From Thermoanaerobaculales bacterium (GTDB lineage Bacteria; Acidobacteriota; Thermoanaerobaculia; Thermoanaerobaculales; Sulfomarinibacteraceae), in contig JAZBOQ010000024.1 of assembly GCA_036351195.1 (NCBI GenBank), positions 26,669 through 90,668 on the forward strand: a stretch of DNA of 64,000 nucleotides, written 5' to 3'. The notes under the pieces were generated by a model, which saw only the letters and a list, made by a program, of their open reading frames with translations, was not told the origin of the DNA and did not search any database. The translations under genes and the position numbers were made by a program. Below, piece by piece: positions 1 through 64,000 of this stretch; the stretch's first letter is position 1, and every line of letters starts with the position of its first letter.

Positions 1-929
1 GCCAGGAGCTCGAAGTCGAGGCCCGAGTCTCCGAAGGCTCGGAACCTCACCCTCGGCGCCGGCTCCCGCGTCACGTGGCGAGCACCCTCGACGCTGCACA
101 GGAGCACGTCGCGGACCTGGTCGACGTCGGATCCGTAGGCCGCCGAGACCTTCACCCGGACTCTCATCTTGTCCCACGGGCCGCCCGTCTCGTTGACGAT
201 CCGACCCATCGCGATGACCGCATTGGGCACGGTGACCTCCACGTCGTCGCGGGTCAGAATCCGGGTCGAACGGATGCCGATCTCCCGCACCTCACCGCGC
301 AATCCGCCGTCGAGGATTACGTAGTCTCCGACCTTGTACGGCGAATCGGCGAGGATGAACACCCCCGAGAAGAGATTGGCCAGGGTGTCCTTGGCGGCGA
401 AACCGACCGCGATGCCGACGATCCCCGCCGACGCCAACCACGACGTCAGCGGAATCCCCCAGGCGACACAGATGAAGTAGATTCCGGCGCCGGCAACGAA
501 GAACTTGAAGACCATGTCGAGCAGCGGGACGGTCTTCGGTTGGATCCACCGAAACCGGTCGACGTTCCTGCCGAGGGCTTCCAGTACAACTTTGGACGAT
601 CGCAGTAGGGCGAGGCTCCACATCAGGATGATCAGGGTCAGCATCACGCCCTTGATGGCCCTGTCGAGGGCCTCGGGCAGATCCAGTGGAATCTCCGCCA
701 ACCACACGCCGCCGAAGACAAAAGTCCAGAAGACCGGACCTCGGAGAATCGCCGCGACCTTGTCGTCGACATCGGTGTCGGTGCTGCGGGTCATCCGGTG
801 CACCAGCGATCGGAAAGCGAATCTGGCGACGAAGGCGACCGCCAACGCAACGGCGAAGATCACCAGCGCCCGCTCGAGCGGTTCCTGCGGCAGGTAGGGA
901 ATCTGTGCGAGAAGTGCTTCTGTGTTCAT
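1..929 (-). CDS. MscS-family mechanosensitive channel (runs off the window start)
   Basis: Manual translation from ATG at 929: TM helices, then GIVGIAVGFAAKDTLANLFSGVFILADSPYKVGDY...IGIRSTRILTRDDVEVTVPN. Not in the ORF track because no stop lies in the window. Confidence 0.9.
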   Translation of the reverse strand, partial: MNTEALLAQIPYLPQEPLERALVIFAVALAVAFVARFAFRSLVHRMTRSTDTDVDDKVAAILRGPVFWTFVFGGVWLAEIPLDLPEALDRAIKGVMLTLIILMWSLALLRSSKVVLEALGRNVDRFRWIQPKTVPLLDMVFKFFVAGAGIYFICVAWGIPLTSWLASAGIVGIAVGFAAKDTLANLFSGVFILADSPYKVGDYVILDGGLRGEVREIGIRSTRILTRDDVEVTVPNAVIAMGRIVNETGGPWDKMRVRVKVSAAYGSDVDQVRDVLLCSVEGARHVTREPAPRVRFRAFGDSGLDFELL

Positions 930-982
930 GGTTCCTGATCCTCGTGTTCCGGCGTTGCGATCGACCAGTATGATAGCGACCC

Positions 983-1873
983 GTGGAAAGCACGTCCAAA
1001 GCCATCGCCCACGCCCTGGTGTCGTCGATCTCCTTCGCGGTGATGGGTGTCTTCGTCAAGCTCGCATCCGAGGTCGCCGTCTTCGACAAGGTGCTGTTCC
1101 GCAATATCGTCACCCTGGTGATCGCCGCCATCGTCGTCCACCGCAACCGCCGGGCGCCGTTCGGCCGGCCGGAGAATCGCGCCGCCCTCCTCGCGCGCTC
1201 GCTCCTGGGTATCGGAGGGGTCCTCTGCTACTTCTGGGCCATCGATCACCTCCTGCTGGCCGACGCTGCGATTCTGGTCAAGCTGGCGCCGTTCTTCGTC
1301 GTCGTCTTCGCCGCCGTGTTTCTCGGAGAACCCATCCACTCGCGTCTGGTCGTGGCGCTCATCCTCGGCTTCACCGGCGGACTTCTGGTGATCAAGCCCC
1401 AGCTCGACCTTCAGATTTTCCCGGCCCTGATCGGAGCGTGCTCGGCGGTCTTCGCCGGTGGCGCCTACGTCCTGCTTCGCCACCTGCGCCACCGCGAACC
1501 CGCCGAAACGGTGGTCTTCGTCTTCTCGCTGGTGACCGTGGCAGGGATGCTCCCCTTCGTCCTTCCGGACTTCCACAATCCGACGTCCCTCGAGTGGCTC
1601 TGGTTGCTGGGAATCGGCGTTTCCGCCGCCGCCGGCCAGCTCAGCCTCACCGCCTCCTACCGCCACGCTCCCGCCGGCCCGACCTCACTGCTGGGCTACG
1701 CGACCATCGTCTTCGCGGCCCTATTCGGCTGGCTCTTCTGGAATGAGGTTCCCGACGGGTGGAGCATCTTTGGAGGCGTCCTGATCCTCGCCGGCGGCAT
1801 CGTCGCCTTCACCAAGGTGCCGACGCCGCCGTCGGCCGATGGCGGTCCGGCGCGACGGACCGACATGAGATGA
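983..1873 (+). CDS. EamA/DMT-family transporter
   Basis: About 10 hydrophobic helices in two EamA repeats (LAPFFVVVFAAVFLGE; FGWLFWNEVP). Confidence 0.9.
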   Translation: MESTSKAIAHALVSSISFAVMGVFVKLASEVAVFDKVLFRNIVTLVIAAIVVHRNRRAPFGRPENRAALLARSLLGIGGVLCYFWAIDHLLLADAAILVKLAPFFVVVFAAVFLGEPIHSRLVVALILGFTGGLLVIKPQLDLQIFPALIGACSAVFAGGAYVLLRHLRHREPAETVVFVFSLVTVAGMLPFVLPDFHNPTSLEWLWLLGIGVSAAAGQLSLTASYRHAPAGPTSLLGYATIVFAALFGWLFWNEVPDGWSIFGGVLILAGGIVAFTKVPTPPSADGGPARRTDMR

Positions 1874-1897
1874 TGCGGGGGTGATGGAAGATTTACC

Positions 1898-3211
1898 GTG
1901 AAACCACCGCCGGTCCGAACCCTCGTCGGCTGGGGCCTCACCTCCCTGACACTCCTCGCGGCCGCCGCGATTGTCGCCGCTCTCGGCATCCACGCCTGGG
2001 GCGTCCACCGGCTGGACACCGCCCAGGCCGTCTTCGATTCCCGCTGGGGAGAGCTCGTCGACCCGCCCATTCCTTCGCAGGTGCCCGACCACCTCAACGG
2101 CGCACGATGGCTGGTCGCCGGCGGTCAGGCCGTCATCTGCACCATGGAGGACTACAAATTCTACGGGGTGCTCGCCGATCGACCTGCTCGAAGCTGGTCC
2201 GACACGGAGTTGGCTCACGCCCGGAGGATTCTCCACGAGCAACGCGCCGCTCTCGATATCCTCCTCCGGTCGGCATCCTTCGACGCCTACCACTTCGGCA
2301 ACGGCGGCCTGAGGCCCCGCCACCACGAGATCGACTTTCTCAGCATCATCCGGGGTCTTCGCCTGCTCGTTCTTCACGCCCGGCTGGCGTGGTACGACGG
2401 CCGACCGATGCAGTGTCTGGAGGCCCTCGAGGTGGTCGGGCGGGCCGCGGACGGTCTCATGAGAACGCCGGTGGTCATGGCCTCCACCCTCGGCTCGGGC
2501 TCGGTCCGATGGGTGGTCTGGGCAGCCGCCGACGTCGTCGCTGACCCCTGCGCCACCATGGCGGTCCTGGATCGCCTGCGTGCCGGTCTCCCATCGGTGG
2601 ATCCCGTTCACGCCAATGACATCACCATGGCCTGCTCGGTCGCCGAGATCGCCCGAGACGGTCTGGGTTACGTCGAGGACTTCCACGATCCGAGCATGGG
2701 CTGGAGCCTCCCCTTCTGGATCTCCAACCATTTCCTCTTCGAAGATCTGTTCGTCGCCGAGATTCTCAACCGGTGGGGCCGGTACCTGGAGCTCTGCCGC
2801 CAACCGGCCGCACGCTGGCCACCGAATCCATCGTCGGAGATCTGGGGCGACCCGGCGTGGCCGCCCTGGCTCGCCCTGGCCGGGACCATCACCCCGAACC
2901 TCTTCGCTGGACGCGCTCGCGCCCAGACGGCCGCCACCGAGCTCCAGCAACTTCGTCTCGCCCTCGACCTCCGGTCATCCTCGCCCACCGGCCTCGATCG
3001 GGGGATCTGTGGGCGGGTCGAGGCTTCCCAATCCACCCCTCTCACCGGCGAACCCGTTGTCTGCCGTTTCGACGACGAGCGGCAGGTCATCGTCATCGAC
3101 GTCCCCCAGGGCACCGAGACACTCATCGGACACGCAACCCTCGACAACCGCTCGGAGCACCTGTTCCCCATCGAGCTTGTCATCGGGCCGACGAGGGAGC
3201 TCTGCCGCTGA
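1898..3211 (+). CDS. Hypothetical membrane-anchored protein
   Basis: 437-aa ORF with an N-terminal hydrophobic helix and GC3-rich codons; no family recognised. Confidence 0.7.
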   Translation: MKPPPVRTLVGWGLTSLTLLAAAAIVAALGIHAWGVHRLDTAQAVFDSRWGELVDPPIPSQVPDHLNGARWLVAGGQAVICTMEDYKFYGVLADRPARSWSDTELAHARRILHEQRAALDILLRSASFDAYHFGNGGLRPRHHEIDFLSIIRGLRLLVLHARLAWYDGRPMQCLEALEVVGRAADGLMRTPVVMASTLGSGSVRWVVWAAADVVADPCATMAVLDRLRAGLPSVDPVHANDITMACSVAEIARDGLGYVEDFHDPSMGWSLPFWISNHFLFEDLFVAEILNRWGRYLELCRQPAARWPPNPSSEIWGDPAWPPWLALAGTITPNLFAGRARAQTAATELQQLRLALDLRSSSPTGLDRGICGRVEASQSTPLTGEPVVCRFDDERQVIVIDVPQGTETLIGHATLDNRSEHLFPIELVIGPTRELCR

Positions 3212-3349
3212 GTCGAGGCGGGGTCCTGGGGTCCTGATGCCAGATGTGAAAGGGTGAGGATTCAGGGTTCAGGGTGAGAAGGGAAGCGAAGAGGAAAGTG
3301 AGCGGTGGGTCAGCGGCTTCGACCTTCTCACCTTCTCGCCCTCTTCCCA

Positions 3350-3379
3350 TAGAACCCTCCTTGACGACAGAGGGTTCTA
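3350..3379. terminator. Hairpin between convergent genes
   Basis: TAGAACCCTC-N10-GAGGGTTCTA inverted repeat overlapping the dctM stop. Confidence 0.45.
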
Positions 3380-4642
3380 CTGCACCAGAGCCAACGACAG
3401 CCATGGCCAGTAGGTGATGAGCAGCACACAGGCAAAGAGGATGAGCAGCCACGGCAGAGTGGCGCGGTAGAGAGCGACCACGGGCTTGTCGAACCGGTAC
3501 GAGGCGATGAAGAGATTCATTCCCACCGGCGGCGTACAGTAGCCGATCTGCATGTTGGCCAGGAAGATCATCCCGAGGTGGATGGGCTCGATCCCGTATC
3601 CGGCGGCCAGCGGCAGCAACAGCGGCACGACGATGACCAGGGCCGAAAAGACATCGAGCATGGTCCCCAGAACCAGAAGAAAGAGGTTGAGCAGGATCAG
3701 GAAGGTCAGCTTCGACGAGACGTGGGCGGTGACGAACTCGAAGAGCCTGGCGGGGACCTGGGCATCGATCATGGCATTGGTGGAAGCCAGGGAGGCGCCG
3801 AGAATGACCAGGATGCCTCCCACCAGCACCATGGACTCCCGCATCACCGCCGGCAGCCGAGTCAATGTGATCTCGCGATAGATCAGGACCTCGACGACGA
3901 GCACGTACACCACGGTGACCGCCGCTGCTTCGGAGACGGCGAAAAAGCCTGTGTAGACCCCTCCCAGGACAATGAAGGGCAACGGAATCTCCCAGGCCGC
4001 AGCGCGCACCGCCGCCCACGCCTCACCCATGGAAAAAGCCTGGGGTTCTGCCGCCGCCCGCTGCAGGAATCGCCCCTCGCGAAAGCTCCACAGGCCGAGG
4101 GCCAGCACCATCAGGGAGCCCGGAAGAATCCCCGCGATGAAGAGTCGATCGACGCTGACCTCGGCGACGATGCCGTAGAGGATCAGCGGCAGGGACGGCG
4201 CGAAGAGCAGACCGAGACTGCCCGAGGTTGTGACCAGGCCGAGGCTGAAGTTTTCGCGATAGCCCGCATCTTTCAAAGCCGGATAGAGCAGCGCCCCCAT
4301 GGCGACGATGGTCACTCCCGAGGCCCCGGTGAAGGCGGTGAACAGGGCGCAGGTCACCAGGGCGATGACGGCGAGCCCGCCCGGCATCCAGCCGAGCAGG
4401 GCGTCGGAGAGGCGGACCAGACGGCTGGGCGCCCGGCTCTCGCCGAGAATGAAGCCCGCGAACGTGAAGAGCGGGATGGCCAGCAGCACCGGCGTTTCCG
4501 CGATGCGATAGACCTCCATCACAACGGCAATCTGGTCGATGTCGGCCCGTCCGAAGGCGAGCACGGCGCCCGCGGCGATCACCGCGAAGAGCGGTGCCCC
4601 GAGCAGGGCCAGGGCGATGAGCAGAAGGCCGGTGAGAATCAC
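3377..4642 (-). CDS. dctM: TRAP transporter large permease DctM
   Basis: LLAIPLFTFAG, GSLGLLFAPSLPLILYG and GYCTPPVGMNLF motifs; GTG start overlaps the dctQ stop. Confidence 0.93.
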   Translation of the reverse strand: MILTGLLLIALALLGAPLFAVIAAGAVLAFGRADIDQIAVVMEVYRIAETPVLLAIPLFTFAGFILGESRAPSRLVRLSDALLGWMPGGLAVIALVTCALFTAFTGASGVTIVAMGALLYPALKDAGYRENFSLGLVTTSGSLGLLFAPSLPLILYGIVAEVSVDRLFIAGILPGSLMVLALGLWSFREGRFLQRAAAEPQAFSMGEAWAAVRAAAWEIPLPFIVLGGVYTGFFAVSEAAAVTVVYVLVVEVLIYREITLTRLPAVMRESMVLVGGILVILGASLASTNAMIDAQVPARLFEFVTAHVSSKLTFLILLNLFLLVLGTMLDVFSALVIVVPLLLPLAAGYGIEPIHLGMIFLANMQIGYCTPPVGMNLFIASYRFDKPVVALYRATLPWLLILFACVLLITYWPWLSLALVQ

Positions 4643-5199
4643 CCGCCGGTCTCCGGGTTGATGCTGCGGCGGAGATGGAACCCTGCGAGCAGCAGGTAGC
4701 GGAAGCACAGGAGTCCGAAGGCCAGCGGCAGAACGATGGCCGTCAACCACAGCGGCACCGAGCCGAACGCCGTTTCTCCAAATGCTTCAGCGTCACGCAC
4801 GAAACGAACGGCGTGCCACGCCAAAAAGCCGGAAACGGCGGCGGTGAAGAGGTCGGTGAGCACCCGGATGCGCGATCGCCAGGGCTCCTCGGCGACGCGA
4901 GTGACCACGTCGACGTTGATCTGCCGGTCGTCGCGGGAGGCCGCCACGGCGCCGAAAAAGCCCACCCAGAGGACCAGGACACGCAGCAACGGGTCGCCCC
5001 AGATCACCGCGGTGTCCAGGAGGTTGCGGGCGATGATCTGCCACCCGGCCAGACCGATCATCACCGCCAACAGCAGAACCAATACGAAATCCTCGATGCC
5101 CCCGAGAAAGCGGAGACTCCGGCCGAGAACGCCACCGCCCTCGAACGCCTGCGCCGCCGGGCGCGTCGGTCGGCGCGCCTCGCGGTCCTCCGAGCTCAT
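4639..5199 (-). CDS. dctQ: TRAP transporter small permease DctQ
   Basis: Four TM helices, LVLWVGFFGAVAASRDDRQINVD; lies between dctP and dctM. Confidence 0.9.
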   Translation of the reverse strand: MSSEDREARRPTRPAAQAFEGGGVLGRSLRFLGGIEDFVLVLLLAVMIGLAGWQIIARNLLDTAVIWGDPLLRVLVLWVGFFGAVAASRDDRQINVDVVTRVAEEPWRSRIRVLTDLFTAAVSGFLAWHAVRFVRDAEAFGETAFGSVPLWLTAIVLPLAFGLLCFRYLLLAGFHLRRSINPETGG

Positions 5200-6191
5200 T
5201 CCCCGGACCTGACGCCGTCGCGAATGGTCTCGATTTCAGCCAGCAACCCGGTGCTCAACCCGAGCTCCTCGACCAGGATTTTGGATGAACGGTCGGCGAG
5301 CTCTCGCCAATCATCAGCGGTGCCGGCCTCCGGTTCGACAGTTACGACTCCCTGATTTCTCAGAGCTTCCCGCGCACCCTCGTTGTCCTCTCTCGCCCGT
5401 CGATCGAGAACCCGGGTCATCCGTGACAGGACCTCTTCGATCACCTTCTGATCGCCGTCGCTCAGCTTGGACCAGGCACGATTCGACAGGGCGAAGGTAC
5501 CGCAGGTGTAGACAACCGGCACTTCGGTGACGTACTTGACCTTGGTGAACCACTGCAGCGCCACGGCCGCCACCGGCGGCCCGCTCACCACATCGACGAG
5601 ACCGGTCTGGAGACCGGTGAGCACGTCGGCCAGACCCAGGGGCACCGGCGACAGCCCGACCTCCTCGATGAGCACCCTCCCCACGGGATCGTCCCCGGGG
5701 AGCCACGCCTTGCGCCCCTTGAGCTCGGCGAAGCCGGCCGCTTTCGATGTCGTGTAGAGGTAGGCGAAGCCCCCCTCGATGAAGCCGAAGCTGTGATAGC
5801 CCTCGGCTTCGAGGGCGGCGACGAGCTTGGGATCGATCACCTCGCGAACCGCGTCGACCTCGTCGTACGAGGTGAACAGCAGCGGCAGGCTGTAGAGGTA
5901 GAGGTCGGGGACCAGCGACGCGAAACTCCCGGCCACGAAGACGCCGCCGTGGAGCTGCCCGATCCTCATCTTGCGCATCACTGCCGCATCGTCGCCCATG
6001 GTCCCACCCGGGTAGAAGCGGAAGGTCACCCGGCCGTCGGTCCGCTCGGCGATCTCGTCCGCGGCTTTTCGAGCCTCGTTCATCCAGAAGGATCCGTCGG
6101 GAGCGATGGTGGCGATCTTGAGCTGGGCCGCGCCGGCGATCTGGGCGGCGGTCGCGAGGGCGATGGTGGTGAGGATCACGGCTCGTCGCAT
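5196..6191 (-). CDS. dctP: TRAP substrate-binding protein DctP (TatP type)
   Basis: Signal peptide MRRAVILTT..., LKIATIAPDGS, FYPGGTMGDD, KMRIGQLHG. Confidence 0.92.
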   Translation of the reverse strand: MRRAVILTTIALATAAQIAGAAQLKIATIAPDGSFWMNEARKAADEIAERTDGRVTFRFYPGGTMGDDAAVMRKMRIGQLHGGVFVAGSFASLVPDLYLYSLPLLFTSYDEVDAVREVIDPKLVAALEAEGYHSFGFIEGGFAYLYTTSKAAGFAELKGRKAWLPGDDPVGRVLIEEVGLSPVPLGLADVLTGLQTGLVDVVSGPPVAAVALQWFTKVKYVTEVPVVYTCGTFALSNRAWSKLSDGDQKVIEEVLSRMTRVLDRRAREDNEGAREALRNQGVVTVEPEAGTADDWRELADRSSKILVEELGLSTGLLAEIETIRDGVRSGE

Positions 6192-6195
6192 GGGC

Positions 6196-7110
6196 TTACT
6201 CCGCGAAGTAGTCTTGGGAATCGGCGAGCAAGCGGCGAGCCTGCTCCTGGGCCAGGGTGTTGGTGAGCACGTAGCCCGGAACCTCCGGGTCGGCGGCGAT
6301 GACCTCTTCAAGCAACCGGTCGTGGAGCTCCCGGTCGAAGACCAGACGGGCGTACTCCTGGGCGAAAAGGACCTTGGCCATGAGGTCCCTTCCCTGAGCG
6401 AGCTCGATGGAACGTTCGAAGTCCGCCCGCCCCTGTTCCGGCCTGCCGCCGAGGGCCGCCGGGATGATGCTGTTGAGAACACCGAGGTAGGTGTAGGCAG
6501 CCCCGTTCCGATAGTCGCCGTCGATGGCCACCACTCGCTTCATCATGGCCTCGACCCGGGCCTTGTCCGCCACCGCCGTCCAGTCGCCGCGGTTGACCTG
6601 TACCCACGTCGCCCACGACGCACCGGCGGCAAAGAGAGCCGAGACGTTCTTGGCCTGAACCTGGTTGATGATGGTTTCGAACTCGTCGAAGGGGAGCCGC
6701 CACGAGTCGCAGGTGGCGGAATCGGCACGGCAAAGGCCCTGCCAGCCGTATCGCCGGCTCCGCTCGGCGAGCTTGGCCGCCCGCGGCTGGTCGTCGACGA
6801 AGACCGAGGCGTAGCTCGAGTAGAGCTGGGCGCCGGCCACCAGCAGGCCCGAGTTGTCGGGATCTCCGGCGATCAGCGCGTCCACCATCAGGAGATAGGC
6901 CGGGGCGCCGAGGCGAACGGTTTCCGGGTCATCGTGGTCGAGCACCGCCGAGGTCAAACCCGCAGTCGCGCGCTGGGTGACGGGTGCGATGACGGCGGAG
7001 CAGCCGACAACCGAGGCCAGGCCGCCGATCATGACGATCGCCAGGATGAGTGTCGGAAGCAGGCTGGCAGCGTTTCGTCGCACTGGTGTTCTCCTCGGAC
7101 GGGCTGTCAC
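6196..7110 (-). CDS. TRAP transporter TatT component (lipoprotein)
   Basis: Lipobox-like VVGC, PAYLLMVDAL, PAALGGRPEQGRADFERSIEL; directly upstream of dctPQM. Confidence 0.85.
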   Translation of the reverse strand: MTARPRRTPVRRNAASLLPTLILAIVMIGGLASVVGCSAVIAPVTQRATAGLTSAVLDHDDPETVRLGAPAYLLMVDALIAGDPDNSGLLVAGAQLYSSYASVFVDDQPRAAKLAERSRRYGWQGLCRADSATCDSWRLPFDEFETIINQVQAKNVSALFAAGASWATWVQVNRGDWTAVADKARVEAMMKRVVAIDGDYRNGAAYTYLGVLNSIIPAALGGRPEQGRADFERSIELAQGRDLMAKVLFAQEYARLVFDRELHDRLLEEVIAADPEVPGYVLTNTLAQEQARRLLADSQDYFAE

Positions 7111-7195
7111 CCGAAGCGGCCGGATTGTACCCTAGGATATATACGAACCAACGGAAAAAGCATCACTCATAAGAAGGGGTTTTTCAGGGAGGGGA

Positions 7196-7876
7196 TCAGT
7201 TGCCCGCAGACCCGAAACCACCCTTGAGGGGACCCGCAGTCGCCCCGGCTCTGGTGATGGAGAAACTCGAGCCCGAGTGGGAACCGGTCTGTCCGCCCGT
7301 CCCCTGGTTCGTGATGATGGTCTGACCGCTGGCGGGGTCGGTGAGCATCCGCACTCGGGCGGCCCGGTAGCTTCCCGCGACCCGGTAGGGTCTGCCGGTG
7401 TACAAACTCAAAATACGCGACACGTAGTTCCTGGTTTCCTTGTAGGGCGGAATTCCGCGGTACTTGGAGACCGCCCCCTCCCCCGCGTTGTACGCCGCCA
7501 GCGCCAACTGCAGATTGCCGCGGTACTGATCGACGAGGCGCGAGAACTCGCGCATCCCGCCGCGGACGTTCTGCCGGGGATCGAATGGGTCGTCGACGCC
7601 GAGCCGCCGGGCCGTCGAAGGCATGAGTTGCATCAGACCCATGGCTCCCTTGTGGCTGATCGCCTTGGGGTTGTAGCCGGACTCCACCCGAACCAGCGCG
7701 TCCATCAGCTTGGGATCGAGGCCGTGCTCGACGCTCATCTGACGGACGAGCTCGCGCACCCCCGTCGTCGACGACAGGGCCGCCCCGACCACCGGAGCCG
7801 AAGGACCGGTAGCCCACGCCGCCGTCGCGACAACGAGAATCGCCGCACAGCTCCCCAGAGAACGTATCAACGCCAC
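7196..7876 (-). CDS. Lytic transglycosylase (SLT domain)
   Basis: VESGYNPKAISHKGAMGLMQLMP and LALAAYNAGEG motifs; N-terminal signal. Confidence 0.93.
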   Translation of the reverse strand: MALIRSLGSCAAILVVATAAWATGPSAPVVGAALSSTTGVRELVRQMSVEHGLDPKLMDALVRVESGYNPKAISHKGAMGLMQLMPSTARRLGVDDPFDPRQNVRGGMREFSRLVDQYRGNLQLALAAYNAGEGAVSKYRGIPPYKETRNYVSRILSLYTGRPYRVAGSYRAARVRMLTDPASGQTIITNQGTGGQTGSHSGSSFSITRAGATAGPLKGGFGSAGN

Positions 7877-7928
7877 GCTACTATTATGACAGATTCACTG
7901 ACCAGGAGGTCCATGACCCGTGTCTTTC

Positions 7929-9326
7929 ATGCCGAACGACCCGACATCCGAGATCGCCGCCAGGATGCGCGCGGCTGACATGCCCGAATCCGCCATCCGC
8001 ACCTTCGCGTTCCATGTGGACCGCTTCCTTTCCGGCGATTCGGGCGCGCTGAGCCGCGATCAGCTGATCCCTGTCGGCTCCATCGCCGACGCCGGGGTCC
8101 CGGACGGGACCGGCGAATCAGACCCGCACCTGCTTCGCCGGGCGGCAGTGATCAAGCTCAACGGCGGTCTCGGGACGGGCATGGGCCTGCGACGCGCCAA
8201 GTCGTTGATCGAGGTACGGCCGGGGCTCTCGTTCCTCGACCTCATCGTCCATCAGATCCTCGCTCTCAGAGAACGCTTCGATACCAACCTCCCGCTCCTG
8301 CTCATGAACAGCTTCCGCACCGCCGAAGAGACCGCCGACGCCCTGGCCTGCTACCCGGAGCTCGCCCAGGAGGGCTTCCCCGCGGGTTTCCTTCAGCACC
8401 GCGTTCCGAAGCTTCTCGCAACCAACGGATCGCCCGTCACGTGGCCTGCCGAGCCCGAGCTCGAGTGGTGCCCACCCGGCCACGGCGACCTCTACACCGC
8501 CCTCGTCACCTCCGGCGTGCTCGACACGCTGCTCGCCGCAGGGATCGAGTTCGCCTTCGTGTCGAACTCCGACAATCTCGGCGCCGTGCTCGACCCCCGG
8601 TTGCTCGCACACATGGTCGAGAGCGGGTCGGACTTCATGATGGAGGTGGCTGACCGCACCCCCGCCGACCGCAAAGGCGGCCACCTCTGCCGTCTCGCCG
8701 ACGGTCGGTTGGCGCTCCGCGAGTCGGCTCAATGTCCGCCTGCAGAGAGGGATGAGTTCCAGGACATCGGACGCTACCGGTACTTCAACACCAACAACCT
8801 CTGGTTCTCCCTGCCCGCGCTGGCGGAGCTGCTGGATCGCCATGACGGCATCCTGCCCCTGGCCACCATCGTCAACCGGAAGCACGTCGACCCCCGCGAC
8901 GCAGACTCTCCGGCGGTCGTCCAGCTCGAGACCGCCATGGGCGCGGCGATCTCGCTCTTCGACCACGCCACCGCCATTCGGGTGCCGCGGCGTCGATTTT
9001 CGCCAGTGAAGAACACCGATGACCTGCTCGCGGTCCGTTCGGACGCTTATGAGGTCACTCCAGACGGCCTCGTCGTGCTGGCGGAGCACCGCTCCTCGCC
9101 CCCGACGGTGCGTCTCGATCCACGTTTCCACAAGCATCTCGAGGACTTCGAACGCCGGTTCCCTGCCGGACCGCCATCGCTGGACGGGTGCGATCGTCTC
9201 ACGGTGGAGGGTGACGTCACCTTCGGCGAAGGTGTGGTCGTCGAGGGCGACGTGTCGATTCGCGGCGGCGACTCCCCGAGCCGCATCCCCGACGGCGCGG
9301 TGCTCAGGAGCGAGCACCGGGCGTAG
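7929..9326 (+). CDS. UTP--glucose-1-phosphate uridylyltransferase (eukaryote-like UDPGP family)
   Basis: KLNGGLGTGMG, WCPPGHGDLY, SNSDNLGA, FNTNNLW, QLETAMGAAI, FSPVK. Confidence 0.93.
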   Translation: MPNDPTSEIAARMRAADMPESAIRTFAFHVDRFLSGDSGALSRDQLIPVGSIADAGVPDGTGESDPHLLRRAAVIKLNGGLGTGMGLRRAKSLIEVRPGLSFLDLIVHQILALRERFDTNLPLLLMNSFRTAEETADALACYPELAQEGFPAGFLQHRVPKLLATNGSPVTWPAEPELEWCPPGHGDLYTALVTSGVLDTLLAAGIEFAFVSNSDNLGAVLDPRLLAHMVESGSDFMMEVADRTPADRKGGHLCRLADGRLALRESAQCPPAERDEFQDIGRYRYFNTNNLWFSLPALAELLDRHDGILPLATIVNRKHVDPRDADSPAVVQLETAMGAAISLFDHATAIRVPRRRFSPVKNTDDLLAVRSDAYEVTPDGLVVLAEHRSSPPTVRLDPRFHKHLEDFERRFPAGPPSLDGCDRLTVEGDVTFGEGVVVEGDVSIRGGDSPSRIPDGAVLRSEHRA

Positions 9327-9800
9327 GTCTGCTCCGTGTCAGCGTCACCGGGCACTTTGTGGGTTGTATGCATCAGCAGAGCTGATTCCGGCCTGAACGC
9401 GATCGTTTTGTACACGGATAAACGCGAATCTCGGCGTAGACCTGGTTGCCTAAAAATCCCCTGACCGCGCTCGCGGGGTTTTCTGACACGGATTCCACGG
9501 ATTTCGCGGATCCATCGCATGATTGAGCCATCGCAGGTGACTTCGAGGTCTACGTGCACCACGTCGAGCTCCTGAAGAGCACGAGCACGTGCGAACAGCG
9601 CGACCGCCTACATCGGCGTTCCGGCGGGGCGTGCCATGCACGACATTGTGCTTGGACACCAAACCGGTCGAGAGCGCCCGTGCACAATGCGTGCTTGGCA
9701 ACCCACGAAGAGCGCACCCAGGGTGCGATATCGAGGCCTGCAAGCAGGCCGCCGCTCGCCCATCGGCATGTACAATGCCCCGTCGGAAAGAGGAGGACCC

Positions 9801-11252
9801 ATGGCAGGAACAGCGACCGACGACACTCCGAAGAACCCGCTCCGCGAGATCGTTCAACCCTTCATCGACCTGGTCCACGCACCGCGCGCGCTCTGGGGGG
9901 TCAACCTGGCCTACGTTCTCGAGGGCACCGCCTACTTCGGCGTTCTCAGCTATCTGGCCATCTACTTTTCCGACTATGTCTTTCAGGCGGTTCCAAACCC
10001 CGATGTTCCTGCGGGCCTCATGGTCGGCGTTCTCACTGCCGGAATCACCCTCTCCATGTTCTTCCTCGGCTTCGTCGCCGACAAGTTCGGCGTTCGAAGA
10101 GCCCTCATCTGGGCCTTCCTCGCCCTTCTTGCCGGCAGACTGCTGATCGCCGGCGCCGGCTATGTCTTCGAGCCCGCCGGTCTTTGGTCGACCCTCCACC
10201 TCGTCACCATGGCCGGCATCGTGTTCATCGTCATCGGCTATGGCATGTACCAGCCGGCGGCCTATACCGCGGTCAAACAATTCACCAATCCAAAAACGGC
10301 GGGAATGGCGTTCGCCATGCTCTACGCCCTGATGAACCTCGGCGGCTGGTTGCCGAGCTTCGCCTTCCTGCTGCGCGACGACGACTACCTCGGCATCGGC
10401 ATCGGCGGTGTCTTCTGGGTGTATGCGGCAATGACCGTTGCAGCACTCGTGATCACGATCGCCTTGCTCAGCAAGAAGACAGTCGCCACCGCCATCGCCA
10501 CCGCCAAGGCCGAGACCGCCGCCATCAAGGCCGAGGAGGCCGGCGAAGAGGCCCCGAGCGGGGAGACGACCGACGCCGCGCCGGCGAACGAGGACAAGCC
10601 CGAGGGTTTCGTCGCCGGCGTCAAAGACTGGATCGTCAACCACCCGTTCACCGACCTCAAGTTCACTTTTTTCATTTTCGCCCTGATCCCGGTGCAGACT
10701 CTCTTTGCCTACAACTGGCTGGTGTTGCCGGTCTACATCAACCGCTCCTATTCGGGATGGATCGGCGAGTACTTCGAGATCGCCGCCAACTTCAACCCGA
10801 TCCTGATCTTCATCTTCGCCCCGATTGTCGCGGCGCTGACCCAGAAGCGAAAGGTCTACAACATGATGATTGCCGGCACCTTCATCATGGCGGCGCCTGC
10901 CTTCTTCCTCGCCTTCGGCACCAACGGATACCTGCTCTTCGCCTACTTGCTGATCATGACCATCGGCGAGGCCATGTGGCAGCCGCGCTTCCTGCAGTAC
11001 GCCGCTGAGATTGCTCCCGAGGGGCGAACAGGGGTCTACATGGGTGTCGCCCAGTTCCCGTGGTTCCTCACCAAGCTCATCGTTCCGCTCTACTCGGGAA
11101 CGCTCATTGCCAGGTACGTACCGGCCGAAGGATTCAAGAATCCCGAGCAACTGTGGTTGATCTCGGCCTGCATCGCCATGCTGTCCACCGTCCTGCTCGT
11201 ACTGGCCAGAGGTTGGATCGGTAAGGACTTCAAAACCAAGGCCGATGACTAG
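9801..11252 (+). CDS. MFS transporter (POT/peptide-transporter-like)
   Basis: RBS AGGAGG, about 12 TM helices, GFVADKFGVRRA motif A, FAMLYALMNLGG. Confidence 0.88.
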   Translation: MAGTATDDTPKNPLREIVQPFIDLVHAPRALWGVNLAYVLEGTAYFGVLSYLAIYFSDYVFQAVPNPDVPAGLMVGVLTAGITLSMFFLGFVADKFGVRRALIWAFLALLAGRLLIAGAGYVFEPAGLWSTLHLVTMAGIVFIVIGYGMYQPAAYTAVKQFTNPKTAGMAFAMLYALMNLGGWLPSFAFLLRDDDYLGIGIGGVFWVYAAMTVAALVITIALLSKKTVATAIATAKAETAAIKAEEAGEEAPSGETTDAAPANEDKPEGFVAGVKDWIVNHPFTDLKFTFFIFALIPVQTLFAYNWLVLPVYINRSYSGWIGEYFEIAANFNPILIFIFAPIVAALTQKRKVYNMMIAGTFIMAAPAFFLAFGTNGYLLFAYLLIMTIGEAMWQPRFLQYAAEIAPEGRTGVYMGVAQFPWFLTKLIVPLYSGTLIARYVPAEGFKNPEQLWLISACIAMLSTVLLVLARGWIGKDFKTKADD

Positions 11253-11431
11253 CCCGAAGTTTTCATGAGCGATCTACTGCGGCCGACGATGCATCCGCGC
11301 CGGTCGAGTTTTCTCATCTTTGGGCGCGGAGGCATACGTGACGGTATGTTGAGCACCCAAAGATGAGAAAACTCGACTGACATCGGCGCCTCGCCGGCCT
11401 CGCGACGAAAACTCATGAATACTTCGGGCAG
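11249..11431. repeat. 183-bp palindromic MITE/REPIN-like element, copy 1
   Basis: Terminal IR GCCCGAAGT(T/A)TTCATGAG, inner 22-bp IR and 31-bp core; second copy at 48107-48289. Confidence 0.85.
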
Positions 11432-11460
11432 TTGACAGCGGCGAATTGGATTGGTAGATT
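11432..11460 (+). promoter_or_regulatory. Sigma70-type promoter of tRNA-Gly
   Basis: TTGACA-17 nt-TAGATT, 24 nt upstream of the tRNA. Confidence 0.75.
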
Positions 11461-11484
11461 CCTGGTCCCCAATACGGGGGCTGA

Positions 11485-11561
<77 letters not shown>

Positions 11562-11572
11562 GTATCGATACC

Positions 11573-11598
11573 GACCCGGCCTGACGGCCGGGTCTTTC
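11573..11598 (+). terminator. Intrinsic terminator after tRNA-Gly
   Basis: GACCCGGCC-TGAC-GGCCGGGTC followed by TTT. Confidence 0.7.
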
Positions 11599-11606
11599 GC
11601 GTCGGA

Positions 11607-12458
11607 TCAGTCCGTGCACACCGCCCGGTGGCCGACGGAGAACTGGCCCAGAGCCTGGTGCTGGACCTCGATGATGGCCGAGGGAACAAAGAGCGAATTG
11701 ACGATCAGCTCCACGACCCCGAAGTCAACATCCGGGGGCAACAGGTCGTGGACCGGGATCTTCAGCGCGTACTCGTCGGTTCGGATCTCGAAGGAGCTGA
11801 TGAACTCGCCGGCCTCCGAGTAGACGTTTCCGATGACTGTCGCCAGATCTGCGGGCTGGCTTCCCTGGGGACCGTTGACCATCATGGTCAGCACGGTGCC
11901 GCCGTCTCCGGCGAAGCGGAGGAACCTGGCGCTCCACCTGGTGCAGAAGTCGTCGAGAATGAAGCCGTTCCCACCCACCGCGAAGGCATTTTCCGTGTCC
12001 ATCTGGAAATAATCCACGCTGACGTCGCTCAACGCGGTCATTCGCAGAAAGCCCCGCGTGTAGCCGTCCAAATCCATGGGCAGGTTCGGCACGTGCTTGA
12101 CCGCGACGGTCTGAACCTCCCGCGGCTCGAGGTCGTAGGTCTCGGTGGTCTGCAGCTCGAAGGAGACGTTGAAGAACTCCACCTGAACCCGAGTCGGCAG
12201 CCCCGCTTGGTTGCGGATGGCGAAGTAGGTGGACTCACCGTCGTGGAGCCGGTCGGCCTCGTAATAGGGAATGAACCACTGGCCCTGGGCGGGCCGGTTG
12301 CCCTTGCGATCGGCAACGACGAGACCGCCCGCCTCCCGAGCACCGCTGTCGAGGGCGGGAAGCGCCGCCGGTTGCTCGTTGATGTCAACGACCACGGATG
12401 CATTTGCGACGCCCGCGACCACCAGCGCGACCGCCAGAAAACGTCCTCGATACCTCAT
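11607..12458 (-). CDS. Hypothetical secreted beta-rich protein
   Basis: Signal peptide MRYRGRFLAVALVVAGVANA; RBS GGAGAG; coding-like codon bias. Confidence 0.75.
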   Translation of the reverse strand: MRYRGRFLAVALVVAGVANASVVVDINEQPAALPALDSGAREAGGLVVADRKGNRPAQGQWFIPYYEADRLHDGESTYFAIRNQAGLPTRVQVEFFNVSFELQTTETYDLEPREVQTVAVKHVPNLPMDLDGYTRGFLRMTALSDVSVDYFQMDTENAFAVGGNGFILDDFCTRWSARFLRFAGDGGTVLTMMVNGPQGSQPADLATVIGNVYSEAGEFISSFEIRTDEYALKIPVHDLLPPDVDFGVVELIVNSLFVPSAIIEVQHQALGQFSVGHRAVCTD

Positions 12459-12504
12459 TGTCACTCTCCTCGGCCCGACGGGCCTCGTGCTGTCGCCACA
12501 ACGG

Positions 12505-12996
12505 TCATCGGACGGAAACACCTCGATCTTTCAACACCGAAAACACCTGCTTCTGATCCGCCTTCTCCACCCGAACCTCGCCCGAGACCTCATCGGTCAA
12601 GTGGAGCTTCCAGAACCGCCGCACCGGGTTGGTCTCGGTGAGTGGTTTGAAGAACGTGAAACCGAAGCGAATCGGAACGATATGACTCAACTCGTCGATC
12701 CGGAAGACCTCGCCGAATTCCTGGGGATCGTCGTTGTCGAGGCGGCGTTTCTCCATCGCGCGCTCGGTCAACCGGTACTCCCAGCGGTTGAGAACCATCG
12801 GAACGAGAGAAATGACGTAGCCGAAGGCGCCCACGCACAGCGCCAACACTCCCGCCATTGAGTGAAAAACGAAGTGGGCCAGCCCGATCATCGCAAGGAA
12901 AACCACAGCGACCCAGAGCAGAATGATCGGATGCATCTTGCGCGCGGTCCATCGGCAGAGAGCCTCGGAGTCTTCACCCACGACATCCCTCCTCAT
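12505..12996 (-). CDS. Hypothetical protein with two TM helices
   Basis: MRRDVVGED... two hydrophobic helices, then a soluble domain. The longer ORF-track N-terminus runs through repeats and is rejected. Confidence 0.65.
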   Translation of the reverse strand: MRRDVVGEDSEALCRWTARKMHPIILLWVAVVFLAMIGLAHFVFHSMAGVLALCVGAFGYVISLVPMVLNRWEYRLTERAMEKRRLDNDDPQEFGEVFRIDELSHIVPIRFGFTFFKPLTETNPVRRFWKLHLTDEVSGEVRVEKADQKQVFSVLKDRGVSVR

Positions 12997-13133
12997 ATCA
13001 GCCCGTTCATCCGTCGAACCCTGTCGAGCCTTTGAGTGATCTTCGACGGCCTGCGGAAGTGGCACTCCTCCACCTCGGACTTCTTGCCGAGAAGATAGCG
13101 GCCGAACCGGCGGATCTCGTCGAATACTCTCAC
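12993..13133 (-). CDS. Possible 46-aa small protein
   Basis: GTG start VRVFDEIRRFGRYLLGKKSEVEECHFRRPSK...; its TGA overlaps the next ATG (ATGA). Confidence 0.3.
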   Translation of the reverse strand: MRVFDEIRRFGRYLLGKKSEVEECHFRRPSKITQRLDRVRRMNGLI

Positions 13134-13279
13134 GGTGGCGCCCCCATGCTATCAGTGGCCGATCCGCGGTTGTTGCGGTGGGCTGGTTTGAGCGATCGAT
13201 CCCGATCCCGTTCCCGATGCGATGTCCGCGTCCGCGTCCGCGTCCGCGGCAGGCGGCGACCACGTCACCAGGCACCCGC

Positions 13280-13375
13280 GGTGGGCCAAGGCCCACCCAC
13301 CCGGTCACCCGACCCGGATCAGGACACCCTCGGAGACTCCAGCGCCGTAGGGTGGGCCTTGGCCCACCAGATCGC
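13280..13375. repeat. Inverted pair of GTAG-type REP sequences
   Basis: GGTGGGCCAAGGCCCACC...GTAGGGTGGGCCTTGGCCCACCAGATCGC; also at 41267 and 44963. Confidence 0.85.
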
Positions 13376-13548
13376 GTTCCGGGTTCCCTCCTCCAGGTCA
13401 GAAGCGGGCCGTCGTCCCGGGCACGCTCCCGCACACCGACGACGCACCAGATTCCCACCACGACTCAATGCCCAGCTACAGGCTTCGCTTTCAGCTTCGC
13501 CCGGCCACGGGAGCTCGGCGGTTCAATCGAAGGCCGTGAACCCGGTCC

Positions 13549-13577
13549 TTGACCGTCAAGGGACCCTGGCATAGAAT
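13549..13577 (+). promoter_or_regulatory. Sigma70-type promoter of tRNA-Cys
   Basis: TTGACC-17 nt-TAGAAT. Confidence 0.75.
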
Positions 13578-13589
13578 GCCGCTCCCTGA

Positions 13590-13663
13590 GGCGACGTCGC
13601 CAAGTGGTAAGGCAGGGGCCTGCAAAGCCCTTATCCCCGGTTCGAATCCGGGCGTCGCCTCCA
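13590..13663 (+). tRNA. tRNA-Cys (GCA)
   Basis: GGCGACG...CGTCGCC acceptor stem, CTGCAAA anticodon loop, GTTCGAATC, encoded CCA. Confidence 0.97.
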
Positions 13664-13676
13664 AACTCAGACACAG

Positions 13677-13705
13677 AAAAACCCGCCCGATTGGGCGGGT
13701 TTCTT
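13677..13705. terminator. Bidirectional intrinsic terminator
   Basis: AAAAACCCGCCC-GATT-GGGCGGGTTTCTT between the convergent tRNA-Cys and S1 genes. Confidence 0.8.
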
Positions 13706-13725
13706 GATCTGAGTCGTGTCCGACG

Positions 13726-15276
13726 CTACTCGGCATCTTCGGCTTTGGTCTTTGCCTTGGGTTTCGCCTTGGGTTTCGCCTTGGGCTTTGCCTTGGTCTC
13801 TGCTTTGGGCTTCGCCTTGGCCTTCGGTTTGGCCTTCGCCTTGGTCGCCTTCTTGGCCGGCTTCTTCTTCTCGGTGATCGGCTTGAGGGCCGCTTGGAGC
13901 TGGGCCCCGAACCCGGTCATCGCGGTCTCGGAGCTTCCCTTGTCCATGTAGCCGGCGTACTCCGCCCGTTCCTGATCGCGTTTGTAGGCGCGAACCGAGA
14001 GACTGATCCTCTGCCGGCCGGCATCAAGGGCCATGAGCTTGACCTTGATCTTCTCGCCCGGAGGATAGACCGTCCGCGGATCGGTATCGCGCTCGACACC
14101 GAGCTCGGAAATGGGGATCAGGCCGCTCAGACCCGGCTCCAGCTCGACGAAGACTCCGAAGTCGGCCCCGTTTTCGACCACTCCCTCCACCACCTGACCT
14201 TCCTGGTACCGCATCTCGATACGCTCCCAGGGGTCGCGATCCGGGAGGCGCCGCATGGTGAGTCCGATTCGGTGGTTGCTGACGTCCACGTCGCGGATCC
14301 AACCCTGGACCGTTGAACCCACGGCCAACTCCTCCGAGCTCAGCTCGACACCGGGGGGAAGCTGGGACACGTGAAGCAAGCCGTCGAGGCCTGGTTCGAG
14401 CTCGACGAAAACCCCGAAATCGGTCGCCCGGACCACGGTCCCCGAAAACGCGGTGCGGGAGGGGAATCGTTCTTCGACGTCGTCCCACGGGTTCTTCTGG
14501 AGCTGCTTCATGCTCAGCGAGATACGGTTCTTCTCACGATCGAGGTCGAGGACCTTGACCTCGACCTGCTGTCCCAAGGTCAACACGTCGGAGGGTTTGT
14601 TCACCCGGTGGTGGGCGATCTCGGTCACGTGCACCAGACCGTCCACTCCGCCCAGATCGACGAAGGCGCCGAAGTCGGTCAACGAACCCACCGTCCCTTC
14701 GAGCACCGCACCCACCTCGAGCTTCTCCCACGCCTCGGCACGGAGCTTCTCCTTCTCCGCGCGAATGAGGGCGGCGCGGGATACCACCAGCTTGCGCTTC
14801 TCGCCGTCGAACTCGAGGACCTTGAAGTCATAGGTCTGGCCCAGATGGCTGTCGAGATCCTCGCCGCGGATGTCGGAGATCTGCGACATGGGACAAAAGC
14901 CCCGCACCCCCGCGATGGTGATGTCGAAACCACCCTTGCGCCGGCCCACGACCTTGCCTTCCATCGCTTCGCCGCTCTCCACGGCCTCGGCGAGCTTCTC
15001 CTTGAGCTGGAACTCGAGGGCCTGGCGGCGGGAGACGCGGATCTCTTCGCCCACCGAGGTCACGACCACCTCCACGGGGTCACCCGTACCGAGGTCCTCC
15101 AGCTCATCCCGGGGCAGCACGGCCTCGGACTTGCCGGCGATGTCCACCAGGGCGACGTCGCCGTGGACGGCGACGATGGTGCCCTCGATGAGGTCGCCGA
15201 CCTTTGCGGTTTCGGCGTCCAGGCTCTCCTGAAGCGCCAGCTCGAACTCGTTGGGGACGTGGGTTTCTTCGGTCAT
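13726..15276 (-). CDS. 30S ribosomal protein S1-like protein (five S1 domains, Lys/Ala-rich tail)
   Basis: Repeated DFGAFVDLGGVDGLVHVTEI / DFGVFVELEPGLDGLLHVSQ motifs; C-terminal PKAKAK repeats. Could be rpsA or a paralog. Confidence 0.88.
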   Translation of the reverse strand: MTEETHVPNEFELALQESLDAETAKVGDLIEGTIVAVHGDVALVDIAGKSEAVLPRDELEDLGTGDPVEVVVTSVGEEIRVSRRQALEFQLKEKLAEAVESGEAMEGKVVGRRKGGFDITIAGVRGFCPMSQISDIRGEDLDSHLGQTYDFKVLEFDGEKRKLVVSRAALIRAEKEKLRAEAWEKLEVGAVLEGTVGSLTDFGAFVDLGGVDGLVHVTEIAHHRVNKPSDVLTLGQQVEVKVLDLDREKNRISLSMKQLQKNPWDDVEERFPSRTAFSGTVVRATDFGVFVELEPGLDGLLHVSQLPPGVELSSEELAVGSTVQGWIRDVDVSNHRIGLTMRRLPDRDPWERIEMRYQEGQVVEGVVENGADFGVFVELEPGLSGLIPISELGVERDTDPRTVYPPGEKIKVKLMALDAGRQRISLSVRAYKRDQERAEYAGYMDKGSSETAMTGFGAQLQAALKPITEKKKPAKKATKAKAKPKAKAKPKAETKAKPKAKPKAKPKAKTKAEDAE

Positions 15277-15525
15277 GGCAGGCCTCGTACTCGCTACCGC
15301 GCCGTTGCGCACGGGCCCGAAAGAATACCACAGGATTGACGGCCGGGCGCAATTATGAATTATGACCTCAAGGCGCTCCCACCGGCAGCCAGGATGCCTG
15401 CCGCTACAAAACGGATCAATCATGAAGCAATATCGAGCTTGAGCGGAACCACATCCAAGCCGCGACACTTGCGATGGGATTCATAACTCATAACTCAAAA
15501 CTCATCATTCCGGCAGGCGACCGGC

Positions 15526-16818
15526 TCAGCCCTTCGCCTGCCAGACGATCCTGCCGCCGACGATCGTCGCCACCGGGGCGCCCTTGATCCTCCGGCCAGC
15601 GAACGGCGTGTTGGCCGCCTTGGACTGGAATGCGGCGGGATCGACCACCCACGGCTTCCCGAGGTCGAGAAGGGTGAGGTCCGCCGTTTCGCCTTCCCCG
15701 AGGGTGCCGCCGGGCAGGTTGAAGGCCTCAGCCGGTCCGGTGGAGAAGAGACGGACAAGTTGGTCGGCCCCGATGACGCCGCCGTGCACCAGGCGGTCGA
15801 TGGCGAGGCCCACCGCGGTCTCGAGACCTACAACCCCGAAGGGCGCGTCGCCGAAGTCCAGTTCCTTCTCGTCGGCGTGGTGGGGCGAGTGATCGGTGGC
15901 GATGGCGTCCACCGTGCCGTCCGCGATCGCCTGGATCACCCCTTTCACGTCCTCCGGCGTCCGCAAAGGCGGGTAGGTCTTCCAGTTGGGATCGTAGTTC
16001 GCCGACGCCACATCTTCGTCGCTGAGCACGAAGTGGTGCGGGGTCACGTCGCAACTGACCTCGAATCCCTTTTTCTTGGCGTTCCGAACCAGGTCGAGCC
16101 CGGTGGTGGTGGAGAGACAGCAGAGGTGGAGCCTGCCTCCCACCGACTCGGCGATGAGGATGTCCCTCGCAACCATGATGTCCTCGGCCGCGGCGGGCAG
16201 CCCCCGAAGCCCGATGCGGGTCGAGACGGTGCCCTCGTTCATGGTTCCGTTGTCGGCAAGATCGAGGTCTTTGGCCAACGAGACCACCGGTACGTCGAAG
16301 CTCCGCGCGTACTCCATCACCCGGCGCAGCAGAAGCGGGCTCTCCACCGGACGGTCGGCGTCCGAAACCGCGACAGCACCTTCCTCGACCATTTCGCCGA
16401 TCTCGGCCAGGGCGTCGCCCACCCGCCCCTTCGAAACGGCGCCTACAGGGTACAACCGGGACCCGCCCACCGCGGCGGCTTTGGCGAGGATGTACCGGGT
16501 CACCGAGGGGTCATCATCCACCGGATCGGTGTCGGCCATGGCGCAGACCGCGGTGAAACCGCCGGCCGCCGCCGCACGAAGCCCCGTGGTGATGGTTTCC
16601 TTGTACTCGTACCCGGGCTCGCGAAGGTGGGTGTGAAGGTCGATGAAGCCGGGAGCCACCACCAGACCACCGGCATCGAGGACCGGCGTGTCGCCCGCGA
16701 CCTCGAGCTTTTCGCCCAGGCCGGCGATACAACCGTCCTCGATGAGGAGGTCCATGCCTTCGTCGAGACCCTGGGACGGGTCGATCACGCGTCCGTTACG
16801 AATCAGAAGCCGAGTCAC
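15526..16818 (-). CDS. pyrC: Dihydroorotase-family protein (possibly inactive PyrC')
   Basis: [25 protein letters not shown]; follows pyrB. Two His ligands are substituted (see findings). Confidence 0.88.
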
Positions 16819-17755
16819 TGCGTCCTCCGGCAAGCAAATAGAGAATGGCCATGCGGATGGCAACCCCGTTGGTCACCTGTTCGAGGATCACCGATTGACG
16901 GCCGTCAGCCACCGGAGAGTCGATCTCCACTCCGCGGTTCATGGGGCCCGGGTGCATCACGGTGGCATCCGGCGCAGCGAGGGCGAGGCGCTCCTCGGTG
17001 AGGGCGAAAAAGTCGAAGTACTCGCGCATGGACGGGAAGTTGATCTTCTTCTGCCGCTCGAGCTGGATACGGAGCATCATCACCACATCAGCCCCTTCCA
17101 GGGCCGGTTCCAGGCGGCGGAAAGCCTTGACGCCGAGGCTCTCCACGTCCACCGGCAGTAGAGAGGCCGGCGCCACGAAACGCACCTCGGCGCCCATCCT
17201 GGTCAGCAGGAACGCGTTGGACCGCGCCACCCGCGAGTGGCGGATGTCACCCGCGATCACGACGTTGAGGCCGTCGAGCCGACCGCGATGGCGCCGCATG
17301 GTGAAGGCGTCGAGCAGCGCCTGGGTGGGATGCTCGTTGATCCCGTCTCCGGCGTTGATGATGGAAGCGGGAACCTCCTGCGCCAGCCGGTGGGGCGCGC
17401 CGGAGTTGGGGTGACGGATGACGATGAAGTCCGGCGCCATGGCCATGAGGTTCCGGGCGGTGTCGAAGAGGGTCTCGCCCTTGGTCACCGACGAGGCCGA
17501 GGCCGAGAAGTTCAGGGTGTCCGCCGACAGGCGCTTCTCAGCGACCTCGAAGGAGAAGCGGGTCCGCGTCGACGGCTCCATGAAGAGGTTGACCACGGTC
17601 ATGCCGCGCAGCGCCGGGACCTTCTTGATGGGTCGCCGCGCGACCTCGAGAAGCTCTTCGGCGGTGTCGAGGATGAGCTGGATCTCGCCCGGTTCCAGCG
17701 GCGCGATCCCGACCAGGTCCTTGCAGGAGAGCCTTTCGGTCCGATCATCCGCCAT
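16796..17755 (-). CDS. pyrB: Aspartate carbamoyltransferase catalytic subunit
   Basis: [54 protein letters not shown]. Confidence 0.96.
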
Positions 17756-18323
17756 CCGGGACCTCCCTTCCGAGCCAGACGCCGTCTCTGTCGTCCGCCG
17801 GCCGCAGGCGAACCTGGACGTCCTCGCGCCGTGAGGTGGCGACGACCCGGCCGATGACGTTTGCCGCCACCGGAAGCTCCCGGTGGCCGCGATCGATCAG
17901 GACCGCAAGCCGGATGGCCTTCGGCCGGCCCCAGTCGATCAGGGTGTCGAGAGCCGCCCGCGTGGTCCGCCCCGTGTAGAGCACATCGTCCACGAGGTAG
18001 ACCACCACGTCGTCGATGGAGATGGGCAGCACCGTCTCGCGGAGCACCGGCTGGGTGTGGGCCGGACGCCACGGGCCGATGTCGTCCCGGTACAGAGTGA
18101 TGTCGAGCCGGCCCACCACCGGCCGCGATCCCGAGAGCTCCTCGAGCCGGTCGGCGAGTCGATCGGCGAGGGGCACCCCGCGGGTGTGGATGCCCACGAG
18201 CATCACGTCTTCGCCGTCGTTCTCCACGATCTCCGCCGCCATGCGGGCCACGGATCGCTTCACCGCGGCCTCGTTCATGATCTGAATCATCGCCGCGGGT
18301 TGTTCCTGGTCCTCAGCTGCCAT
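17745..18323 (-). CDS. pyrR: Bifunctional pyr attenuation regulator / uracil PRTase
   Basis: [43 protein letters not shown]. Confidence 0.95.
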
Positions 18324-18338
18324 GACAGCTCCTTCGAC

Positions 18339-18368
18339 AAAAAAAACCTCCCTGACCGGGAGGGGGTT
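18339..18368 (-). terminator. Leader terminator (attenuator) upstream of pyrR
   Basis: On the minus strand CCTCCC-GGTCA-GGGAGG plus an 8-nt T run, ending 15 nt before the pyrR start. Confidence 0.7.
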
Positions 18369-18454
18369 GATCGACGATTCCTGTACCGACTTCCATCGGG
18401 AGTGCATGGTAGCACAGGCGCAGACACCGGCGTGGGAGGGTATATTCCTTGTCG

Positions 18455-19321
18455 ATGACCACTTCCTCACCCGGCGCCGACCGGCTGCTCATCCTCATCA
18501 CCGCGATCCTCTTCTCTACCGGAGGGGCGGCCGTCAAGGCGACGACCCTGACGGCCTGGCAGGTCGCAGGCTTCCGGGCTGCGGTGGCGGCGCTCGCGAT
18601 TCTCGTTCTCGTGCCCGAAGCCCGGAGGGGCTGGTCGAGAGCGACCTTCGCGGTGGGCTCCGCCTTCGCCGCCACCACCATCCTGTTCGTCTTCGCCAAC
18701 AAGCTCACCACCGCCGCAAACGCGATCTTCCTCCAGGGAACGGCGCCGTTGTACGTCGTGCTGCTCAGCCCGTTGATGCTCGGCGAGAAGATCCGCCGGC
18801 GACAGCTCGTCACCATGGCCGTCATCGCGGTGGGCATGGTCTTCTTCTTCGTCGGCCGTCAACCGGTGAGCGTGATTGCCGCCGATCCGGTGACCGGCAA
18901 TCTCCTGGCCGCGGCATCGGGCCTCAGCTACGCCCTGCTCATCATCGGTCTGCGCCGGCTGGGCAGCGGGCCGAGAGATTCCGGCACCACGATGACCGCC
19001 GTGTGCTGCGGCAATCTCATCGCCGCTGCCGTGGCCATGCCCATGGCCCTCCCGGTGGCCTCGGCCACCACCACCGACTGGACCGCCGTTCTCTACCTCG
19101 GCCTGTTCCAGATCGGCCTCGCCTACGTGCTCCTGGTTCGCGGCATCGCCCGAGTGCCCGCCCTCGAAGCGTCACTCATCCTCATCATCGAGCCGGTGCT
19201 CAGTCCGTTCTGGGCGTGGCTGGTTCACGGCGAAGCGCCCACGGCGTGGTCCGTCCTCGGTGGCGTTGTCATCTTGAGCGCTACGGCGGTGATGACACTG
19301 ACGAATGAAAAGAGGGCCTGA
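18455..19321 (+). CDS. EamA/DMT-family transporter
   Basis: FVFANKLTTAANAIFLQGTAPLYV and IEPVLSPFWAWLVHGE motifs. Confidence 0.9.
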   Translation: MTTSSPGADRLLILITAILFSTGGAAVKATTLTAWQVAGFRAAVAALAILVLVPEARRGWSRATFAVGSAFAATTILFVFANKLTTAANAIFLQGTAPLYVVLLSPLMLGEKIRRRQLVTMAVIAVGMVFFFVGRQPVSVIAADPVTGNLLAAASGLSYALLIIGLRRLGSGPRDSGTTMTAVCCGNLIAAAVAMPMALPVASATTTDWTAVLYLGLFQIGLAYVLLVRGIARVPALEASLILIIEPVLSPFWAWLVHGEAPTAWSVLGGVVILSATAVMTLTNEKRA

Positions 19322-19339
19322 TCCGCGCCTCGTCAACCC

Positions 19340-19790
19340 GAGCGCGCACATTCGCGTTACCGGCGGACCTGCCATGTTCACACTTTTCGAACCCTGTCGT
19401 TCCGGTCGATTCGTGCGCTCCGAAACGTGTGAACGTGGCGATCCCGTGCCCAACCGTCGCAAGCAGCTGTTTCGGCAGTGAGGTAGGTCGCCGCTCGCCC
19501 GAGTAGGGCCGGCGTTGCTCTACCGGGCGCCACTGCTGACCGCCCTGATCGGGCAACGCTGACCCGCTTCCGCCGTTCTGGCGGATGTTGGTCAGAATGC
19601 CGGGGTTGCGGGGGCCGACCGCATCCGTATCCGTTTCCGTTTCCGTATCCGTGGCCGGCGACCGTGGCCGATGACCGTGGCAGTGACAGTGGCCGTGACA
19701 GTGGCCGATCCCGATCCCGATGCGATGGCCGCGTCCGCGTCCGTGCCCGCGTCCGTGACAACGTCAGTGTGACAGCGTCCGAGTGAACGG
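19340..19790. repeat. Mosaic intergenic repeat plus hexamer tandem arrays
   Basis: Similar to 45330-45720; (A/T)TCCGT, GATCCC and GTCCGC tandem units. Confidence 0.65.
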
Positions 19791-19822
19791 TCACCCGCGT
19801 GGGCAGGCGACGTCCAGGTCCC

Positions 19823-20218
19823 TCAACGCTCGCCAGACTCCACCGTCACCACGGTGTGGATCCCACCGCGCAGGCGGTAATCGAGAACGACCTGCATCCA
19901 CCCTGGGGCGCAGCAGGCAACGAGGTCGTCGAGCACCCGGTTGGCGGCGTGCTCCTGGTAGATGCCGACGTTGCGGAAGCTCGTCAGATAGTACTTGTAG
20001 GATTTGAGCTCGATGCAGGTCTCCGACGGCAGGTAGCGCACCGTGAGGGCACCGAAGTCCGGCAGACCCGAGAAGGGGCAGACGCAGCTCCACTCGTCGG
20101 TGGAGATTTCCACCACCGCATCCCGGCCGGCGTACTCGTAGGGAAAGGTCTCGAGCACCTCCGGTGTCAACACCTCGACACCCTCGAACGGAAAACTGCG
20201 ACCCTCGGCCTGTGCCAT
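19823..20218 (-). CDS. queF: NADPH-dependent preQ0 reductase (preQ1 synthase)
   Basis: CPFSGLPDFG, IELKSYKYYL, YQEH, RGGIHT. Confidence 0.93.
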   Translation of the reverse strand: MAQAEGRSFPFEGVEVLTPEVLETFPYEYAGRDAVVEISTDEWSCVCPFSGLPDFGALTVRYLPSETCIELKSYKYYLTSFRNVGIYQEHAANRVLDDLVACCAPGWMQVVLDYRLRGGIHTVVTVESGER

Positions 20219-20286
20219 CTCGCCTCCCCAAAATCTCGAATACCCGAATGGTAGCACCCGCCGCGTCAATGGGTTACGATTTCACT

Positions 20287-21285
20287 GTGAACTCGCCCAA
20301 GCTCTACGCCATCGTCAAGTCCACGGTCTTCGGAATACTGGTCCTCGCCGGCGGCACCCTCGGCTACATGGTCATCGAGGGCATGACCTCCTTCGACGCC
20401 CTCTACATGACCGCCATTACCGTGACCACCATCGGATTCAAGGAGGTCTTCCCCCTCTCTCTCGGCGGCCGGTTCTTCACCATGATCCTCGCCTTTGTCG
20501 GCATCGGCGTGATCCTCTACATCGCAACCGAATTCGCCCGCACCATGCTCGAAACCGATCTCCGCCGCGTCCTGGGCATTCGGAGGGAGCTCAAGCACAT
20601 GAAGAAGCTCAAGAACCACATCGTCGTCTGCGGCCACGGCCGGATGGGCCAGGCCGTCGTCAACATCCTCCGTCAACGAAACATCCCGTTCGCGGTGGTC
20701 GAGCTCGATCCCGATCACTGCCGTCCTCTGGAGGACGAAGGCCTGCCGGTGGTCCGCGGCGACGCCACCGACGAGAAGGTCCTGACGTCCACCAACCTCA
20801 TCCAGGCGAAGACCATCATCACCTGCCTTGCCGACGACGCCCACAACGTCTATACCATCCTGCTCGCCCGCCAGCTCAACCCGGAGATCATCGTCATCGC
20901 CCGCGCCGTTGAGGTCGATGCCGAGGAGCGCCTCAAGCTCGCCGGCGCCGACCGGGTGCTCAATCCCTACCAGATCGGCGGCATGCGCCTCGCCCTGAGC
21001 GCCATCAAGCCCACCGTCACCGACTTCATCGACGAGTCCCTGCTGGGCTCCTCGGTGGAGCTCGAGCTCGCCGAGATCGTCGTCGACCCGTCGTCCGAGC
21101 TCGTTGGGAAGACCCTCGCCGGCGCCGAGGTCCGCAAGCGGTTCGGCGTCATCGTCGTCGCCCTCAAACGGGGCGACGAGGCCGTCTTCAATCCCGGCGC
21201 CGACGAACGCATCGAGGGCGGCGACGTGCTCGTGGCACTGGGCCCGCTCGCCGCGATCGAAAGAGTCGAACGCGCGGTTCAGTGA
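20287..21285 (+). CDS. Two-TM potassium channel with RCK (TrkA-N/C) domains
   Basis: DALYMTAITVTTIGFKEV pore, HIVVCGHGRMG Rossmann motif, GDATDE; alternative start at 20269. Confidence 0.9.
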   Translation: MNSPKLYAIVKSTVFGILVLAGGTLGYMVIEGMTSFDALYMTAITVTTIGFKEVFPLSLGGRFFTMILAFVGIGVILYIATEFARTMLETDLRRVLGIRRELKHMKKLKNHIVVCGHGRMGQAVVNILRQRNIPFAVVELDPDHCRPLEDEGLPVVRGDATDEKVLTSTNLIQAKTIITCLADDAHNVYTILLARQLNPEIIVIARAVEVDAEERLKLAGADRVLNPYQIGGMRLALSAIKPTVTDFIDESLLGSSVELELAEIVVDPSSELVGKTLAGAEVRKRFGVIVVALKRGDEAVFNPGADERIEGGDVLVALGPLAAIERVERAVQ

Positions 21286-21349
21286 ATCCAAGGCCGAGCT
21301 GAACCCAGCATCTATCTCGCGGAATCGAGCGCGACGATTGCATGCACCC

Positions 21350-21488
21350 GGAACGGCGGCCTGCATCCTTACCGGAACCACTGCTCTTCATGACTGGGCT
21401 CGGCGATTGCCACTCACGCACATTGTGCGAAGCGCGCTCCGAACCGTAGGATCGAGGGAATGCACAATGACGTGAATGGCACGTCCGT
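21350..21488. repeat. Intergenic repeat (inverted copy of 45346-45480)
   Basis: CTGGGCTCGGCGATTGCCACTCACGC...GCACAATGACGTGAATGGCACGTCCG matches the reverse complement of the 45.4-kb region. Confidence 0.8.
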
Positions 21489-21520
21489 CTCAACGCGAAT
21501 GTGCGCGGTCGCGACTCCGT

Positions 21521-22729
21521 TTACGACTTCATTGCGACGCGATCGCGATAGGAGCCCACCGCGGCATCGAGGATTCGCATCGCGCGTTGCAGAGTTTCGC
21601 TGTCGTACATGAAGGCGATGCGGACCTCGTCGACGCCGAGACCGGGAGTGACGTAGAAGCCCTCGCCGGGAGCGAGGCAGATGGTTTCGCCGTGGTGGGA
21701 GAAATCGCGGAGCAACCAGGCGGCGAAGTCCTCGCAGCTGTCGATGGGCAGACGGGTCATGGCGTAGAACGAGCCTTCGCTCCGGTGCGGCCGAACACCG
21801 GAGACGGTCCCGAGGCCGGCGAAGACCGCGTCCCTCCTGGCCTGGTACTCTGCGCACAGCCTCTCCGAGTAGGCGCGGCCGCCGGCGAGCATGGGAATCA
21901 CCATGAGCTGCTCCGCCGTGGCCACCGACAACCGAGCCTGGCAGAAGCGCAGCGTCACGTCGATGACCTCGCGGTTCTTGGTGGCCATGCAGCCGATGCG
22001 CACGCCGCATGCGTTGAAGCGCTTGGACACGCTGTCGACCACGATGATCCGCTGCGCGAGATCGCTGAATTCGGTGAAGGACCGAACCCGGCCGCCGTCG
22101 AAGACGAACTCGCGATACACCTCGTCGCAGATGACGAAGAGGTCGTGTTCCACCGCAATGCGGGCCACCGCTTCCAGCTCGTCGTCGGTGTAGACGGTGC
22201 CGGTGGGATTGGACGGGTTGCAGAGCAGGATGGCCTTGGTCCTGGCGGTGACGCAGGCCTCGAGACGATCGGCGGAACCGATGTGGTAGGCATCCTCGAC
22301 CCTGAGGGTGACGGGCACCATGGTCACGTCCGCCTGGGCGGCGAAGCTCAGGTAGTTCGTGTAGCAGGGCTCGAAGACGAGCACCTCACCGCCGCCTCCC
22401 GCCACCACCGACAGGGCGAAGGTGATGGCCTCGCTGGCGCCGGACGTCACCAGGATCTCGTCCGCCGCGAAATCGATCCCCCAGCTGGAAAAGAAGGCGC
22501 TCCAGGCTTCCCTCGCCTCGGGAAGGCCTTCGCTCGGGGCATAGGCCAGCCGGTTCAGGGGTAGACCGTGCAGCTCGGCGAGCATCTCCGGCGGCGTCGG
22601 CATGTCGGGCTGGCCGATGTTGAGGTAGACGACGCCGGTGCCCCGGTCCTCGGCGGCACGGGCCAATGGTGCCAGCTTGCGAATCGGGCTCCTCTGCAGC
22701 GTTGCCGACTTCGGTGAGAGAGAAGGCAT
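21521..22729 (-). CDS. PLP-dependent aminotransferase class I/II
   Basis: LNIGQPD, CNPSNPTG, DEVYREF, SVSKRFNACGVRIG. Confidence 0.93.
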   Translation of the reverse strand: MPSLSPKSATLQRSPIRKLAPLARAAEDRGTGVVYLNIGQPDMPTPPEMLAELHGLPLNRLAYAPSEGLPEAREAWSAFFSSWGIDFAADEILVTSGASEAITFALSVVAGGGGEVLVFEPCYTNYLSFAAQADVTMVPVTLRVEDAYHIGSADRLEACVTARTKAILLCNPSNPTGTVYTDDELEAVARIAVEHDLFVICDEVYREFVFDGGRVRSFTEFSDLAQRIIVVDSVSKRFNACGVRIGCMATKNREVIDVTLRFCQARLSVATAEQLMVIPMLAGGRAYSERLCAEYQARRDAVFAGLGTVSGVRPHRSEGSFYAMTRLPIDSCEDFAAWLLRDFSHHGETICLAPGEGFYVTPGLGVDEVRIAFMYDSETLQRAMRILDAAVGSYRDRVAMKS

Positions 22730-22812
22730 TGGGTCCTCCATCCGGGCGGGCCGATTGTACTCTCCTCCCGCGCGACCTCGTACAATGGTTTGCCCCAGAC
22801 AACGGAGATCTC

Positions 22813-24294
22813 ATGTCGATCACGACAGCGCTCAAAAAGACCGCCGGCAGCATCCGCCGTCTCAACCGCCGTTCCAAGCTCCGCCTGGCGTGGGACGTTT
22901 TCATGGTCTGGGTCGCGCTGATCAACTTGTGGATGATCATCTTCGACCTCAGCTACCTCTGGTTGCGACCGTTCTACTTCAGCTACGCGCCGGTCGTGAC
23001 TCGAGTCTACGATCCGGTCAAGGGCATCGAACCCCACCCGCTTACGGTGACTCTGCTCGACACTCTCGACGAGACCGAGCGCACCATCCGGCGCAATCCC
23101 GACCTGCCGGTCATCGGCGACCAGGCGCAGGAGTTGAGAGAGCTCAGCTACCGGCTGATTACCGAAAAGCCATTCGAGCGATCGGGTCAGATCGTCTCGT
23201 ACAACTACATCGTCCATGCCTTCGCCGACAACATTGCAGTGACGGGTGAGGCGCTCCGGGTGCCGTCCACCGCCCGCCGCGCCGCCGACGCATTCTGGCC
23301 GGAGGACCCGGAGCGCCTGCTCGAGGTCATCGAAAACCTCGATCCGAAGGTGGTCCACAACCTCCAGATCAACTACTACAGAACCTTCAACCTCGACGGG
23401 AAACTCACCGACGATTTTTGGATCTTGGACCTCCCGTTTCTCGTCCTCTTCTGGATCGAGTTCGTCATCAGGTGGATCCACGCCCTTCGCCGCCGGACCT
23501 ACGCACGCTGGTTCTTCTTCCCGATCTTCAACTGGTACGACGTCCTCGGCCTCATCCCCGTGGCGGTCTTCCGGCCCTTCCGGCTGCTCCGTGCGGTCTC
23601 CATGTACATGCGGTTGCGGCGCAGCGAACTCTCCAACGTCGGCAAGGACATCTTCACGCGCACGGTCCTGTATTTTTCCAACATCATCACCGAGGAGGTC
23701 TCGGACCGGGTGGCGCTCAGAATCCTGTCGGAGTTCCGTGAGGAGATCGAGGATGGAACGCACACCCGGATCGCCCGGTCGGTCGTGGAACCGAAGCGAG
23801 CCGAGATCGACAGGGTTCTCGTCACCCAGATCCGCCAGATCCTCACCAACCCAGAGACCATCGAACGTCTTCGTTCATTGGTTCGGCTCAATCTGGAAAA
23901 CGCGGTGGAGGACTCGGAGGCCCTGCAAGCGATTCCGCTGCCGAACTTTGTCCTCCGACCGGCCGTCAGCGCCGTCGGCGAGGTCATCCTCGACGCAACC
24001 CTCCAGACTGTGACCGCGACCCTGGAATCCGAGCAGGGCGAAGAGGCGCTGTACGAGGTTGCCGACGTCATTCTGAGCGACGTGTTCTACGGGCCGGGCA
24101 TGGCCCAGATCGAAACCCTGGCGAAAGACATCAGCCTCCAGGTCATCGACCACATGATGGACGTCGTCGAGGTCAAGAAGTGGTCCCTGCCCGACGGCGA
24201 AGACAAGCGCCCATCCATGCCGTGGGAACCGAGCGCCTCAGGCGCTTGGGACCCGTTTCACGACGGCGAGCATCGAGGCAACGACAACCCGTAA
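22813..24294 (+). CDS. Ion-transport (voltage-sensor-like) domain membrane protein
   Basis: S2-S4-like segments FWIEF, NWYDVLGLIP, FRPFRLLRAVSMYMRLRR; long helical C-terminus; no pore motif. Confidence 0.7.
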   Translation: MSITTALKKTAGSIRRLNRRSKLRLAWDVFMVWVALINLWMIIFDLSYLWLRPFYFSYAPVVTRVYDPVKGIEPHPLTVTLLDTLDETERTIRRNPDLPVIGDQAQELRELSYRLITEKPFERSGQIVSYNYIVHAFADNIAVTGEALRVPSTARRAADAFWPEDPERLLEVIENLDPKVVHNLQINYYRTFNLDGKLTDDFWILDLPFLVLFWIEFVIRWIHALRRRTYARWFFFPIFNWYDVLGLIPVAVFRPFRLLRAVSMYMRLRRSELSNVGKDIFTRTVLYFSNIITEEVSDRVALRILSEFREEIEDGTHTRIARSVVEPKRAEIDRVLVTQIRQILTNPETIERLRSLVRLNLENAVEDSEALQAIPLPNFVLRPAVSAVGEVILDATLQTVTATLESEQGEEALYEVADVILSDVFYGPGMAQIETLAKDISLQVIDHMMDVVEVKKWSLPDGEDKRPSMPWEPSASGAWDPFHDGEHRGNDNP

Positions 24295-24304
24295 ATATCT
24301 ACAG

Positions 24305-24414
24305 AATTATGAGTTATGAGTTATGAGTTATGAATGGCATCGCACCCGTTTCCGAAGCACGCGAGTAGGTCCGCTGCGATGGAATTCATAATTCATAACT
24401 CATCATTCATCATT
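24305..24414. repeat. Inverted heptamer arrays flanking CATCGCA-30 nt-TGCGATG
   Basis: (TTATGAG)3 ... TTCATAA/TCATAAC/TCATCAT; same architecture at 56883-56988. Confidence 0.8.
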
Positions 24415-25207
24415 TCGCCGTCCTGAGCCTGTCAAGGCGAAGGACGGCGTCGGCGCCCATGAAGTGCCGGCCGGCGAGCAGCACGACGAGCATGGCGCCG
24501 CCCGCAACCGCTGCGGCGATCATGAACATGACCACGATCTGGTAGGCCACCGCCTGCAGCGGCGGCGAACCGGCGAGGATCTGGCCGGTCATCATGCCCG
24601 GAAGAGAGACGATTCCCGCCGCGGCCATGGCATTGACAATGGGCACCATCCCGGTGCGCACTGACACCCGAAGCGGCTCGGAAAGTGCCTCGCGGCGGGA
24701 GGCCCCGAAGGCCAGACGCAGTTCGACCTCGTGCCGCCTGCTGACCAGGTGATCGAGGAAACGATCCAGACCCAGGGCGATGCCGGTCAGCGAGTTGCCG
24801 AGGATCATCCCGACGAGCGGGATCACGTACTGCGGGTCGTACCAGGGCTCGACGCCCACCACAAGCTGGGTCACCACGGCGCCCACCGCGAAGCAGGAAA
24901 CCGCCATGGCGAGCCAGGCATCGACCATGATTCCGCGGTAACGCCTCGAGGTTCGCGCCGCCGCCTCCCGGGCGGCGAAAACCGTCATGAGCAGCAGAAT
25001 CCCGGCGATGAGCAAAGGGTGGCGGATGGCGAAAACCCGTTCGAGAACGAGCCCGAGGAGACCGAGCTGGACGACAGTCCGCACCACCGCGAGCGCCAGC
25101 CGACCCTCGATGCCGAGCCGGAGCAGCAGCGAGATCGCACCGGCCGCCACCACCAGCAGGGCCGCCGCCGCCAGCTCCCAGGGTCCCAGGTGAATCAGCT
25201 GGTTCAC
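24410..25207 (-). CDS. ABC permease, UPF0014/FetB family
   Basis: RTVVQL, PQYVIPLVGMILGNS, GIVSLPGMMTGQILAG, AVAYQI. Confidence 0.92.
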   Translation of the reverse strand: MNQLIHLGPWELAAAALLVVAAGAISLLLRLGIEGRLALAVVRTVVQLGLLGLVLERVFAIRHPLLIAGILLLMTVFAAREAAARTSRRYRGIMVDAWLAMAVSCFAVGAVVTQLVVGVEPWYDPQYVIPLVGMILGNSLTGIALGLDRFLDHLVSRRHEVELRLAFGASRREALSEPLRVSVRTGMVPIVNAMAAAGIVSLPGMMTGQILAGSPPLQAVAYQIVVMFMIAAAVAGGAMLVVLLAGRHFMGADAVLRLDRLRTAK

Positions 25208-25866
25208 GGCGCCTCCCGGTGAGCCGACGACGCCAGCGGAACGACCCGATGCGCCCGTCTGGACAGCGCACGCTCGTGGAGCACGCACACCACCGCGCGG
25301 CCCGGACGGCGGGCGAAGTCGAGCAGCAGAGTGAAACAGGCCTCCGCCGAATCCTCGTCGAGCCCCGACAGGGGCTCATCCACTACGAGCACGGACGGGT
25401 CCCAGAGCAGGGCCCGGACCAGGGCGAGGCGGTGGCGCTCCCCGCCGGACAGGGTGGATACGTCCCGGTCCTCGGGGATTTCCGCGATGCCGGCCGCGTC
25501 GAGCAGCACGGCGAGCCTGTCGTCGCCCGGCGCGGCTTTCCCCGCACACTGCTGGGCGAAGGGGAACCGGAGGTTCTCACCAACGGTCGCCGCCAGCATC
25601 GGCGCATCCTGGGCGGCCAGCGTGACCTTCGCTCTCCAGGCCGGAAGCTGCCCGTCGGTAAAGAGCTCGCCGGCGAGGCGCCGCTCGACGCCCTCCGTCG
25701 GCTCGAGCCCGACCAGCTGTCGCAGCAATGTGCTCTTGCCCGAGCCCGAGGGACCGTCGAGCACGACGAGCTCGCCTTCGAAAAGCTCCACGGTGACATC
25801 GGTGAAGAGCAGGCGGCCCTCGCCGTCTCGGGCGGAGAAGGGACCGGCGGTGAGGAATGCGAGCAT
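25204..25866 (-). CDS. ABC ATP-binding protein (FetA-like)
   Basis: GPSGSGKST, LSGGE, VVDEP; overlaps the permease start. Confidence 0.9.
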   Translation of the reverse strand: MLAFLTAGPFSARDGEGRLLFTDVTVELFEGELVVLDGPSGSGKSTLLRQLVGLEPTEGVERRLAGELFTDGQLPAWRAKVTLAAQDAPMLAATVGENLRFPFAQQCAGKAAPGDDRLAVLLDAAGIAEIPEDRDVSTLSGGERHRLALVRALLWDPSVLVVDEPLSGLDEDSAEACFTLLLDFARRPGRAVVCVLHERALSRRAHRVVPLASSAHREAP

Positions 25867-26138
25867 TCGCTCATTATGAATGATGAGTGATGAATGATGA
25901 ATACCGGGCTCCTTCGGGACCTCCTGGTCCTCGCATTTCGTGAATCGGCGGTCCGACCGATCTGCACAATGAAACCGCGGAGACGCAGGGTCCGCCGAGA
26001 CCCCGCAGAGCATGCATCGATTGACCACGGATTCCAAAAGCAGTCGTGTCGGTGCTGAGGCAGGCCGGCGTCGAGGAGGGGGGGGAGCGGGAGAAGGGCA
26101 GGAAACGGCTGTCGGATGCGAACGCGTAGAATCGCCCC

Positions 26139-27275
26139 ATGAGTCGCTGGGACGACTACCGCCGCATTCTTCACTGCGATATGGATTGTTTCTATGCCGC
26201 GGTGCACATGCGAGACGACCCGTCGTTGGTGGGCAAACCGGTTGTGGTGGGCGGCAGTCCCGACGGCCGGGGGGTGGTCGCCGCAGCCAATTACGAGGCC
26301 CGCCGGTACGGCATCCACTCGGCCCTCCCGGCGGCCCAGGCGCGGCGGCTGTGCCCGGAGACGATCTTCCTCACGCCGGACTTCAAGACCTACCGTTCCG
26401 AGTCCGCGGCGATCTTCGCCATCTACCGCCTCTTCTCCCCGACCATCCAGCCGCTCTCATTGGACGAGGCTTTTCTCGACGTCACCGAGCACCTGGGCGA
26501 CTTCGACAGCGCCACCGCCATCGCCCACGAGATCCGACGGCGGGTGAAGGACGAGCGCGGCCTCACGGTGTCGGTGGGTGTTGCTCCAAACAAGCTTCTC
26601 GCCAAGATCGCTTCGGACCACGACAAGCCCGACGGGCTGACCGTGGTGAAACCCACCGAGGTCGAGGCATTCCTGGCGCCGCTGCCGGTCCGCCGCCTGC
26701 ACGGCGTCGGCCCCGCCGGCGAGAAGGCCCTCCACGAGATGGGCGTCAACACCGTGGCCGAGCTTCGGACGCTGTCCCTCGACCGTCTCATCGAGCGCTT
26801 CGGCCACTGGGGACGGACCCTGCACGCCTTTGCCCGCGGCGACGACCGCCGGGAGGTCCGCGTCGCGCGGGTGCGCAAGAGCCTGAGCACCGAGCACACG
26901 TTCGAGACCGACATCGATGACGAGGCCGCCATCGACGAGATCCTCGACACCATGGCCGATGAGGTCGCGCGGGGACTCCGGGGGAAAGCGCTCTCCGCAT
27001 GCACCATCACGGTGAAGGCCCGCTACCCGGACTTCACCACCGTCACCCGATCCCACACCCTGCCCGTGCCCACCGCCGACCATGCAACGATCGCCGGTTG
27101 CGCGCGCGAACTCATCCGCGCCACCGAGGCCTTCACGCGCTCGGTGCGCCTGCTCGGGGTGGGAGCGTCCAATCTGGTCACCGGCGGAGTCGAACAGCTG
27201 GCCCTCTTCGAGATCGGCGAGCACGATGCGAGTCAGGGGCAGAGACAGGGCCCGGAACAGGGGCAGAGGCCGTGA
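26139..27275 (+). CDS. dinB: DNA polymerase IV
   Basis: HCDMDCFYAAV, YEARRYG, SLDEAFLD, NKLLAKIASD, KPDG. Confidence 0.95.
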   Translation: MSRWDDYRRILHCDMDCFYAAVHMRDDPSLVGKPVVVGGSPDGRGVVAAANYEARRYGIHSALPAAQARRLCPETIFLTPDFKTYRSESAAIFAIYRLFSPTIQPLSLDEAFLDVTEHLGDFDSATAIAHEIRRRVKDERGLTVSVGVAPNKLLAKIASDHDKPDGLTVVKPTEVEAFLAPLPVRRLHGVGPAGEKALHEMGVNTVAELRTLSLDRLIERFGHWGRTLHAFARGDDRREVRVARVRKSLSTEHTFETDIDDEAAIDEILDTMADEVARGLRGKALSACTITVKARYPDFTTVTRSHTLPVPTADHATIAGCARELIRATEAFTRSVRLLGVGASNLVTGGVEQLALFEIGEHDASQGQRQGPEQGQRP

Positions 27276-27603
27276 CAGAGGCCGTGACCGCAGCCGTGGC
27301 CGTGTCTGGATCGATCCCGATTCCGATCCCGTCCCCGAAGCGATGCTCAAGGAACTGTGGCCGTCATCGATGCTCTTCTCAGTGGCCGGAACATGTCTCG
27401 CCCGCATCCAGGGCGCCCTCGTTGCTCCCAATGCCGAGCTGGAGGTCGGCGGTCCCAGACCGGACCAGTCACCCATTCCAGTGCCAACTGTTCGGGTTGG
27501 CGAACGAGGCAATGAGCGATGTGCGATGGATTCATCATTCATCATTCATTCATCATTTGCACACCCCCGAGCACCCAACCTCCACCGGCCCGGGAGAGGC
27601 CGA

Positions 27604-28092
27604 ATGACCCGGTTGGACCCGCGCTCCCGCAGCTGGATCGCCGGTGCGGCGCTGGCCGCTGGGCTTTTCTGCACCGTGGTGATGGCGATCCCGTTTGCCG
27701 AGAGCGCCGGACGCGGCTGGGCCCCGCTGGGGCGGCTCGCACTGAAGCCGGCCTGCCACCAGATCCCCGAGCGGTGCATCGATCTCGGCGCCGGGCCGCT
27801 GCCGGTCTGCGCCCGCTGCGCCGGGCTCTATGCCGGCGGATTTCTCGGGCTGCTGATCCCCGCCCTGCTCGGCCGGCGCTTCCAGCCCGGTTGGAGGTGG
27901 GTGCTCCTGGCGACGTTGCCGTCGGTGGTGGATTTCGGTCTCGGTCTCGCCGGTCTGCCCGACCTCCCCAACTGGCCCCGGTTCGCCGTGGCCTTTGTAC
28001 CCGGCCTGTTGGGGGGCTTCCTGCTGGCCGGAGCCATCGACAGCACCGTGGTTCTGAACAGCCGGCGAACTCCCCGCGCCGGGATCACGTAG
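27604..28092 (+). CDS. DUF2085-like membrane protein
   Basis: CHQIPERC and PVCARCAGLYAG motifs with TM helices. Confidence 0.8.
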   Translation: MTRLDPRSRSWIAGAALAAGLFCTVVMAIPFAESAGRGWAPLGRLALKPACHQIPERCIDLGAGPLPVCARCAGLYAGGFLGLLIPALLGRRFQPGWRWVLLATLPSVVDFGLGLAGLPDLPNWPRFAVAFVPGLLGGFLLAGAIDSTVVLNSRRTPRAGIT

Positions 28093-28118
28093 AATACGAA
28101 TAACCCCAGGGAGGATCC

Positions 28119-28688
28119 ATGAAGGACAATGCCCCGTCCATGATGATGCCGGCGCTCATCGCCGGCGGTGTTCTCGGTTTTCTCAGCGGTCTGCCGATTT
28201 CCAGCTGTGCCTGCTGCCTGTGGGCGGCCGGCGCCGGTTTTCTCGCGGCCTTCCTCTACTCGAAGAGCTGCAGGAGCACAGGATCGCCCTTCGACAGCGG
28301 GAAGGGAGGCATCCTCGGCCTGCTCACCGGAGCGGTCTTCGGCGTCGTCGGCGGCATCGTCAACTCGGTCATCTCGCTGCTCACCGGCAGCTTCGACATC
28401 GAAGAGATGCGTGAGGCCATCGCCGCCAATCCGATGCTCAGCGATCCCGAGTCGACCGAACAGGCCATTCAGTTCTTCGAGTCCGTGGGTCCCGCGTTCT
28501 TCATTCTCTTCTTCGCCCTGCTCTGGATCGTCCTCGGTGTGATCTTCGCCGCCGTCGGCGGACTCCTGGGCGGCATGGCGTTCAAGGTCGAGGGCCCCCC
28601 GCAGGACGACGGAGGCTGGTCGTCGCCGCCGCCGGCAGCACCCGCGGACGTCACCCCGCCCCCGCCACCGGTTGACCCGAGCGTTTGA
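28119..28688 (+). CDS. Hypothetical membrane protein (four TM, CACC motif, Pro-rich tail)
   Basis: RBS GGAGG; hydrophobic helices; operonic spacing. Confidence 0.75.
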   Translation: MKDNAPSMMMPALIAGGVLGFLSGLPISSCACCLWAAGAGFLAAFLYSKSCRSTGSPFDSGKGGILGLLTGAVFGVVGGIVNSVISLLTGSFDIEEMREAIAANPMLSDPESTEQAIQFFESVGPAFFILFFALLWIVLGVIFAAVGGLLGGMAFKVEGPPQDDGGWSSPPPAAPADVTPPPPPVDPSV

Positions 28689-28698
28689 GGAGGCACCC

Positions 28699-29373
28699 GT
28701 GAGCACGATCCCTCCGCCGCCAGAAACCAGCACCGTTCCGGTCATCCCGTGGGAAGACGGAGCCCGATCGACCTTCGACGCCCTCTTCGAGACGATCAAA
28801 CTCCTCGCCACCGCCCCCGGCGAAGCGTTCCGCGGTATGCCCGTCACGGGCGGCATCGGACGGCCGCTCTTCTTCGCCATCATCCTCGGCTGGATCAGCA
28901 TCGCCATCGGGGTGTTCTGGAACCTGCTCTTCCAGGGAATGTGGTTCCCCTTCATGGAGTCCATGGAAGACTTCGCCGGCATGGGCGCCGCCTTCGGCTT
29001 CACCGTCGGGTGGAGTCTGTTGATGGTCGTGCTCGCCCCGCTCTTCGTCATTATCGGCGTCTTCATCGCCGCCGCCGTGCTGCACCTCATGCTGCTCATC
29101 CTGGGCGCAGCCGAGGGCGGGTTCGAGGCGACCGTTCGGGTGGTCTGCTACGTCCACACCGCACAGCTCGCCGGCATCATCCCGTTCTGCGGCGGCATCA
29201 TCGTTCTCGTGTGGACCGTGGTCCTCTACGTCACCGGCTTCGCCACCGCCCACCGGACGAGCCAGGGCAAGGCTCTCGTGGCGGTGCTGCTCCCGGTCGT
29301 CCTGTGCTGCGTGCTCGGGTTGGTGGTCTCGCTGACGATTGGAGGCCTGGCGGCGATTGCCGGTTCCCAGTGA
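28699..29373 (+). CDS. YIP1-family membrane protein
   Basis: IPWE motif, GFEATVRVVCY, IPFCGG, five TM helices; RBS GAGGAGG. Confidence 0.8.
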   Translation: MSTIPPPPETSTVPVIPWEDGARSTFDALFETIKLLATAPGEAFRGMPVTGGIGRPLFFAIILGWISIAIGVFWNLLFQGMWFPFMESMEDFAGMGAAFGFTVGWSLLMVVLAPLFVIIGVFIAAAVLHLMLLILGAAEGGFEATVRVVCYVHTAQLAGIIPFCGGIIVLVWTVVLYVTGFATAHRTSQGKALVAVLLPVVLCCVLGLVVSLTIGGLAAIAGSQ

Positions 29374-29407
29374 TTCCGGCGCTGGGGGCGACGGACCAGC
29401 GAACGAG

Positions 29408-29815
29408 GTGAAACGGTTCCGACTCCGACCACCGACGCGTGAGGAACGGCAACTGGCGGGCCTCTGGGCAGCCGCCGCCGTCTCTGCGATCGCTCTCCGG
29501 CCGGTGTGGGTGGTTCTGGCGCCCCATCTTCGCTCCTGCACATTCCACCGTCTCACCGGCGTCCCCTGCCCCACCTGCGGCACGACGAGAACGGCTCTGG
29601 CGATCCTCTCCGGCGACGTCGCCGGCGCGGTGCTGATCAATCCGCTGGCGGCGCTGGTCGGGGTCACCTTCGTCGTCGGAGGGTTCCTGGCGATTCCCTG
29701 GCTGCTTCTCCACTGGCCGCTGCCGTCGTGCGGCCTGCGCTGGACGCCAACGTGGACGGTAATCCTCGTCGCGGTCGTTGCCGCCAACTGGGCCTACCTG
29801 ATCGCCACCCTCTGA
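29408..29815 (+). CDS. DUF2752-like membrane protein
   Basis: CTFHRLTGVPCPTCGTTR and NPL motifs. Confidence 0.82.
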   Translation: MKRFRLRPPTREERQLAGLWAAAAVSAIALRPVWVVLAPHLRSCTFHRLTGVPCPTCGTTRTALAILSGDVAGAVLINPLAALVGVTFVVGGFLAIPWLLLHWPLPSCGLRWTPTWTVILVAVVAANWAYLIATL

Positions 29816-29852
29816 ACGACGACGAGCCCGCCCGAACCGTTCACGGACGACC

Positions 29853-30037
29853 TTATTGAGATTGAATCCTCATTTTATCAGATGCTCAGACGATACCGAG
29901 TGTGACCAGCCGTCACAGAAATGTGATAAGATGTTTAAAATCAATTAATTCATTATGAATTGAATGGCCATGTGGGCGATTCGTCAGATAACCAAAGTGA
30001 CATACGCTTGACAATAGTTATTGAGAACAGCTACTTT
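29853..30037 (+). promoter_or_regulatory. AT-rich regulatory region of the decaheme/porin operon
   Basis: TGTGAC-N5-GTCACA palindrome (29901-29917), imperfect TGAGATT-G-AATCCTCA palindrome, TTGACA at 30008 with TACTTT 18 nt later. Confidence 0.55.
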
Positions 30038-30210
30038 TCTATGGTGCATATGGAGCATCGCGACCGGCATTTCCTACCCCCCGATCAGTGAGGGGCTCCC
30101 GCCGTCCCGGGTGGACGGCCATGCGCATTCCCAACCGACAAGATCATGAAAATCCGGGGCTTGAATCGACCCCGTACATCGTTTCAGAACCATTGCGAAG
30201 GAGGTATGCA

Positions 30211-31107
30211 ATGTTGAAGAGGAGCCTGATGCTGGCGAGCCTCGCGGCAGTGCTGCTGGTACTTCCCGTCTCTGCTCAAGACGAGATGACCTGCGCCGAC
30301 TGCCACGACGAGGAAGCCGCCGGCATGACCAACCAGATCCACATGCGGATCGAGCCCTTCGAGGTCTTCGGCCGGCAGGTGGGTTGCGAGGGCTGCCACG
30401 GCGACGGCACCGCCCACATGGAAGAGGGCGACGCCGCGCTGATCCGCACCTTCGAGAACTGGACCCCCGACGACGTCCAAGCCTGCGTCGACTGCCACGG
30501 CAGCAAAGGGATGGGCGAGTGGAACGCCTCGACCCACGCCATGGAGAACATCTCCTGCGGCGACTGCCACGGTATCCACGAGGCGACGAACCCGCTGAAA
30601 GCGTGCAAGGACTGCCACTCCGAGGTGGTCGCTCAGTTCCAGCTGCCCAGCCACCACCCGCTGCCCGAGCGGATGATGGACTGCGCCAGCTGCCACGATC
30701 CGCACGCGGCCACCGAGGCCATGGTCAAGAGCAACCACATGCGGGTCAACGATCTCTGCTACACCTGCCACCAGTCGCAGGAGGGACCGTTCATCTTCGA
30801 GCACGAGCCCGTGCAGGAAAGCTGCACCTTGTGCCACACGCCCCACGGCTCGGTGGCCAATAACCTGCTCACCGCCAACGAGCCCATGCTCTGCCTGCAG
30901 TGCCACGAGATCCACTTCCACGCGGGTCTCTTCAGTCCCGAAGAGCACGAGGTCGAGGTTGGCGGCTACGAGCGGGGCAACCCGTTCGGCGTCGACGGCA
31001 TGAACCGGTCGTTCACCACCAAGTGCAGCACGTGCCACTCGCAGATTCACGGCACGGACCTGCCGTCCCAGAGCCTGGCCAGCGGTGGCCACGGCATGGT
31101 TCGGTAG
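30211..31107 (+). CDS. Periplasmic decaheme c-type cytochrome (DmsE/MtrA family)
   Basis: Signal peptide; ten CxxCH (CADCH, CEGCH, CVDCH, CGDCH, CKDCH, CASCH, CYTCH, CTLCH, CLQCH, CSTCH); GPFIFEHEPV, CHTPHGS, CHSQIHGTDLPS. Confidence 0.93.
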   Translation: MLKRSLMLASLAAVLLVLPVSAQDEMTCADCHDEEAAGMTNQIHMRIEPFEVFGRQVGCEGCHGDGTAHMEEGDAALIRTFENWTPDDVQACVDCHGSKGMGEWNASTHAMENISCGDCHGIHEATNPLKACKDCHSEVVAQFQLPSHHPLPERMMDCASCHDPHAATEAMVKSNHMRVNDLCYTCHQSQEGPFIFEHEPVQESCTLCHTPHGSVANNLLTANEPMLCLQCHEIHFHAGLFSPEEHEVEVGGYERGNPFGVDGMNRSFTTKCSTCHSQIHGTDLPSQSLASGGHGMVR

Positions 31108-31120
31108 AGGGAGGTCGAGC

Positions 31121-33262
31121 ATGAAAGCACTCAGAACACTCGTGCTGGCCACGCTCCTCATCGCCTCCCCCCTCGCGGTGGCGGCCGATGACGGCGACGA
31201 CAGCACCTTTGAAGGATCCATCGAGCTCGGCGGCAGCATCACCGACGTCGACGGCTCGGCGGACATGGCCGCTGAATACAGCACCATCGAGGAGAGCGTG
31301 GTGGGCAAGGTCAAGATGCTCAGCCACCAGGACTGGGGTTCCCTCGATCTCAAATTCAAGTACCTGGCGGACGATCAGAACGCCGGCCACCTGGACTTCG
31401 ACATCAAGCGCATGGTGCGCTCGCACAACACCTATACCAAGTTTCCCCACCGGCTCGGCCACCAGCCCATGACCTTCCTGGAGTCGACCTCGCGCAACGG
31501 CAAGGTCGTCCGCCACACGGATGAAGATCCGAACCAGGAGTACGTCATGAACTACTCGGTCTTCGAGGACAGGACCGAGTTCCAGTTCCCGGGCTTCCGG
31601 CCGCTGACCCTGGCGGTGGAGTTCCGCGAGCAGAAGCGCAGCGGCCACACCCAGGCCTTCACCACCAACCACTGCGACAACTGCCACATCAAGAGCCAGT
31701 CCCACCGCCGCGACCAGACCACCAGCGACGGTACCCTCGAGGCGTCCATCGGCTGGAAGAACGGCGTCGTGCGGGCGCGCTTCACCGACCGGCAGCTGCG
31801 CGAAGGCCGCCCCTACGTCACGGGGACCTTCGATAAGAACCTGCACCCCGAGCTGCAACTCCCGGTCTTCGACAACCGGATGCAGTACGACTCCGACGTG
31901 GGTGAGGTTCCCGTGGACCTGAAGCCGGAGATCGACAAGAGCACCACCCGCCTGGACTTCCGGTGGGCGTCGAAAAACGGCTTCGCCATCACCGCCAACG
32001 GCGTCTGGGCCGAGACCGAGAACAAGTACACCGGCAACGAGGCCGAGTACTCCGGCTACGTGGTCACCGCGGCGAAGCGCTTCGGCAACCACCTGCGACT
32101 GCGCTGGCGAGGCAAGGTCTACACCACCGAAACCGACGATGTCTTCATCGACACCATCGAGCGGACGACGCCGGCCGGCGCCCATGCGGGCTTGACCTAC
32201 GAGGATGTCTACGGTGACAACTTCGACCACTGGCGCTACTCGGCGCTGAACCGCGACGGGCTGGAGTCCAAGCTCGATGCCAGCTATCGCTTTGGAAGCA
32301 AGCTCGGCACCCTGCGCGGTTTCTGGAACTTCAAGGAGATCGACCGCGACTACTTCGAAGTCGCACCCGGTGAGCGGCAGACCACGTCGAACGTCCTCGG
32401 GCTCAGCTACCGGATCCGTCCGGCCAAGGGCCTGCGGTTCGACGGCGAGCTCAAGTACGGCGACATCAACGACGCGTTCATGATCGTCGACGGCAGCTGC
32501 TCGACCCTCGTCTCCGACCGTTACCCGAACCCGTGGCAACCGGAGACGCCGCAGTATGTCGATCAGCACGAGACCCGCATCGGCGACGGGACCGCTTCTG
32601 CCTCCAGTTGGATGCAGGCGGCAGCCTCGCTCGGTTGGAGCTTCGGCCAGTCGACCCTCAGCGGCCGCGTGGTCTACTGGGACGGCGACAACACCGACGG
32701 CGACCTCACCGATTGGTCCAAGGAGCGCACCGCGGCGACGGTCACCTTCTGGTCGCCGGGAGGCGAGAACTGGTCGTGGTACGCCGCCTGGGCCTACCAG
32801 GATCTGACCATGGGATCACACGTCTGCATCCCGATCTTCGATGGTTGAGCAGGCACCGTTATGGGTGGCCAGGATGGCTACTCTGATGACCGGCTCAACT
32901 ACACCGAAGAGAGCAACAGCCTGCTCGCAGGCATCAAGATCCGACCCAGCGACAAGTGGGCTCTCGGGTTCAACGCGGGCTACACAACTTCGGAAGGCGG
33001 CCTCGACCAGTTCGACCTGCCGGCCGATGACTACGTGGCGATCACCCCGCCGATGTCCTATGACTTCTCCAAGTCCCACACCTACTCCGACCTCGACCTC
33101 TCGCGCCTGAACTTCGACGCCATGTTCAAGCTCAAGTTCACGGAGAACCTGTGGATGCGCCTCTGGTACAACATCGTCGACTTCACCGACGACGACCCGT
33201 ACCTCTACGACACCAGCGGAACGCTCCAGATCGCCACCATCACGGCGGGCCTGTCGTTCTAG
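31121..33262 (+). CDS. MtrB/PioB-like outer-membrane beta-barrel with CxxCH and in-frame TGA (putative Sec576), 713 aa
   Basis: Signal peptide; amphipathic beta-strands; CDNCH at residues 185-189. ORFs 31085-32848 and 32861-33262 are in the same frame, separated only by TGA 32846-32848. Only the joined product ends in a C-terminal Phe (AGLSF). Confidence 0.82.
32856..32893 (+). promoter_or_regulatory. Candidate bacterial SECIS element
   Basis: GGGUGGCCA-GGA-UGGCUACUC upper stem (32863-32883) on a GUUAU/AUGAC lower stem; G-first apical loop 23 nt after UGA. Confidence 0.7.
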
Positions 33263-33282
33263 CACGGTCACTCTTCAACTCC

Positions 33283-33313
33283 AACGCCCCGCCTCCCGGC
33301 GGGGCGTTTTTTT
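33283..33313 (+). terminator. Intrinsic terminator of the decaheme/porin operon
   Basis: AACGCCCCGCC-TCCC-GGCGGGGCG plus a T7 run. Confidence 0.9.
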
Positions 33314-33317
33314 GTCG

Positions 33318-33398
33318 ATGCGAGATGCGAGATGCGAGATACGAGATCAATCAGGCGTCGTAGGGTTCAATGTCATCTCGCATCTCGTATCTTGCATC
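33318..33398. repeat. Inverted heptamer arrays (ATGCGAG)n / (CATCTCG)n
   Basis: ATGCGAG x3 plus ATACGAG, then the complementary CATCTCG CATCTCG TATCTTG. Confidence 0.7.
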
Positions 33399-33423
33399 GG
33401 CCGAACGCCGCTCGGCGTTCGGT

Positions 33424-34698
33424 CTAGATGACGGTCCCGTCCGGTATGATCGCGTTCTTCGGGATGACGACAATACCGTCGTGGATGGCCCACCCTTCGC
33501 CTTCGGCGTCGGCGACGCCCTCGGTATTGACGATCCGGACGTTACGGCCGATGCGGGCGTTCTTGTCGATGATGGCGTTCTCGATGAACGAACCCTCGCC
33601 GATGCCCACCGGAGGCGAGCCGGCAGGCGCTGCCGGGTAGTAGCCATCCACACCCATGACCATGGTCCTCTTCAACGTGGCCCCGTTGATGTTGCCGCGC
33701 AGACCGATGACCGAATCCTCGACGGTGGCGTTCACCACCCGAGAGCCGTCCCCGAGCAGCACCCGTTTGAAGCAGCACCCGTCCAGCCGGGCGCCGGGAA
33801 GGTGTCGAGGACGGGTGTAGATCGGCCAGTCGCGGTCGTGAAAGCTGAACGGCGGATCGAACTTGACCAGATCCATGTGGGCGTCGAAGAAGGCCCGGAT
33901 GGTTCCGATGTCTCGCCAGTAACCCTTGAAGAAATGCGCCTGGACGCGACGCCGTCCGACCTCGGCCGGAATCACCTCACCGCCGAAGTCGACGAAGTCG
34001 TTGTCCAGGGCCTCAAGCAGCGCCTGCTTGCGGAAGAGATAGATGCCCATGGAGGCGAGATAGGGTTGATCGGCGCGAACACCCTTCTCTTCCAAGAGCT
34101 CAGGCGCGACCTCCATACCATCGCGCTCTTCCGGAGTCTTGGGCTTCTCGCGAAACTCGAGGATCTGCCCGTCGTCGTCCACCCTCGCCGCGCCGAAGGC
34201 GGTGATCTCCTCCTCCGAGCACGGCATTACCCCGATGGCGACGTCGGCATCGTGGAGCATGAGATCCGACAGCAGGTCCCGGTAGTCCATGCGGTAGAGG
34301 TGGTCGCCGGCCAGGATGAGCACGAAGTCGCCGCGGATCTGCTCGAAGACCCGCCGGTTCTGACGCACCGCGTCGGCAGTGCCCTGGAACCAGCTGGAGT
34401 CGCCTTCGGTCTGTTGGGCGGCCAAAATCTGGACGTAGCCGGTGGAAAAGGTGTCGAAACGGTAGGTCCGGCCGATGTGGCGGTGGAGCGAGACCGAGTT
34501 GAACTGGGTGAGCACGTACATCCGCTGCATGTGCGAGTTGATGGCGTTGGAGATCGGGATGTCGATCAGGCGGTACTTGGCCGCGATGGGCACCGCGGGC
34601 TTGGAGCGCATCTGAGTCAGGGGATGGAGGCGCGTCCCACGCCCTCCGCCGAGGATCAGGACCGTAACATCGTGTGCGAGATCTTCAACTCGAGGCAT
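33424..34698 (-). CDS. glgC: Glucose-1-phosphate adenylyltransferase
   Basis: LGGGRGTRLHPLT, KPAVP, WFQGTADAV, GDHLYRMDY, ASMGIY, YWRDIGT, IIDKNARIG. Confidence 0.96.
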   Translation of the reverse strand: MPRVEDLAHDVTVLILGGGRGTRLHPLTQMRSKPAVPIAAKYRLIDIPISNAINSHMQRMYVLTQFNSVSLHRHIGRTYRFDTFSTGYVQILAAQQTEGDSSWFQGTADAVRQNRRVFEQIRGDFVLILAGDHLYRMDYRDLLSDLMLHDADVAIGVMPCSEEEITAFGAARVDDDGQILEFREKPKTPEERDGMEVAPELLEEKGVRADQPYLASMGIYLFRKQALLEALDNDFVDFGGEVIPAEVGRRRVQAHFFKGYWRDIGTIRAFFDAHMDLVKFDPPFSFHDRDWPIYTRPRHLPGARLDGCCFKRVLLGDGSRVVNATVEDSVIGLRGNINGATLKRTMVMGVDGYYPAAPAGSPPVGIGEGSFIENAIIDKNARIGRNVRIVNTEGVADAEGEGWAIHDGIVVIPKNAIIPDGTVI

Positions 34699-34769
34699 GT
34701 CCACCACCCTTGAGGAAACCGTGTCCACCGCCGAGTTTAGCACCCCCGGGAACCGGCGACTTCAGTCCT

Positions 34770-36209
34770 TCACCGTCGCCAGAACTCGCGGGAAAAGAAC
34801 GCCAACAGGGTGAAGATCTCCAACCTGCCGAAGAGCATACAAACGGCCAAAGTGAGCTTCACGAAACCGGGGAAGTGGGCGAAGTTGTCATAAGCCCCCA
34901 CCTCGCCGAGCCCGGGCCCTACATTACCGACGGCAGTGAGGGCTGCGGTCAGGGAGGTCAGGAGGTCATACCCCGCGAGAGCAACGACCGCCGCCCCGAG
35001 GAGCGCGATCAGGAAGTAGGCCGTCAAGAAGGCCCAGATGCCCGACAGAATGGAGCTCGAAACCACCACCCCGCCCACCTTGACCGGCCGGATGGCGTGG
35101 GGGTGGATGAGCTGATCGAGGGTGGCCCGGAGGGAGCGAAACGCCAACAAGGTACGCAGACTCTTGATGCCGCCACCCGTGGAGCCGGACATTCCGCCGA
35201 GGGTGAGCATGACCACCACCGCCAGCATGGCGGCGCCGGACCAGAGTTCGAAGTCGGCAGTGACGAAACCGGTCGTGGTGATCAGCGAAACCGCCTGAAA
35301 GGCCGCATTGCGAACGGTGTCTCCGAACGCCGCCCCCGCCTCGTGAGTGGTGAGCACGAACCAGAACGTCCCGCCGACGATCAGGGCCAGGAAATAGCGA
35401 AGCTCCGCGTCGCGCACGACCTCTCGGCCGCGCCCGGTGATGATCTTGTAATGAAGCACGAAGTTGATCCCTGCGGCGAGCATGAAGAAAATGATGATCC
35501 ACTCGACAGCGGGCGATGCGAAACCGCCCACCGACGCGTTCCGGGTCGAGAACCCGCCGGTGGCCAGAGTCGTGAAGGCGTGACACAGGGCTTCGAACGC
35601 ATCGAGCCCGGCGACGCGGAGGGCGAACCACTCCAACGCTGTGAACGCGACGTAGATGCCCCACAGCGAACGGGCGGTGTTGACCAGCCGGGGCCGGATC
35701 TTGTCGGCCACCGGACCCGGCACCTCGGCCTTGAAGAGCTGCATTCCACCAATACCGAGCAACGGCAGGATGGCGATGGTGAAGAGGATGATTCCCATAC
35801 CTCCGAGCCACTGGCTCATGGCGCGCCACAACAGGACCGATCGGGCGAGGATGCCGGTGTCTGAGACCACCGTCGATCCGGTCGTGGTGAAGCCGGACAC
35901 CGACTCGAAGAGCGCGTCGCACGGATCGAAGCCGGGGGCAGCCAGGATGTAAGGCAGCGCACCCACCAACGAAACCACCACCCACGCCCCCCCCACCACG
36001 AGGAAACCGTCGCGGGGGCGGATGTTGCGATCCGTCGAGGAGCACGAACGGACCAGCAGGAATCCCGCCGCCACTGCGACGAGGACCGTGACCAAGAAAG
36101 GCCTCACCGGCTCCGAGTAGAGCGCCGCCGTAATCAACGGCACACAGAGAAATCCACCCTCCATGAGCAGCAGCCATCCCAGGAGCACGGCAACGAATCG
36201 CAGATTCAC
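34770..36209 (-). CDS. trkH: Trk potassium uptake membrane protein TrkH
   Basis: FESVSGFTTTGS, QWLGGMGII, ATGGFS, GSTGGGIK, GNVGPG, GRLEIF. Confidence 0.95.
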   Translation of the reverse strand: MNLRFVAVLLGWLLLMEGGFLCVPLITAALYSEPVRPFLVTVLVAVAAGFLLVRSCSSTDRNIRPRDGFLVVGGAWVVVSLVGALPYILAAPGFDPCDALFESVSGFTTTGSTVVSDTGILARSVLLWRAMSQWLGGMGIILFTIAILPLLGIGGMQLFKAEVPGPVADKIRPRLVNTARSLWGIYVAFTALEWFALRVAGLDAFEALCHAFTTLATGGFSTRNASVGGFASPAVEWIIIFFMLAAGINFVLHYKIITGRGREVVRDAELRYFLALIVGGTFWFVLTTHEAGAAFGDTVRNAAFQAVSLITTTGFVTADFELWSGAAMLAVVVMLTLGGMSGSTGGGIKSLRTLLAFRSLRATLDQLIHPHAIRPVKVGGVVVSSSILSGIWAFLTAYFLIALLGAAVVALAGYDLLTSLTAALTAVGNVGPGLGEVGAYDNFAHFPGFVKLTLAVCMLFGRLEIFTLLAFFSREFWRR

Positions 36210-36212
36210 CGG

Positions 36213-37559
36213 TTACCTCTCGAGAAGGTCGTCGATCCGGGATGCCAGCTCTCTGGTGGTCACCAGCAGCGCCCGTTCTCCCGGCTGTATCCGATCCCCA
36301 CCGCCCGGCACGACGATCTTCCCTTCACGCTGTACCGCCGCGACGAGAATGCCGCGGGGGAGCCCGGCATCGGAAAGGGGAGCCTGAGCAAGACGACTGG
36401 TGGCCGGAATCTCGGCCTCGAAAACCTCAACTGCGTCATCGAGCAGCGCCGCCACCCGGGTCACGTGGCCGGTCCGTGCGTAGTGGAGCGCGACTCCCAC
36501 CGACAACAGCCGCGGCGAGATCAGCGCGTCAATGCCGAGATCGGCGATGAGGCCGACGAGGGCCGGGTTATCGACCAGGGCAAAGGTATGGGCGGCGCCC
36601 AGCTTGCGCGCCAGAAGGCACGCGACCACGTTCTCTTCATGAGTGTCGGTGCACGCGACAAAACCGTCGACCCGATCAGCGCCTTCTTCGGTCAAGAGCT
36701 CTCGGTCGGTGGGACTGCCGTGGACCACCATGGTGTGCTCGAGCTCGGCCGCTGCGGCCTCCGCATCGCCGCGCGACAGCTCAACCAGCGTCACAGCCGT
36801 CTCTTGTTCGCCGAGGCGCCTGGCGAGCTCGACTCCGATCCTGCTGGCGCCGGCGATCATGATCCGGCGCTCTCTGCCCCGGCGGTGGCCCAACAGCGCG
36901 AGAACATTGTCGAGCTCGGAGCGATCGATGGCCAGGTAGATCAGGTCGCCGGCCACGATCTCGTCGTCGCCGTGCGGCACCCGCCACGCGCCGTCTCGCC
37001 GCAGGGCCACCACGAGCACCGGTGTCGACGGGAAGAGCAATCGCAGGTGAGAGAGCAGCAGCCCGCTGACATCGCTGGCGGGCCGAACGACGAAGCCCGC
37101 GATCAGCAGGTCGTCGGAGAAGAACGAGACCACATCCACCGCTCCGGGGACCGGCATCAATGAGAGGATCTTCTCCACCGCCGCCTGCTCGGGGTTGATG
37201 GCCAGCCGTTCGACCTCGGAGCCGGCGATCTGACGGAATCCCGTCTCGTGATCGGGGTGGCGCAGCCGGGCGATCACCCGTGGCACCTTGTAGATCTCCG
37301 AGGCCACCAAGGCGACGACCATGTTGACCTCATCGGAGTCGGTCGTGGCGAAGATCAGATCACAGCTCGAGATCCCCGCCTCCTCGAGCACCGGAACCGT
37401 GGCCCCGTTACCGCTCACCACCTGGACGTCGAGCCGGTCGTTGAGCGCTGATGCCAGTTCCTTCGAGCGCTCGACCAGGATCACGTCGTTGCCATCGGCC
37501 GCGAGACGCTCCGCCAGGGTCGAGCCCACCACTCCGCCGCCGACGACGATGGCTTTCAT
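36213..37559 (-). CDS. trkA: Trk potassium uptake regulatory protein TrkA
   Basis: Two RCK units; MKAIVVGGGVVG, TDSDEVN; upstream of trkH. Confidence 0.92.
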   Translation of the reverse strand: MKAIVVGGGVVGSTLAERLAADGNDVILVERSKELASALNDRLDVQVVSGNGATVPVLEEAGISSCDLIFATTDSDEVNMVVALVASEIYKVPRVIARLRHPDHETGFRQIAGSEVERLAINPEQAAVEKILSLMPVPGAVDVVSFFSDDLLIAGFVVRPASDVSGLLLSHLRLLFPSTPVLVVALRRDGAWRVPHGDDEIVAGDLIYLAIDRSELDNVLALLGHRRGRERRIMIAGASRIGVELARRLGEQETAVTLVELSRGDAEAAAAELEHTMVVHGSPTDRELLTEEGADRVDGFVACTDTHEENVVACLLARKLGAAHTFALVDNPALVGLIADLGIDALISPRLLSVGVALHYARTGHVTRVAALLDDAVEVFEAEIPATSRLAQAPLSDAGLPRGILVAAVQREGKIVVPGGGDRIQPGERALLVTTRELASRIDDLLER

Positions 37560-37583
37560 AGGTGGATTATACGGCGACCGGTG

Positions 37584-37991
37584 TCAGGGATGAGCGCCGT
37601 CGGCGATCCACCGCCGGTAGAGCTCCAGCTCTTCCGCGGGGAGCTCGATGCTGCCCATTACGGTTCTCGGCATCCCACGGCCGATCTCCACGTCGTGGAT
37701 GAGCTTGCTCCAGAGATACGAGGCCTCCACGTCGCCGGGGACGACCATGAGCGCATCCGGCGCCTGAGTGGAGCTTTGCCCGACCATGGCGCCGTAGCCG
37801 GTTCCCGCCTCGAGCACCAACTGCGCCTCGGGCTCCTCGGCCGTATGGCAGCTCAGACACCGGGCAACGACCAGCGGTTCCAGGTGTTCGGCGTAGGAAA
37901 CCGGCTCAGACGCCGGTACCACCGGCACGTCCACGCCGCCGCCGCAGGCGGCCGTCGAGAGCAGCGCAGTCAAAATGGCCGAACGAAACAT
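37584..37991 (-). CDS. Small monoheme cytochrome c lipoprotein
   Basis: Lipobox TAAC, CLSCH, VVPGDVEAS, MP, WIADGA (planctomycete-type cytochrome c domain). Confidence 0.78.
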   Translation of the reverse strand: MFRSAILTALLSTAACGGGVDVPVVPASEPVSYAEHLEPLVVARCLSCHTAEEPEAQLVLEAGTGYGAMVGQSSTQAPDALMVVPGDVEASYLWSKLIHDVEIGRGMPRTVMGSIELPAEELELYRRWIADGAHP

Positions 37992-38070
37992 GAAAACTCC
38001 CTGGCGCTGAAAACCCGAAGGGAGATGAAGGCTATTCCGCTGCCGCCGTCTCTGTCTGTCGCAGGTCGCT

Positions 38071-38534
38071 GCGGACATCGCATCGGGAACGGGATCGGGA
38101 ACGGGATCGGGATCGATTCGGATACGGCCGTTTCACGGCGAAGGCGTCAGATGCCGAGCTGGAGCTCGGCGGTCCCGGGCGGTCGCTGCTCGCGGACGCC
38201 GTCGCTGAATTCTGCCGCTGAGCGCTGCTTTCTGGCGCTGTCGCTGCCACGGCCACGGTTATCGGGATCGGGATCGGGATCGGGATCGGATACGGAATTA
38301 ACCGCTGCGCCGGCCTTCTGGCCTTCCGCCGCCTCGCGGCGGCGTTGCCCAGCGTCGCCCGATCAGCGTGGTCATATGAGGAACGAGGAGGAGGTGACCA
38401 CGCTGCTCGGGCGAGCGGCGGCCTTCTTCGGTGCCGGAAGGAGGAACCCGGGACGCGGAAAGCCAAGCGAACGTACCACCTTTGGCATTGTTGGCCGAAG
38501 ATCCTCCAGGGGCCCGTCGCGAAACAGAACAATG
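38071..38534. repeat. Mosaic intergenic repeat region
   Basis: CATCGCA plus GGGA(A/T)C hexamers; GCCGAGCTGGAGCTCGGC palindrome; 38302-38534 matches the reverse complement of parts of 45166-45590. Confidence 0.7.
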
Positions 38535-38663
38535 CAAAAGATGATACGTGCGCTCGCGGCCGGTGAGGCGCCGGGGCGCTCGGGTTGGGGAGGCGATCTA
38601 TCTCGTATCTCGAAAGGATGACTCGACGCGGAGTCCCGCGTACCCTGTGGTCTGGAGGATCGC

Positions 38664-40115
38664 ATGAGCGACGACGGCCACTGGGATGCGGAGCTTTTCC
38701 GCCGCGAAGGCCACCGGATGATCGAATGGATCGCCGACTATCTGGACGGCGGCGCCCGGCAGATGCCCGTGCTCGCGCGGGTCGAGCCCGGCGAGGTGGC
38801 CGAGAGCCTGCCCGACGCCATGCCCGAGCGTGCCGAAGATCCAGACGCCGTGTGGCGGGACTTCAACGACATCGTGCTCCCGGGAGTCACCCACTGGAAC
38901 CACCCGGGCTTCATGGCCTACTTCGGCATCACCGGTTCCGGCCCGGGCATCCTCGGCGACCTCATGTCCTCCGCTCTCAACGTCAACGGCATGCTGTGGC
39001 GCACCTGCCCGTCGGCCACCGAGCTCGAGCTCAAGGTTCTCGAGTGGCTGCGGGACGGCATCGGACTGCCGGAGGAGTTCTTCGGCTTTCTCTGCGACAC
39101 GGCGTCCATCTCCTCGATGCTGGCCATCGCCGCCGCCCGCGAGGCGGCGGATCCCGAAATCCGCCACCTCGGCATGAACGGCCGCAGCGACACCCGTCCC
39201 TTTCGGGTCTACGCCTCGGACCAGGCCCACTCCTCCGTCGCCAAGGGCTGTCTCACCCTCGGCCTCGGCCTCGACGGATTCCGCGCCATCGGCCACGACG
39301 ATGCGTACCGCATGAAGGCGTCCGAGCTCGAGCGCGCCATCGCCGAGGATCGCGCCGCCGGTTTCCGACCATTGGCGGTGGCTGCCACCGTGGGCACCAC
39401 GTCAACGACCTCCGTCGACCCCGTTCCCGACATCGTCGAAATCTGCCGCCGCGAAAAGCTCTGGCTGCATGTCGACGCGGCCTACGGCGGCTCGGCCGCA
39501 CTGTGCCCGGAGCACCGCCACGTTCTGGCGGGCGCCGAGCACGCCGACAGCCTGGTGTTCAACCCCCACAAGTGGCTCTTCACCCCCATCGACGCCTCGG
39601 CCCTCTACACCCGGCACCCCGACGTCTTCCGCCGCGCCTTCTCCCTGGTTCCCGAGTACCTCACCACCCCCGTCACCGGCCAGGTCGTGGATCTGATGGA
39701 CTACGGGGTCCAGCTCGGCCGCCGCTTCCGCGCTCTCAAGCTGTGGTGGGTACTACGCTGCTTCGGCGCCGACGGCATCCGTCGACGGCTGCGGAACCAC
39801 ATTTCCCTGGCGGCGGACTTCGCTGCCTGGGTGGATGCCCACTCCCGCTTCGAAAGGGTCGCGCCCGCGCCCTTCTCGGTGGTCTGCTTCCGCGCCGTCG
39901 CCGACGCGGACGACGGGTCGGCAGCGGGGGACGAGCTCAATATGGAGCTGATGGAGCGGGTCAACGCCTCGGGCGACGTCTACCTTTCCCACACCCGGCT
40001 CGACTGCGGGATCGTCCTCAGGGTGGCCATCGGCAACCTGGGCACCACGGCGGATGATCTCGCCCGCTGCCGCGACATCCTCGACCAGGAGATCGCATGC
40101 CTCTGTCCCCGCTGA
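38664..40115 (+). CDS. PLP-dependent decarboxylase, aromatic-L-amino-acid decarboxylase family
   Basis: GVTHWNHPGFMAYF, PSATELE, SDQAHSSV, WLHVDAAYGG, FNPHKW, LGRRFRALKLW. Confidence 0.93.
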   Translation: MSDDGHWDAELFRREGHRMIEWIADYLDGGARQMPVLARVEPGEVAESLPDAMPERAEDPDAVWRDFNDIVLPGVTHWNHPGFMAYFGITGSGPGILGDLMSSALNVNGMLWRTCPSATELELKVLEWLRDGIGLPEEFFGFLCDTASISSMLAIAAAREAADPEIRHLGMNGRSDTRPFRVYASDQAHSSVAKGCLTLGLGLDGFRAIGHDDAYRMKASELERAIAEDRAAGFRPLAVAATVGTTSTTSVDPVPDIVEICRREKLWLHVDAAYGGSAALCPEHRHVLAGAEHADSLVFNPHKWLFTPIDASALYTRHPDVFRRAFSLVPEYLTTPVTGQVVDLMDYGVQLGRRFRALKLWWVLRCFGADGIRRRLRNHISLAADFAAWVDAHSRFERVAPAPFSVVCFRAVADADDGSAAGDELNMELMERVNASGDVYLSHTRLDCGIVLRVAIGNLGTTADDLARCRDILDQEIACLCPR

Positions 40116-40999
40116 CCCTCGACGAAACCCCAGGCCAACGACTGTGGCGAAACCTCCGCGTCTCGCTGCCGGTGGGTTTCTGGTTCACCATGCTCATCCT
40201 CTTCAACCTCACCCAGACGGCGAGCCTGGTCATCAAGCCCTTTTGGCCGCGCGGCTTCCGCCGCTTCAACCGATGGTGCGCCACGACGTGGTGGGGCGGT
40301 TGCGTCGTCTTCTCGGAGAGATTCAATGGACAACGGATCATCGTCACCGGGGAGGACCTCCCCACCGACGAGAACGTCCTCGTGCTCTCCAACCACCAAC
40401 AGATGCCGGACATCACCACCATCATGTCCCTGGCCCGTTCCAAGGGCCGTCTCGGAGACCTCAAGTTCTTCGTCAAGCACGCCCTTAAGTGGGTGCCCGG
40501 CGTGGGCTGGGGCATGCAGTTCCTCAACTGCCCCTTTCTCAAGCGGAACTGGTCCGCCGACCGCAACAAGATCAACGCCACCTTCGCCACCCTGGTCAAT
40601 GAACGGATCCCCATGTGGTTGGTGAGCTTCGTCGAAGGCACCCGGGCCACCGAGGCCAAAATCCGAGCCGGCGCCGAGTGGGCGCGCAGCCGCCGCCTTG
40701 AACCGACGCGGCACGTCCTCTTGCCGAGGACGAAGGGCTTCGTGGCCTCGGTGGAAGGCCTCAGCGAGCACATCCACGCGGTCTACGACGTCACCATCGG
40801 CTACGTCGACGGCGTGCCGAGCCTCTGGCAGCACATCACCGGTCGAGTGAAGGAGATCCACGTCCACGTTCGCCGCTTTCCCGTCGACGAGCTGCCCAAA
40901 CTCGAGGAGGAGCTCAAGCAGTGGCTCATGGACCGCTTTTACGAGAAGGACGAGCTGCTCGAGGGGTACTACTCCACCGGCGCCTTTCCCGCGGAGTAG
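40097..40999 (+). CDS. Lysophospholipid acyltransferase (LCLAT1/YihG-like)
   Basis: SNHQQMPD (HX4D), FVEGTR, LLPRTKGF, VYDVTIGY. Confidence 0.9.
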   Translation: MPLSPLTLDETPGQRLWRNLRVSLPVGFWFTMLILFNLTQTASLVIKPFWPRGFRRFNRWCATTWWGGCVVFSERFNGQRIIVTGEDLPTDENVLVLSNHQQMPDITTIMSLARSKGRLGDLKFFVKHALKWVPGVGWGMQFLNCPFLKRNWSADRNKINATFATLVNERIPMWLVSFVEGTRATEAKIRAGAEWARSRRLEPTRHVLLPRTKGFVASVEGLSEHIHAVYDVTIGYVDGVPSLWQHITGRVKEIHVHVRRFPVDELPKLEEELKQWLMDRFYEKDELLEGYYSTGAFPAE

Positions 41000-41266
41000 G
41001 TCTCTCCGGCGTCCGTGTCCGCGTCCGTGTCCGCGTCCGTGCCCGCTTCCGTACCCGTGGCCGTGGCGGCATGGTCACTCCTGCGTGTTTTCGAGGCAGT
41101 CGTAGCCGATGAGCTTGCCGGGGTCAAGGGGTGAAATGCATCGCTCGCGGCGGGCGTCCCCCCCGCCATCCGCTGTCGCAGTTGCCGAGCGCCTTGCCTG
41201 AACCGACCGCGCTCCTCGCGCAGCATCAATAAACTGGCTGCACCGACAACACCCTGACGCACCCTC

Positions 41267-41365
41267 GGTGGGCCAAGGCCCACCCTACCTCACAACCAGC
41301 AACGCGGAAGCGGAGCGCGCCGGAGACTGCAGCGCCGTAGGGTGGGCCTTGGCCCACCAGATCGC
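41267..41365. repeat. Inverted pair of GTAG-type REP sequences
   Basis: GGTGGGCCAAGGCCCACCCTAC...GTAGGGTGGGCCTTGGCCCACC. Confidence 0.88.
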
Positions 41366-41419
41366 CTCGAAGTTCGGGAGCCGGAGCGGGAGCGATCCGG
41401 ACGTGGACGCGGGTGATCG

Positions 41420-42712
41420 TCACTCAGCTACGAACAACCGACGGGTCCACAGCATCAACGCAACGCTCAACGCCAGCAGGGCAGCGCCGGTCGCCTGGTG
41501 GGCGGTGGCAATGGTGACCTCGAGGGTCGAGGGCGCGCCGACGATCGCCTGACCCTGGGTGACGGCCAACGCGGCGATGCCGAGGGCGACCTGAACGGCC
41601 ACCCCAGACATCAAGAGACGCCCCAGGGTCGGCAGCGGCCGCACCCCGTCGTACAGCCCCCAGGCACGGGCGCCGGCGACGACCGCAACCATCACCACAA
41701 TCGCGGCGAGACTGATGTGGATGATGAGGCCCTGGGCCAGATGCCGCTGGATGGCGCCGAGGACAAGCTGGAGAACCAAAACCCCGAGCAGCCACACCTG
41801 AAGCGTGCGGTCCATTCCCGACGACGATCGGCTCTCGGCTTGAGGGGCTTTTGCCCACCAGGTGCTGGTAGCCACGGCCAAACCCACAATGACCCCCAGG
41901 AACACCTGACCGAGCACGCCGTGAACCACCGCCAGAGCGATGGAGGGCGCCATGTCGGATTCCGCCGTGGAGAGGGTGAATCCGCCGGTGACGCGGAGGC
42001 CGCCCAATACACCCTGGATCACCACCAGACCAACAGCCAGGGTGGCCACCTGGCGTGCCGCTGGACGCTGGTCCCGTCGCCACAGCCGGATGGCGAGGCC
42101 GATGGTGGTCAGGCCCACGAGGGCGCCGAAGAGCCGGTGGGCGTGCTCGTAGTAGATACCGCCGGTCATCTTCGCCAACGGATAGAGGAACATGTTGGAA
42201 CCGAAGGTGTTGGGCCAGTCGACCACGGCCAGGCCCGCCTCGTTGCTGGTGACCAGCCCGCCGGCGATGACCAGTAGAAAGGTCGCCGACACGGCGACCC
42301 GGGCGAAGAGGCCGGTCCAGTTCCGTCCGCCACCAACATCCGGTCGCCGCGAACCGACCTCCGCGGCAACGGCGGCGAGGCCGGCCAGGGCGACGATGAA
42401 CCCCGGCACCCAGAAGAGGGCCGCCGGCTTCACCGTCCCCGATGTCGAGGAGGTCAACAAACTTCCCAGAATCAGCATGTTGAGGATCGCGGCGATGAGG
42501 CCGACCCGGGCCCCGGCAACCCACCCAGCTCCCGTTCGACGGCCCGTCTCCATACCCCACCACCCGACGGTGCCGAGCAGCAGAGCCAGCACGAGCCATG
42601 GCGGCGCCATCACCACCGGAAGGCGACATACGTAGGCCACCGCCCACATGGACACTGCCATCCCGAAACCCATCGGTACCGCGTACGAACGGTCGTTTTC
42701 GCCGGATTCCAT
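41420..42712 (-). CDS. ctaA: Heme A synthase (COX15/CtaA family) with N-terminal TM extension
   Basis: GGLVTSNEAGLAVVDWP, YEHAHRLFG, QGVLGGLRV, VHG, HISLA, TAHQATG. Confidence 0.82.
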   Translation of the reverse strand: MESGENDRSYAVPMGFGMAVSMWAVAYVCRLPVVMAPPWLVLALLLGTVGWWGMETGRRTGAGWVAGARVGLIAAILNMLILGSLLTSSTSGTVKPAALFWVPGFIVALAGLAAVAAEVGSRRPDVGGGRNWTGLFARVAVSATFLLVIAGGLVTSNEAGLAVVDWPNTFGSNMFLYPLAKMTGGIYYEHAHRLFGALVGLTTIGLAIRLWRRDQRPAARQVATLAVGLVVIQGVLGGLRVTGGFTLSTAESDMAPSIALAVVHGVLGQVFLGVIVGLAVATSTWWAKAPQAESRSSSGMDRTLQVWLLGVLVLQLVLGAIQRHLAQGLIIHISLAAIVVMVAVVAGARAWGLYDGVRPLPTLGRLLMSGVAVQVALGIAALAVTQGQAIVGAPSTLEVTIATAHQATGAALLALSVALMLWTRRLFVAE

Positions 42713-42819
42713 GCTGCCTCCCGATCGAATGACAGTCCCAAAACGAATATCATTCCCACTTCGTGTGTTCACACTCTCGAACGCCCATCATTGCAGATCG
42801 ACCGAGAGAAAACGAGACG

Positions 42820-43809
42820 ATGACCACCATGACAGCGGCCGACATCGACAAATCGACCACCCGCGCCGCGGCTCTCCGCGGCCTGGTGGGCTCCTATCTC
42901 GAACTCGCCAAGGCGCGGCTGGCGTCGTTGGTGGTGCTCACCACCATCGTCGGTTACGTGCTCGCCGCCCGCGGCGCCTTCGACCTCGCGACCTTCATCT
43001 GGTGCGTGATCGGCACCACCCTCACCGCCTTCGGCGCCAACATCCTCAATCAATGGCTCGAGGCCGACCGCGACCGGCTCATGGAGCGGACGCGCAACCG
43101 GCCGTTGCCCGCAGGCCAGGTGACCCGGACCACCGCTCTCGTCTGGGGGCTGGTCTCTGCGGCCGTCGGCCTCGTCGTTCTCGACATCGGAACCAACCGA
43201 CTCACTGCGTTTCTGTCGCTCTTCGTGATCCTTCTCTACGTCGCGGTCTACACTCCCCTCAAGGTCCGCACCCCCCTCAACACCGTGGTCGGCGCTGTCT
43301 GCGGCGCCGTTCCGCCGATGATGGGGTGGACGGCCGCCACCGGCCACCTCGAGCTCGGGGCATGGATCCTCGGCGGTATTCTCTTCATCTGGCAGGTGCC
43401 GCACTTCCTCGCCCTCGCCTGGCTCTACCGCGAGGACTACGCCCGCGGCGGCTTCCGCATGATGCCCGCTGCCGACCCCAGCGGCGCGCTCACCGGACGA
43501 GCCGCCTTCGTTCACGCGTTGGCGCTGCTACCGGTCACCGGCGCCCTGGCCGCCGCGGGGATCACCGGCTCGGCCTTCCTCGTCACCTCCCAGATCGCGG
43601 GGCTCGCCTTCGCCACCCTCGGTTTCGCCTTCGCCAGAGATCGCGTACGCCTCACGGCGCGCCGGCTCTTCCTCGCCAGCATCATCTACCTGCCGGTGGT
43701 CCTCGGCCTGATGGTCGCCGACATGGACGACCGGGTGCTGCGATCAGTCGCCGGCTCCGATCTTGAGCCCGCCCACCACGCCACGGTGCGCTTCGGCCCG
43801 GAACGGTGA
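42820..43809 (+). CDS. ctaB: Heme o synthase (protoheme IX farnesyltransferase)
   Basis: NQWLEADRDRLMERTRNRPLP, YTPLK, GAVPPMMGW, WQVPHFLALAWLYREDY. Confidence 0.95.
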   Translation: MTTMTAADIDKSTTRAAALRGLVGSYLELAKARLASLVVLTTIVGYVLAARGAFDLATFIWCVIGTTLTAFGANILNQWLEADRDRLMERTRNRPLPAGQVTRTTALVWGLVSAAVGLVVLDIGTNRLTAFLSLFVILLYVAVYTPLKVRTPLNTVVGAVCGAVPPMMGWTAATGHLELGAWILGGILFIWQVPHFLALAWLYREDYARGGFRMMPAADPSGALTGRAAFVHALALLPVTGALAAAGITGSAFLVTSQIAGLAFATLGFAFARDRVRLTARRLFLASIIYLPVVLGLMVADMDDRVLRSVAGSDLEPAHHATVRFGPER

Positions 43810-44843
43810 GAACGCCGCGCCTGATCCGCAGCGGCTGGTGGGTCGCCGTGGCCGGCATCGCGGTCTCGATCCTGGTCGTGATCGGCGTGATGAGGTCGAC
43901 CACGAGACCGGGCCCCGAGAGGAGCGACGTCGCACCCATCGTTCTCGAACCGTGCGTCGTCGATCCCGGAGAGATCGTTCAAGCCATGGCCCGGGACGGT
44001 CTCAAGGCCCTGGTCGACCCCGCCAACATGACTCCCGAAGCCGTCCGTCTCCACAACGAGAACGAGCGCGGCAAGCTGCTCGTCTCCTCGGATCTCGTGG
44101 TGGGCGTGTTCATCGGCGGCGAGGCCCGCGCCTATCCGCTGCGCCTCCTGCGCTGGCACGAAGCGGTGAACGACAGCCTGGGCGGCCGCTCCATCGCCGT
44201 CACCTACAGCCCGCTTTCAGGCGCCGTCGCGGTGTGGGACCGTGTCCTCGACGGCGAGGTCCTCGAGCTCGCCGTCTCGGGGCGGCTGCTCGACTCCAAC
44301 ACCCTGCTCTACGACCGGCGGCCCGTGGGCGGCATCTCGTGCCTGTGGCACCAGCTCAGCGGCGAGGCACTGTCCGGGCCTGCGGTGGGGCAGGCTCTGT
44401 CGCCGCTGCCCGCGGCCCTGCAGACCTGGGGAGAGTGGCTCTCGGCCCACCCCGAAACCACCGTCATAGCGCCGGATGGCGAAACCAAGAGGCTCTACAA
44501 ACGCGACCCCTACCACTCGTATCGCGGCTCCGACGTGCTGCGCTTCCCCGTGAGTCCCGAACCGCCCAGCGGCCCCCTCGCCCTCAAGGACCGGGTGGCC
44601 GTCGTCCGCTTCCCGAGCGGCGACATCGCCTTCGCGCTGCGTGACCTTGCCGAGGCGGTCGGCGCCCCCCGCGGTTCCTGGGCCACCCTGCACGACCGCC
44701 AGGTGTACCTGGTCGACTTCGACACCGAGGCCGGGAGCTTCGCCATCGCGCCCCGCGATGAGGGCGTTCCCACACCGTCGGTGCGCTTCGCCTACTGGTT
44801 CCAGTGGTACTGCCTACATCCTGATGCGGTGACGCTGCCGTAG
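43806..44843 (+). CDS. DUF3179-like protein
   Basis: RDGLKALVDP, ARAYP, HEAVND, VTYSPLS, SGRLLDSNTLLYDR, LWHQ, W..HPET, YWFQW; overlaps the ctaB stop. Confidence 0.8.
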   Translation: MRTPRLIRSGWWVAVAGIAVSILVVIGVMRSTTRPGPERSDVAPIVLEPCVVDPGEIVQAMARDGLKALVDPANMTPEAVRLHNENERGKLLVSSDLVVGVFIGGEARAYPLRLLRWHEAVNDSLGGRSIAVTYSPLSGAVAVWDRVLDGEVLELAVSGRLLDSNTLLYDRRPVGGISCLWHQLSGEALSGPAVGQALSPLPAALQTWGEWLSAHPETTVIAPDGETKRLYKRDPYHSYRGSDVLRFPVSPEPPSGPLALKDRVAVVRFPSGDIAFALRDLAEAVGAPRGSWATLHDRQVYLVDFDTEAGSFAIAPRDEGVPTPSVRFAYWFQWYCLHPDAVTLP

Positions 44844-44962
44844 AGCGCGGCTCGGAAACCCGGTGGCAATCACCACGTACCGGGCACCCTCATCGCGATT
44901 CTGCGGGCGGGACGCCCGCACCACAATCAAGCCCGGACCGCGACAGCGCCCTCCACACCCGC

Positions 44963-45060
44963 GGTGGGCCAAGGCCCACCCTACCTGACAGCCCGGAATG
45001 CGCTAACGGAGCTCGACAGTGGCCGCAGCGCCGCAGGGTGAGCCTTGCCCACCAGATCGC
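44963..45060. repeat. Inverted pair of GTAG-type REP sequences (second copy degenerate)
   Basis: GGTGGGCCAAGGCCCACCCTAC...GCAGGGTGAGCCTTGCCCACCAGATCGC. Confidence 0.8.
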
Positions 45061-45165
45061 ATCCCGGCACCGAACCATGCATCGGGTAGCCCGGCTTCGA
45101 GCGCACTCCCCAACCACCACCGCGCCTACCACCTCCCGGCATCTGACCTCACGTACCATTTGAAA

Positions 45166-45790
45166 CATTGTTCGGTATCGCGTCGAATCTCCTCAGCCCG
45201 CTCGGTCATCAATGTTTCGGGTGGTACGTTCGCTTGGCTACCCGCGCTCCGGGTCCCCCCCCGGCACGGATGAAGGCCGTCGCTCGTCCGAGCAGCAAGG
45301 TCATCCTCTGCGTTGATCTTTCCGACCGCCTCAGCGCGTCACCGGCGGACGTGCCATTCACGTCATTGTGCTTTCCATCCATGTCCCGGTTCCAAGCGCG
45401 CTGCGCACAATGCGCGTGAGTGGCAATCGCCGAGCCCAGCCGTCGAAAGTACTGGCTTCGGTTCCGAGGCAGGCCGCCGCTTGCCTTGTCAGCACGGTCA
45501 CCACTGCTCTCGGCTCCCACCATGACCGTGCTGACCAGGCAACGCTGGGCAACGACGCCGTCAGGCGGAGGCGTCCAGAAGGCCGGCGCTGAGGGCACCT
45601 TCCGTATCCGTATCCGTGGCCGTATCCGTTGCCGCAGCCGTCGCCGATGACCGTTGGCCGTGGCCATATCCGTGGCCGATGACCGTATCCGTATCCGTGA
45701 CCAGTGACCGTATCAGCGACCGTGGCAGGGACAGCGATTGCGTCAGTGGACACTCCCACGATCAATGCCGAGCTGGAGCTCGGCGGTCCA
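45166..45790. repeat. Longest copy of the mosaic intergenic repeat
   Basis: Contains segments matching 9622-9706, 19350-19615, 21350-21488 and 38302-38534, then TATCCG/GGCCGT hexamers and a GCCGAGCTGGAGCTCGGC palindrome. Confidence 0.7.
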
Positions 45791-45847
45791 CCGGGCAACG
45801 GGGAAACGTCAATGGCAATCCAGAAGATCGGTGTTGCGGTATCCACG

Positions 45848-45877
45848 AAAAAAACGGCGCCCCCGAGGGGGCGCCGT
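45848..45877 (-). terminator. Intrinsic terminator of the serine protease gene
   Basis: ACGGCGCCCC stem-loop followed by a T run on the minus strand. Confidence 0.85.
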
Positions 45878-45900
45878 GAAATCGTCGCATAGAGTCGCGG

Positions 45901-48042
45901 TCAGGGCGTGGTGACCCGGTCCCAGGCGGTGGCGTCACCACCCTCGAAGTCGTCCGAGAAAATGTCGATGTACGACTCGCAGACGAACTCGCCGCCGAGG
46001 ATCTCGATGTCGTCCACCGCCCACCAGTACTCGTAGCTGCCGTCGTAGTAGTGGAAGCGGACCTGCACGTCGGTCTGGTCGAAGGCGTGGTCCGTAATGT
46101 CGATGATCACCGTCCCCGAGGTGTCGGCGCCCGAGTAGTTCGCGACGTTGACCCAGGCGCCGCCGGTGGCCGACGAACGAACCTCGACGTCGGCCTGCTC
46201 GTTCTGACCGGAGGCGTAGTAGTTGAAGTCGTGCTTGAACTGGAGCTCCACCTGCTGGTACCCGGTGCAGTCCACCACCGGCGAGATGAGCTCCTCGTCC
46301 TGAGTGGCGCCGGAGCCCGCATTGTCCGAGTCGACGATGGCGAAGGGCTCGGTCAGGGCCAGCGAGCGGTTCCCCGGGTTGTCCGTGGTCCAGGTTGCCG
46401 CATCACCGCCGCCGCTGCCGTTGTCGACCACCGTCCAGTCCACAGGAATCCCCGAGGCGAAGTCCTCGAGCATGAGGCTGGTGCGGACGAGCTCGCCGAC
46501 CGAAACCGTGAGGATCTGGCTCGCGCCCGGGAAGGGACCGCCGTTGCCGGCGGTGATCTCCCCCATGTCGAAGATAACGCTCTCGCCGCACACCGCATCC
46601 CCGCCCACGGTGAACTCCACCGGAACGGCAGAAAACACCGACGACCCGGCCGCGACGTCTCCGAAGGAGGCCGAGCCGTTGGCGATGGACGTCGTTCCGG
46701 TGGAGCCGACGTTCACCGAGATGTCTGACGCGACCACGAGGCCGTCCGTGTCGCAAGCGGTGTTGCTCACGCTCGGACTGAAGGCCCAGGTCTCTTGGGG
46801 CTCGACGATGGCGTTGTTGTTTCCCGCCACCTGCACCAGACTCGAGGGAGTGCCCGGAACGAGATCCAGCGTGGGCGAGCAGACGTAATCGGCGATGTGC
46901 GGGTAGATGTCGGACATCATCATGCCGCGGTTTCCGGTGCCCGGTGTCGTGCAGCCGCCGCAGTGATGAAGCCCGATGAGCTTGTCGTCGCTGTCGCGGA
47001 AGATCGGCGAGCCCGAGCTGCCGCCCTCGGTGTCGAGGGTGTCGTAGTAGCGCAGGTTGGGTGCGTCCGCGTCCACGTTGGCACCGTCGCCGTGGGTGAT
47101 CTCGTGCGGCCGGCCGTTGGGGTGCTGGACGATGTAGATGCCCTCACCGTCGGTGATGGGCGTAGCGTCCACCTGGGCGTAACCGAAGCTGCTCGCCGGG
47201 TCACCGATGACCGAGTTCAGTGCGAAGTCCAGGGTCGTCAGGGTCGCCTCACAGCTCACGAACGGGGACGAAACCACAACGTCGTCGCAGCGAAAGCCCT
47301 GCCAGTCGTCGGTGGTCGTCGAACCGCCGCAGGTCGTGTTGTAGTACTTGAAGACGAACTCGGCGCTGTCGCAGTCCGCCTGGCTCTCGATGCAGTGGTC
47401 GTTGGTGAGCACGTAGTTGAGCGGCGAGACGTTGGAGCCCGAGCACCACAGCGCGCCCGTCGCGGGGTTGCCGCCGGCCCACATCACGCCCACCGAGGCC
47501 ATGACGTTGGCCCACTTGCCGGCGTCCGCCTCGTAGCAGACGACGTCCTCGAAGTCACCAGGCGGACAGATGCTCTCGGGGCCGTCATCGGAGCCGAAGG
47601 GATCCACGTTGCCGACGATGAGCTTGTCGATCCGGAAAGGCGAAACCGCGTACTCGCTGCGCACGTGGAGCTCCAGGTGCAGCTCTTCACCGCGGGCCGA
47701 GAGGCTCCAGAAGGTTCCCATGCCCTTGGGTCCGCGGCCGGTGATGGTCTCCACCACGTGGCCGGTGGCCGAGCGGAGCACCAGGACATCGCCGGCGCGA
47801 AGATTGACGCCGACGAGATGAGCTTTGACGAAATACGCATCCTTGATGCGGATGCTCTCGGCCCACACTCTCTCGCCGCCGATCTCCACCGCCTGGTCGA
47901 GGTCGGGTATGACCTGGTAGTCGAGACCGTCGCCGACCTGCAGCCGCTCGGGCCGGTTGATCGGCTTGCCCGCCTCGGCGACTGAGACGCCGAGTACGAG
48001 AGCTGCAACCACGAGAACACTGACGAACTTCACTGCCTTCAT
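45901..48042 (-). CDS. Secreted trypsin-like serine protease with C-terminal beta-sandwich domains
   Basis: Signal peptide; LTNDHC (His), LDFAL (Asp), DTEGGSSGSP (Ser); C-terminal IFSDDFEGGD...W. Confidence 0.88.
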   Translation of the reverse strand: MKAVKFVSVLVVAALVLGVSVAEAGKPINRPERLQVGDGLDYQVIPDLDQAVEIGGERVWAESIRIKDAYFVKAHLVGVNLRAGDVLVLRSATGHVVETITGRGPKGMGTFWSLSARGEELHLELHVRSEYAVSPFRIDKLIVGNVDPFGSDDGPESICPPGDFEDVVCYEADAGKWANVMASVGVMWAGGNPATGALWCSGSNVSPLNYVLTNDHCIESQADCDSAEFVFKYYNTTCGGSTTTDDWQGFRCDDVVVSSPFVSCEATLTTLDFALNSVIGDPASSFGYAQVDATPITDGEGIYIVQHPNGRPHEITHGDGANVDADAPNLRYYDTLDTEGGSSGSPIFRDSDDKLIGLHHCGGCTTPGTGNRGMMMSDIYPHIADYVCSPTLDLVPGTPSSLVQVAGNNNAIVEPQETWAFSPSVSNTACDTDGLVVASDISVNVGSTGTTSIANGSASFGDVAAGSSVFSAVPVEFTVGGDAVCGESVIFDMGEITAGNGGPFPGASQILTVSVGELVRTSLMLEDFASGIPVDWTVVDNGSGGGDAATWTTDNPGNRSLALTEPFAIVDSDNAGSGATQDEELISPVVDCTGYQQVELQFKHDFNYYASGQNEQADVEVRSSATGGAWVNVANYSGADTSGTVIIDITDHAFDQTDVQVRFHYYDGSYEYWWAVDDIEILGGEFVCESYIDIFSDDFEGGDATAWDRVTTP

Positions 48043-48106
48043 TTGATCCTCCCCGGGAGTGCTCCGAGCAAGCCGGAGCGATTTAAAAACCATATCACGA
48101 CCGAAT

Positions 48107-48289
48107 CTGCCCGAAGTATTCATGAGGTTTCGTCCTGAGGTCGGCGAGGCACCGATGACAGTCGAGTTTTCTCATCTTGAGGCGCGGCGGCGTACTTGAC
48201 AGTACGTTGAGCACCTCAAGATGAGAAAACTCGGCTGGCGCGGATGCATCGTCGGCCGCAGCAGACAGCTCATCAATACTTCGGGCTAG
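48107..48289. repeat. 183-bp palindromic MITE/REPIN-like element, copy 2
   Basis: Arms are the reverse complement of 11249-11431; same length; starts at the CTAG containing the peptidase stop codon. Confidence 0.85.
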
Positions 48290-50721
48290 GGTGCGGTCAT
48301 GCTCCACCGCGAGGTCCCGGCCGTCTCGAAACCGTCGGCGAAGAGCAGGGCACTGTCATCGGCAAAGGCCCGGATGACGATGTCGTCGATGTGCCAGCCG
48401 TCCTCGGTGTTGCTGAAGTCGGCATCGAGGCGGAACCGGATCCGGGCGTCGGCTACCTGGTCGAGCGAGGAGATGTCGAGGACCTCTCGCGTCCAGCTCG
48501 TGCTCGCAAAACCGTCGTAGGAGGCGACGGTGGTCCAGCTCGCTCCACCGTCGGACGAGATCTCGACACGACCGTAATCATAGCCGTCCTCGAGCTCGTA
48601 GATGTGGGAAAACTCGAGAGTGGTCCCTCCGTGGCGCGAAAAATCCAGCGCCGGAGAGGTCAGCGAGATGTTCCAGTCGTCGTCGTACTCACCGCCGGGG
48701 CTGTCCGTCCAGGAGTGGGACGGGCTCGCCGAGGCCTCGTCGGTGAGAGCCCACGCCCCCTCGGCGATCCAGCCGAGGTTCCCGCCCTCCGCATCGTCGG
48801 AGAAGATCTCCGCGAATGGGCTCAGGGCGACGTCGAGGACAGTGGTCTCGCCGGCGACCGCCACCACCCCGGATACCTCGGAGCTGCCGTAGCCTTCGGC
48901 CGACGCCGTGACGTCGTAGGTGCCGGCGGGCAGCATGAGGTCATAGCTGCCGGTCGCCGGGCCCGACGCTGCGGCGAACGGCCCGGCCTTGACAACCCCC
49001 TCGACCGGAAGCCCGGTGGCGGCGTCGGTGAGCTGCCCCGCAACGTGGGCCGCGGTGGCCGGGTCGAGCACCCAGAGGTCGATGGCCCGCACCGTTCCCC
49101 AGTAACCGGCGGCGTCCTGCGCCCTCAGGAAGACGGTGTGTCGACCATCGGCCAGGCCTGCCGAAGGAAACGATGCCGTCACCGCCTCCACGCTCGAGTC
49201 GAATGCGCCGTCCGACGCGGACATGGCAACGGAGGCGGCCCCGGCCTGCCACGGCGGCACGTCAAGGTAGATTTCGGCGGCGGCGATGGTCTCGATGGAC
49301 ACGGCCGGCGTGTCTTCACCGGGCCCGAAGCGGGTGTCGTCCGCCACCGCCGTCACCGTCACCGTCTCGCCGGGAGCGGGGGCGGTCGGCAGCGCCGAAG
49401 GGGTGACGATCTCGGGGCCTGACGACTGGGTGTAGGGAGCGCGCGCCGCCCGGGCGGCGTAGAGCAAAGCCTGCAGATTGTCCGGATAGATCGTGCTCTC
49501 GAACGACGGACAGTCCTGGAAGAAGTCGGTACCGAGCTCGAAGGTGAAGGAGGGAAGACCCAGTCGGCCGTAGCCCCAGTCCTTGGTCGATCCGTCGACC
49601 GCGTAGACGCTGCCGAGGCGGGCCCAGTAACCGTTGAAGTAGGAGAACTTCCGCCCGAGGCGGTGGATCTGGCTGTCGTTGGGGACCGGTGGGTCCTGGA
49701 AACCGAAGGCGGTGAGGACGTCGCCGCCGTAGCTGTGGACGTCGATGAAAATGCCCATGGCATCGTCGGGAGCCGGAGTGACGAGATCGTCGTCCGGCCT
49801 CCAGTCGGGGAAAGAGGCCGCGACGTAGGCCTGAACCGCCTGGGCCTCAGGCTCCGACGCCGGCGACGGTCCACGGTAGGTGGAGTCGCACTCGTAGCCG
49901 CTGGAGCCGCCGCAGCAGGCCCACTGGAAGTCGAAGTTGCGATTGAGGTCGGCGCCGCGGTCGGTGGAGGTCGCGCCGCAGTAGTTCTCGTTGGTGTTCT
50001 TACGCCACGACAACCCGCTCTCGGCCTGCTTTCGCCCGTCGGGGTTGGCGACGAGCAGAAGGTGGATCTCGTGGTAGTCGAGAAGCCAGCTGACGTCGGG
50101 ATCGACGCCGTACTCGGCGAGGAGGTGCTCGGCGAACCGGGTGACGGTCTCGGCGGTGGTGAGCTCGCGGGCGTGGATCGAGCCCATCACCCAGAGCTTG
50201 GGCTTGTCGCCGGTGGGAATTCCGTTGGTTTCGTTGGTCAGCCGGAGCACCATGAGGTCATAGCCCGGACTCCCACCCGGAGATGTTTTCTCCCACGAGT
50301 CGCCGATGTCCATCCACTCGGCCAGGTCCGGGTGCGCCGCGGCCATCGCGGCGCCGGCGGCCAGGGTTTCTTCCACCGTCCTGTAGCAGGGGTAACCGGG
50401 AATGCCTTCGGCCTGGTCCTTCAGCCGGGCCATGGGCCGGCTGTAGCGTTCGCTGCGCTCGCCATCGATCTCGTAGAGGAAGCCCAACTCCTCCAGAGCG
50501 GCGAGGCCTTCGGCATCGACGCCGGCATCGAGGACCCCCTTCTCCGGATGGTAGGCCCACACATCGAGCTGCTGCGCCAAGAAATCGACCTCGGTTTCAT
50601 CGCCGACGTTGACAATGACGACAAAGAGGTCGAGATCGGAGGGATCGGCGGCTGCTGCATACGGCACAAAGAACGCAGCAACCGCAAGGCACATCAGCAG
50701 CATCTGGGTCACGAGTCGCAT
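48286..50721 (-). CDS. Secreted M14 zinc carboxypeptidase (carboxypeptidase T-like), multidomain
   Basis: HARE, WRKN, DLNRN, SEPE, DVHSYG, FTFELG; C-terminal LFADGFETAG...W. Confidence 0.92.
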   Translation of the reverse strand: MRLVTQMLLMCLAVAAFFVPYAAAADPSDLDLFVVIVNVGDETEVDFLAQQLDVWAYHPEKGVLDAGVDAEGLAALEELGFLYEIDGERSERYSRPMARLKDQAEGIPGYPCYRTVEETLAAGAAMAAAHPDLAEWMDIGDSWEKTSPGGSPGYDLMVLRLTNETNGIPTGDKPKLWVMGSIHARELTTAETVTRFAEHLLAEYGVDPDVSWLLDYHEIHLLLVANPDGRKQAESGLSWRKNTNENYCGATSTDRGADLNRNFDFQWACCGGSSGYECDSTYRGPSPASEPEAQAVQAYVAASFPDWRPDDDLVTPAPDDAMGIFIDVHSYGGDVLTAFGFQDPPVPNDSQIHRLGRKFSYFNGYWARLGSVYAVDGSTKDWGYGRLGLPSFTFELGTDFFQDCPSFESTIYPDNLQALLYAARAARAPYTQSSGPEIVTPSALPTAPAPGETVTVTAVADDTRFGPGEDTPAVSIETIAAAEIYLDVPPWQAGAASVAMSASDGAFDSSVEAVTASFPSAGLADGRHTVFLRAQDAAGYWGTVRAIDLWVLDPATAAHVAGQLTDAATGLPVEGVVKAGPFAAASGPATGSYDLMLPAGTYDVTASAEGYGSSEVSGVVAVAGETTVLDVALSPFAEIFSDDAEGGNLGWIAEGAWALTDEASASPSHSWTDSPGGEYDDDWNISLTSPALDFSRHGGTTLEFSHIYELEDGYDYGRVEISSDGGASWTTVASYDGFASTSWTREVLDISSLDQVADARIRFRLDADFSNTEDGWHIDDIVIRAFADDSALLFADGFETAGTSRWSMTAP

Positions 50722-51004
50722 CCGGCTCCTCCATCTCCGACCACGAGGTCCGGTCCAGAGATGGTAGCAGCGCGGGGGATCGCCGGATTCACCGCAACGC
50801 GATCCTGCGGACGGGGACGCTCACACCACAACCGCCGAATCGGGCTGAGCCAGATGCTGCGGACATCGCATCGGGAACGGGATCGGGAACGGGACCGGGA
50901 TCGATCGGCCACGGTCATCGGCCACAGATTCGGACGCGGACGCGGACGCGGGCACGGCCATCGGATACGGTCATCGGGTACGGATACCGACAAAACCCCG
51001 GATC

Positions 51005-51034
51005 TTGACAAATCGGACATCGAGGTCCTAATAT
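51005..51034 (+). promoter_or_regulatory. Promoter with overlapping palindromic operator upstream of rrf2-cco
   Basis: TTGACA-18 nt-TAATAT enclosing GGAC-N6-GTCC. Confidence 0.6.
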
Positions 51035-51042
51035 CTCTGTCA

Positions 51043-51519
51043 ATGCTGACCCGCAGCTCCGAGTACGCCGTTCGCGCCCTCTCCCTGCTCGCCCTGAGCG
51101 CTGGTGACGAAGCTCTGCACGCCGCCGAGATCGCCGCGAAGCTGGACCTGCCGCCGCAGTTCCTGACCAAGATCCTCCGCCGGCTCACCGCCACCGATAT
51201 CGTGAGCTCGCAGCGGGGCCGGGCCGGTGGCTTTCGGCTGACCCGCGCCGCCGACGAGGTCACCCTCCTCGAGGTGGTCGGTCCGTTCCAAGATGGACTC
51301 ACAGACGTCGAGTGCCTGCTTGGGCAGTCCGACTGCACTGACCCCGACGCGTGTCCACTGCACGGCCCCATGGCCGAGATCCGACGGATCTTCCGCGATC
51401 TTCTGGCCGGCACGACCCTGGCCGACGTGGCCGAACGGGCGATCCGCACCCCGGCGCATCGCCCGCCCGACATCGATGACCTGGAGGCGACGACATGCGG
51501 CAGGCCGCCGCTGCCATGA
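51043..51519 (+). CDS. Rrf2-family transcriptional regulator
   Basis: SEYAVRAL, FLTKILRRL, SQRGRAGGFRL, CLLGQSDCTDPDACPLH (three Cys). Confidence 0.92.
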   Translation: MLTRSSEYAVRALSLLALSAGDEALHAAEIAAKLDLPPQFLTKILRRLTATDIVSSQRGRAGGFRLTRAADEVTLLEVVGPFQDGLTDVECLLGQSDCTDPDACPLHGPMAEIRRIFRDLLAGTTLADVAERAIRTPAHRPPDIDDLEATTCGRPPLP

Positions 51520-51529
51520 GGACGAACCC

Positions 51530-53812
51530 ATGAACATTCAACTCGAGCAGTACAGCTACGACGACGCCATCGTTCGCCGATTCACCCTGGTGACGGTGAT
51601 CTGGGGAGTGGTCGGAATGCTGGTCGGCCTCCTGGTCGCCCTGCAGTTGGCGGCGCCGTTCTTCAACTTCACGCCGCTGCCATGGCTGACCTTCGGCCGC
51701 CTGCGACCGCTCCACACCAACGCGGTGATCTTCGCTTTCACCGCCAACGCGATCTTCGCCGGGGTCTACTACTCCACCCAACGGCTCTTGAAGACATCGA
51801 TGTTTTCGAAGACGCTCAGCAACCTGCACTTCTGGGGATGGCAGCTGATCATCGTCGCCGCCGCCGTCACACTGCCCTTGGGGATCACCCAGAGCAAAGA
51901 GTACGCCGAGCTGCAGTGGCCCATCGACATCGCCATCGCCGTGGTGTGGATCATCTTCGCGATCAACTTCTTCGGCACCATCGCGCGGCGCCGCGAGCGC
52001 CACCTCTATGTGGCCATCTGGTTCTACATCGCCACCATCGTCACGATCACGGTGCTGCACGTCTTCAACAACCTGGCAGTCCCCGCCGGCCTGCTGCGCT
52101 CCTATCCCATCTACGCCGGCGTCCAGGACGCCTTCATGCAGTGGTGGTACGGCCACAACGCCGTCGGCTTCCTGCTGACGACACCGTTGTTGGGCATCAT
52201 GTACTACTTCATGCCCAAGGCCGCCGACCGGCCGGTGTTCTCCTACCGGCTCTCCATCATCCACTTCTGGACCCTGGTCTTCATCTACATCTGGGCCGGT
52301 CCGCACCACCTGCACTACACCGCCCTGCCGGCCTGGGCCTCCACCCTGGGAATGCTGTTCTCGGTGATGCTGTGGATGCCGTCCTGGGGCGGCATGCTCA
52401 ACGGTCTGCTCACCCTGCGGGGCGCCTGGCACAAGGTGGCCTCGGACCCGGTGCTCAAGTTTTTCGTCGTCGCGGTGACCTTCTACGGCATGTCGACCTT
52501 CGAGGGCCCGCTGCTCTCGGTGAAGTCCGTCAACATGCTCTCCCACTACACCGACTGGACCATCGCGCACGTCCACGCCGGCGCCCTCGGCTGGGTGGGT
52601 TTCATCACCTTCGGCATGATCTACTGGCTGCTGCCCCGGCTCTATCAGACCGAGCTGTGGTCCACCAAGCTGGCCGAGGTCCACTTCTGGCTCGGCACCT
52701 TCGGCATTCTTCTCTACATCGTCTCCATCTACGCCGCGGGCCTGACCCAGGGCCTGATGTGGCTCGCCTTCGACGAGGAGGGTTACCTCAAGTACGGCGA
52801 CTTCGTGGAGACCACGCTGCGCCTGATCCCCATGTACTGGGTGCGAGTCATCGGAGGCGCCGCGTACCTGGCGGGCGTGCTGCTGCTGGGCGTCAACATG
52901 CTCATGACCTGGCGGTCCAGGCCGCAGACGCTGGCGGTTCCGGTCCACGAGGCGCCCGCCCTGACCACAGACTACGTCGACCATCCCGAACCTACCTCGC
53001 CGCTGGTCGCGTCGGGAACCCACGTGGCCAACGTCGCCTACACTCTCGACCGCTTCTTCCGCACCACCTGGCACCGCAAGTGGGAGCGGCTTCCCTTGAA
53101 GCTCACCGTGATGGTCACCATCGCGGTGGTCGTCGCCTCGCTCTTCGAGATCATCCCGACTTTCTTGATCAAGTCCAACGTGCCGACCATCGCCACCGTG
53201 ACGCCGTACACGCCCCTGGAGCTCGCCGGACGCGACATCTACATCTCGGAAGGCTGCTACAACTGCCACTCGCAAATGGTTCGGCCGCTCCGGGCCGAGA
53301 CCGAGCGCTACGGCGAGTACTCCAAGCCCGGGGAGTTCGTCTACGACCACCCGTTCCAATGGGGATCGCGGAGGATCGGCCCTGACCTCCACCGGGTGGG
53401 CGGAAAATACCCGGATCTCTGGCACGTCCGCCACATGGACGATCCGCGCGCCATCACTCCCGGATCGATCATGCCGGCCTACCCCTGGATGCTCGACACC
53501 GACACCGACTTCGACAGCATCCCGGTGGTCATGCGGGCGCACCAGATCCTCGGCGTTCCCTACAGCGACGCCGAGATCGCCGGCGGCATCGACGCGGCCC
53601 GGCGCCAGGCCGAGGCCATGGCCGCCGAGGTGGTGGTCCAGGGCGGGCCCGACGGCCTCGCCGACACGCAGGTCATCGCGCTGACCGCCTACCTCCAGCG
53701 CCTGGGCACCGACATCGCCAAACCGGCGCCGGTGGCCGCGGAAGAGGAGACCGGCGAGGTTCCGGCCGAGGCCGTCGCCTCCGGCGCCGGTCGCGGAGAG
53801 GATGCGTCATGA
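51530..53812 (+). CDS. ccoN: cbb3-type cytochrome c oxidase fused subunits I/II (CcoN-CcoO)
   Basis: FGRLRPLHTNAVIFAF, QWWYGHNAVGF, GPHHLHYT, HVHAG, then EGCYNCHSQMVRP, WGSRRIGPDL. Confidence 0.96.
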   Translation: MNIQLEQYSYDDAIVRRFTLVTVIWGVVGMLVGLLVALQLAAPFFNFTPLPWLTFGRLRPLHTNAVIFAFTANAIFAGVYYSTQRLLKTSMFSKTLSNLHFWGWQLIIVAAAVTLPLGITQSKEYAELQWPIDIAIAVVWIIFAINFFGTIARRRERHLYVAIWFYIATIVTITVLHVFNNLAVPAGLLRSYPIYAGVQDAFMQWWYGHNAVGFLLTTPLLGIMYYFMPKAADRPVFSYRLSIIHFWTLVFIYIWAGPHHLHYTALPAWASTLGMLFSVMLWMPSWGGMLNGLLTLRGAWHKVASDPVLKFFVVAVTFYGMSTFEGPLLSVKSVNMLSHYTDWTIAHVHAGALGWVGFITFGMIYWLLPRLYQTELWSTKLAEVHFWLGTFGILLYIVSIYAAGLTQGLMWLAFDEEGYLKYGDFVETTLRLIPMYWVRVIGGAAYLAGVLLLGVNMLMTWRSRPQTLAVPVHEAPALTTDYVDHPEPTSPLVASGTHVANVAYTLDRFFRTTWHRKWERLPLKLTVMVTIAVVVASLFEIIPTFLIKSNVPTIATVTPYTPLELAGRDIYISEGCYNCHSQMVRPLRAETERYGEYSKPGEFVYDHPFQWGSRRIGPDLHRVGGKYPDLWHVRHMDDPRAITPGSIMPAYPWMLDTDTDFDSIPVVMRAHQILGVPYSDAEIAGGIDAARRQAEAMAAEVVVQGGPDGLADTQVIALTAYLQRLGTDIAKPAPVAAEEETGEVPAEAVASGAGRGEDAS

Positions 53813-54093
53813 AGCTCTCGGACATCATGGGTGAGGCCGGGTTCGTCACCTGGGCGGAGGCCGGTCTGATCGTGAGTCTCGTCACCTTCACGGCCATTTT
53901 GATCTACGTCTTTGTCATCAGGAGCCGTGCCTCCTTCGAGAAGGCACGGCTCCTGCCCTTGAGCGAAGACGAGGGAGGGTGCCAGGTCCGCAGTTCCGCA
54001 GTTGCCCGGAACCACGGAACAGCCGAACCACCAGTCACATCATCAGGCAACGGCGGAACTGCGGACCTGGCACCCCGAGAGGTTTCCTCATGA
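53809..54093 (+). CDS. ccoQ: cbb3 oxidase subunit CcoQ, extended by an in-frame palindromic insert
   Basis: Single TM plus FEKARLLPLSED; position between ccoNO and ccoP. Confidence 0.75.
   Translation: MKLSDIMGEAGFVTWAEAGLIVSLVTFTAILIYVFVIRSRASFEKARLLPLSEDEGGCQVRSSAVARNHGTAEPPVTSSGNGGTADLAPREVSS
53977..54075. repeat. 99-bp palindromic element inside ccoQ
   Basis: 30-bp inverted repeats with one mismatch (GGGTGCCAGGTCCGCAGTTCCGCAGTTGCC). Confidence 0.85.
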
Positions 54094-54716
54094 GCCACGA
54101 AGCCCCCACCGACGATCACCTCCTCGAGCACTCCTACGACGGGATCCAGGAGTACGACAACCCGCTGCCGCGCTGGTGGCTGGCCATCTTCTGGCTCTGC
54201 ATCGCCTTTGCACCCTTGTACGTCCTCTTTTTCCACTTCGGCCCCGGCCTCTTGGCCCACGAGCGCTACGACCGGGCGATGATGATCGCCACGGAGAAGC
54301 AGATGGCGGCGATCCTGGCCATGGGCGAGATCAACGAGCCGCTCCTGGTGAACCTCATGGACGATCCCAGCATGGTCAACGGCGGCAAGAAGGTCTTCGC
54401 GGCCAAGTGTGCGACCTGCCACGGGGTGTTCGGAGAAGGGGGCATCGGGCCCAACCTCACCGATGACCACTGGCTCCACGGCGCCCAGCTCATGGACATC
54501 TACCGCACCGTCCGCGAAGGCGTCCCCGACAAGGGGATGTTGGCCTGGGAGCGCCAGCTGAGGCCGGCCGAGCTGCTCGCCGTCAGCGCCCACGTCGGCA
54601 CGCTCCTCGGCAGCGACCCGCCCAACGCAAAAGACCCTCAAGGCGATCAGGTCGAGCGAACGGTGCCCGAACCCGTCGTTGAAGAAGAAGGAGAGACCGC
54701 CGAGGGGGGGGCGTGA
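54090..54716 (+). CDS. ccoP: cbb3 oxidase subunit CcoP (monoheme)
   Basis: HSYDGIQEYDNPLPRWW, CATCH, GPNLTDDHWLHG. Confidence 0.92.
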   Translation: MSHEAPTDDHLLEHSYDGIQEYDNPLPRWWLAIFWLCIAFAPLYVLFFHFGPGLLAHERYDRAMMIATEKQMAAILAMGEINEPLLVNLMDDPSMVNGGKKVFAAKCATCHGVFGEGGIGPNLTDDHWLHGAQLMDIYRTVREGVPDKGMLAWERQLRPAELLAVSAHVGTLLGSDPPNAKDPQGDQVERTVPEPVVEEEGETAEGGA

Positions 54717-54718
54717 TC

Positions 54719-54816
54719 GTGCCAGGTGAAACAAAGTTGACAATCTCCCATCTGCGGTTGCCGGATCGCCGGTGCCGTAGCCGGGAGGAGATTGCTGACT
54801 ATGTTTCACCTGGCAC
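54719..54816. repeat. 98-bp palindromic element between ccoP and ccoG
   Basis: GTGCCAGGTGAAACAAAGT...ACTATGTTTCACCTGGCAC with inner CAATCTCC/GGAGATTG. Confidence 0.8.
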
Positions 54817-54831
54817 CTACGAGGTTTCTGC

Positions 54832-56229
54832 ATGATGCAACCGACCTCCAACGCTCCGGAGGCGCGGGAGCAGGTCCTGTCGACCATGAACCGGGACGGC
54901 TCTCGCCGGCGGATCCGGCCCAAGCTCTCCAAGGGGCGATACCACCGGCGGCGGCGGATCACCGCATGGGCGCTGATCCTCACCTTCTCCCTGATGCCGA
55001 TCCTCAGGCTCAACGGCAAGCCGCTCATGCTCTTCGATATCGGACGGCGGGAGTTCACCCTCTTCGGCGCCACCTTCTTGCCCACCGACACCTTCTTGCT
55101 GATGCTGCTCCTGTTCAGCATCTTCGTCGGGATCTTTCTGGTCACCGCCGTCCTGGGCCGGGTGTGGTGCGGCTGGGCCTGCCCGCAGACGGTCTACATG
55201 GAATTCGTCTACCGGCCTCTCGAGCTGCTGGTGGAGGGCGGGCGCGGCCGCCAGCTCGCGACCGATCGCTCGGGCTTGTCGGCACGACGGGTCATCAAGA
55301 ACGTGGTCTTTCTCGTCGTATCGGCATTCCTGGCCAACACCTTCCTCGCCTACTTCGTGGGATGGGAGCGGCTACTCAATTGGATGACCAGCCCGCCCAC
55401 CGACCACCCCGCCGCCTTCGGCGTAATGCTCTTCACCACCCTGCTCATGTTCGCCGACTTCGGCTGGTTCCGCGAGCAGACCTGCATCCTGGTATGTCCC
55501 TACGGCCGCTTCCAGTCAGTGCTCCTGGATCGGCAATCCCTCATCGTCGGCTACGACGTGGCCCGCGGTGAGCCGCGGGAGAAGATCCGCAGGAACGTCG
55601 AGCCGTCGGGGGGCGACTGCATCGACTGCGGTCGCTGCGTCGCCACCTGCCCCACCGGCATCGACATCCGGGACGGCGGCCTGCAGATGGAGTGCGTCGC
55701 CTGCACCCAGTGCATCGATGCCTGCGACGAGGTCATGGCTCGCGTCGGCAGGCCGCCGGGCCTGGTGCGGTACACCTCCCAGGCCGAGCTCGAGACCGGC
55801 ACCACGACGTTCCTCCGGCCGCGGCTCGTGGTCTACACCGCCGTTCTGAGCATCATGTTCGGCGCCCTCGCCATCTCGCTGGCGGGCAAGGCCAGCGCCG
55901 ACGTCACCCTGCTCCGCGGGCTCGGGGCGCCGTTCCAGACCCTGCAGACGGGCGCCATCTCCAACCAGGTCCGGATCAAGATCGCCAACCGCTCCGCAGA
56001 GGAGCGCAGCTACCGCTTCGAGCTCCTGAAGGCGGAAGGGCTGATCATGATCGCCCCCGAAAACCCGCTGACGGTGCCCGCCGGGGAGACGTTCACCACC
56101 GCAGCGTTCATCAATGCGGACCCGTCGGCCTTCACCGCCGGCGAGCTCGAAATCACCCTCAGGATCAGCGATGGCGTCGACTTCGAAAAGGTGCGGACGT
56201 ATCGACTGTTGGGGCCAACCGGTTCATGA
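54832..56229 (+). CDS. ccoG: Cytochrome c oxidase accessory protein CcoG
   Basis: GRVWCGWACPQTV, CPYGRFQS, CIDCGRCVATCP, CVACTQCIDAC. Confidence 0.95.
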   Translation: MMQPTSNAPEAREQVLSTMNRDGSRRRIRPKLSKGRYHRRRRITAWALILTFSLMPILRLNGKPLMLFDIGRREFTLFGATFLPTDTFLLMLLLFSIFVGIFLVTAVLGRVWCGWACPQTVYMEFVYRPLELLVEGGRGRQLATDRSGLSARRVIKNVVFLVVSAFLANTFLAYFVGWERLLNWMTSPPTDHPAAFGVMLFTTLLMFADFGWFREQTCILVCPYGRFQSVLLDRQSLIVGYDVARGEPREKIRRNVEPSGGDCIDCGRCVATCPTGIDIRDGGLQMECVACTQCIDACDEVMARVGRPPGLVRYTSQAELETGTTTFLRPRLVVYTAVLSIMFGALAISLAGKASADVTLLRGLGAPFQTLQTGAISNQVRIKIANRSAEERSYRFELLKAEGLIMIAPENPLTVPAGETFTTAAFINADPSAFTAGELEITLRISDGVDFEKVRTYRLLGPTGS

Positions 56230-56395
56230 CGATGGCTGACACTTCCTCGACGGCGAAGCCAGAAAGACTGGGGCTCGAATCGATCCCGATCACGATCACG
56301 ATCCCGTTCCCGACCGGTAGATTCGGGATCGGAAACGGGAGCGGGATCGGGAGCGATCCGTTTTTCGAGGTAGTCGTGTTCCGGGAGGACGAACG

Positions 56396-56890
56396 ATGAA
56401 GATCAAACCCTCGGTCTTCTGGCCCGCCGTCATCGCCGGCGCCCTCGCGCTGCACGTGGCGGCAATGATGGTGATGGTCTCCATCGCCACCTCCAACGAC
56501 AGCTACGCCGTCGAGCCGGACTACTACCGCAAGTCGCTGGCCTGGAACGAGAAGCAGGCGCAGGACCGGCGCAACGCCGAGCTCGGCTGGAGCCTGGACT
56601 TCGTCGTCGAACCCGCGTCTCCCGGCGGCGAGCCGGGCCTCCAGGTCACCCTGGTCGATGCCGACGGCTCACCGCTCGACGGCGCCGAGGTCGCCGTCGA
56701 GGCCTTTTCCAACATTCGGCGGAACGACATCCTCACGGCGACATTGATCATCGGCGACGGTGCCGCGGCGACCACCCTACCCATGCGACGCGACGGCCTC
56801 TGGGAGTTCCGCTTCTCCGTCACGCGAGGCTCTGACGTCTTCACCCATCGAGAGACGCGGCACATCTGGACGCAAATATCCGATGAATGA
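56396..56890 (+). CDS. ccoH: FixH/CcoH-family protein
   Basis: N-terminal TM, VEPDYYRKSLAWN, LGW, GLWEF; follows ccoG. Confidence 0.82.
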   Translation: MKIKPSVFWPAVIAGALALHVAAMMVMVSIATSNDSYAVEPDYYRKSLAWNEKQAQDRRNAELGWSLDFVVEPASPGGEPGLQVTLVDADGSPLDGAEVAVEAFSNIRRNDILTATLIIGDGAAATTLPMRRDGLWEFRFSVTRGSDVFTHRETRHIWTQISDE

Positions 56891-56988
56891 TGAGTTGTGA
56901 ATTATGAATTATGAATTGCGTCGCACGGGACCCTCAGCGCCAACGCAGACACGAATGCGATGTCATTCATCATTCATCATTCATCATT
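56883..56988. repeat. Inverted heptamer arrays flanking CGTCGCA-30 nt-TGCGATG
   Basis: ATGAAT(G/T) units ... (TCATTCA)n; same architecture as 24305-24414. Confidence 0.8.
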
Positions 56989-57013
56989 CGCCTTGGCTTG
57001 GACCACCACGACA

Positions 57014-57763
57014 ATGCTCACGCTACTGACCACGGTCTTCCTCGCGAGCCTCGTCGGCAGCCTCCACTGCGTCGGCATGTGCGGCGGCTTCGTGGCCTTC
57101 TACTCCGGGGCCGACGGCTCCGGCGGCTCCCGCCGCCTGTTGAGCCACGCAGCCTACTCCGGCGGCCGGCTCGCAGCCTACGCGACCCTCGGAATGGCGG
57201 CGGGGTTGGTCGGCGCGGCGCTCGACGTGGCCGGTTCTCTCGCCGGGTTCCAACGTTCCGCGGCGGTGGTCGCGGGAGCGATCATGGTGACCTGGGGCGT
57301 GCTCGCCCTGCTGCGGATCGGCGGGGTCAAGATCTTCCGCCATGGATCCGGGTCGACGATCTCGAGGTGGCTCGGGCGCGGCATTTCCCTGGTGGGGCAA
57401 CGACCACCCTTGGTCCGCGCCGCGGTGGTGGGCCTGCTCTCGGGCGCCCTGCCGTGCGGCTGGCTGTGGGCCTTTGTCGTCACCGGCGCCGGCACCGGCT
57501 CCGCCCTGGGCGGCGCCGCGGTGATGACCGCCTTCTGGGCGGGAACCGTGCCGGTTCTCTTCGCCCTCGGGCTCGGCGCCCAGGTCGTGGCGGTCCCCCT
57601 CCGGCGGCACATCCCCGCCGTCACCGCCCTCATCCTGGTCGGACTTGGCCTCTACGCCATCGTCGGCCGTCCAACCACCGCCATCGCCACGATGGCGAAG
57701 CATCGGTCTGCGACGGTTGCGGTGCCGTCGGCCGACGACGCCCCTCCCTGCTGCGGCGAGTGA
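57014..57763 (+). CDS. DsbD_2/TauE-like membrane protein of cbb3 maturation clusters
   Basis: GSLHCVGMCGG, GRLAAY, LPCGWLW, FWAGTVP. Confidence 0.88.
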   Translation: MLTLLTTVFLASLVGSLHCVGMCGGFVAFYSGADGSGGSRRLLSHAAYSGGRLAAYATLGMAAGLVGAALDVAGSLAGFQRSAAVVAGAIMVTWGVLALLRIGGVKIFRHGSGSTISRWLGRGISLVGQRPPLVRAAVVGLLSGALPCGWLWAFVVTGAGTGSALGGAAVMTAFWAGTVPVLFALGLGAQVVAVPLRRHIPAVTALILVGLGLYAIVGRPTTAIATMAKHRSATVAVPSADDAPPCCGE

Positions 57764-57769
57764 CGCGCG

Positions 57770-58360
57770 CTACTCGACGCTGAAGCTCTGCAGCTCCACC
57801 GGCACGACCGAGAAGGTGAAATTCGGTCCGAATCGGCCGTTGGAACCCAGGCTGTCCTCGGTCGGAAAAACAAACCCGAGATTGCCCTCGCTGGGAAAGA
57901 CTGCGTTGAGAAACTGCACATTGGGATCAGTGGTCACCGAGGTCGCCGACGAGATGTAGCTATCGTTGTCGGTTGCGGTGTACAGCACCCCTGCAGTGTA
58001 GGTCTGGCCCGGAGTCAACGTCACCGGTGTCACCGATTCGTACGTCCAGTCACCGATCACGGTCCCCGTCGCCGGATCCACGACCACCGATGCCACCGGG
58101 TTCTGGGACCCATCCCAGATTCCCACCTGGTGCGTCGAGGTCAGGCCGGCCCCGCCTGCATTGGTGTCGGCATTCCAGACGCCAAGCATGGCGATCTCCA
58201 GCGGAGCGGTGACCTGAAATCGGAAGCCGACCACATCGCCCGTGGAATCACCGTAGAAGATCACGAACTCGCTACCTCCCACGAAGCCGGTGATGCCCTG
58301 CCCCATGGCGGCCGGCGCACATGCAATAACGATCACCGCAACAAACAAAAGACGACGCAT
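57770..58360 (-). CDS. Secreted DUF4082-like beta-sandwich protein ending in VPVELQSFSVE
   Basis: Signal peptide, RBS AAGGAGG; VGFRFQV, HQVGIW, PVTLTPGQTY, FGPNF. Confidence 0.72.
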   Translation of the reverse strand: MRRLLFVAVIVIACAPAAMGQGITGFVGGSEFVIFYGDSTGDVVGFRFQVTAPLEIAMLGVWNADTNAGGAGLTSTHQVGIWDGSQNPVASVVVDPATGTVIGDWTYESVTPVTLTPGQTYTAGVLYTATDNDSYISSATSVTTDPNVQFLNAVFPSEGNLGFVFPTEDSLGSNGRFGPNFTFSVVPVELQSFSVE

Positions 58361-58467
58361 CCGACACCTCCTTGAGAAAATGAAAAAAGCGCGTTCCAAT
58401 ATTCATAATTTGGCCGCCCACCGAAGTCAAGGACGTTCGCCGGCAGCGCCCATGAGATGATGTCGCG

Positions 58468-60873
58468 ATGACGCCGTGCGATCACTGCGGACTCCCGGTG
58501 CCGGCAGGCCTCGTCGACGAGGGCGCCGAGCTTCAATTCTGCTGCTCGGGCTGCCGGGTAGCGTACGAGGTCATCCACGGTGCCGGCCTCGAGGGATACT
58601 ACGCCCTGAAGAACCGGATCGACGCGCCCGAGCAGGCCGCTCTGGGCCGCGGCGGCAGCTTCGATCGGTTCGACGACGAGACCTTCACCGAGCTCTACTG
58701 CACGCGTCGAGAGGACGGTCTCCACTCGGTGGAACTCTACCTCGAGGGCGTCCACTGCGCCGCCTGCGTCTGGCTGGTCGAGAGCACCCCGATGGCGATT
58801 CCCGGCGTGGTGGAGTGCCGACTCGACGTGGGCCGCTCGCTGGCCGTGGTCACCTGGGATCCGGATCGCGTCGCCCTCTCCGACATTGCCCGCTTTCTCG
58901 ACTCCATCGGCTACCCGCCCCACCCCTTCCACGGCGTCGAGGCGCGCGACATGGAACGCCGCGAGGACCGGGCCCTGCTCATCCGCATCGCCGTCGCAGG
59001 AGCCGTCGCCGGCAACGTGATGCTGTTGGCCTTCGCCCTGTACGGCGGCCACTTCCACGGCATCACCGACGAGTACCGGCGCCTCTTCCGGTGGGTCAGC
59101 CTCGGCCTCACGATGGTCTCCGTCGTGTGGTGCGCCCAGGTCTTCTACCGCGGCGCCTGGGGCGCGTTGCGAACCCGCACGCTGCACATGGACGTCCCCA
59201 TCACCGTCGGCATTCTCGCCGCCTTCGGTTGGGGGACCGCCAACACCGTCCGCGACCTCGGCGAGGTCTACTTCGACTCGGTGACCGTGCTCATCTTCTT
59301 CCTGCTGGTGGGCCGCTGGGTGCAGCGCCGCCAGCAGCGACGGGCCGCGCGGGCCACCGAGCTGCTCTTCACGCTCGCCCCCTCGACCGCCCGGGTGATC
59401 ACCGACAAGGGCGTCCGCGAAACCCCGGCCGCCGCGCTGCAGCCGGGGATGGTGATCGAGCTTCGCGCCGGCGACTCGGCGCCGGCCGACGGCGTGGTTC
59501 GCCACGGCCGTTCGACCATGGACCTCTCCCTCCTCACCGGCGAAAGCCGGCCCGAGGCCGTGGGCCCCGGCGACCCGATCCACGCGGGCACCACCAGTCT
59601 TTCGGGGCGGCTCGAGATCGAGGTCCGCACCGCCGGTGCCGACACCCGGCTCGGGCGGCTGCTCCGTCTGGTGGAGGAGGGCGCGCAGCGGCGGGCCCCG
59701 GTGGTCCTCCTCGCCGACCGCATCTCCGGCTGGTTCGTCGTGGTGGTGCTCGGGCTCGCCGCCCTCACCGCCGCGATCTGGTTCGCCATCGATCCGGCCC
59801 AGGCGGTGGAGAACGCGGTCGCGCTGCTCATTGTCAGCTGCCCGTGCGCCCTGGGTCTCGCCACTCCCCTCGCCGTCAGCGCGGCGGTGGGACAGGCGGC
59901 CCGAAAGAAGATTCTCATCAAGGGCGGCGACGCCCTCGAGGCCATGGCGAAGCCGGCGACGATGATCCTCGACAAGACGGGAACCCTCACCAAAGGTCGC
60001 CTGGCCGTCGTCCGCTGGGTGGGTGGCGAGCAGACGAGGCGGGACCTGGCCGCGATCCAGACCCGCTCCACCCACCCGGTGGCCGTGGCGTTGGCCGCCG
60101 GAATCGACCTCGAAGGAACCGCCCAACCCACCGAGGTCGAGCAGCACCCGGGTCGGGGCATCACGGGACGGGTGGAGGGCCGTGAGATCCTGGCCGGTTC
60201 ACCGGCCTTTGCCGCCGAGCGTCTGGGTGCCATGGCCCAGGCGGTGGCGCACGAGATCAACAGCGCCGTTCAGGACGGTCTGACGCCCGTCGTGGTCGGG
60301 GTCGACGGTGAGGTCGCGGCGGTGGCCGCCCTCGGCGACCCCGTCCGCACCGACAGCGCCGAGTCCATCGCGGCCATCGAAGATCGGGGGTGGCGGGTGG
60401 AAGTCCTGTCCGGCGATTACCCGGGCACCGTCGCCGCCCTCATCCGCACCCTCGGCCTCGACCCGGCCGCCGGCCGCGGCGGCGCCCTGCCGGAGGACAA
60501 GGTCGAACGAGTGCACCGGCTGGCGGCGACCGGCAACGTGGCGATGGTCGGGGACGGGGTCAACGACGCCGCGGCCCTGGCCGCCGCCACGGTGGGCATC
60601 GCGGTTCACGGCGGCGCCGAGGCGGCGATGGCGGCGGCGGACGTCTACTTCGGTGAACCGGGCCTCGATCCCCTGGTGCGGCTCCTCGACGGCTCGGTGC
60701 GGACCATGGCGGTGATCCGCCGCAACCTCGTCTTCTCGCTGGCCTACAACGCCGTCGCGGTGACGCTGGCCATGCTCGGGCTCATGCACCCCCTCGTTGC
60801 GGCGATCCTCATGCCCGCGAGCTCGATCACGGTAGTGGTCAGTTCGTACAAAGCACGAACCTTCCTGAGTTGA
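58468..60873 (+). CDS. ccoI: P1B-type heavy-metal ATPase CcoI
   Basis: CDHCG, FCCSGC, HCAAC, TGES, CPC, DKTGT, GDGVND. Confidence 0.93.
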   Translation: MTPCDHCGLPVPAGLVDEGAELQFCCSGCRVAYEVIHGAGLEGYYALKNRIDAPEQAALGRGGSFDRFDDETFTELYCTRREDGLHSVELYLEGVHCAACVWLVESTPMAIPGVVECRLDVGRSLAVVTWDPDRVALSDIARFLDSIGYPPHPFHGVEARDMERREDRALLIRIAVAGAVAGNVMLLAFALYGGHFHGITDEYRRLFRWVSLGLTMVSVVWCAQVFYRGAWGALRTRTLHMDVPITVGILAAFGWGTANTVRDLGEVYFDSVTVLIFFLLVGRWVQRRQQRRAARATELLFTLAPSTARVITDKGVRETPAAALQPGMVIELRAGDSAPADGVVRHGRSTMDLSLLTGESRPEAVGPGDPIHAGTTSLSGRLEIEVRTAGADTRLGRLLRLVEEGAQRRAPVVLLADRISGWFVVVVLGLAALTAAIWFAIDPAQAVENAVALLIVSCPCALGLATPLAVSAAVGQAARKKILIKGGDALEAMAKPATMILDKTGTLTKGRLAVVRWVGGEQTRRDLAAIQTRSTHPVAVALAAGIDLEGTAQPTEVEQHPGRGITGRVEGREILAGSPAFAAERLGAMAQAVAHEINSAVQDGLTPVVVGVDGEVAAVAALGDPVRTDSAESIAAIEDRGWRVEVLSGDYPGTVAALIRTLGLDPAAGRGGALPEDKVERVHRLAATGNVAMVGDGVNDAAALAAATVGIAVHGGAEAAMAAADVYFGEPGLDPLVRLLDGSVRTMAVIRRNLVFSLAYNAVAVTLAMLGLMHPLVAAILMPASSITVVVSSYKARTFLS

Positions 60874-60962
60874 CAGTCCATCGCAGGCCACAGAGGTCGT
60901 GACGGAGCTGAGTCGTTCCACACCCGTATGCATTGGTGAATGGAATCGTCCATAATTGGTGT

Positions 60963-61145
60963 ATGTCGGTGGTTTATATCGCGCTTCCAATTGCCTTGTT
61001 GTTGGCTGTCGCAGGAGTCGCCGCGTTCATCTGGGCCGCGAGGAGCGGACAGCTCGACGATCTCGAGACGCCCGGGCAGCGTGTTCTCTTCGATGACGAC
61101 GAACCGGCGAGGCCTCCCAGCCGGCGGCAGGATCCCGATTCCTGA
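60963..61145 (+). CDS. ccoS: cbb3 oxidase assembly protein CcoS
   Basis: MSVVYIALP...[24 protein letters not shown]. Confidence 0.92.
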
Positions 61146-61155
61146 TCTGTCGACC

Positions 61156-61203
61156 GAGCACCTTTGTCGTGCCGGCGAGGGCGCCGGCACGACAAAGGTG
61201 CTC
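61156..61203. terminator. Long perfect hairpin between convergent ccoS and queA
   Basis: 22-bp stem GAGCACCTTTGTCGTGCCGGCG with an AGGG loop; terminator or REP-like. Confidence 0.6.
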
Positions 61204-61297
61204 AGTACATTGGTGCGCCGGCGCCCCCGCCGACAATCCGTCCTTGAGCAACGACCTCACCTGGATCGAAGCGTTTCGCAAAAGGCTCAACTGTCCA

Positions 61298-62326
61298 CTA
61301 AAGGATCAACATCGCATCGCCGTAGGAGAAGAACCGGTAGCCCGACGCCACCGCTTCGTCGTAGGCTGAGAAGACCCGCTGCTTCCCGGCAAAGGCGCTG
61401 ATCATCATCACCAGGGTCGATTTGGGAAGGTGGAAGTTCGTGAGCATGGCTCCGGCGCCGCGAAAGGCGAAGCCCGGCGTGATGAAGATGTCGGTCCAGT
61501 CTTCGCCTGCGACCACGCGGCCGTCACCTGCCGCCAGGGCGCCTTCCAGCGCCCGAACCGACGTGGTGCCGACGCAGACGATGCGGCGTCCGCTCTCAAC
61601 AGCCGAGTTCACCAACCGCGCGGTCTCCTCGGAGAAGTGGTACCACTCCGAGTGCATGCGGTGGTCCGCCACCCGTTCGGCGGTCACCGGCCGGAACGTC
61701 CCCAGCCCCACGTGCAGCGTCACGAATGCGAGCTCGATCCCCCGCCGCGCGGTCCGCTGGAGCAACGGTTCGGTGAAGTGCAGCCCGGCGGTGGGCGCCG
61801 CCACCGCCCCCGGAGCGGCCGCGTACACCGTCTGGTAGGTTTCCCGATCCTCGTCGGTGGCGCCGTCCGGCCGTTGGATGTAGGGCGGCAGCGGCATCTC
61901 GCCCAGGGTGTCGAGGCGTTCGAAGGTCAGAGGAGGTTCGAAGGTCGCCTCCCACCTCCCTTCGTCGCGCCTGGCGCAAAGTGCGACCTCGCCCCCGTCG
62001 GCGAGCTGGAGTCGCTCGCCCTCCCTCGCCCGGGCGCCGGGCCGCAGCAGACTTTCCCACGAGCTTCCCTCGAGCTCCCGCAGCAACAGAAGTTCGAAGC
62101 GGCGGCCGGTGGGACGGCGGGCGTAGAGCCGGGCCGGAATCACCCGGGTGTCGTTGAGCAGCAGCAGGTCACCGGGATCGAGCAATGCCGGCAGGTCGGC
62201 CACCATTCGGTGGTCGACGCCTTCCGCCGAACGATCGAGGACGAGCAGCCGCGCGCTGCCTCGCGCCGCCGGCTGTTGGGCGATGCGGTCGGGGGGCAGC
62301 TCGTAGTCGAAGTCGGCGGTGCGCAT
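61298..62326 (-). CDS. queA: SAM:tRNA ribosyltransferase-isomerase
   Basis: DFDYELP, NDTRVIPARL, PLPPYI, AAPTAGLHF, TNFHLPKS, YRFFSYGDAM. Confidence 0.96.
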   Translation of the reverse strand: MRTADFDYELPPDRIAQQPAARGSARLLVLDRSAEGVDHRMVADLPALLDPGDLLLLNDTRVIPARLYARRPTGRRFELLLLRELEGSSWESLLRPGARAREGERLQLADGGEVALCARRDEGRWEATFEPPLTFERLDTLGEMPLPPYIQRPDGATDEDRETYQTVYAAAPGAVAAPTAGLHFTEPLLQRTARRGIELAFVTLHVGLGTFRPVTAERVADHRMHSEWYHFSEETARLVNSAVESGRRIVCVGTTSVRALEGALAAGDGRVVAGEDWTDIFITPGFAFRGAGAMLTNFHLPKSTLVMMISAFAGKQRVFSAYDEAVASGYRFFSYGDAMLIL

Positions 62327-62428
62327 CGGCGCATCATACACGCAACAACCACATACGCCTCTGATCCTGACGGATGCGAGGATGGACGCGGAGCGAGCCG
62401 GGATCCGTCACAATGGGACTCGACGATC

Positions 62429-62809
62429 GTGAAGAGCACCACCTTCGGACGGCTCGGCGAGTGGGCCGCACTCGCGCTCCTGCTCGCCAAGGGCTACCGG
62501 CCCCGCCACCGCAATTGGCGGGGCGCCGGAGGCGAGCTCGATCTGGTGGCAGAATGTCGCGGTGAGATCGTCTTCGTCGAGGTCAAGACGCGGTCGAGCT
62601 CGCGCTTCGGCGGCGCGGGCGCGGCGGTCGGCCGGGAGAAGCAGCGGGCCCTGGCCCGGGTCTCCGCCGCCTATTTGTCACGCCACGAGCTCTGGGACCG
62701 CCCGTGCCGCTTCGACGTCGTTACCGTCGAAAAGCGGCGCCGTTTCCCTTACTGGTCGATCCGCCACCACAGAAACGCGTTCAGCACCGATCTCGGAAGA
62801 CAGATGTAG
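62429..62809 (+). CDS. YraN (UPF0102) family protein
   Basis: GRLGE, NWR, GELDLV, FVEVKTR, CRFDVV. Confidence 0.9.
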   Translation: MKSTTFGRLGEWAALALLLAKGYRPRHRNWRGAGGELDLVAECRGEIVFVEVKTRSSSRFGGAGAAVGREKQRALARVSAAYLSRHELWDRPCRFDVVTVEKRRRFPYWSIRHHRNAFSTDLGRQM

Positions 62810-62980
62810 GAATGATGACTGATGAATGCGGAATGATGAATTCCATCGCAACGTAAAGACGACGTCGACGACCTCGCGCTCAATCCACCTGTCACAGAGC
62901 CTCGATGTCCCGGACGAACGATCGTTAGAAGCTCGATCAACTCGGAATCTCAGTCTGCGATGTCCGTTCACCAATCAGAA

Positions 62981-64000
62981 CTAGCCGAGCTTCTTGAACC
63001 ACCGTTTGCGCACGATGGTCTGGGGGTTGTCCTCGCTCCCGAGACCTCCGGTGTGGCCGCTTCGGTCGGTGGCGACGACGTAGAAGCTCACGTCCTTGTT
63101 GCCGTGCAGCTCCGGAGTCACCGTGAAGTGGTAGAGGCCGTCATCCGCCCGCTCCAGCGGAATCCGCAGGAAGCCGTCGTCGGCCTCGTTGCGGGCGTGC
63201 ACCACCACCGTCTCCACCCGATAGTCATCGATGACCCGCAGGGGAACGATGACGGTGGCCCCCTTCTTGAAACCGAGATCGCCATCCACGGCCAGCTCCA
63301 CCGCCGGCGCCTGCGCATCCAACCCGTCGAGGACCGTCCGGAGGGCCGCTCTCGCCTTCTCCACCTCGGTCGTCAATCGCGGGTCGGGATCGAGGGCGTC
63401 GAGCTTTGCCAGCCCGCCCTCGGGATCGCCGCCCTCTCCCATGGCCAGCGCTGCGGCGATCACCGACTCCGCGCGCCGGCCCTCGTCGGCGCGGCTGCGG
63501 CACCACGCGATGCGTTCGGCCAGACCGGGCCGGGTCGGCCAAACCCGCTCCAGGCTCTCGTAGATGGCGACGGCGTTGTCGAACTGTCCCCTGCCGGCGG
63601 CCCCTTCAGCGCGAGCCGCGATCGCCGACGCCGCCTGCTCTCGAGCCTCCGGAGCGCCGCCGTAACCGGGCAGAACCCGCTCCAGCTCGCCGCCGATTCG
63701 AACCACGGCGAGGTGGTCCTCCCGGCTCTCCGCGTCCCACATCTCGGTGTGGAGCTTCAACGCCCGTCGGGCCCGTTCGAGATCGCCGGCGAGACCGGAC
63801 ACCTCGGAAATCTCATCCCCCGTCATCCCGGAGAGACCGGCGGCACCCCGTCGGACCATCTTGATGCTGCCGTAATCCAGACCGCTCCTGAGATCATCCA
63901 CCGCCCGGTCCCGGTCGGCCGCCTGGGCAAGGGCGGTCACGAGGCTCTCGTACAGGGCGGCCTCGTCGGAGCCCATGGAGAGGTCGCCACGTCCTTCCAA
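62981..64000 (-). CDS. Hypothetical protein, C-terminal part (helical repeats plus Ig-like domain); start lies outside the window
   Basis: Frame open to the window edge; ends YVVATDRSGH...RKRWFKKLG. Confidence 0.7.
   Translation of the reverse strand: MEGRGDLSMGSDEAALYESLVTALAQAADRDRAVDDLRSGLDYGSIKMVRRGAAGLSGMTGDEISEVSGLAGDLERARRALKLHTEMWDAESREDHLAVVRIGGELERVLPGYGGAPEAREQAASAIAARAEGAAGRGQFDNAVAIYESLERVWPTRPGLAERIAWCRSRADEGRRAESVIAAALAMGEGGDPEGGLAKLDALDPDPRLTTEVEKARAALRTVLDGLDAQAPAVELAVDGDLGFKKGATVIVPLRVIDDYRVETVVVHARNEADDGFLRIPLERADDGLYHFTVTPELHGNKDVSFYVVATDRSGHTGGLGSEDNPQTIVRKRWFKKLG

Follow-up and report, generated by a model that had tools for sequence, protein, structure and literature searches.

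The 64,000-nucleotide stretch of DNA analysed here (the window, to which all positions refer) carries a gene for a decaheme c-type cytochrome followed by a gene for an outer-membrane barrel whose frame is crossed by a TGA codon. This arrangement raises two questions: is the UGA a stop or a codon for selenocysteine (Sec), and what would a Sec residue do in the barrel of a porin-cytochrome conduit?

All features of the locus lie on the + strand. The cytochrome gene (30211–31107), which has ten CXXCH motifs, was OmcK/GSU2203-like and MtrA/DmsE-like. It was followed by a ribosome-binding site, GGGAGG (31109–31114), seen in the sequence ahead of the barrel gene (31121–33262), a member of the OmcL/GSU2204 family. 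The barrel frame ran from the ATG at 31121 through the TGA at 32846–32848 to the TAG at 33260–33262, unbroken and with no shift, as the original prediction of a single frame for a 713-residue barrel with Sec576 had it. Read in this way, the protein has 713 residues, the sequence ...HVCIPIFDG-U576-AGTVMGGQDG... around the UGA and the C-terminus ...AGLSF. Residues 1–21 (31121–31183) form a predicted signal peptide, with the cleavage site between ...PLAVA and AD judged by eye. The 137 residues beyond the UGA (32849–33259) were assigned, from the frame and a structural model, barrel strands 22–26 and the terminal Phe. An intrinsic terminator for the two-gene operon was identified at 33283–33313, comprising an 11-pair stem (33283–33308, nine of the pairs G-C) and a run of T. 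A scan of the + strand from 29800 to 33500 revealed nothing else except a shorter nested reading of the same structure (33290–33306), in agreement with the claim that the sole strong terminator lies after 33262.

The genome is metagenome-assembled, in 310 contigs and with an estimated contamination of 4.9%, which could favor an error of sequencing or assembly as the source of the TGA, or else a nonsense mutation of recent origin. However, contigs of four public runs spanned the TGA with no difference at 32846–32848, so that the codon is confirmed outside this assembly, and the same codon was present in dozens of independent assemblies. We therefore give this explanation practically no weight. 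The four runs were examined as contigs with holes, which show the presence of the TGA rather than expression level or transcript ends. A contig from an RNA library covered 32795–32945 without a difference, a weak hint of transcription.

The alternative that the TGA is a true stop would leave a barrel cut at 575 residues and a separate 133-residue piece starting from the ATG at 32861, making the gene a pseudogene or the barrel a split one. Gene callers output exactly these two ORFs, and the second ATG lies in frame only 12 nt beyond the TGA. Against this, an alignment of related loci with identities down to 30% showed TGA at the identical column in all 49 loci that reach the site, with the frame always continuing past it. 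Among 61 related genomes there were 35 rows spanning residue 576, every one with at least one TGA (34 had one and one had two). In a 401-genome sample of the phylum, 41 rows spanned the site, 37 of them with one TGA and four with none. A Cys codon (TGT or TGC) occupied the site in all four TGA-less homologs, and Cys was also found there in another relative, P0082; contiguous Cys-form homologs had 718–736 residues. In total, residue 576 was Sec in 37 and Cys in five of 42 distinct full-length homologs. The expectation that homologs would carry TGA or Cys at this position, with conservation on either side, was thus borne out, and no homolog was seen that ends at IFDG, an ending that would count against Sec. 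A search among close relatives for full-length Cys forms found none, the 23 database matches all stopping at the TGA; the Cys forms surfaced only in deeper searches, namely a search with the C-terminal piece and the phylum sample. Further points against a true stop are that there is no GGAGG-like ribosome-binding site ahead of the ATG at 32861, that its Met is not conserved (a distant group reads U-AGGATLGQ), and that the 5' piece lacks a C-terminal aromatic residue.

The complete set of predicted Sec machinery was found in the host genome: a tRNA-Sec (73.2 bits; called SeC(tca) by ARAGORN), selA (475 bits), selD (371.1 bits) and selB (351.6 bits, two same-frame matches combined), the three protein genes all above their cut-offs. 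None of the four genomes of the Cys forms (completeness 92–98%) had selA over the cut-off, and selA was present in all five TGA-type genomes examined, a comparison of nine genomes in total in which the five TGA-type ones were picked by the analyst.

The fold, the pairing across sequences and covariation identified a candidate bacterial SECIS element at 32846–32897. Its lower stem, which includes the UGA, pairs 32846–32853 with 32890–32897, and its upper stem pairs 32863–32871 with 32875–32883 around the apical loop GGA (32872–32874). The resulting hairpin, GGGUGGCCA-GGA-UGGCUACUC at 32863–32883, has 9 bp and a G-first triloop, and 23 nt separate the UGA from the loop. The predicted hairpin 3' of the UGA, with a G-first loop at 23 nt, therefore stood, but the register proposed for its stem, GUUAU/AUGAC, did not, as RNAfold gave a middle stem of CGUUA/UGAUG with a bulged U. 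This middle stem was not conserved among relatives. The fold of 60 nt had a free energy of −26.0 kcal/mol (z = −3.07), equalled by three of 200 shuffles. The bSECIS criteria in the 2026 selenoproteome review are a loop of 3–9 nt whose first two positions contain G, an upper stem of 4–16 bp, a distance of 16–37 nt from UGA to loop and a minimum free energy of −7.5 kcal/mol or lower, and the element agreed with all four (GGA, 9 bp, 23 nt, −26.0 kcal/mol).

Across 33 sequences, pairing was retained in 96% of cells of the upper stem and 82% of those of the lower stem, compared with at most 52% for slid registers. The pair 21–35 was UA in 21 sequences, AU in 11 and GC in one, and was unpaired in none; placed on the tree it had undergone six changes, at least four of them forced and independent. 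This covarying pair joins position three of a Gly codon to position two of a Tyr, Phe or Ser codon. The local hairpin fold averaged −12.1 kcal/mol over 39 Sec forms, the weakest being −9.8 kcal/mol, versus −0.7 to −3.8 kcal/mol in four Cys forms. Codons near the hairpin had been described as unusually T-ending and this was correct: such codons made up 44 of 714 (6.2%) gene-wide and five of the 16 just after U576, and of 698 sliding windows of 16 codons only 11 contained five or more, every one starting at codons 570–580. With a hairpin that covaries also standing against it, we consider a true stop very improbable. Together, the comparative evidence showed the UGA at 32846–32848 to be a Sec codon, which SelB and tRNA-Sec would read as Sec576 under the direction of the adjoining downstream hairpin.

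The barrel belongs to a family that is already curated and listed as a selenoprotein. It matched the NCBIfam model NF041027, "GSU2204 family CXXCH-containing (seleno)protein", with 486.9 bits (cut-off 350), residues 10–575 aligning with positions 2–580 of the 580 in the model, which means that the model stops exactly at the Sec. The original statement that pairs like GSU2203/GSU2204 carry a selenoprotein annotation was right (NF041027, NF041028 and the table of the 2026 selenoproteome review). In the review table the GSU2204 family is an outer-membrane barrel of MtrB/PioB type with one Sec, listed with neither motif nor function. Its reference 61 for the family is the 2008 GOS paper, the main text of which contains no mention of cytochrome, outer membrane or MerB; the GSU2204 family is likewise unmentioned in Peng 2016, and supplements may carry family lists. 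As had been anticipated, standard gene calling splits the gene. All 23 database matches to the barrel were 572–609 aa in length and ended at the TGA, and 61 of the 64 matches to the C-terminal piece were orphan ORFs of no more than 160 aa (54–160 aa). Such split annotations will lead to undercounting of the family in Acidobacteriota and other sediment bacteria.

The same protein is treated separately in the selenoproteome and extracellular-electron-transfer literatures. In the latter, where Geobacter and syntrophic sulfate reducers are treated, OmcL is the porin of the OmcKL conduit, described in Murali 2023; this conduit is reported to have high expression in consortia that oxidise methane and to be induced by iron oxides in Geobacter. 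The word selenocysteine is absent from the main text of the OmcKL paper, and within the literature covered OmcL is a plain porin, with selenium unmentioned.

The AlphaFold2 model of the barrel had 26 strands (pLDDT 76.5, pTM 0.71), a helix at residues 2–21 corresponding to the signal peptide, and the strands of the C-terminal piece within residues 586–712. Its best fold match in the PDB was 6r2q_B (MtrB; E = 3.5e-19, TM 0.67/0.73), the next matches having a TM of about 0.4. Connections in the model were short (2–6 residues) after even-numbered strands and mostly long after odd-numbered ones, and MtrB is described as having tight turns on its periplasmic side and, at the surface, long loops covering MtrA. 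By sequence, a Pfam search with the barrel gave no family at E ≤ 0.01, its profile matched none of the PDB sequences at E ≤ 1, and TIGR03509 (MtrB/PioB) was absent from its NCBIfam matches; the Cys-form relative P0082 scored 23.4 bits against TIGR03509, for which the cut-off is 240. Since there was no match to Pfam or PDB sequences, the likeness to MtrB, at 12% identity, is one of fold only, and at that level the model showed the barrel to be a predicted 26-strand MtrB-like sheath.

The cytochrome, whose signal peptide lacked a lipobox, was encoded directly upstream of the barrel gene in all 48 related loci with upstream DNA. It scored 207.5 bits against the DmsE family TIGR03508 (cut-off 192.2) and 320.7 bits against NF041028 (decahem_GSU2203), 4.3 below the cut-off of 325, and its residues 26–289 matched chain A of PDB entry 6r2q (E = 7.4e-37). 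At the level of fold and sequence, these matches showed the upstream decaheme protein to be MtrA-like. By contrast, OmcK is called an extracellular cytochrome in Murali 2023, which differs from the sheathed, MtrA-like reading proposed here. When the seven neighbouring ORFs in the window were compared with the loci of relatives for a conserved third gene, only scattered matches were found (glgC in four other loci, the rest in one to three), and no MtrC-type gene was found beside the pair in the window. We are highly confident that 30211–33262 forms an operon of two genes encoding a porin-cytochrome electron conduit like OmcK/OmcL (GSU2203/GSU2204), and that its barrel gene encodes one 713-residue selenoprotein.

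What, then, might Sec576 do? The barrel has its own putative heme c attachment motif, CDNCH (C185, C188 and H189; 31673–31687), in the loop that joins strands 7 and 8, and the Sec lies in the one that joins strands 21 and 22. This CXXCH motif was invariant in all 42 distinct full-length homologs, including the five Cys forms, and together with U/C576 it supplied the sole invariant Cys-type positions. The CXXCH loop (residues 183–190) was the most conserved connection in the barrel (0.82) and the Sec loop was close to it (0.81), compared with a mean of 0.55 for the strands. Both loops were placed on the long-loop face of the model, 14 strands apart in the 26-strand barrel, in regions (180–192 and 572–585) where the pLDDT was below 50.

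Many selenoproteins have a Sec partnered with a nearby Cys, and the original prediction had proposed that Cys569 and Sec576 (C-x6-U) form a selenenyl-sulfide site. Cycling of these residues as a redox pair would fit this common pattern, as well as the presence of Cys569 here and in 32 of the 42 homologs. However, Cys569 was replaced by Thr in one Sec-containing clade (five sequences) and by Ala in all five Cys forms, and outside the CXXCH motif no other Cys was invariant. The proposed pair consequently did not hold up as a feature of the family, and we regard it as distinctly unlikely. Alternatively, the Sec may have no role at the barrel heme and could act as a lone surface nucleophile for an external substrate (polysulfide or S0, selenite, or metal ions), or contribute to how the barrel folds or is assembled. 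It sits in a long loop whose side of the barrel is the extracellular one in MtrB, which is consistent with this, as is the link to selenite and tellurite reduction reported for a different Geobacter porin-cytochrome cluster that includes the Sec-containing cytochrome ExtKL. That CXXCH and Sec/Cys were strictly conserved together (42/42) suggests instead that the two work jointly, and we consider a role away from the heme quite possible without expecting it.

We propose, from the MtrA-like nature of the partner and the adjacency of the two genes, that the decaheme would sit inside the barrel and carry electrons across the outer membrane, and that the CXXCH of the barrel, in the strand 7–8 loop, would bind an eleventh heme. 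The CXXCH and Sec loops, both of them long and on the side of the barrel that in MtrB is extracellular, may together form an exit redox site that would replace an MtrC-type surface cytochrome. In this site Sec576 would act as a lone redox-active or heme-proximal selenol and not as half of a Cys-Sec pair. More tentatively, and in a form that we judge unlikely, the barrel might be a heme-and-selenium enzyme, in which a c-type heme at C185/C188/H189, carried by one long surface hairpin, is capped or ligated by Sec576 reaching over from the hairpin of the opposite wall. If this were true, the barrel would contain a natural selenolate-ligated or selenol-adjacent heme, placed directly over heme 10 of the sheathed decaheme. 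The conduit of two proteins would then terminate in catalysis and could dispense with a surface cytochrome of MtrC type. We know of no natural Sec-ligated heme; the nearest analogues known to us are the His/Cys-ligated hemes of sulfur-oxidising cytochromes. Sec and a heme motif make up the barrel's invariant core, in its best-conserved loops on the long-loop face, which suggests that the "porin" is where the conduit does its work; in that case electron transfer by this route, whether mineral or interspecies, could be limited by the supply of selenium.

The pair described here resembles MtrA-MtrB of the Shewanella MtrCAB complex (6R2Q) in its 26-strand barrel, its decaheme partner, and its short turns on one face and long loops on the other. 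It differs in that the barrel has no sequence-level match in Pfam or among PDB sequences and the pair no adjoining MtrC-type gene. To our knowledge MtrB has neither a CXXCH of its own nor a Sec, and this barrel has both. In Cyc2 of iron oxidisers, an N-terminal cytochrome domain is joined to a barrel of smaller size, and neither a Sec nor a decaheme partner is known. Fused cytochrome-porins of the Cyc2 type share with our barrel an outer-membrane barrel with its own c-type heme motif, although here the CXXCH lies inside a barrel loop. A close likeness is to the GSU2204 family and OmcL, with which the barrel shares the CXXCH, one Sec and, directly upstream, a decaheme cytochrome that is probably of the GSU2203/OmcK type; the likeness was drawn through the family model, and the host belongs to Thermoanaerobaculia (Acidobacteriota) and not to Desulfobacterota. 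Adjoining the GSU2204 family in the table of the 2026 review is ExtKL (NF040886), described in Jahan 2018 as a Sec-containing multiheme cytochrome of ExtHIJKL. The Geobacter ExtHIJKL cluster likewise places a selenoprotein in an outer-membrane electron-transfer cluster of metal reducers, but its Sec belongs to a soluble cytochrome with five hemes, and ExtI, the porin, contains no Sec, whereas in the locus described here the barrel itself bears the Sec.

The ten-CXXCH cytochrome gene (30211-31107, forward strand), which has an AAGGAGG ribosome-binding site and a TAG stop, is followed on the same strand by the barrel gene (31121-33262), whose ATG at 31121 lies 14 bases past the cytochrome gene and is preceded by a GGGAGG site. 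From this ATG a single frame ran to a TGA at 32846-32848 and then, unshifted as the original prediction had described, to the TAG at 33260-33262. Read through the TGA, the barrel comprises 713 residues, ends in ...AGLSF and carries U576 within ...HVCIPIFDG-U-AGTVMGGQDG.... The T-ending codons reported after the TGA were also evident: 5 of the 16 directly after it end in T versus 6.2% gene-wide, and all 11 sliding windows (of 698) with at least five T-ending codons begin at codons 570-580. A terminator scan of 29800-33500 identified one hairpin with a T run (33283-33308, nested reading 33290-33306) as the only forward-strand terminator-like site, consistent with the sole strong terminator originally described past 33262. 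The cytochrome gene was directly upstream of the barrel gene in all 48 loci with upstream DNA, and comparison with relatives' flanks revealed no conserved neighbor of the operon.

Just past the operon terminator, between convergent genes, about four GCGAGAT heptamers are repeated at 33320-33347, and their inverted complement lies at 33374-33398 (arms of 17-18 nt, 94% complementary). Allowing two mismatches, the window has six copies of the 14-nt double heptamer against 1.2 expected, and five of the six fall within 33317-33398. A perfect 10-bp inverted repeat (CCGAACGCCG / CGGCGTTCGG, 33401-33422) adjoins the 3' end of a minus-strand glgC-like gene (33424-34743) and is probably the terminator hairpin of that gene.

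A check of the TGA in reads had been proposed; contigs of four public runs span the codon and showed no difference at 32846-32848, which excluded assembly error as its source. Homologs of the barrel were present in 37 of 61 related genomes, and each of the 35 match rows spanning residue 576 had at least one TGA (one in 34 rows, two in one). Fifty loci were fetched for alignment, some of them duplicates of one contig retrieved with two tools, and one ended before the site. All 49 that reached it had a TGA in the same column, at identities to the window protein down to about 30%, within the motif P-x-[FYM]-[DN]-G-U-[AG]-[AG]-[TG]. The distant homolog L069 (G052:C454) has two in-frame TGA codons within its match, one of them at the conserved site. 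Two close relatives, L042 and L051 (71% and 58% identity), belong to metagenome-assembled genomes that carry the labels Actinomycetota and Planctomycetaceae, the remaining relatives being labelled as Acidobacteriota lineages. The two labels could reflect mis-binning or gene transfer; in the protein tree, L051 had a very short branch amid the rows of Sulfomarinibacteraceae.

In a phylum sample of 401 genomes, 44 had a match. Of the 41 rows spanning the site, 37 had one TGA and the other four had a Cys codon (TGT or TGC) at the aligned position. Querying the whole library with the C-terminal 152 residues retrieved 64 proteins, 61 of which were orphan ORFs of at most 160 aa; only one was a full-length relative (P0082, 725 aa), again with Cys at this position. 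Residue 576 was thus encoded by TGA or Cys in these homologs, as anticipated. No selA above cut-off was found in the genomes of the four Cys forms (0/4, completeness 92-98%), and selA was present in all five TGA-type genomes that we picked from five families. Open frames of 652-736 aa with no TGA in some Acidobacteriota (G193, G445 and G240 rows) matched the profile in its N-terminal half only (positions 48-338 or 33-347), and are candidates for paralogous barrels that lack the Sec region.

The 60-nt segment beginning at the UGA had a folding energy of -26.0 kcal/mol (z = -3.07), equalled by 3 of 200 shuffles. The hairpin, whose upper stem of 9 bp carries a GGA loop 23 nt from the UGA, fell within all four limits that a 2026 review quotes for the bacterial SECIS model. 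The original description of the locus was accurate, with the exception of the register of the middle stem, which is itself not conserved. We aligned 33 of the 39 distinct sequences; the other six, all distant, have another hairpin register with a bulge. Paired cells amounted to 96% in the upper stem and 82% in the lower stem (UGA included), and to at most 52% in slid registers. The one variable pair, between the third position of a Gly codon and the second position of a Tyr/Phe/Ser codon, was UA in 21 sequences, AU in 11, GC in one and unpaired in none. When 31 full-length protein rows were used to build a tree with the SECIS region excluded, this covarying pair needed six state changes, at least four of them forced by well-supported branches. 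The local hairpin averaged -12.1 kcal/mol in 39 Sec forms (weakest -9.8) versus -0.7 to -3.8 in the four Cys forms, a difference partly confounded by the less GC-rich genomes of the latter.

The Sec machinery sought in the window's own genome was all found: selA, selB and selD each scored above cut-off, and tRNA-Sec was identified at 73.2 bits (ARAGORN call SeC, anticodon tca). A second selB-like match near a contig end (G000:C146:208-981; 307.7 bits, over cut-off, model positions 1-256) and a borderline second tRNA-Sec-model match (G000:C308:13026-13109; 47.3 bits versus a gathering score of 47) could derive from a second copy, from a fragment or from contamination (estimated 4.9%). Based on four independent lines of sequence evidence, namely codon conservation, a Sec/Cys pair that tracks the machinery, the SECIS element and the machinery in the same genome, we conclude that the TGA is a selenocysteine codon and the barrel gene a real, well-supported selenoprotein gene.

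An AlphaFold2 model of the barrel from an 18-row alignment (pLDDT 76.5, pTM 0.71) had 26 long strands. By far its best PDB match was MtrB in the Mtr complex (6r2q_B, E 3.5e-19, TM 0.67/0.73), followed by TonB-dependent receptors (TM ~0.4). Since the barrel had no Pfam match and its profile matched no PDB sequence, the modeled likeness to MtrB is by fold only. The cytochrome matched 6r2q chain A over residues 26-289 (E 7.4e-37). This chain is named "Cystathionine beta-synthase" in the PDB sequence file, a labelling slip, as its length (333 aa), its match to the decaheme and the entry title identify it as MtrA. Based on this match and a signal peptide that, as read from the sequence, lacks a lipobox cysteine, this MtrA-like cytochrome would be sheathed in the barrel rather than a surface cytochrome. 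In the barrel model, turns of 2-6 residues follow every even-numbered strand and mostly long loops follow odd-numbered ones. MtrB has the same pattern: Edwards 2020 describes its turns on the periplasmic side as tight and its surface loops as folded over the pore, where they cover all of MtrA but heme 10. The CXXCH (loop 183-190, strands 7-8) and Sec576 (loop 573-585, strands 21-22) are 14 strands apart in loops that both have pLDDT <50; because strand parity is as in MtrB, both are predicted to be at the surface side, each at the tip of one of the longest hairpins.

Of the Cys-type positions, only C185, C188 and U/C576 were invariant among 42 distinct full-length homologs (37 with Sec and 5 with Cys); of the histidines, only H189 and H110 were. 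The CXXCH and Sec loops were the most conserved connections (0.82 and 0.81; strand mean 0.55). Residue 569 was C in 32 homologs, T in five and A in five, and Cys in none of the Cys forms. The C-x6-U selenenyl-sulfide with Cys569 that had been proposed is therefore ruled out as a general mechanism.

The original statement that GSU2203/GSU2204-like pairs are annotated as candidate selenoproteins was correct. The barrel matched the NCBIfam model NF041027 ("GSU2204 family CXXCH-containing (seleno)protein") at 486.9 bits (cut-off 350) over residues 10-575, the model ending exactly at the Sec; the cytochrome passed the cut-off of TIGR03508 (DmsE family decaheme) and scored 4.3 bits under that of NF041028 ("GSU2203 family decaheme"). 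The family was thus already curated and the window's barrel is a new member. New here are the findings that nearly all of the family uses Sec, that Cys forms go with selA absence, that the SECIS covaries, and that the conserved core on the long-loop face of the barrel consists of Sec with the heme motif rather than of Sec paired with a Cys. Our literature search on the GSU2203/GSU2204 families, OmcL and porin-cytochrome selenocysteine retrieved no study that addressed the function of the Sec.

Work on electron transfer names the GSU2203/GSU2204 pair OmcK/OmcL, and a table lists both as up-regulated on hematite and magnetite. Murali et al. 2023, whose main text never mentions selenium, reported that the syntrophic partners of methane-oxidising archaea have a porin:cytochrome conduit, "OmcKL", which in HotSeep-1 is expressed four-fold above OetABI and which has no periplasmic cytochrome gene beside it. 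Beyond the Sec decoding, family membership, MtrB-like fold and MtrA-like partner established by comparison, the most likely mechanism is one in which the decaheme would thread the barrel and the barrel's own heme would take electrons from the outermost decaheme heme. The Sec, near or on the barrel heme, would then form an exit or catalytic site, and such a conduit would therefore need no MtrC-type protein.
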